Below, piece after piece: positions 1-28,643 of a DNA stretch of 28,643 bases (within the stretch, counting starts at the first letter, position 1; every line of letters begins with the position of its first letter). The translations under genes were made by a program, and so were the position numbers. The notes beneath the pieces were generated by a model. That model was not told the origin of the DNA, made no database searches, and saw only the letters and a list, made by a program, of their open reading frames with translations. The DNA comes from Bdellovibrionota bacterium (GTDB lineage Bacteria > Bdellovibrionota_C > UBA2361 > OMII01). Location of the stretch: the NCBI GenBank assembly GCA_044345405.1, contig JBIJBE010000044.1:1-28643 (forward strand), in the 5' to 3' direction.

Positions 1-316
1 CTTACGTCGCGTCACGCACGAGTGGCTTGCCATCCCACGTCGCCCCCCTTCGCTAAAGCTACGGGGGACACACTTCGCCCTGAACTTACGTCGCGTCACG
101 CACGAGTGGCTTGCCATCCCACGTCGCCCCCCTTCGCTAAAGCTACGGGGGACACACTTCGCCCTGAACTTACGTCGCGTCACGCACGAGTGGCTTGCCA
201 TCCCACGTCGCCCCCCTTCGCTAAAGCTACGGGGGACACACTTCGCCCTGAACTTACGTCGCGTCACGCACGAGTGGCTTGCCATCCCACGTCGCGTCAC
301 GCACGAGTGGCTTGCC
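1..316. repeat. Tandem array of identical 84-bp units (1-84, 85-168, 169-252) plus partial units to 316; probably continues left of the window
   Basis: The unit cttacgtcgcgtcacgcacgagtggcttgccatcccacgtcgccccccttcgctaaagctacgggggacacacttcgccctgaa repeats with no variable spacer. It contains the hairpin cccccttcgc-taaa-gctacggggg. Confidence 0.95.
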
Positions 317-342
317 ACACGTAGCCCCGGAGGGGCGAAGTG

Positions 343-744
343 TGGAGGTGGGGGGAATCGAACCCCCGTCCGAGAAGCCATTAGAAGAGCTCTCTACACG
401 TTTAGTACGTTGAAAATCTCATCGGCATAGCGTCAACGTACACAGCTATCACCGACCAGCTCCTGTTTATTTCCCCATACACCCCGCAGCGCGAATGGAT
501 GAGTAGCCCGAGAAAGTTAAGCTTTTAAGGAATTACGGGCGCGTTCCCTATCAGCCGACTAGGCACTTGTGGTGGCTAGTCTAGTGCGACTTAGGCAGCA
601 AGTGCTACTGGAGCAGCATTGCGCGAGAAGTCAGCGTGAATAACGTTATTTGCAGTTATTCTTTTCCGATTTTTTACCAGGCCATCGGAACCCTGGACGT
701 GCAAACTTATCCTTTGTGAATCCCGTCGAAACCTTTACACCCCC
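343..744 (-). ncRNA. ssrA: tmRNA (transfer-messenger RNA), one-piece, ~402 nt, 3' CCA not encoded
   Basis: Minus-strand 5' end GGGGGUGUAAAGGUUUCGACGGG; 3' end GGACGGGGGUUCGAUUCCCCCCACCUCCA with a T-arm. The acceptor stem GGGGGUG/CACCUCC carries the alanine-identity G3-U pair. An internal tag ORF ends in ALAA-stop, and the gene lies downstream of smpB. Confidence 0.97.
591..653 (-). other. tmRNA tag reading frame, (A)ANNVIHADFSRNAAPVALAA*
   Basis: Resume context AAUAACU-GCA, then 20 codons ending in LAA-UAA. Confidence 0.9.
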
Positions 745-842
745 CTAAAAACTGAAACTCCCGAAGGTCCAGGGTCGAGAGAATCGAGACCTTGGCCGTC
801 ATTCGCATTATGGCGCAGCCATATGCGAATAGGAACAAGACC

Positions 843-871
843 GTGAATCCCGTCGAAACCTTTACACCCCC
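843..871 (-). repeat. Exact 29-bp direct repeat of the tmRNA 5' end (other copy 716-744)
   Basis: gtgaatcccgtcgaaacctttacaccccc occurs at both 716-744 and 843-871. Confidence 0.95.
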
Positions 872-952
872 GTAAGATATTATCCCTAAAAATTACAGCA
901 GCCTCTCAGCTACTCCTCATTCTTATATCATAAATCGCCCGAAGCGATGTTT

Positions 953-1408
953 CTATCTCTTTGACATCGCTCGAGCGATTTCCCTATCGGTCTCTCGCTT
1001 CTTTATATCCTGCCGCTTATCAGGCGCGGCCTTACCTTTTCCTAGGCCTATCTGGAGCTTAGCCCGACCTTTGCTCAGATGAACCTGCAACGGAACGACC
1101 GTTGTTCCCTTGGTCTCAAGCTCCCGCACCAGTCGGTCTATCTCCTTCCGGTGCATCAAGAGCTTCCGCGGCCTTCGGGGATCGTACTCCTTATCCCCAC
1201 TATGCGCATACGGCTGAATGTGCGCGTTCAACAGGAAGAGCTCCCCACGCTGCGGACGTACGTATGCCTCACTGATGGACATCTCCCCCGAGCGCATCGA
1301 TTTTATCTCCGCGCCGGTCAGCACCATACCAGCCTCAAACGTGTCCAAAATATGGTAGTCGAAGCGCGCCCGTCGATTGGCGGCCAGGACCTTTACCTCG
1401 TCAGCCAT
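953..1408 (-). CDS. smpB: SsrA-binding protein SmpB
   Basis: Motifs NRRARFDY, EAGMVLTGAEIKS, RKLLMHRKEI, GKGK..DKR; adjacent to ssrA. Confidence 0.98.
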   Translation of the reverse strand: MADEVKVLAANRRARFDYHILDTFEAGMVLTGAEIKSMRSGEMSISEAYVRPQRGELFLLNAHIQPYAHSGDKEYDPRRPRKLLMHRKEIDRLVRELETKGTTVVPLQVHLSKGRAKLQIGLGKGKAAPDKRQDIKKRETDREIARAMSKR

Positions 1409-1529
1409 AGAAGGGGGAGGCTACCATAGAACAGGAGTTATGGGTATTACGTGCTAAAGGTCGCCATTTTACGACTCATTTCGCCCGCCTCTTGCCCCCC
1501 TACCTGACAACCCTGTAGAACCCTCCTCA

Positions 1530-2153
1530 ATGACCCCGAAGAAGAAGAAAATTCTCATCCAGGCGCTAGCTGACCTCTACCCCGATCCGCACTCCGAGCT
1601 CGACTTTAAGAACGAGTATCAACTCCTCATCGCCGTCATGCTTTCAGCTCAGTGTACCGACAAAAAGGTGAATCAGGTTACCCCCGAGCTTTTCAAGAGC
1701 TACCCTACTTTTAAGGCGCTCTCACAAGCAAAGCTCTCGGACGTTGAGCGAATTATCCGTCCGATAAATTACTACAAAACGAAATCGAAGCATCTGATAG
1801 CGACCGGCAAAGATGCTGTGGAGCGCTTTAACTCTCAAGTGCCCGATACTCACAAGGAGCTCACATCCCTTCCGGGAGTCGGCAATAAAACAGCAAACGT
1901 GATCCTGTCTGAGAAAGGTGTAGTGCCAGCGTTTCCTGTAGACACGCACATCTTTCGTTTAGCGCATCGACTCGGTCTCTCAACCGGCAAGACACCCGAC
2001 GCGGTGGAGAAAGATCTGCGACAAGCTTTTCCCTCCTCCGAATGGCGAAACCTCCACCATCGTCTCATCTTCCACGGACGAAGGGTGTGCAGCGCTCGGT
2101 CCCCGCAATGTGACGGGTGCGCACTAAAAAACATCTGCCCTTCCGCTGAGTAG
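1530..2153 (+). CDS. nth: Endonuclease III (DNA glycosylase/AP lyase)
   Basis: LSAQCTD, HhH motif LPGVGNKTA, PVDTH, and a C-terminal 4Fe-4S motif C-x6-C-x2-C-x5-C. Confidence 0.97.
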   Translation: MTPKKKKILIQALADLYPDPHSELDFKNEYQLLIAVMLSAQCTDKKVNQVTPELFKSYPTFKALSQAKLSDVERIIRPINYYKTKSKHLIATGKDAVERFNSQVPDTHKELTSLPGVGNKTANVILSEKGVVPAFPVDTHIFRLAHRLGLSTGKTPDAVEKDLRQAFPSSEWRNLHHRLIFHGRRVCSARSPQCDGCALKNICPSAE

Positions 2154-2172
2154 TGTACGTTCTATCTGCCGG

Positions 2173-2448
2173 TTACTCAGTAAGGGAGAATCCAAACTCG
2201 GGACGTTGCATGTCGTAAGAACTCTTTTGGGGCGGCTTTCGAGTTACACGCTTTTGCATGAGCCTCTCGACGACCGCGCTCATCTTATGTTCACCGGGCA
2301 GGGCGGCATCTAACATTTCCACCGCGACGCCGAGCACAACGCCAACTCCAAGGGCGAATATGAGCGCTCTTTTCTCGTCGTTTGAAAACCGCGCGCGTTT
2401 TTCCGGTGATGTCTTAGGCTTGCTGTTCATGGCGGCACTTTTCCTCAC
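2173..2448 (-). CDS. Small hypothetical membrane protein (start may be the second Met, MNSKPK)
   Basis: Basic N-terminus followed by one hydrophobic helix (ALIFALGVGVVLGVAV); fills the gap convergent with nth. Confidence 0.55.
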   Translation of the reverse strand: MRKSAAMNSKPKTSPEKRARFSNDEKRALIFALGVGVVLGVAVEMLDAALPGEHKMSAVVERLMQKRVTRKPPQKSSYDMQRPEFGFSLTE

Positions 2449-2576
2449 TATTCTTATTGCGCCTTTTTAAGGGCCTGCCAACCGGTCACGGCACAGACCT
2501 GTGCAATGTCACACCCAAAATACTCCGCTGTGAGCACACTAGGAACCCCCGCGACTAAGCCTCACTCAATTCCGCT

Positions 2577-3398
2577 ATGCCTGGCGTTCACTTGTTGGAC
2601 CATATTCCCCTCCCCCTCTTTCCGGTACTCGCGACGGGATGCCTCTATCTGGCTATCGAGGGTGGTTTTCGACTAGGTGCGTGGCGGCTACGACAAGCCG
2701 CTCACGAGAAGGATACCCCCGTTGGAGCTGTCGTAGCCGCCACCTTGGGGCTGGTCGGGTTCATACTCGCCATGACCTTCGGCTTCGCGGTCTCCCGATT
2801 CGAAGGTCGCCAAGAGGCGTTTCTTGGGGAGCTCAACGCGATAGGAACGACCTATCTTCGCGCCGACTTTCTGCCCGAGCCTCAACGGGAGAAAACGAAG
2901 CAGCTCTTGAGGGAATATGTTGATATCCGGCTCCGAGCGGTCGAGCAACGGAGGATTGCGGAGGGGATATCCCGCTCTGAGATGCTCCATGAAAAGATGT
3001 GGGCAACGCTCACCTCGCTCGATCCCGCCAACATCAACTTGATGAGCGTTACGCTCTTTACCTACTCACTAAATGAATTGATCGACCTTCACGAGCGACG
3101 AGTCATTTCCGGCGCGCGACTTAGGATTCCTCCCACACTCTGGTCGGTTTTGCTTATCATCTCACTCCTTGGAATGGGTGAGATCGGGTACCAAACAGCG
3201 CTCACTGGCTCCACCCGCACACCAGTTAGTATGGGGCTAGTCATCGCCTTCGCTCTCTTGCTGTCTCTCGTCGCGGATCTTGATCGTCCCCTTGAGGGCA
3301 CGTTGCGAATAAACCAAAGCTCGATGAGAGAGCTACTGCAACGATTAGAGCCCCCGGCACCTCAACCGGAGCGTAGGGAAGAATCGCTTCGGCGTTAG
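2577..3398 (+). CDS. DUF4239 / bestrophin-like multi-pass membrane protein
   Basis: About four TM segments, with motifs LGLVGFILAMTFGFAVSRF, ELNAIGTTYLRA, LNELIDLH and DLDRP..G typical of the family (recognised by eye). Confidence 0.8.
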   Translation: MPGVHLLDHIPLPLFPVLATGCLYLAIEGGFRLGAWRLRQAAHEKDTPVGAVVAATLGLVGFILAMTFGFAVSRFEGRQEAFLGELNAIGTTYLRADFLPEPQREKTKQLLREYVDIRLRAVEQRRIAEGISRSEMLHEKMWATLTSLDPANINLMSVTLFTYSLNELIDLHERRVISGARLRIPPTLWSVLLIISLLGMGEIGYQTALTGSTRTPVSMGLVIAFALLLSLVADLDRPLEGTLRINQSSMRELLQRLEPPAPQPERREESLRR

Positions 3399-3649
3399 GT
3401 GTTCACTGCTTTCTTTGAGGCATTCTTGGAGTCCAACAAGATCTGAAGAGCCCACTCCGTAAGCTCGTCCATTTCGTCCTCGCTCTCAAATGGAAACTCT
3501 TCGCCATCAGCCCAGCGAGCGATCCCCGTATATCCATCGGAGGTGCGTTCGATAGAGACGACGCGAGCCTCTTCACCAAAACCGAGGGACCCTAGGATTA
3601 TATCCTCGGCTCGCACCCGCGGTGAGAGGTCATCGCTGTCCTTCTTCAT
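3395..3649 (-). CDS. Small acidic hypothetical protein translationally coupled to fabF
   Basis: TAATG stop/start overlap with fabF at 3649; its stop overlaps the stop of the convergent gene. Confidence 0.75.
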   Translation of the reverse strand: MKKDSDDLSPRVRAEDIILGSLGFGEEARVVSIERTSDGYTGIARWADGEEFPFESEDEMDELTEWALQILLDSKNASKKAVNT

Positions 3650-4896
3650 TATTTATAGGCGCCGATAACGATCGAGGCGTTCGTGCCACCGAAGCCGAAG
3701 CTGTTTGACATCGCGACGCTAACCTTATGGGTGCGCGCTTTGTGAGCGACGTAATCAAGGTCACATCCCTCTTGAGGGTTATCGAGATTTATCGTCGGAG
3801 GTACCACACCATCTCGAATAGCGAGGGTGCAGAAAGCGGCCTCAATCGCGCCAGCGGCACCGAGAAGATGCCCGGTCATGGACTTCGTTGAACTCACAAG
3901 AAGCCCCTTCTTAGCCCAGTCACCGAATACGGTCTTGATGCCTTGTGTCTCAGAGATATCATTCGCTGGCGTAGAGGTGCCGTGCGCGTTCAGGTAATCA
4001 ACCTGCTCAGGCTTAACGCCGGCGGACTCAAGCGCGTGTCGCATACACGCTACCGCTCCCTCACCACCCTCACTTGGAGCTGTCATGTGATACGCGTCGC
4101 ATGAGAATCCATATCCAAGAACCTCAGCGTAGATCTTAGCTCCACGCTTAACAGCCGTCTCGAGATCCTCAAGAACGAGGATCGCGCATCCTTCACCGAG
4201 AACGAATCCATCACGATCAGCGTCGAACGGACGAGAAGCCTTCTCAGGGTCCTCATTACGAGTCGAGAGTGCCTTAAGGGCGTTGAATCCACCGATACCG
4301 ATCGGACACACTGTGCTCTCGGATCCGCCGGTCACCACAACATCTTGAAGACCGTCAGCGATCATGCGGAACGCCTCGCCTATCGCGTGCGTTGAAGAGG
4401 TACATGCACTCGTTACGGTGTAGTTCACCCCTTGAAGTCCGTACTTGATCGCGACGTTGCCCGGCCCAAGGTTGCTGATCATACCTGGAATAAGGAACGG
4501 CGAGATCTTTCGCGGGCCACCTTCGAGGTAGGCCTGGTGGTACTTCTCAAGGATGTTAAGTCCTCCGATACCTACTCCAAGGATACACCCCATCTTAGGC
4601 TTCTCATAGGTTGTCTGCTCAAGGAGCTTCGCGTCATCGAGAGCCTCGTGCGTAGCCGCGATTGCGTACTGCGAGAAGAGGTCCTGCTTCTTCTGATCTT
4701 TCGGCTCGATGAACGCGTCAGCGCTAAAGCCCTTCACCTCGGCCGCGATGTGCGTTGGGAACGCGGATGCGTCAAAGCGTGTGATCGGTCCTACGCCTGA
4801 TTTACCCTCTTTAGCCGCTGTCCAGGTTGATTCACGGGTAATTCCAAGCGGGCTAATGATTCCAAGACCGGTGATCGCAACTCTTCGCTTCTGCAT
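3649..4896 (-). CDS. fabF: Beta-ketoacyl-ACP synthase II
   Basis: SACTSSTHAIG (catalytic Cys), NAHGTST, KSMTGHLLGAAG, SNSFGFGGTNA. Confidence 0.97.
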   Translation of the reverse strand: MQKRRVAITGLGIISPLGITRESTWTAAKEGKSGVGPITRFDASAFPTHIAAEVKGFSADAFIEPKDQKKQDLFSQYAIAATHEALDDAKLLEQTTYEKPKMGCILGVGIGGLNILEKYHQAYLEGGPRKISPFLIPGMISNLGPGNVAIKYGLQGVNYTVTSACTSSTHAIGEAFRMIADGLQDVVVTGGSESTVCPIGIGGFNALKALSTRNEDPEKASRPFDADRDGFVLGEGCAILVLEDLETAVKRGAKIYAEVLGYGFSCDAYHMTAPSEGGEGAVACMRHALESAGVKPEQVDYLNAHGTSTPANDISETQGIKTVFGDWAKKGLLVSSTKSMTGHLLGAAGAIEAAFCTLAIRDGVVPPTINLDNPQEGCDLDYVAHKARTHKVSVAMSNSFGFGGTNASIVIGAYK

Positions 4897-5084
4897 CGTC
4901 GTTTTCCTTTACGTCTTTTTCGGGAGCACTGTGTGCGCGCCCCCCGGCTAGATTCAGAGCGGGCCAATCATCGAGCTTTGAAGTGTCGCTCAAGAGGGCC
5001 TAATTCCCTTCTCTGTCTCACGAACCGGGGAGTAGACTTACCATACTGTCCGGCACGAAGAAAGCGGACTTAACCAGCTGAATG

Positions 5085-5837
5085 TTATGCTTTTTTACGG
5101 TCAAAAAGGGGCAGATTATCGGTTTCAAGCGAAACAGCGTCAGCGAGCACCGTAAACGAGGTGCTAGCGGAGGAGAAATCCCCGGTTTCCTCAACCTTTT
5201 CAACGCACTCAACCAAGGCTGGAAGCGTGCGAGCGACGCGCCGCAAGAGGTACGCTCGCTTCGAATCAGAAAGCTGAAGCCCCCGCTGCTTCGTGATGAA
5301 ATTGAGGAGGGAATCGAGCTCCCCGTCAGATGGCCCCTCAAGCACAAGGTGCAACCCGGAGTTCAACCTACTCCGGATCTGCTTGGTACACTCTATCTTT
5401 TCCGGACTTACGGATCCAAGGATGACAAGCGTCCCATCAACCTGACTAAGCTTCTCGGTGAGATCCATGAAGATACCGGACTGGTTATTTCGTGAGAGCT
5501 CCTCAAGGAGGAGGTCACCATCATCGAGTATGATCGTTTCCCCGTCGCGAAGGGGTTGGAAATGAAACTCAGATTCGTACCACGAAGCCACCTCATCACG
5601 AGCGATAAGTCGCGCCGGCTTCCCCTTCTCGGTGAGGTGCCCAACGAGATACACGCCGGTGTGCGTTTTTCCGGATTTCAGGGCGCCCTGAACGTACGCG
5701 AGCGAAAACACCCGCTGATACGCGAGGGTAACCAGAGAGGTCACGACATCAGCGACACCACGATGGACCAGGTACGCGCTCGACGAATACCGCAAAGGCT
5801 GCACCAACTGAAGTGGTAGTTGCGATCCCATGCACAC
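5085..5837 (-). CDS. hda: Hda/DnaA-family AAA+ protein; probable start is the ATG at 5831
   Basis: N-terminal clamp-binding motif QLPL, Walker A GALKSGKTH, Walker B IILDD, arginine-finger RSRL. About 250 aa, with no DnaA domain I or IV. Confidence 0.7.
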   Translation of the reverse strand: MCMGSQLPLQLVQPLRYSSSAYLVHRGVADVVTSLVTLAYQRVFSLAYVQGALKSGKTHTGVYLVGHLTEKGKPARLIARDEVASWYESEFHFQPLRDGETIILDDGDLLLEELSRNNQSGIFMDLTEKLSQVDGTLVILGSVSPEKIECTKQIRSRLNSGLHLVLEGPSDGELDSLLNFITKQRGLQLSDSKRAYLLRRVARTLPALVECVEKVEETGDFSSASTSFTVLADAVSLETDNLPLFDRKKA

Positions 5838-5850
5838 ACCTTACGTGGGA

Positions 5851-7140
5851 TTAGCAGCCAGCGAAGATGAAGTCATCCGGATCGCTGATGCGCGACCATA
5901 CTTGTCCGCCAAGCGCCCCCATCTTTCGCTCGAAGTGCTCGTAGCCACGACGGAGGTGATGCGGCTCGTGAACCTCGCTGCGACCTTCAGCGGCGAGTCC
6001 GGCTAACGCTACGGCGGCCGCGGCGCGGATATCGAGTCCATCAACGGGAGCGCCGGTAAGCTTCTCGACACCGTTAATGGTAACAACTCGATCTTGGATA
6101 TGAATGGACGCTCCCATGCGAGCGAGCTCTGATACGTGTCCGAAACGTCCCTCGTAGATCGTCTCCTCAATCGTGCTCGTCCCTTCCGCGAGTGTGAGCG
6201 CCGCCATGAGGGGAGCTTGAAGATCGGTCGCGAGCTCCGGGAAAGGACCCGTTTTAACGTTCACGGCTTTGAGTCGTCCCTTACACTCAACGGTCACGGA
6301 TTGATCACCACACGTTACGTTTAGCCCCATCTCAGAGAGAATTGAAAGGAACGTTCCGAAGTAGAGAGGATCGATCCCATCAACCGTGACCTTACCGCCG
6401 GTGATCGCGCCAGCGAGAAGATAGGTTCCCGCCTCGATACGATCTCCGATCAAGTTCGCGGTAACACCACCGAGCTCATGACGGCCATTAATCTCGATGA
6501 CATTTCCACCAGCACCCTGAATGTCGGCGCCCATCCCGTTTAAGAAGTTAGCGAGCGCTACAATTTCGGGCTCTCGCGCTACTCCCTTCAAGATCGTTCG
6601 TCCCGGTGTGAGACTCGCGGCCATAATAAGCTGGTGCGTCGCGCCAACGGAGGGGAATCGAAGATCTATGAACGCGGGCTTCAATCCATCAACCGCGGTG
6701 GCGTACACGACACCGTGCTTCAGTGATATCTCAGCGCCCATCTTGGCGAGCCCCTCAAGATGGAGGTCAACGGGGCGAGCGCCGATCAGATCGCCACCGG
6801 GAAGCGCGACTCGAGCGGCGCGACCACGAGCGAGCAGCGGCCCGAGCACCCAGAACGAGGCACGCAGCGCTTTCACGAGGCTGTAGCTCGCTTCTGTCGC
6901 GAGAAGTTTTTTCGTTTGAACTCTAGCTGTGGTTCCGTCGAAAGAAACCTCCGCGCCGAAGTGCTCAAGGAGATGAAGACAGAGACTTGTGTCGGTGAGA
7001 TTTGGGACGTTGGTGAGAACGCACTCCTCAGCGGTGAGCAGGGTCGACATCAGGATCGGAAGTCCAGCGTTCTTCGCGCCGCCAGCCACTACGGTACCAC
7101 GCAGCGAGGTTCCTCCAACGATCTCAATAAACTCAGACAT
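5851..7140 (-). CDS. murA: UDP-N-acetylglucosamine 1-carboxyvinyltransferase, Asp active-site type
   Basis: GAKNA, LRAS, LPGGDLIGARPVDLH, SVGAT, DRIEAGT, TDLQAP, RGYE. Confidence 0.97.
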   Translation of the reverse strand: MSEFIEIVGGTSLRGTVVAGGAKNAGLPILMSTLLTAEECVLTNVPNLTDTSLCLHLLEHFGAEVSFDGTTARVQTKKLLATEASYSLVKALRASFWVLGPLLARGRAARVALPGGDLIGARPVDLHLEGLAKMGAEISLKHGVVYATAVDGLKPAFIDLRFPSVGATHQLIMAASLTPGRTILKGVAREPEIVALANFLNGMGADIQGAGGNVIEINGRHELGGVTANLIGDRIEAGTYLLAGAITGGKVTVDGIDPLYFGTFLSILSEMGLNVTCGDQSVTVECKGRLKAVNVKTGPFPELATDLQAPLMAALTLAEGTSTIEETIYEGRFGHVSELARMGASIHIQDRVVTINGVEKLTGAPVDGLDIRAAAAVALAGLAAEGRSEVHEPHHLRRGYEHFERKMGALGGQVWSRISDPDDFIFAGC

Positions 7141-7315
7141 CTATCGCCTCCACCGACGGGTTCCCGTAGAGCTCATAAGGTAAGGCAGACGGGCAGGCAG
7201 AACAATAGCAACTAACGGCTCAAAGCTCCGATTTATAGGAAAATTTTCCTCCCTCTTTCTCCCTTCGCCGATAGCTGGGGAGGGAGCGAGGTAGGCCTAT
7301 GAAATAAGGAGATTT

Positions 7316-7618
7316 ATGGCAACAACACTCGCCTCTAACGTAGACTCAGCAGCCGCCACCGTGGGAGCTAACTTTACGAAAGCAGAGAACAACTTGCTCG
7401 CCGCGTACAGCCTCAAAGAGGGTGCCACCGCCTCTCAGCTCAAAGCGCTCGCCAAAGATTTGGGGGTCACCAGCTCGTCGAACCTCAATATCCGCTCCCT
7501 GCAGCTTGTCGCCGAGCAGCGGTTTCAGCACTCATCTCATGTGCTCAACCTCTTTTCGGGGCTGCTTGATAAGGTGGACCAGTTGAAGCAGCGGTTGATT
7601 GCGAAGTTTTCGAATTAA
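7316..7618 (+). CDS. Small helical hypothetical protein resembling type III secretion needle/inner-rod subunits
   Basis: RBS AAGGAG upstream; Ala/Ser/Thr-rich N-terminus; amphipathic C-terminal helix LNLFSGLLDKVDQLKQRLIAKFSN. The CDS is well supported, the product is inferred. Confidence 0.65.
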   Translation: MATTLASNVDSAAATVGANFTKAENNLLAAYSLKEGATASQLKALAKDLGVTSSSNLNIRSLQLVAEQRFQHSSHVLNLFSGLLDKVDQLKQRLIAKFSN

Positions 7619-7625
7619 CGGTTAT

Positions 7626-7767
7626 GGCGGTCAGCAATGACCGCCGTTCCATATAATGCGGTGCGTATCGGGAGGGATCGTTTGCCCCGCGAAACACGGC
7701 GGTCGGAGACGACCGGCCTCCGAGATCACGAGTCATGCATCGGGAGGGCGACCGTCCCCGGTCGCCG
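7626..7767. repeat. Cluster of REP-like GC hairpins between convergent genes
   Basis: 7626-7650 (minus GGAACGGCGGTCATTGCTGACCGCC), 7697-7721 (minus GGAGGCCGGTCGTCTCCGACCGCCG) and 7743-7767 (plus GGAGGGCGACCGTCCCCGGTCGCCG). Confidence 0.65.
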
Positions 7768-7800
7768 AAATGTCACGTCTCGGAAAAATCGAAAGACGTC

Positions 7801-8688
7801 CTACCTCCGCACCCCCCGCACCACCGTGAATCGATCATCCTCCGAATCATCCCCAAGAAGAGAGAACTCGTACTGCGACTCAAAGTTTGGCAACAACTCC
7901 TTGAGCGCCGCTCGCTTACCCGCGCCAACCTCTACCAAAAGCAATCCCCCACTCCGAAGTCGAGAGCTCGCCTGCTCAAGGATAATTCTAACATCTCGCA
8001 GTCCCCTCTCCTCGGCGAAAAGCGCGCAGTGCGGCTCAAAGGAGAGCTCTATCGGCACCTGCTCAGCGGGATCGATGTAGGGGGGATTCGCGATCATGAG
8101 ATCGTACGGCGGCTTCCCTTCCCTCACGCCCTCTAACCAATTAGCGCGCACATACTCGATCCGACCGTGGACATCGTGGCGTTTAGCATTCGACTCCGCT
8201 ACGTGAAGCGCTTCACGACTGATATCAACACCGACTCCTCGCGCGTCACACCGCTGCTTGAGCAACTCAACAACGAGCGCGATCGAGAGACATCCAGAAC
8301 CAACACCGAGATCGATAAAGCGAAGGGCACGAGTACTCCCCGCGAAGGCGAGAGCCTCCTCAACGATAAGCTCCGACTCAGGACGTGGCACCAAAACGGA
8401 GGGAGAAACAGCGAACGAAAGCCCCCAAAACTCGCGCTCCCCGGTTATATACGCGACAGGCTCCCCTCGCTGTCTCCGTTCGATGAACGCGCTGAAATGA
8501 GCGACAACCTCCGGCTTACAAAGAGCGGTGGCATTTACGATTAGTTGGGTACGCGAATATCCAAGGATGTGCCCGAGCAACACCTCACTATCGAGACGAG
8601 CCGATGACGATACCCCCGCGAGCGCGAGGGCCCCTCGATGAACGAGATCACCGATCGTTGGTTGATTATTGGACGACTGTCTCTCCAC
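7801..8688 (-). CDS. prmC: Release factor glutamine methyltransferase PrmC/HemK
   Basis: [34 protein letters not shown]; overlaps the 3' end of prfA. Confidence 0.96.
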
Positions 8689-9748
8689 GCAACGCCTCTG
8701 CTTGAGAATGAGCGATGATCGGATCGATCAACTGGTCGACATCTCCACCGAGCACGGCCTCCACATCGCTCACCGATAGTTTAATACGGTGATCGGTGAT
8801 GCGAGACTGTGGGAAGTTATAGGTTCGGATCTTCTCCGATCGATCTCCGGTTCCCACCTGGCTCCGTCGATCGTCTCGACGTTCAGCGTCAAGTTCGGCT
8901 TGCTTCTGCTCAAAGATACGAGCCTTGAGAACTCGCATCGCCTTTTCCTTGTTCTTGGTCTGGGACTTCTCATCCTGCATCGCGACAACCACGCCGGTTG
9001 GGATGTGCGTAATTCGAACGGCTGAGTCAGTCGTGTTAACGGACTGCCCACCCGGACCACCGGCGCGATACACGTCGATGCGGAGGTCTTTGTCGAAGAT
9101 CTTGATCTCAACGTCCTCGGCCTCAGGCAACACAGCAACCGTGACCGTTGAGGTATGGATTCGACCAGCAGCTTCTGTAGCGGGAACACGTTGAACTCGA
9201 TGTACCCCACGCTCGTACTTGAGACGGCTAAATGCGCCCTCGCCTGTTACCATAGCGATGACCTCCTTAACTCCTCCAGGTCCCGCGTCGCTCGCGCTCA
9301 TCACCTCAACACGCCATCCGCGAGCCTCAGCATACCGCGAGTACATACGGAAGAGCTCCCCAGCAAAAAGAGAAGCCTCATCTCCTCCAGCACCCGCTCG
9401 AATCTCTAGGATAACGTTCTTATGATCGTTTGGATCCTTGGGAAGAAGCAGTACCTGAAGTTGCTTCTCAAGATCCGTCACCACGTTCTCAAGAACACGA
9501 AGCTCTTCAGCCGCCATCTCTCGAAGGTCCGGATCGCTCGATGACGCGAGAAGCTCTTTGCTACCCGTGAGCTCTTCGCTCGCCTTACTGAAAGACCGGT
9601 AGGTCGTCACTAGGTCGGTGAGATCTTTATACTCCTTCGAGTACTTCTGAAACGTATCTCGATCCGAGATGATCTCAGGCTTTGACAACTGCTGAGCGAG
9701 CGATTCATAACGCTCCTCAACCTCTTTTAGTTTATCCCACATGCTCAT
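8666..9748 (-). CDS. prfA: Peptide chain release factor 1
   Basis: [20 protein letters not shown] (RF1 PxT motif), [15 protein letters not shown]. Confidence 0.98.
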
Positions 9749-9763
9749 ACGACTTCTTTCGAA

Positions 9764-10951
9764 CTACTCCGTCTCTAACAACGCCGCGTGAATATCTGAA
9801 CGCATCGACGCGAATCGTTTCGTCATTCCGTTCGCGACGCTGCCACTCGTTAAAATTACGGCGATCAGGTCTCGCTTTGGCTCGATAACGATCGAGCAGC
9901 CTGTCGCGCTGGATACCGTCACCGCCTCTGGCGCGACCCCAGCCGCCGAGGCTCCCTCTGGTGACACAACACCCTCAAACCCCAAACGCCAATCGGGATC
10001 GAAGTCCGGAAGATTCGGCGCCATGAACGCGCGAACAACTTCCGCGCTGATAAGATCGGATCGCCCCTTGAGGGCCGCGAGCATTTCAGCCGCCCACGCC
10101 AGAAGATCATCAGCTGTGCCGAAGAGCCCATTGTGCCCCGACACACCTCCCATCGCCCATGCGTGTTCATCCCACACCTCTCCGCACACGACACGACCAC
10201 GCCGCGCGCATTTGCCCATCGGGGCGAACACTTCGGTCATCGGACGCACGTTCTTACTGCGAACGGAGGAAAGCTCAATGAAATTTAAACTTCGTAGGCC
10301 AATAGGCGCCGCGACGAATCGCGAGAACGCCTTTTCAAGCGGCATCCCGGTGATCGCCTCACAGATCTCCCCGAGGACGATGTAGTCGGCGTCACTGCGA
10401 AGCTGCCGAGTCCCCGGTTCGTAACGAGGCGGAAGCTTGTGAAGGAAGTTGTAGGCGTACTGCCGCGCACCACTACTTGAGAGCAGTCCCGGCCGAGGTC
10501 CCGCGTGCGCGCGAAGGATATCATCCGCGACGCCTGTCGTGGTTCCATATCCTGCCGCGTGAGCAAGAAGGTGCGCTAAAGTAATCTGAGAGCGTTGCCC
10601 TACAGCGAGCGATTGGACGAATCTCGAGGCCCTATCGAGGAGATTCACCTTGCCTCCAGATATGAGGCGCATCATAAGGGTCGCGGTGCACACAACCTCG
10701 GTAAGCGTTCCGAGATCAAAGACGGTCGTGAATTCGAGGGGACTATCCTCGGTCACTCCCTCAAGAGGGACCTTACTGCCGCGACAGATCTGAATCGTGA
10801 ACCGTCCATGTTGCGCGGCGGCTACAAGCGCGCCACTCACGGTCCCCTCAGAGAGCGCCTTATCGAGGATCTCTGAGACCCGAGCCGCGGCCCCTCCACG
10901 CCAGCCTTCGCTGCCGGGGGATGGGGTATGTGTCGTGACAGCGGCGCTCAT
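9764..10951 (-). CDS. Beta-lactamase-family serine hydrolase fold protein with degenerate catalytic motifs
   Basis: Family motifs FDLG.LT, ITL.HLLAH.AG, EPGT, GEV.DE.AWAMGGVSGH.GLFGTADDL are present, but SxxK reads TLTE. Confidence 0.85.
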   Translation of the reverse strand: MSAAVTTHTPSPGSEGWRGGAAARVSEILDKALSEGTVSGALVAAAQHGRFTIQICRGSKVPLEGVTEDSPLEFTTVFDLGTLTEVVCTATLMMRLISGGKVNLLDRASRFVQSLAVGQRSQITLAHLLAHAAGYGTTTGVADDILRAHAGPRPGLLSSSGARQYAYNFLHKLPPRYEPGTRQLRSDADYIVLGEICEAITGMPLEKAFSRFVAAPIGLRSLNFIELSSVRSKNVRPMTEVFAPMGKCARRGRVVCGEVWDEHAWAMGGVSGHNGLFGTADDLLAWAAEMLAALKGRSDLISAEVVRAFMAPNLPDFDPDWRLGFEGVVSPEGASAAGVAPEAVTVSSATGCSIVIEPKRDLIAVILTSGSVANGMTKRFASMRSDIHAALLETE

Positions 10952-11192
10952 CGATGCCGTAACTCCCTTAAATGGATAGGTGAAACTCCGCCGGGACTAT
11001 AGCCTGATTCGGGTGGAGAAATCTATAAAACGAGCCCCGACCCCGCCTAGGGGCGCCGATCCCCCGTGAACGTGCTCGTGAACGTAAACGTGCACGTTCA
11101 CGAAGAAGCCCCAGTTAAAAGACAGTCCCCGTTCGATATACCCACATCCATACCACTATCCACCCTCCCCTCAAGAAAAATCTCCCCCTCCC

Positions 11193-11222
11193 CCTTGAAA
11201 TGATAAAGACCAGTGCGCATTA
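11193..11222 (+). promoter_or_regulatory. Putative RpoH (sigma-32)-type heat-shock promoter of groES-groEL
   Basis: CCTTGAAA, a 14-nt spacer, then GCGCATTA (consensus CTTGAAA-N13/14-CCCCATnT). The -35 is strong, the -10 partial. Confidence 0.55.
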
Positions 11223-11412
11223 ACAAAACGCACCCAGTCCCGTGTTGCTAACCCCGCTAATTGGGGTATTGTCGCGCGGCAGGCGTCCCGGGGGGCGGTT
11301 CGGCGCTTCAAGCCAAGCCAGCCGGGAGGTGCTAACACACGTAAGAATGAGGAACCCACTTTGGCTTGTTAGGTAAGCTAAGTCCTTTTTTCTACATTCG
11401 GAGGTAAAGGTA

Positions 11413-11715
11413 ATGAGCAGCAAGAAGAACAAGATCCGGCCGTTACAAGACCGTATCATCGTTGAGCGTTTGGCTCCTGAGGAAAAATCCGCTGGCGGAC
11501 TTTTCCTTCCAGACAATGCACAAGAGCGCCCTCAGCGCGGACGTGTCGTTGCAGTTGGAAAGGGCAAGGTTCGTGAGGACGGAACTGTTAACCCAGTAGA
11601 CGTTAAAGAGGGCGACGAGATCCTCTTCGGTAAGTACAGCGGCGTAGAGGTAAAGGTTGAGGGCACTGACCTCCTTATCATGCGCGAAGACGATGTACTT
11701 GGCGTCGTTCTCTAA
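11413..11715 (+). CDS. groES: Co-chaperonin GroES
   Basis: [33 protein letters not shown]; RBS GGAGGT. Confidence 0.98.
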
Positions 11716-11763
11716 CCTGAACGACCAGTCACGAAACGTTTTAAGTAAAACAATAAGGAATAA

Positions 11764-13416
<1,653 letters not shown>

Positions 13417-13432
13417 TCGACCAAAGGTCGAT

Positions 13433-13524
13433 TATCCCCCGAAGCCTCGGCGAAGGGGGATAGTTAAGCCCAAAGGCGAAATTACCCCTCGTAGCTCCGC
13501 AGGAGCGAAGGCGGATAATTTCGC
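13433..13524 (+). repeat. Two hairpin repeats of the same family as the ssrA-adjacent array
   Basis: tatcccccgaagcctcggcgaagggggata and gcgaaattacccctcgtagctccgcaggagcgaaggcggataatttcgc; compare the reverse complement of the 84-bp unit core, cccccgtagctttagcgaaggggg. Confidence 0.75.
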
Positions 13525-13537
13525 TTCCCAAAACCCT

Positions 13538-13569
13538 AAAAGCCTCGCGCGAAAGCGCGGGGCTTTTTT
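13538..13569 (+). terminator. Intrinsic terminator of groESL (copy 1 of the 44-bp direct repeat)
   Basis: aaaagcctcgcgc-gaaa-gcgcggggctttttt: GC stem, GAAA loop, U-tract. Confidence 0.9.
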
Positions 13570-13625
13570 ATTTGCCTTCGCCCTTTTGCTTGCCTCGCTT
13601 CTTCGACCTTCTCTATAGTTGTGCC

Positions 13626-14159
13626 ATGCAGATTTTGATGAGCATTCATTCAGCGGCGACCAGCGCTCACAAACGATTCCTCCTTATCGGTGGGCACGCG
13701 CTCAATGTGCACGGAATTATGCGCGCCACCGGCGATGTCGATATCATGGTTGAAGCGCAAGACGCTGCGTTCTGGAGAGAATTACTGCAAAGCTTCGGAT
13801 ATGACATCTTTCACGAGTCCAGCGCCTTCATGCAATCCAAGCCTACAGAGATCACCGCGTGGCCGATTGACCTCATGCTGGTAGACGCGGCCACCATCAG
13901 CAAAGCCATGAGCGACGCGGTAACAACAGAGGTATTCGGCCCCCCCCTCTCAGTTGCCTCAGTGGAGAACTTGATAGCGATGAAGTTGCACGCATTAAAG
14001 TTCGTGGACGCCGTGCGAGCTCTAAAGGATCAAAGCGATCTATTCGCTCTCCTTGAACTCTCGGGAATGACAGTAGATTCAGAGTCATTTCGCCAAATGT
14101 GTGAGCGATATGGTACCATAGAGATATATGAGCGACTCGCGGCAATCAAAAAAAACTGA
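13626..14159 (+). CDS. Nucleotidyltransferase (Pol-beta superfamily, AbiEii/DUF6036-like), putative toxin
   Basis: LIGGHALNVHG..RATGDVD motif, LIAMKL, KD..DL. The ATG at 13626 is preferred over the TTG at 13572, which lies at the end of the duplicated terminator repeat. Confidence 0.8.
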   Translation: MQILMSIHSAATSAHKRFLLIGGHALNVHGIMRATGDVDIMVEAQDAAFWRELLQSFGYDIFHESSAFMQSKPTEITAWPIDLMLVDAATISKAMSDAVTTEVFGPPLSVASVENLIAMKLHALKFVDAVRALKDQSDLFALLELSGMTVDSESFRQMCERYGTIEIYERLAAIKKN

Positions 14160-14349
14160 GACGGTCACGGAGTCTCCAAGCACTCTCCTTACCCTCCCTG
14201 ACGGATCCTCTTTTACGTCGCAGAGCGTAAAAGTTGATATCAAAGAGATTATCGCCTTAAGCGAAAAACTACTTCCCATTTCAAATTCACGCCCCGACTT
14301 TATCGAGAGAAAAAAGTCTTCCGCGATACCGGTGAGATTCGTTTTGTAG
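14128..14349 (+). CDS. Small protein overlapping the NTase 3' end, putative partner/antitoxin
   Basis: 73 aa, 32-nt overlap, GAG-like RBS, ends in IPVRFVL; two-gene toxin-antitoxin-like layout. Confidence 0.65.
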   Translation: MSDSRQSKKTETVTESPSTLLTLPDGSSFTSQSVKVDIKEIIALSEKLLPISNSRPDFIERKKSSAIPVRFVL

Positions 14350-14494
14350 ATTAGACTCTGTCCAGCGGTATTGAACTCTGACAAGTACATAGCGGAGCCG
14401 ATAGTCACGCACCGGACCTCTTTCCCGATTTCTTATCCGTAATTTACCCTCAAGATAAAACAACTCCCCCCTCCCTTTTTCCGAACTCGCCTGC

Positions 14495-14660
14495 ATGCTC
14501 AGGCGCTACACGTGGGAGAAGGCAAAGGAGAAGCTTCAGCACTACAGGAGAAGAACTCCGGAAGCCTCCGTGCTCTACCAGATCGTCTACCACTCTAGCG
14601 ACGACCTCCAGTTCCAGTGGGAATCCAGGTTCCAGCACCAGTATGGCTACTTACGGGATA
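14495..14660 (+). pseudogene. N-terminal remnant of an IS91-family (rolling-circle) transposase
   Basis: YRRRTPEASVLYQIV...WESRFQHQYGYLR resembles the N-terminus preceding the zinc-binding domain of IS91-like transposases. The frame then runs into the terminator copy with no Cys/HUH motifs. Confidence 0.6.
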
Positions 14661-14724
14661 TCGCATCGTTTTTTGTAGGCGCGTTCCTTGGCGAGCTCTG
14701 GGCCGTTAGTGGCGGCAAAACCCT

Positions 14725-14756
14725 CAAAGCCTCGCGCGAAAGCGCGGGGCTTTTTT
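14725..14756 (+). terminator. Second copy of the groEL terminator (44-bp direct repeat 14716-14759)
   Basis: 43 of 44 nt identical to 13529-13572. Confidence 0.88.
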
Positions 14757-15287
14757 ATTGATGGAGACATGCGCAACCATTGAAGAGCAGAGTGCGATCG
14801 GCACTACTTTATCATCGAGGGTGACTTAACGAGGTACCCTGTACCAGGGAGGTCCATCGTGTGCTGTGCTTCACAGAGTTTGCCTAGCGATCTACTCGCT
14901 ATGCTCGAACGATTACATCCTCATAGAGCATCGGAGGGGCACAGGAACAGCTCTCCTCAACCTGCGTAGCGATCATCGAAATTACGAGCTGATCCAGCTT
15001 GCCTGGTTACCTCCACGGGAGTTGCGACGCGGCAGTAGGGATTGCGCAAGAGAGCGAGCTCTACCCTCTGCCCGCCTCACCGAAGCCCCTTACCGGGGGC
15101 CAAACTGTTCGTTTTTTTCATGCACTTGCGCCCCACAAACTCCGTTTCCACATATATTCTCAAGCTCCCCGAAAAAGAGGTTGCCCGAAGAACTTGTACC
15201 GTAGACATCGGGGATCGTTCGGCGTACCTGCCACACCCCTTTGTGGAAGAAGGGCAATAGTCGAGAATAATCTAGGGGGGATGGGAA

Positions 15288-16019
15288 ATGAAATTTGGAT
15301 CTTTATTCTTGTCGAGCGCCGTAGTCTTGAATGTGCTCGCTCTACCGGTCTCACATGGTTTTTGCGAAAGAGGAGCCCGCAGCGGCGGGTTCATCGAGCC
15401 ATCCGTTCAACAGGGCAGTGATCCTAATATCGTTACACTGTATCGGCACGACCCTCTCGGAGACGACTTCGATGTCATCAGAAAGGCGTATGGTGGTTGC
15501 TTCGATTCGGACGGGGACATAGCCAACTGTGGAACCAACCTTCGGATTTATTGGGCCGGCAGTAATGCGAGCCGACTGCCGACGTCTCTCGTTACTGGGC
15601 TTCAAGGAAACTCAAAGGGAGCGATTGTAGACCTTGGAACCGTGCAGGAGATGAACGAGCGCTACAAAAACAGCGTCCCTAAAAATTACGGGATGTGGCC
15701 GGGAGACTGGTTCACCACGCTCCAGGTATCTGGTAAGCGAGTGTTTGCGACGTTCCGCAACGGCGATTCCTACACTCCGATTCCTATCCCTGAAGCGAGC
15801 AAGCTTTTTTCGTCTACCTCTACAAATTTCTTCTCAGCCCCTGCAACGGTAGGGCACGTATATCTGCTCCGAGAGTTTACTCCGGGATACGAAGATGTGG
15901 TGTTCAAAGCCCTCGTTCTTGCAATGACCGAGGATTCTATCACCATTCGCTTCGCTCTTATGTGCAACGAAGAGCCATCTGCGAAACCCACGCCAACTCC
16001 CGAAGCATCGGCAGAATAG
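15288..16019 (+). CDS. Secreted hypothetical protein
   Basis: Signal-peptide-like N-terminus (MKFGSLFLSSAVVLNVLALP), globular body, short PTPTP tail, its own terminator. Confidence 0.8.
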   Translation: MKFGSLFLSSAVVLNVLALPVSHGFCERGARSGGFIEPSVQQGSDPNIVTLYRHDPLGDDFDVIRKAYGGCFDSDGDIANCGTNLRIYWAGSNASRLPTSLVTGLQGNSKGAIVDLGTVQEMNERYKNSVPKNYGMWPGDWFTTLQVSGKRVFATFRNGDSYTPIPIPEASKLFSSTSTNFFSAPATVGHVYLLREFTPGYEDVVFKALVLAMTEDSITIRFALMCNEEPSAKPTPTPEASAE

Positions 16020-16032
16020 GCTTCACATCTAC

Positions 16033-16074
16033 GGGCGCCCTCTCCGCACGAGCGGAAGAGGGCGCCCTTTTTTT
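16033..16074 (+). terminator. Intrinsic terminator
   Basis: gggcgccctct...agagggcgccc stem followed by T7, starting 14 nt after the stop codon. Confidence 0.88.
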
Positions 16075-16256
16075 ATGTGATACTGACGCTTTCCTTGAGT
16101 TGGCACCGGACCTCTTAGCGCCCTGCCCTCATCTGCTCAAATGAGGCCTAGGATAAGAAGCCTCGTACATTTCTCGGGTACCTTAAGCTAAGCGGTCAGC
16201 ACTGAAGGGGGAGCTTTATCTACAACCCATCCCGCTTCAGGCCAACCGCCGTGCCG

Positions 16257-18737
16257 TTACTTCACTCGCACCTGAACAGCCGAACTCCATTCGGATGATA
16301 CGCCACCTGTAACAACTCGGTAACGAACCGACCATCGTGACTTGGTAGCGATACCTGAAACGGTCGCCGTGGCAGCGCGGAATGTCTTAGTCATGGGCTT
16401 TGAACCCTTCTTGTCCAAGCGAGTCGCCTCAACGTAGTAGGTTGCAGCAGGTACGGTTGTCATCGATACGAGAAGGCGAGCAGCTTTACCGACTGTGCGC
16501 GAGCCTACAGCAGGAGCCGCAACAGTGACTGCCATTGATTCCTTGCAATCAACGATACCGTTTTGATCGGCATCGATGTCTGCGACTCCGCATCCGCACA
16601 CTCCCGGAGAGAGCTTGGCAGGATCGTTGTAACAGAGGTCAACTGATGCTGCCGCACGCTGACATGAGCCGTTTATCGGTTGCGTCAAACTCTTCTCGTT
16701 CGGGCAGAGGTCGAGGCAGTCAACCGTTCCGTCGTTGTCAGAGTCGGTATCAAACACACCACATCCACACACACCAGCCCTACTCTTGTATGGATCTGAC
16801 GAACACTCATCAACACAGTCAGCGATTCCATCGCGGTCATCATCCCGATCAGAAGCGCTGCATCCACATGCACCTGGTGTTGTTTTCGTGAAGTCCTTCG
16901 GGCATTGGTCCTGTACATCAGGTGTATTGTCACCATCTGTATCGAGATCTGAGAGTCCGCACCCTGCGAGGCCAGGGAGAGTCTTGAACTTATCCGAAGG
17001 ACACTGATCAACGCAGTCAGGAGCGAAATCGCCGTCTGAATCTGTCTCAGCGACGCCGCATCCACACGAACCGGCACCGACCTTGCTCCTGTCGAGCTTG
17101 CAGGTATCGATACAATCTGGGTATCCATCATTATCGGTGTCGGTGTCGGCTACGTTACATCCGCACACGCCTGGTGTGGTCTTGAGCGCAGATGTAGAGC
17201 ATTCGTCCTGGCAATCCATGGTACCGTCTTTGTCGCTGTCGACTTCTACGATTCCACATCCACACGCGCCAGGTGTCGTTTTCTTTGCGTCGCTTGAGCA
17301 GCTATCTTTACAGTTAGGTGTACCGTCGCCATCTGAATCGGTGTCGGCGTTGCCACATCCACAAGCGCCTGGCGTAGTCTTCGTTGCATCAAGTGGACAG
17401 AGGTCAATGCAACTCATCGTGCCATCTCCGTCTGGATCAACATCAGGAACGCCACAACCACACACTCCTCCTGCGATCTTCGTTGAATCGCTTGCGCATA
17501 AGTCGATGCAGTCTGGCGTACCGTCTCGATCGGAATCAGTATCAGCGATACCGCAGCCACACGTTCCAGCGTAGAGCTTAGCGCTATCATTTGGACATGA
17601 ATCAACTGGAGTGCTCCACACTTCAGCTCCACGAGAAGGAGTGGATCCGAAGATCAGAATGGTATCACCGACGATCCGGAGAGCATTGACCGTGATATCC
17701 TCTTGCTGCCAGGTGAGATTCTCGTGTGGGGTCTCGTCGTAATTGAACATGGGAAAGGAATACAAGCGTCCCGAGCGAGCAGCGAAGCCGCGAGTTCCAA
17801 GCAAAGTGTTTGGAACTCGTAGATAGCTGTCACCTGCATCGTTAGCGTCGGGGGTCCTTACGTAGGGCTCAATGTTATAGTGCTCATAGATTCCATCAGA
17901 CGTTGTCATCGTGAATGCCATGTACTCAGTCGAACCTTTGGCTTCCGACCGCACAGTATGGCCGATTGAGCGAGGAGTAGTATCGTAAGATAGAGTGGCA
18001 ACTCTGTTGACTCCCCACCCAGGATCAACGCGGTACACATCGTGAGAATATAGTCCATCCGCTACCACGCTTATTCCAGCGACATAGAACTGATCGTGGT
18101 TCTTGCCGGTGTAATAGGTAGATAAATATCTCCAAGGAATCGCTCCAATGCTCTGCCATCGTTTATTGGATAGGTCCCATCGGTAGAAGTAGTCATAGGT
18201 CATGCCTACAGGAACCCCTTCTACTACCGCAAAGATGGAAACACTTTGACCAGCAGGAATGAAGCTGGGCTCGTTGACGCCAGTTGCCAAATTGTAGCGA
18301 CCAAGCTGGAAATCCGAGATTTTGTACAAAACAGTTGAGCCATTTTTTTGAAACACTGCGTTCTTGCTAAAGGGAACAGCGATAGTGCCCTGAGCTGTTC
18401 CATCAGAGAACCAGGTAGTACCGGCACCAGGAAGTCCAGCCGGAATCGAGAAGAACACTCCCTCGGTCGACGATGTCGTGGTTCGCGAGTTGGTGGTAAG
18501 AGTTGTAATGCTCTCGATGGATCCAGACGGCTCTCGCGCGATGAAGAGATCGGCTCCGCCGCTCATTGTCTTTGCGACGAAGAGAACACCTTGCGACGTT
18601 CGACCGACGGGAGAAGCAGCGGAGCTCTCTGTCCCCGCTACAAGGTCAGAAGCCAACGAAATGTCAGCCTTCGCGACGTTCGGGGTTACGAGAGCCAGAA
18701 GAGCGAAACAAGCGGTAAAGATACTACATCGGTTCAT
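16257..18737 (-). CDS. Secreted protein: divergent ELWxxDGT-like N-terminal domain, ten 33-aa thrombospondin-type-3-like Cys/Asp repeats, basic C-terminal beta domain
   Basis: Signal peptide ending AKA-D; TWFSDGTAQGT and GAEVWS motifs; repeats DxC..D..K..PG.CGCG..D.D.D.DG..DC at 16545-17603. Confidence 0.88.
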   Translation of the reverse strand: MNRCSIFTACFALLALVTPNVAKADISLASDLVAGTESSAASPVGRTSQGVLFVAKTMSGGADLFIAREPSGSIESITTLTTNSRTTTSSTEGVFFSIPAGLPGAGTTWFSDGTAQGTIAVPFSKNAVFQKNGSTVLYKISDFQLGRYNLATGVNEPSFIPAGQSVSIFAVVEGVPVGMTYDYFYRWDLSNKRWQSIGAIPWRYLSTYYTGKNHDQFYVAGISVVADGLYSHDVYRVDPGWGVNRVATLSYDTTPRSIGHTVRSEAKGSTEYMAFTMTTSDGIYEHYNIEPYVRTPDANDAGDSYLRVPNTLLGTRGFAARSGRLYSFPMFNYDETPHENLTWQQEDITVNALRIVGDTILIFGSTPSRGAEVWSTPVDSCPNDSAKLYAGTCGCGIADTDSDRDGTPDCIDLCASDSTKIAGGVCGCGVPDVDPDGDGTMSCIDLCPLDATKTTPGACGCGNADTDSDGDGTPNCKDSCSSDAKKTTPGACGCGIVEVDSDKDGTMDCQDECSTSALKTTPGVCGCNVADTDTDNDGYPDCIDTCKLDRSKVGAGSCGCGVAETDSDGDFAPDCVDQCPSDKFKTLPGLAGCGLSDLDTDGDNTPDVQDQCPKDFTKTTPGACGCSASDRDDDRDGIADCVDECSSDPYKSRAGVCGCGVFDTDSDNDGTVDCLDLCPNEKSLTQPINGSCQRAAASVDLCYNDPAKLSPGVCGCGVADIDADQNGIVDCKESMAVTVAAPAVGSRTVGKAARLLVSMTTVPAATYYVEATRLDKKGSKPMTKTFRAATATVSGIATKSRWSVRYRVVTGGVSSEWSSAVQVRVK

Positions 18738-18991
18738 ACAACTTTCCTTACAACTACAGCGAGCATTGCCTTATCAGCACACCCGCCAACCAAAGCGCTT
18801 ACCTACAAGCGTTTGTGCGTTTAGCACTACCAAGGGTATGCTAAGGTATGGGCGTATGATACCTAACTGGAGAAATTAAATGCTTGGCGTATTAGGGGTT
18901 TATAAATTTTCCGTCTGAGAAAGATTCGGATCCGATATTAAACAGATGTGCATTATGCACAATTTTAAGGGATTCTTGTAGCAGTTCTTGA

Positions 18992-19056
18992 GCGGGCTGA
19001 CCGCAGCTTCCACGGTGCGACCCCGTGGTCAGGAAGGGCGGTCGTGTCGACCGCCG
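18992..19056. repeat. Inverted pair of REP-like elements of the same family as 7626-7767
   Basis: GGAAGGGCGGTCGTGTCGACCGCCG at 19032-19056 and a degenerate opposite-strand copy (GGAAGCTGCGGTCAGCCCGC) at 18992-19011. Confidence 0.55.
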
Positions 19057-19122
19057 CGTTTCAATTTGCAAATGTCTTTCGCCATGCGCAACCCCCCGGC
19101 GACCGACACTTGCGTTACCTTA

Positions 19123-21297
19123 CTACCTTCGAGCTTTCGTCAACTTAATCGCGCCAGACTTCTTGTACGGTGTCTGAACAAGCTGTCGCCCATTCTTTCC
19201 GGCAGTCACTGCATACTGAAACGCGAGTCTCTGATTCGAGGTCAAACGCCGACCTAACTTTATCTTCAATGTCCCAGTCGACGTTTTTCGCATCGGTATC
19301 TTCCTCGTAGTCTTGCTGCGCTTATCGAGTACCACCACACTGACGACGTGCTGTACTTTAAATGACGGCGTCTTCATGGTCATCACCTCTCCCGGCGCAC
19401 TTCGACCACTCACATTGATATTCGGTGCAGTCGTTACCGCTTGAAGCGCATTTTGAATGCTTGCGGGGATTGTGAGTTGCACTGAGTCCGCTTGCCCCGC
19501 CTTCTGAGAGAGCTGTCCACTAATCGCTCCGGTAAGCGACGAAGGAATAAAGATCGGTCCGATAGGAGTTAGGCAAACGGCTGAACCATCAGACTCAGAA
19601 TTCGTTGGAGCAATTCCACCTCCGCTATCCGCTGGTAACTCCTCAACGCCACACCCACACTGACCGGGGATGAGCTTAAAGTCCGACCCCGGACAGAGCT
19701 GTCGAGAAGCAGAGAGGATGATATACTGGTTGGTCGTGTAATCACGGATATGAAAATAGTAGTACTCACCGAATTTGTGAAATCGCTCGAAGCCGTTCAC
19801 GAGTTGAGTAGATCCAGCGATCGTCACGAGCTGCGCGCTCGTTGGAGGCCCTAATGAGGGATCGAAGAATCGCAGGAACACGCCGTGGTCCCACATCGTA
19901 CGCCCATCTGAGAGCTTAATTCCAAGCTGCTCGGATGATGGAGTTACAAGAACCCCCTCATCATTGACGGCGGCTGAACCGCTATAGATCGCGGTCTGTG
20001 AATTCAAGAGTTGAAACGTGCCCTCGGCGGTACCATCGCTCGCCCATAGATTTTGTGGGGCGTTCGTTGATGTCGATTCCGTCACGTTAGGCTGAGCCAT
20101 GAAGACAAAATACTGACCAATGGTCGGATGAGCGGGATAGTCGAAGCTGAAAAAGAGTCCTGGCAGTAATCCCGGCGCAATATCCTTGGTGAGTGATGTG
20201 CCTGCGAGAGTCCCGTCTGTAACCCAAAGCTCCGCTCCATGAGTACCATCATCAGCAACGAAGAAGAGCTTCCGATTAGCGATTTTAAAACTCCCATAAG
20301 CTCCGTTCACCCGACTTCCTGTTGGTCCCGGATTAATATCTTTAAGCACAGATGCTTGGAGCGTTACGAGGTCGAGGCTCCACAACTCACGCCCATAGTC
20401 GGTTGTCGTATGGTTGTAGATGACCTTATTTCCGAACTGAATCCCTACTATGCCCTGCTCAACTTCATCACCTACAATCTGATAGGTAGAGAGTGGAATC
20501 TCTCGCGTACCTGCTACGGTCCCATCGGTGACGTATGTGGTTGTACTGCTACGTAATCCATGTTCGATCGCGAATGCACGCAGCGGACTTGGATCACTGG
20601 CATCCGGGGTGGTAATCCCATAATAGCTACTGACATACTGCGACAAGGTTTTAAGAACCTGGGTGCCGGCTGCGGTTCCGTCACTCACGTAGAGTGATTT
20701 GCCTGCGATAAACAAACCCCGACCATCAGGGAAATCTCCAGCAATACGGGAGCTGTATCCACGGGAACCGTCTGTTACTCCGTCAGCGATGTGGATCACG
20801 GCACCGGAGGTTAAATCTACAAAGTTGACCTCACTGTCCTCCTTGATGAGGACAAGCGAGTCGTTGATGATGAATGGACTCGCTCCCGGATCTACATTAG
20901 CTATCTCTCGCGTTCCTGCGGTAGTTCCATCGGTTATCCAGATACTATCGACGCCACCCGGCCCAACGTTTCGAATTGAGACTACGGCTTTGTTCTTGTA
21001 GGGGAGCGGCTTCACATCTGTGAAGTATGGCGGTTGCGAGTCACGATACGGATTGAAGAGGTACTGCACATCCGTGCCTTTAATACCCAGCATTGCAGCC
21101 CGCAGGTAGGTTCCATCCGCCGAGAGGTACGCGACCTCCTGCAACATTCGATCTCCCGATTGTACGCCGGGAGACCTGATATCAACGCGCTCTCCCGGTT
21201 GGGCAAGGAGGTTTACCTGCTCAAAGGAAACCTCTTGTGCCTGCACGCTCACGAAGGGAATAGCGATACTAAGAAGGGTGATAAAAGCTCGTTTCAT
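19123..21297 (-). CDS. Secreted ELWxxDGT-repeat (predicted beta-propeller) protein with one CGCG module and a basic C-terminal domain
   Basis: Signal peptide ending VQA-Q; IWITDGTTAGT, LYVSDGTAAGT, YVTDGTVAGT, GRELWSLD, GAELWVTDGTLAGT, LWASDGTAEGT; CPGSDFKLIPGQCGCG. Confidence 0.9.
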   Translation of the reverse strand: MKRAFITLLSIAIPFVSVQAQEVSFEQVNLLAQPGERVDIRSPGVQSGDRMLQEVAYLSADGTYLRAAMLGIKGTDVQYLFNPYRDSQPPYFTDVKPLPYKNKAVVSIRNVGPGGVDSIWITDGTTAGTREIANVDPGASPFIINDSLVLIKEDSEVNFVDLTSGAVIHIADGVTDGSRGYSSRIAGDFPDGRGLFIAGKSLYVSDGTAAGTQVLKTLSQYVSSYYGITTPDASDPSPLRAFAIEHGLRSSTTTYVTDGTVAGTREIPLSTYQIVGDEVEQGIVGIQFGNKVIYNHTTTDYGRELWSLDLVTLQASVLKDINPGPTGSRVNGAYGSFKIANRKLFFVADDGTHGAELWVTDGTLAGTSLTKDIAPGLLPGLFFSFDYPAHPTIGQYFVFMAQPNVTESTSTNAPQNLWASDGTAEGTFQLLNSQTAIYSGSAAVNDEGVLVTPSSEQLGIKLSDGRTMWDHGVFLRFFDPSLGPPTSAQLVTIAGSTQLVNGFERFHKFGEYYYFHIRDYTTNQYIILSASRQLCPGSDFKLIPGQCGCGVEELPADSGGGIAPTNSESDGSAVCLTPIGPIFIPSSLTGAISGQLSQKAGQADSVQLTIPASIQNALQAVTTAPNINVSGRSAPGEVMTMKTPSFKVQHVVSVVVLDKRSKTTRKIPMRKTSTGTLKIKLGRRLTSNQRLAFQYAVTAGKNGRQLVQTPYKKSGAIKLTKARR

Positions 21298-21450
21298 GTA
21301 CTACTCGCGGCTAAATATGTGCATACCACACTATTCATAGTACGAACCACGAGCATCCTAAGCAACCTCGAACGCCATTAAAATAGACCGTGATTTTAGT
21401 ATTTTACAACTTCGTCTTGAGTTGCCTCCTTCAAGCGTGCCATAATAGGT

Positions 21451-22293
21451 GTGCAGGTTACACAAATGGAAACATCCCTCGCTCTCAATTTGATTCGACA
21501 CCTCATTCGCCCCGCCGTGCGATTTTGTATTCGCCACGGCGTGACTGGCCAGGAGGCTATCGAGGCCCTTAAGCGCGAATTCGTCTCGGAAGCGTCTACG
21601 GAGATCTCGCATAGAAAAGAGAAGGAGAGCGTTAGCCGGTTAAGCGCACTTACCGGGTTTAACCGGCGCGAGGTTGATAGACTTACCAAGGTGTCAGGAG
21701 ACCTCGACATCTCAAAGAACCTCATACACCGAGTAGTATCGGCATGGCAGGAAAATCCTGAATTCATTACGTCTACAAAGAAGCCTCGCGTCCTCTCTCA
21801 CGGCACAAAAGATAGCGACTTCACCCGACTCGTAGCCTCTGTAAGCAAGGACTTAAACGCGGCCGCGGTATTGGCGGAGCTGTTGCGAATACGTATCGCT
21901 CGGGAAACCTCGTATGGCGTGGTGCTCGTCGCCGACAACTACATCCCCCGAGGAGATCCAAACGCACTCTTCACTGTATTGGCACGGGATATGGAGGATC
22001 TCTGCGTAAGTGTCGAAGAAAACACTATACAGGGGATGGATCCGCCGAATCTCCACCTTCGAACTGAGTATGACCGTATCCGACCTGAAGGGATACCGTC
22101 ACTCAAAGCGTGGATGTTGCGAGAGGGGCACGATCTACACCTTCGAGCTCGCGCCGAGATGGCGAAGTACGATCAGGATGTAAATCCGGATCCGAATTTT
22201 AAGGGGCAAGGAGCCCGTGTATCTCTGACTGCGTTTAGCCTTGTGTGCCCGGACACAAGCGCTGCTGAAAACGTCGGAGAGACGAAGGAGTAA
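21451..22293 (+). CDS. DUF6502-family protein (putative HTH-containing regulator); start may be the ATG at 21466
   Basis: LIRPAVRFCIRHGV, SVSRLSALTGFNRREV, VVSAW, F..LV.SVSKDL...AVLAELLR and LA.DM.DL match the family pattern as recalled. Confidence 0.75.
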   Translation: MQVTQMETSLALNLIRHLIRPAVRFCIRHGVTGQEAIEALKREFVSEASTEISHRKEKESVSRLSALTGFNRREVDRLTKVSGDLDISKNLIHRVVSAWQENPEFITSTKKPRVLSHGTKDSDFTRLVASVSKDLNAAAVLAELLRIRIARETSYGVVLVADNYIPRGDPNALFTVLARDMEDLCVSVEENTIQGMDPPNLHLRTEYDRIRPEGIPSLKAWMLREGHDLHLRARAEMAKYDQDVNPDPNFKGQGARVSLTAFSLVCPDTSAAENVGETKE

Positions 22294-23072
22294 TGATGGG
22301 AAGTTGTGACGTCATTCGAAAATTAGCATGCCGCATTCGCACAGCCGTTGCGATCTCATGCGCTCTTATCATCACCCTCATCGGTTGTGGCGGTGGCACC
22401 ACCGGCAGTGGCGATGCGCCAAGCGTGAAGGTGTACGGCACCGTAACAGATCAGCAAGGCCGCGCAGTATCATCGGGCAGTGTGACAGACCTCTACGGTG
22501 GGGCGTCCACCGAGATTACCGCAGGAGGCGGCTTCACACTCTCTGCCATTCCGGATAACGGCGAAGTATCGCTTGATGTAACGGCACAGGGCACATCGGG
22601 ATCAATTCAGGTGAAGAACCTTCCGTCTACCACGCAGTCGGTCGCCATAAAAGTTGTGGTCGATAGCGTATCGGGCATCGTCACCGTTGCATCTGTGGAG
22701 ATAGATGCGGCGGATCCTAACGATCCAGCCAATCAAGAGATCGCTCAGCGGGTACGAGGCTCGATCACCGGCAGTACCGGTAAGCCTGCAAAGAACGTGA
22801 CGGTCTCGATTGTCGGCGCGCGAGGCTCAACGAAGACCGACGCGAGCGGTTCATTCACGCTCAATGCAAAAAGCACCACCGGAACGCTCACGTTAAGGCT
22901 TACCTATAAGGGTCTCGATGGAGAAACGGTACTGCGCGGGATCCCGAAAGATCGTCCATGCACACTGCGAGTGCGCCTCTCTATTTCTATAGAAGCGGGG
23001 CAGAATCCTGGCGACGGAGACGATGGAGGAGCAATCCTATCGGTCGAAGTTGATGGAGTTTCGGTATCATAA
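22293..23072 (+). CDS. Lipoprotein with two carboxypeptidase-regulatory-like (prealbumin-fold) domains
   Basis: Lipobox LIG-C then GGGTTGSG; duplicated motif V.G.(V/I)T...G.....V...T...G.FTL; TAATG overlap with the upstream gene. Confidence 0.8.
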   Translation: MMGSCDVIRKLACRIRTAVAISCALIITLIGCGGGTTGSGDAPSVKVYGTVTDQQGRAVSSGSVTDLYGGASTEITAGGGFTLSAIPDNGEVSLDVTAQGTSGSIQVKNLPSTTQSVAIKVVVDSVSGIVTVASVEIDAADPNDPANQEIAQRVRGSITGSTGKPAKNVTVSIVGARGSTKTDASGSFTLNAKSTTGTLTLRLTYKGLDGETVLRGIPKDRPCTLRVRLSISIEAGQNPGDGDDGGAILSVEVDGVSVS

Positions 23073-23092
23073 AAGGGACCAGCAGCTCCGAT

Positions 23093-24949
23093 ATGACGCA
23101 CGGACCGCGCACCTCTCACCAAGACCGCCCGCGAATCACGTCCGCCTGGTTCGGCGTCGCGATGATGGTGTGCGCCCTCGTCTTGGGAGTAGGCGACTCA
23201 GCCGTGGCGGAACGCGAGCCCTGCCTCCTCGTAAAAACGGCGCGCAAACCGATGCAATCAGTTGGCACAGCAAAGATAGCCGTTATCATCGTTGACTTCC
23301 CTGGTATACCCACAACCTACACGGCCGCCGATGTAGTGAGTGGATTACGCGAACGTCAACCTGGCTCACCGTTCTCTGCCTTTGAGGTGTTCTCTCAGAG
23401 CTCGCGTGGCCAGTACCAAGTTGATTTTGGAACCCTTCCCAACGGGCAACCCGCGGTATTCGGCCCCTATCTCGTTGATCGGAGCGCGACAGCGCGGTGC
23501 ACCAAAGGCTATAGCGAGTGGTCACAGCAAGCGGCAATACTCGCTTCAACGGAGGGCTATAAACGAAAGCGGTACCAGCACACCGTATTTCTTTTTCCAC
23601 CGCGTGACACGATCGGCTGCGGCGTGACCGGCATCGGCGAAATTGGTGGAGACACAACGTGGCTCTTCGGATTGAGCGCTAACTCTTTTACCCACGAACT
23701 TGGACACAACCTTGGTCTCTTCCATGCAGGCAGGCGAGATGCCGTGGGGATAGCTGCGCAGTATGGTGACCTCTCCTCTCCGATGGGTAGCTTTCAACCT
23801 GCAACGGTTCTGTTCTCAGCACCACACCGAGCTCAACTTGGATGGGTTCCAGCGACAGAGCGAGAGACCCTGCCCATCGGCACAAGCGCTCGACGCACTA
23901 TCTACGCACTTGAACGACAACGTACTGTAACGGTGCCACGAGTTATCTCGATTCCTCTTGCCGACCAGAGCTCCTACAAACTCTCCTACCGTCAAGAGCT
24001 CCCTGAAGCGCCGTCGTCTCGAAGCCGACGCTACGTGCAAGGGCTCACTATTCACCGGGATTTCGGTGTGGGACTTACAACGAGGCTGATGGGGGTGCTT
24101 CGTGACGGAGAGAGCTTCATCGACGAAAAGAACAATATTAAAGTAACTCAGGTTTCCCACAATTCAGACACCGTTACCTTCGACACCTCGCCAACCGTCT
24201 CACGCAACTCCGCAGATAAGGGTTGCTTCAAAGTCGACACCTGCACTGTAGACGCCGAATCTCGCGCGCCCGAGGCGATGGATTGCAGGGGATTCGTTGC
24301 GGCAGTGAGTCCGTATCAATTCTCTACAGGAGCACGGTGTCCGACTCGCGCCGCAAATGAAGATTACGACCTCGACGGCGTTGCAGACCGCGCTGTACAG
24401 ACAGCGGATGCTGATGGAGATGGCGTGCCGAATGAGGAGGACTGCAATCCGACATCCGTTGAACTCCACAGGCTCTATCGATCAACCGACATCGATGGTG
24501 ACGGCGCCTATGAATCAGTGCTTCCGGCCTCTCTGGGTGTGTGCGCCTCTATCTCGCAACCAGCCGGGTACCTTGATGAGGCTCGCCTTGATTCATGCAC
24601 GTCGGTAAGCGATTCATCACAAGCTGACAACGACCGAGACGGCATCGGAGATGTCTGTCAGCTGAACGATTCGCTCGCTGCCAGCCGGCGACGAATGTTG
24701 CCGTCGCTTCAACAACTCTCGAGAGCTGGTACTCTTTTGAGAAAACTCCCATCTGCAAGCGCACCGGTGCACGGAAGAGCTGCCAGCAATGCGATTAAGC
24801 GATTCCTCGCGACATTCTCCTCAGAGCCAGCACTCTCGGCATCATCGAAATCAGCCCTCTCAAAAGTTGCATCGCAATTAGGCAAGCAAGGCGGAGAGAA
24901 AGCTGAAGGTGCCACTCTCCTAAAGGCTCTCGCGCCATTTGGAGTTTAG
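23093..24949 (+). CDS. Secreted M11 (gametolysin-like) zinc metalloprotease with TSP3-like Ca-binding repeats
   Basis: HELGHNLGLFH zinc motif at 23693-23725, YGDLSSPMG Met-turn, FSAPHRAQLGWV, and DxDxDG repeats near the C-terminus. Confidence 0.85.
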   Translation: MTHGPRTSHQDRPRITSAWFGVAMMVCALVLGVGDSAVAEREPCLLVKTARKPMQSVGTAKIAVIIVDFPGIPTTYTAADVVSGLRERQPGSPFSAFEVFSQSSRGQYQVDFGTLPNGQPAVFGPYLVDRSATARCTKGYSEWSQQAAILASTEGYKRKRYQHTVFLFPPRDTIGCGVTGIGEIGGDTTWLFGLSANSFTHELGHNLGLFHAGRRDAVGIAAQYGDLSSPMGSFQPATVLFSAPHRAQLGWVPATERETLPIGTSARRTIYALERQRTVTVPRVISIPLADQSSYKLSYRQELPEAPSSRSRRYVQGLTIHRDFGVGLTTRLMGVLRDGESFIDEKNNIKVTQVSHNSDTVTFDTSPTVSRNSADKGCFKVDTCTVDAESRAPEAMDCRGFVAAVSPYQFSTGARCPTRAANEDYDLDGVADRAVQTADADGDGVPNEEDCNPTSVELHRLYRSTDIDGDGAYESVLPASLGVCASISQPAGYLDEARLDSCTSVSDSSQADNDRDGIGDVCQLNDSLAASRRRMLPSLQQLSRAGTLLRKLPSASAPVHGRAASNAIKRFLATFSSEPALSASSKSALSKVASQLGKQGGEKAEGATLLKALAPFGV

Positions 24950-25579
24950 TTGTCTGGAGGACGGGGAATTACTCAGCACGCTGCGTTGCAAATCGTAGAA
25001 ACCTTTCCCGATCCACACCTCCGTGGCGCAAAAGGCTCCCTTCCCTACTCTTCCGGCATCGGAGCAAACGGGATAAGAGGCCTCCAGATACTGGTATACC
25101 CTACTTATTAAAAGTAGGCGCAGTTGTTGATATCGCTGGGTAGCTGAAACTATTTCTGATATGCGCTGCGGCGCTCGGACGGCTTCGATAAAGTAGGGTC
25201 TACCAGAGGATGGTGGCCGCAACTTTCGTTACGACCGCCTGTAAGGTTGAACGACCTCGCTGAAATTCCAAAACCTCATAGCGGAGAGCTTATCTGCACG
25301 GTCGCGCATAGCCCGCTGCTCCATGAACCTAACGTCCCTGCTCTTATTTTAATGCACTTAAAGTTTCGGATCGCGCTTTTAGTGCCAAATCTGGCGACCT
25401 CCGGCGCCTAAAACATCGCCCCTGCCACTAGAACTGTTACAAAGCTGGTACATTCCGCTAGGTCGTAACCCCCTAACATCAAATACTCTTTTCAGGCCCT
25501 TCGCCATCGACAGCGAGAACGCCGTTTTTTCGAAAAAAATTTAAAGAGTTTCGCTCTCCAAGAGGATCTCAACCTTTGG

Positions 25580-28500
25580 ATGAAAAGCGCGCTTGGCCCC
25601 ACCGGGCCACCAGATCCAGTAGCCTTGATTACTGGGTTCCTAGCCCACCTATCAAGGCGTTACCTCATCGCATTCGCGGTGCTAGGGGTAGTGTATCTGC
25701 TGTTTGCCTCACACATCACCACGCATAAGGAGCAGGATGGATACGACGGTACTCGTGTATCTATCGATCGACACATCGAAGAGTCTTCCCAGACTCTCGC
25801 GTCAGATCACGTTCGTGCCTCCATGCGGAGATCGAGTGAGGTCCGCGAAAGGCTAGACGTTCCTACAGGCCCAGAGTCTCCGGGCCTGCCTCTTGAGACT
25901 CGAAAAGAGTCGTACGCCCCTCAATTCATTACTCGTGCGAACAAGCACGAGTACACGTTCGCGAACGCGCGACACAACTTTGTGTCACGCGTTGAGCAGA
26001 ACGGATGGACGGTCGGGCCCAAGGGCAGCCAGGTAGATCCAAAGGGAGAGAAAGATCCAAAGCTTCTCGACGGTCGCGTGCCCGAACTCGATCAAGAGAA
26101 CATTGGCTCTCATGGATGGACGTGGAGATATACCCTGCTTTCGTTGGTGCGGGGTTCGTCGGTTCATGAGCTTGTACCTATGGGCGTTAGCGACACCGCA
26201 GGGATTATCGTTCTTAGCTATGCTTCAGGAGTCAAGCAATGGCTACACAATAGTCCGAAGGGAATTGAGCAGGGATTTGTTCTTCCTGTCCAGCCTTTGC
26301 CAGAGGCCGCGGGTAGTTTGGTGCTTCGCGGGGTTGTTGAGACCTCGTTGACGCCGACGTCGTTGGGAACAGATCGAGTTGTGTTTAAGAATGCGGATGG
26401 ATCAGCGTTGCGGTACTCTGATCTTTGCGTGGTTGACGCTGCGGGAGTGGCGATTCCGAGCTTCATAAAACCTCGGGTGGATGATAAAGGTGTAATCATT
26501 GATATCCATATCAATGATTCTAACGCTGTCTATCCGCTGACAGTCGATCCACTCTTAGCAAGTGACACCACGGGTATCGATTCGCTTGTAGGGTTACCTG
26601 GTGAGAGCTCTGCGTCCTCCCCGGGCCTCTATGCGGCAAATGCTGGAGGGGGTGACGGAGATATGATCTCTGTTCAAAACGTTCAGAGTATCACCGAGGT
26701 TATAAGTACCTCCGGATCAGGAACGTGGACAGCGCAGCACACTCCGATTAACAACCTCATTACTGTTCACCTCATCGGTGGAGGTGGTGCCGGCGCCCGA
26801 GGATTGAGCAATAGACCTGGAGCTGGTGGCAAAGGAGGCGGCGGAGGTGAGTATCGCGTTATCACAGGGGTAACGTACTCAGCAGGCATGTCCTATTCCG
26901 TTGGCGCCGGAGGTGTGGGCGGGTCCAGTCCCACTGGCGGTGGTGACACCACCTTTGTCTCAGGAGCAACGACGTATCGCGCCAAGGGCGGCGCCGCGGC
27001 GACCAGCCAGACCGCAGGAGGAACCGGGGGAACAGGCGGAACCGGCGGAACTGGTTATAATGGAGGCACTGGCGCCAACGGGGCCGCAACCTCAGGACAG
27101 GATGGAGGCAACGGCGGTGGTGGCGGTGGCGCAGCTGGCCCATCAGCGGTTGGTTCAAATGGAGCTATATCAACTGGCGGAGCGGGGGGAGGAACTAACG
27201 GTGGAAGTGGGGGAACTCTCAATAACGCAGGCGGAGCCGGAAGCTACTGGACCGTAAACAGTCTCAACTATGGCGCTGGGGGCGGCGGCGGAGGAGGCAA
27301 TAAAGGTATAGACTCAACACAAACGTCAGCCCTCGTTGGAAAAGCTGGCGGAGCCTACGGCGCTGGCGGCGGCGGTGGTGGCGGTGGCCCAAACGATTCT
27401 AGTGTTCAAACCGGAGCCAATGGAGGTAATGGAGGCTCTGGCTTAATCGTTATTACCTACGATTATGTGGCGGCTACCGCGACGCCAACATCTACCCCGT
27501 CGTTTACCCCGACAGCGACCGCAACAAGCACGCCAACCGCGACTCCTACAACCACGCCAACCGAGACATCTACTAACACACCTACAATTACACCGACCGA
27601 TACTCCCACGGGGACTCCAACTGGGACACCCAGCGTCACTCCAACTAGTACATCGACTGAGACTCCCACGGCAACGCCAACGGTCTCGCCCACGACTACT
27701 CCCACTGACACTCCCACTCAGACACCAACGGTAACCCCCACAACCACACCAACGAAAACACCAACTGATACTCCAACGGAGACGCCAACCATTACACCAA
27801 CTGCGACACCGACAGAGACCCCGACAAATACTCCGACTGAGACGCCAACGAATACTCCGACGGAAACACCTACCCACACCCCGACGGTGACTCCGACGAC
27901 TACGCCAACAACTACACCGACTGAGACGCCGACTAGTACTCCAACGGAGACACCTACCCACACCCCGACGGAGACTCCGACTACTACGCCAACAGAAACC
28001 CCGACAAATACTCCGACTGAGACGCCGACTAATACTCCAACGGAGACACCTACCCACACCCCGACGGAGACTCCGACGACTACGCCAACGACTACACCGA
28101 CCGAGACACCGACTACTACGCCAACAGAAACCCCGACCAGTACACCAACTGAGACGCCAACGAATACTCCGACGGAAACACCAACTGATACTCCAACGGA
28201 GACACCTACCCACACCCCGACGGAGACTCCGACGACTACACCAACAGAGACCCCCACCAGTACACCGACTGAGACCCCAACCAATACGCCGACTGAAACT
28301 CCGACGAGCACTCCGACAAATACTCCGACGACTACACCGACCCAGACACCAACTACTACACCGACTGAGACCCCAACTAATACGCCGACAGAAACTCCGA
28401 CTGAGACGCCAACGACCACCCCGACGGAAACACCCACTGATACTCCAACGGAGACACCTACCCACTCGCCGACGGTGACTCCGACGTCTACGCCAACGAC

Positions 28501-28643
28501 AACACCGACGGAGACGCCGACAAATACTCCGACGGAAACACCAACTGATACTCCAACGGAGACACCTACCCGCACCCCGACGGAGACTCCGACGACTACG
28601 CCAACAGAGACCCCGACCAGTACACCGACTGAGACTCCAACCA
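25580..28643 (+). CDS. Large surface protein (>1021 aa, 3'-partial, absent from the ORF track): N-terminal TM/signal, YPLTVDP-ending beta domain, Gly-rich domain, Pro/Thr stalk
   Basis: Translated by hand from the ATG at 25580 through the Gly-rich domain with no stop; the same frame reads TPTETPT at the window end. Sequence: MKSALGP...[16 protein letters not shown]...[16 protein letters not shown]...LRYSDL.VVDAAG...AVYPLTVDP...[10 protein letters not shown]...[10 protein letters not shown]...(TPTE)n. Confidence 0.9.
27476..28643 (+). repeat. Coding 12-bp-period repeat encoding (T-P-T-x)n, ~390 aa, truncated by the window end
   Basis: Continuous acN ccN acN NNN pattern with synonymous third-position variation. 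Confidence 0.95.

Follow-up and report, generated by a model that had tools for sequence, protein, structure and literature searches.

A REP-like repeat unit between two copies of the tmRNA 5′ end upstream of ssrA in a Bdellovibrionota bacterium, and its probable origin by insertion and duplication

The ssrA locus and its duplicated start

The segment described here lies between smpB and ssrA on the minus strand of a contig of 28,643 nt from a Bdellovibrionota bacterium, and this whole stretch of DNA is referred to as the window. The locus contains the following features, in window coordinates; E denotes the repeat family that is described below.

1–295, no strand assigned: separate tandem repeat with an 84-nt unit, 3.5 copies, 100% identical, directly 3′ of ssrA and reaching to the contig end
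340–744, minus strand: tmRNA gene ssrA (Rfam, 158.8 bits), with the tag peptide ANNVIHADFSRNAAPVALAA as given by ARAGORN
716–744, minus strand: gene-proximal copy of the first 29 nt, the true tmRNA 5′ end, at the start of the Rfam RF00023 match
745–842, minus strand: insert, one unit of repeat E, composed of the left flank GGTCTTGTTCCTAT, hairpin 1, GACGG, hairpin 2 and a T-rich tail
745–768, minus strand: tail ACCTTCGGGAGTTTCAGTTTTTAG with a weak terminator-like hairpin that is not conserved
769–795, minus strand: hairpin 2, CCAAGGTC / GACCCTGG with the apex TCGATTCTCTC, from sequence and fold
795–840, minus strand: core of the E unit, found with covariance model R1 (69.1 bits, E-value 4.2e-17)
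797–800, minus strand: conserved GACG beside hairpin 1, whose reverse complement, CGTC, resembles the tag of REP repeats of the CGTC type
801–830, minus strand: hairpin 1, ATTCGCATATGG, loop CTGCG, CCATA-A-TGCGAAT, with 12 pairs and a bulged A, from the fold and compensatory changes
843–871, minus strand: displaced upstream copy of the first 29 nt of tmRNA, an exact repeat outside the Rfam tmRNA match
897–914, minus strand: hairpin and T-run between the promoter-like motif and the first copy, with a structural counterpart in the relatives inspected
922–955, minus strand: promoter-like region, TAGAAA-17-TATGAT at 955–927 plus TGATATAAG, from a motif scan and from relatives
953–1408, minus strand: smpB (Pfam SmpB, 185.9 bits)

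The window contains two exact copies of the 29-mer GGGGGTGTAAAGGTTTCGACGGGATTCAC, at 716–744 and 843–871 on the minus strand and 127 nt apart, and none of 100 dinucleotide-preserving shuffles contained such a repeat even with up to three mismatches allowed; an exact repeat of the tmRNA start at this distance had already been reported in an initial sequence-only reading of this DNA. The same reading saw neither a T-arm nor a 3′ acceptor strand in the segment, and in agreement with this, the Rfam tmRNA match (158.8 bits, model positions 1–374) is confined to 340–744 and excludes the upstream copy, with no further RF00023 match in 745–871 even at E-values up to 10. According to ARAGORN, 745–871 also contains neither a tag reading frame nor pseudoknots of a tmRNA-like RNA. 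The promoter-like motif that had been noticed upstream of the first copy is indeed present as TAGAAA-17-TATGAT at 955–927, and its −10-like part, TATGATATAA or TATAAT, is found at the same place in 7 of 7 relatives inspected, irrespective of the presence of the insert. ARAGORN calls a 530-nt tmRNA gene at 342–871, thereby taking the upstream copy as the 5′ end, as it also does in two relatives, and the tag-coding part of this call (219–281 of 530) lies inside the downstream gene. The permuted-tmRNA model of Rfam gives matches of 39.4 and 25.7 bits here, which is below its gathering score of 47. Modules related to the 84-nt repeat on the other side of the gene were seen 3′ of ssrA in four relatives (G011, G014, G002 and G012).

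Short repeats can confuse assemblers, and the contig ends in repeats about 340 nt away, so that an assembly artefact has to be considered. However, five independent assemblies share the architecture with species-specific differences, and most of the stretch is present in lake-water DNA, as 14 DNA runs contain a fraction of 0.73 or more of the words sampled from 340–1000. DNA run X7 yielded a 158-nt contig that corresponds to 715–872 with no differences and thus contains both copies, the insert and one unique base on each side; it extends 30 letters beyond each junction, one letter below the 31-letter rule for a formal bridge. We regard the chance of an artefact as negligible. Six RNA runs hold 0.39–0.45 of the same sampled words, and contigs from three of them cover the region from 342/352 to 666/681, ending short of the tmRNA 5′ end.

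The 98-nt insert between the copies is a unit of repeat E, as evidenced by family searches and by orthologous units in four other genomes. The minimum-free-energy fold of 746–871 (−43.0 kcal/mol) contains the central hairpin and all outer pairings that had been proposed from the sequence, yet this fold as a whole is unremarkable in comparison with shuffled sequences (z = −1.83; 8 of 200 shuffles equal or better). As conserved structure, the outer helices did not hold up: they show zero covariation, and the pairing between the 5′ copy and the insert is weaker in units with a different tmRNA 5′ end (columns 21/94 and 26/89). The proposed terminator-like end exists as a 5-pair stem at 773–760 with the tail AGTTTCAGTT, but it is weak, and the units of two relatives (G014 and G019) lack the hairpin and keep only the T-rich tail, so that a conserved intrinsic terminator was not found in these units. 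The T-run of the tail resembles the native T-run just upstream of ssrA. The apex of hairpin 2, TCGATTCTCTC, is private to units 5′ of ssrA, where it occurs, among the matches listed, in 9 copies (7 distinct) from 5 genomes, and it is complementary to the tmRNA 5′ end. Searches with the covariance models of Rfam 15 returned no match to the insert or the E arrays at E-values up to 10 or 1.

A repeat family at the ends of tRNA and tmRNA genes

Each E unit has a hairpin of 12–14 bp that contains a bulged A and is flanked by CCTAT and ATGACGG, followed in the description by a second, GC-rich hairpin. The covariance model R1, which was built from five copies of this genome, finds 23 matches in it at E-values up to 2.5e-5, and nhmmer finds 24 units in 10 arrays. 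Eight of these 10 arrays begin 2–15 nt past a tRNA gene on the same strand, which corresponds to 8 of the 43 tRNA genes of the genome. The 80 loci analyzed in relatives contain 85 arrays, 58 of them directly after a same-strand tRNA or tmRNA gene, 9 at a locus edge and 18 elsewhere, and none of 133 arrays, a number in which some genomes are counted twice, lies directly beside a tRNA or tmRNA gene of opposite orientation. Matches to E are present in 48 of 61 related genomes and in 34 of the 35 that belong to the same family, and a search of public genomes gave 109 matching stretches, of which all 80 among the matches listed come from Bdellovibrionota-type MAGs. The GACG that adjoins the stem is at least 80% conserved in 124 unique copies, and the stem columns 12/51 and 13/50 are A-T in 122 and T-A in 103 of these 124 copies, respectively. 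E arrays were also seen to coincide with contig ends beside tRNA genes. Full-text literature searches revealed no published description of E, and Rfam scans were likewise blank, and E thus appears to be an undescribed repeat family. E is native to the lineage and widespread in it, and in this Bdellovibrionota genus its usual place is a few bases past the 3′ end of a tRNA or tmRNA gene.

Units stand alone or follow one another as direct tandem repeats, up to 8 in one array, and since the units of one array are near-identical to each other, a CRISPR-like reading of the arrays was rejected. Some arrays hold more than E units. The arrays at tRNA-His genes contain gene cassettes, each enclosed by E and some 12 nt from the 3′ end of tRNA-His, and these cassettes encode BrnT with a CopG-type antitoxin in the present genome and AbiEii/AbiEi with a flippase in the relative G024. 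In arrays 3′ of ssrA, different modules alternate, each followed by a motif that resembles the tmRNA 3′ end. By eye, a copy of the gene 3′ end within the units is seen only at these two places, tRNA-His and 3′ of ssrA. Target duplication as a general rule was rejected, as a comparison of 109 unique segments from 25 distinct gene-end sequences gave 5.94 for cognate and 5.67 for non-cognate pairs (one-sided Mann-Whitney p = 0.098).

Hairpin 1 is kept by selection at orthologous sites, as shown by the flank of an orthologous tRNA-Met gene in 15 species, where 95.6% of the cells pair within the hairpin and 5 of the 12 pairs change on both sides (22 cells), a score that is reached by 0 of 500 shuffles. 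Compensatory changes in hairpin 1 are also found among the units 5′ of ssrA (between this genome, G024 and G014/G019) and across the E family. Hairpin 1 is the only selected structure of the segment, and it is the one that the segment has in common with the tRNA flanks. The stem shows no strand bias, with 10 G-U and 11 A-C combinations among 1488 stem cells, nor do the two strands differ in folding energy, with the sense strand folding better in 115 and the antisense strand in 126 of 244 units, and a strand-specific folding of E was therefore discarded. The role of the hairpin is most likely that of a REP-like element. A role at the DNA level, by recognition in single-stranded or cruciform form, appears slightly more plausible to us than a role as RNA in the gene's trailer. 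We noticed no resemblance of hairpin 1 to the dif/Xer consensus, and this reading was set aside.

Several candidates for a mobilizing enzyme were considered. This genome has three tyrosine recombinase genes (PF00589); they are on contigs other than that of ssrA, and none is near an array. One of the three is an integron integrase (437.8 bits, contig C49), which lies beside different repeats. Integron integrases occur in 35 of 61 relatives, and their presence does not follow that of E: there are 45 E matches but no integron integrase in G001, and G031 has the integrase and no E match. An interpretation of E as attC site was rejected, as in some units hairpin 2 has the RYYYAAC/GTTRRRY motifs in reverse order. 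None of the 8 Y1_Tnp-like ORFs of this genome is near an E match, and the co-occurrence test for Y1 transposases does not discriminate, because Y1-like ORFs are present in 57 of 61 genomes, with or without E. A phage origin was also rejected: the E pattern was found in one viral contig, and there it belongs to the host flank of a prophage end, in which the displaced 3′ half of a tRNA-Gly gene is followed by E. E is thus the native host flank at the prophage end that carries the tRNA-Gly half. The first 20 nt of the tmRNA occur in 9 viral contigs, in 5 of which ARAGORN finds a whole tmRNA gene.

Origin of the unit upstream of ssrA

Related species show the ssrA arrangement again, with 0, 1 or 2 units. 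One unit lies 5′ of ssrA in the present genome, in G024 and in L119, and two units in G014 and G019, whereas the closest relatives carry none on this side; G020 (97% tmRNA identity), G010 and G011 have a single clean tmRNA 5′ copy and no unit. Conservation is thus partial, with 1–2 units in four other genomes, covariation in hairpin 1 and none in the outer helices. Carriers make up 5 of 21 on the tmRNA tree, and the starred branches of the tree force at least four changes. Filled and empty ssrA sites can be aligned with clean boundaries. The upstream copies are identical or nearly so to the tmRNA 5′ end of their own species, and in L119, the two 5′ copies differ at position 28. One second case of this kind is a tRNA-Met gene in another family of the order, in which a 5′ tRNA-Met fragment, E and the intact tRNA-Met gene follow each other, and in both 5′ cases the fragment joins E at the usual left boundary. 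Integrase islands of the ordinary kind are found at the 3′ ends of tRNA-Met and ssrA in relatives.

We consider it probable, at roughly 60%, that the segment does not encode a tmRNA-like RNA but is an insertion-duplication scar, formed from a REP-like repeat whose usual place is beside tRNA and tmRNA genes. One E unit would have been placed between the promoter region of ssrA and the gene, presumably by a single recombination event in which the first 29 nt of the gene, and possibly some 6–8 T-rich bases upstream of it, were duplicated in direct orientation. Candidate routes are a site-specific or Campbell-type insertion via an identity of about 29–37 nt, a two-step template switch, or a tandem duplication of ssrA with E, of which the upstream gene copy was later deleted. 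Recombination between direct repeats could then have led to the gain, homogenization and loss of units. The unit would be transcribed passively within a long pre-tmRNA leader, and RNase P cleavage at the gene-proximal copy would discard the leader together with the unit. Among the four options that had been put forward from the sequence, the scar of a rare 5′-end integration is the only one that fits, but with the modification that the inserted DNA is a native repeat unit and not the remnant of a foreign island.

Several observations are counterpoints to this scar. None of the recombinases could be linked to the event, Y1-like ORFs occur with or without E, and target duplication as a general rule failed its test. 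The 5′ copies stay identical or nearly identical to the tmRNA, which may reflect selection for an RNA-level role rather than gene conversion; the private hairpin-2 apex is complementary to the tmRNA 5′ end, which may likewise indicate selection at the RNA level; and a 127-bp circle is implausibly small for the classical double-stranded chemistry of integrases.

If the RNA level mattered, the unit could be a cis-acting element of the pre-tmRNA leader, either because its hairpins provide a processing site that separates the duplicate 5′ strand from the tmRNA, or because the hairpin-2 apex pairs with the duplicate copy (UCGA..GGGA..UC with GA..UCUC..UCGA) and thereby blocks its competition for the 3′ acceptor strand. 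Its location between a conserved promoter-like motif and ssrA implies that the unit must be transcribed, the pairing of apex and copy is part of the minimum-free-energy fold, the apex TCTCGAnTCTCTCGA is restricted to units 5′ of ssrA (among the matches listed 9, of which 7 distinct), and most of these pairs do not vary among the 7 units of 5 genomes. However, no compensatory change is seen in the apex-copy pairs, which are lost and not restored where the tmRNA 5′ end (G019, columns 21–22) or the apex (G014, column 89) differs, the z-score of the whole fold is just −1.83, and the closest relatives manage without the unit; we therefore regard a cis-acting role as rather unlikely. The options that had been proposed for an RNA product fare worse. 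An upstream copy that serves as alternative 5′ acceptor strand, so that the unit becomes an internal insertion of an isoform of about 529 nt, would agree with the ARAGORN models of this genome and two relatives and with the identity of the copies over the acceptor strand and the start of helix 2. Beyond this choice of the upstream copy by ARAGORN, we found no support for the isoform, as it is only with the proximal copy that the Rfam model gives an end-to-end alignment, some 127 extra nt would be placed inside helix 2, the nearest relatives would lack the isoform, and the copies of L119 already differ at position 28, and it is thus improbable. A separate small transcript of some 125 nt, acting as a mimic of the tmRNA start that sequesters SmpB or RNase P, could explain why the 5′-strand copy is exact and preserved and why the unit ends in a T-run. 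However, lacking a T-arm and a 3′ acceptor strand, such an RNA would offer SmpB no elbow or acceptor helix. Nor is there conservation of its terminator-like hairpin; the insert is of a generic kind that also occurs behind tRNA genes and has the family hairpin as its sole selected structure, and close relatives lack it. A decoy of this kind is very improbable. An attenuator of ssrA is not supported, as the terminal cUUCGg hairpin is not conserved in G014 or G019; moreover, as 1–2 units lie between the sole conserved promoter-like motif and ssrA in five genomes, the unit is probably not an efficient terminator.

Another question is whether E still moves. An active, non-autonomous cassette would be inserted at tRNA and tmRNA gene ends by an enzyme that recognizes the hairpin and duplicates about 25–37 nt, and the 5′ site of ssrA would be a recurrent target. 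The clean boundaries of filled and empty sites, the scattered carriers on the tmRNA tree with at least four changes, the shared left boundary in both 5′ cases, the gene-end-bounded cassettes at tRNA-His, the alternating modules 3′ of ssrA, and the REP-like CGTC tag with A/T in the first stem positions all agree with such a cassette. On the other hand, E is vertically inherited at the orthologous tRNA-Met flank of 15 species, the general test for target duplication was negative, no co-occurring enzyme emerged among tyrosine recombinases, Y1-like ORFs and integron integrases, and the near-identity of units within arrays is what plain tandem duplication predicts. An active cassette thus seems possible but doubtful to us, to about the same degree as a cis-acting leader element. 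In a further and slightly less likely version, E would serve as the recognition module through which an undescribed system of structure-specific recombination assembles mini-cassettes into direct arrays at tRNA and tmRNA gene ends. If true, this would be an integron-like or spacer-acquisition-like platform that is spread over many tRNA genes and independent of the integron integrase; it would insert at 3′ ends, and rarely at 5′ ends, with duplication of about 25–37 nt of the target, the toxin-antitoxin pairs at tRNA-His would be among its gene cassettes, and the unit 5′ of ssrA would be a rare off-site product.

Related systems and implications

Circularly permuted (two-piece) tmRNA genes probably arose by tandem duplication of ssrA and subsequent loss of the outer parts. 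The present locus resembles them in that a partial tandem duplication of ssrA is tolerated, but differs in that the tmRNA is a normal one-piece RNA and only 29 nt are duplicated. The ssrA islands of Dehalococcoides, which reportedly carry integrases, are another case for comparison. They share with our locus that ssrA is a recombination hotspot with tandem modules that are bounded by gene-end copies (PMC3146451), and in relatives, the arrays on the 3′ side of ssrA resemble them on a small scale. There, however, kilobase islands reside at the 3′ end (PMC3146451), whereas here the units are gene-free, comprise about 100–130 nt, and one site is 5′.

Displaced 5′ fragments upstream of an intact gene are known, but they are a minor class, with 159 of 3919 islands in the Islander account, compared with 3760 islands with 3′ fragments (PMC4383910). 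As in Islander islands, an intact gene and its cognate end fragment have the same orientation at our locus, and the 5′ fragment is upstream (PMC4383910). Islander further asks for 2 kb or more of length and for a tyrosine integrase gene within the interval (PMC4383910), whereas here only 98 nt lie between fragment and gene, with neither integrase nor cargo, and the intervening DNA is a native host repeat in one or two tandem units.

The closest similarity of E itself is to the CGTC-tagged REP superfamily (Di Nocera et al., 2013), which has an unpaired CGTC tag, A/T at stem positions 1–2, a stem of 8–9 bp and a CCA tail, and mostly forms head-to-head dimers (PMC3733652). Like these repeats, E is a short imperfect extragenic palindrome with a loop of 5–6 nt downstream of genes, it has an unpaired CGTC tag at one end, when read opposite to the strand of the adjacent gene, and A/T pairs at the first two stem positions, and no transposase gene is flanked by E (PMC3733652). 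In contrast to them, the E stem has 12–14 pairs with a conserved bulged A instead of 8–9, the tail is AGG and not CCA, the arrays are direct head-to-tail arrays and not head-to-head dimers, a second hairpin is present, and E is found almost exclusively beside tRNA and tmRNA genes (PMC3733652).

The duplication has a practical consequence for annotation, as ARAGORN shifts the 5′ end of ssrA by 127 nt here and in relatives. For the lineage, our analysis describes a repeat family that rarely lands in front of a gene, together with a copy of the gene's 5′ end. The natural variants with 0, 1 or 2 decoy-like 5′ strands constitute a test of how RNase P chooses the 5′ strand in pre-tmRNA, and the family offers a tractable case in which to study what draws structured repeats and small cassettes to the borders of tRNA and tmRNA genes.

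The duplicated 5' end of ssrA and its recurrence

On the minus strand, smpB is followed by a short spacer, the 29-mer GGGGGTGTAAAGGTTTCGACGGGATTCAC with which tmRNA begins, 98 nt of other sequence (745-842), an identical 29-mer, and the rest of the tmRNA.

Features of the smpB–ssrA region
953-1408, minus: smpB (Pfam SmpB, 185.9 bits)
871-843, minus: upstream copy of the tmRNA 5' 29-mer GGGGGTGTAAAGGTTTCGACGGGATTCAC (sequence reading)
744-716, minus: gene-proximal copy of the 29-mer, continuing into the remainder of the tmRNA (sequence reading)
340-744, minus: tmRNA gene ssrA (Rfam model aligned end to end, 158.8 bits)

Within the window, the 29-mer matches at these two places and nowhere else, and 100 shuffles yielded no match even with three mismatches permitted, so the exact second copy noticed in the sequence-only reading is real. 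A permissive Rfam scan gave no additional tmRNA match for 745-871. In the ARAGORN model, the upstream copy is the partner of the 3' acceptor strand, which gives a 530-nt gene at 342-871; gene lengths of ~530-553 nt with the upstream copy as tmRNA 5' end are also returned at two other loci (L040 and L119), and the ssrA start in these genomes will be mis-placed by one unit in automated annotation. Of the words sampled from 340-1000, a fraction of 0.73 or more is present in each of fourteen lake-water DNA runs. In run X7, a 158-nt contig spans 715-872 without differences, although falling short of a formal bridge under the 31-letter rule, and neighbouring contigs abut at the repeat, a pattern that probably represents the outcome of a k=31 assembly graph for a 29-nt repeat. 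Contigs of three RNA runs end at 666-681, short of the leader.

The duplication is also recurrent. Among 30 tmRNA loci retrieved from relatives, 25 had a recognisable 5' end. Two copies 127 nt apart are found in G024, as in the source genome (G000), and three copies in G014 (spacings 127 and 127) and G019 (133 and 127), with a single copy in all remaining relatives with a recognisable 5' end; a further MAG (L119) has two. The site is cleanly empty in G020, whose tmRNA is 97% identical to that of G000, and in G010 and G011, where the same upstream spacer runs directly into a single 5' end. The five carriers are dispersed over a tmRNA tree of 21 loci: one clade of seven contains four of them, and the fifth belongs to a different clade. 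At least four changes are required by the well-supported branches of this single short gene tree. The upstream copies agree with the tmRNA 5' end of their own species, as in G019, whose gene and two unit copies all read ...GACTAGATTC; the L119 copies differ at one base. Such identity within species would be expected from gene conversion or recent duplication, given that the repeats lie 127 nt apart, and unit loss as well as changes between one and two units could readily result from recombination between the direct repeats. The duplicated block may extend 6-8 bases further upstream, because TTTTTTAC precedes both copies in G024; other species show partial T-run similarity.

Structure and transcription of the leader

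The sequence-only reading had listed a series of helices, and all of them are present in the minimum-free-energy fold of 746-871 (-43.0 kcal/mol), but the stability of this fold is ordinary for its composition (z = -1.83), being equalled or exceeded in 8 of 200 shuffles. When the structure was laid on an alignment of seven units from five genomes, all double-sided changes fell within hairpin 1, whose 12-pair stem has a bulged A, or at a single pair at its base (columns 39/77). The postulated outer pairing of the tmRNA 5' copy with the insert gained no support from covariation: its pairs either do not vary among these units or are lost (columns 21/94 in G019; 26/89 in G014), with no compensation. 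Nor did the terminator-like end withstand comparison: its stem is weak, with five pairs, the cUUCGg hairpin is missing in G014 and G019, where the T-rich tail alone persists, and a T-rich tail before ssrA is also seen in species without the insert.

All species inspected have a -10-like motif, TATGATATAA or TATAAT, ~50 nt before the first copy and, behind the motif, a hairpin and then a T-run; the unit is therefore most likely transcribed together with ssrA and not an efficient terminator. If the motif is the ssrA promoter, the pre-tmRNA leader holds a terminator-like structure. The succession of hairpin and T-run between motif and gene is alike in shape in all species inspected, with different sequences.

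Leader feature
897-955: leader hairpin and T-run region; equivalent place in G020, G010, G011, G014, G019 and G024

A tRNA-flanking repeat family maintained by selection

A search of G000 with 740-960 matched the central hairpin on two other contigs, in both cases directly behind tRNA genes (tRNA-His and tRNA-Met). Five aligned copies of this repeat, termed E, share the layout TTCCTAT, stem, 5-nt loop, stem with bulged A, ATGACGG, and a second GC-rich hairpin (hairpin 2); double-sided changes affect 5 of 12 stem pairs among four distinct sequences, giving a covariation score that none of 500 shuffles attains. A covariance model of the E core has 23 matches in G000 at an E-value <= 2.5e-5, and nhmmer finds 24 units in 10 arrays. 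Eight arrays begin 2-15 nt behind a same-strand tRNA gene (Gly x2, Lys x2, Met x2, His, Thr), so that 8 of 43 tRNA genes have an array directly behind them; the ninth is a distal cassette of the tRNA-His array, and the tenth is the ssrA insert. Arrays comprise up to five units in G000 and up to eight in relatives, with start-to-start spacings mostly of ~45 to ~160 nt. The model matches in 48 of 61 related genomes, with 34 of 35 in the same family and a patchy distribution in other families of the order. An exact-pattern scan of public genomes, one per prokaryote species, returned 109 stretches, and the 80 listed are all from MAGs titled Bdellovibrionota or Bdellovibrionales, or carrying older or vaguer labels for such bins. 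These 80 loci hold 85 arrays, 58 directly behind a same-strand tRNA or tmRNA gene, 9 at the locus edge and 18 elsewhere; in the relatives' loci, where some genomes are counted twice, no array adjoins an opposite-strand tRNA or tmRNA gene. No Rfam family matches E. Contigs frequently break at or just behind array-bearing tRNA/tmRNA genes (G031:C8 end, G006:C190 start, C37 and C82 ends in G000), so that the number of E units per genome is probably underestimated, also for G031, where the count is zero.

The units 5' of ssrA form their own subfamily (nine listed copies, seven distinct, from five genomes) and share a hairpin-2 apex peculiar to them. The most closely related units at other sites have GGCCAAGGGC..GCCCCTGGACCCC, a type found in units directly 3' of ssrA in G006, G001, G003 and G020, and also behind tRNA-Ala.

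Orthologous tRNA-Met loci were compared in G000 and 21 relatives recovered by pattern, leaving out three further loci that did not match it. E lies directly behind the gene in 15 of the 22; five read CCA and then island-like DNA, which in G001 encodes a Phage_integrase protein (113.5 bits), and two have other sequence. In the 15 loci with E, pairing is intact in 95.6% of stem cells and double-sided changes affect 5 of 12 pairs (22 cells); the score is reached by 0 of 500 shuffles, and shifting partners by one column cuts pairing to ~46%. At a prophage end in a viral contig, E follows a displaced 3' half of tRNA-Gly(GCC), and it is therefore host flank, not phage DNA. With its compensated stem at orthologous loci, E is thus a mainly vertically inherited element, selected for structure.

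The folding molecule may be DNA or RNA. RNA stems normally tolerate G-U far better than A-C, yet the 1488 stem cells of 124 unique copies, in an alignment fitted to the model, comprise 1459 Watson-Crick, 10 G-U, 11 A-C and 8 other cells, a symmetry that leans toward a DNA-level role of the hairpin. Of 244 unique units, 115 have the more stable fold on the sense strand and 126 on the antisense strand. The fixed orientation in the tRNA trailer fits an RNA role equally. As in the CGTC-tagged REP superfamily, whose features include an unpaired CGTC tag followed by A/T pairs, the opposite strand of E opens with unpaired CGTC and then A/T pairs; stem length, bulge, tail and direct-array organisation differ (PMC3733652).

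Origin of the ssrA arrangement

A similar rearrangement occurs in a genome of another family of the order, where the first ~33 nt of tRNA-Met are followed by E and the intact tRNA-Met (L110, the same place as L038). The displaced fragment is itself split by a 42-nt insertion (L110:1610-1760, minus) of two short GC-rich palindromes (CGTCATC..GATGACG and CGCCCCG..CGGGGCG), which points to a further small palindromic insertion family. Behind tRNA-His in G000, a gene downstream of dprA (L003, contig C57:21192-24231; L099 in G024), each of three E copies is preceded by the last ~8-12 nt of the tRNA. One interval encodes a BrnT toxin (88.9 bits) with a CopG-type antitoxin, and the corresponding G024 interval AbiEii/AbiEi and a Polysacc_synt flippase; the cassettes are each delimited by ~12 nt from the tRNA-His 3' end plus E, with no integrase inside. 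Successive small modules of three types lie 3' of ssrA in relatives. One type is E and another makes up the 84-nt repeat of the window, and each module is followed by a motif resembling the tmRNA T-loop-to-3'-end.

Repeat 3' of ssrA
1-295 (and 256-322): 84-nt tandem repeat, 3.5 copies, 100% identity, directly 3' of ssrA and reaching the contig end

Related modules (CTTCGC..GGGAGCTACGT.TGGC.AGCCA...AGCTTTAGCGAAGG) lie behind ssrA in G011, G014, G002 and G012, and a piece of the repeat is nested within E units on G000 contigs C8 and C18. Ordinary integrase-bearing islands directly 3' of ssrA and tRNA-Met (L049 in G022; L119; L220 in G001, also G012 and G029) restore the CCA end and carry the arm-like direct repeats GTGGTACACC and GTGCCAAC. 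The gene-end copies at L110, at tRNA-His and 3' of ssrA raised the suspicion that every unit carries a target duplication; across the tRNA arrays this was negative (5.94 cognate vs 5.67 non-cognate, p = 0.098), and the pattern is real at particular loci only.

The ssrA arrangement resembles Campbell-type or site-specific integration in its order of gene-end copy, insert and gene-end copy, and in the clean empty site of close relatives, and islands with a 5' gene fragment upstream are known but rare (159 of 3919; PMC4383910). However, the interval consists of 98 nt of native repeat without an integrase. None of the three tyrosine recombinases of G000 lies near an E array. One of them is an integron integrase and has a cassette region beside it, where many small ORFs and 47-nt repeats ending ..TTAAC (L191) have the look of a cassette array; as a partner of E it was rejected, since the family is present in 35 of 61 relatives without co-occurrence with E. 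Y1-transposase-like ORFs are ubiquitous (57 of 61 relatives).

Recombinase and transposase-like genes of G000
C49:17633-18661 (L188:1134-2162), minus: integron integrase (TIGR02249, 437.8 bits, cut-off 265)
C18, C43, C52, C26, C67, C69, C22, C15: eight frames (seven of 326-357 aa, the other of 186 aa) with a partial Y1_Tnp (IS200-like) domain

Three routes would yield the identical product: a small E-containing molecule could have inserted via 29-37 nt of identity, replication could have undergone a two-jump template switch via T-runs and the 5' region of the gene, or a tandem ssrA-E-ssrA duplication could have lost positions 30-to-end of its upstream copy. In both 5' cases, ssrA and the L110 tRNA-Met, the gene fragment joins E at its usual left boundary, which argues mildly that E behaves as a discrete module.

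A dedicated role as tmRNA mimic, attenuator or isoform, as envisaged from the sequence, is not supported; the unit might still act in cis by preventing the duplicate 5' strand from interfering. On the best reading, the arrangement is an insertion-duplication scar that the pre-tmRNA leader carries along passively. More speculatively, E could mark a recombination system for mini-cassettes at tRNA/tmRNA gene ends. The insert itself is one unit of an apparently undescribed, selection-maintained, REP-like repeat flanking tRNA/tmRNA genes in uncultured Bdellovibrionota.
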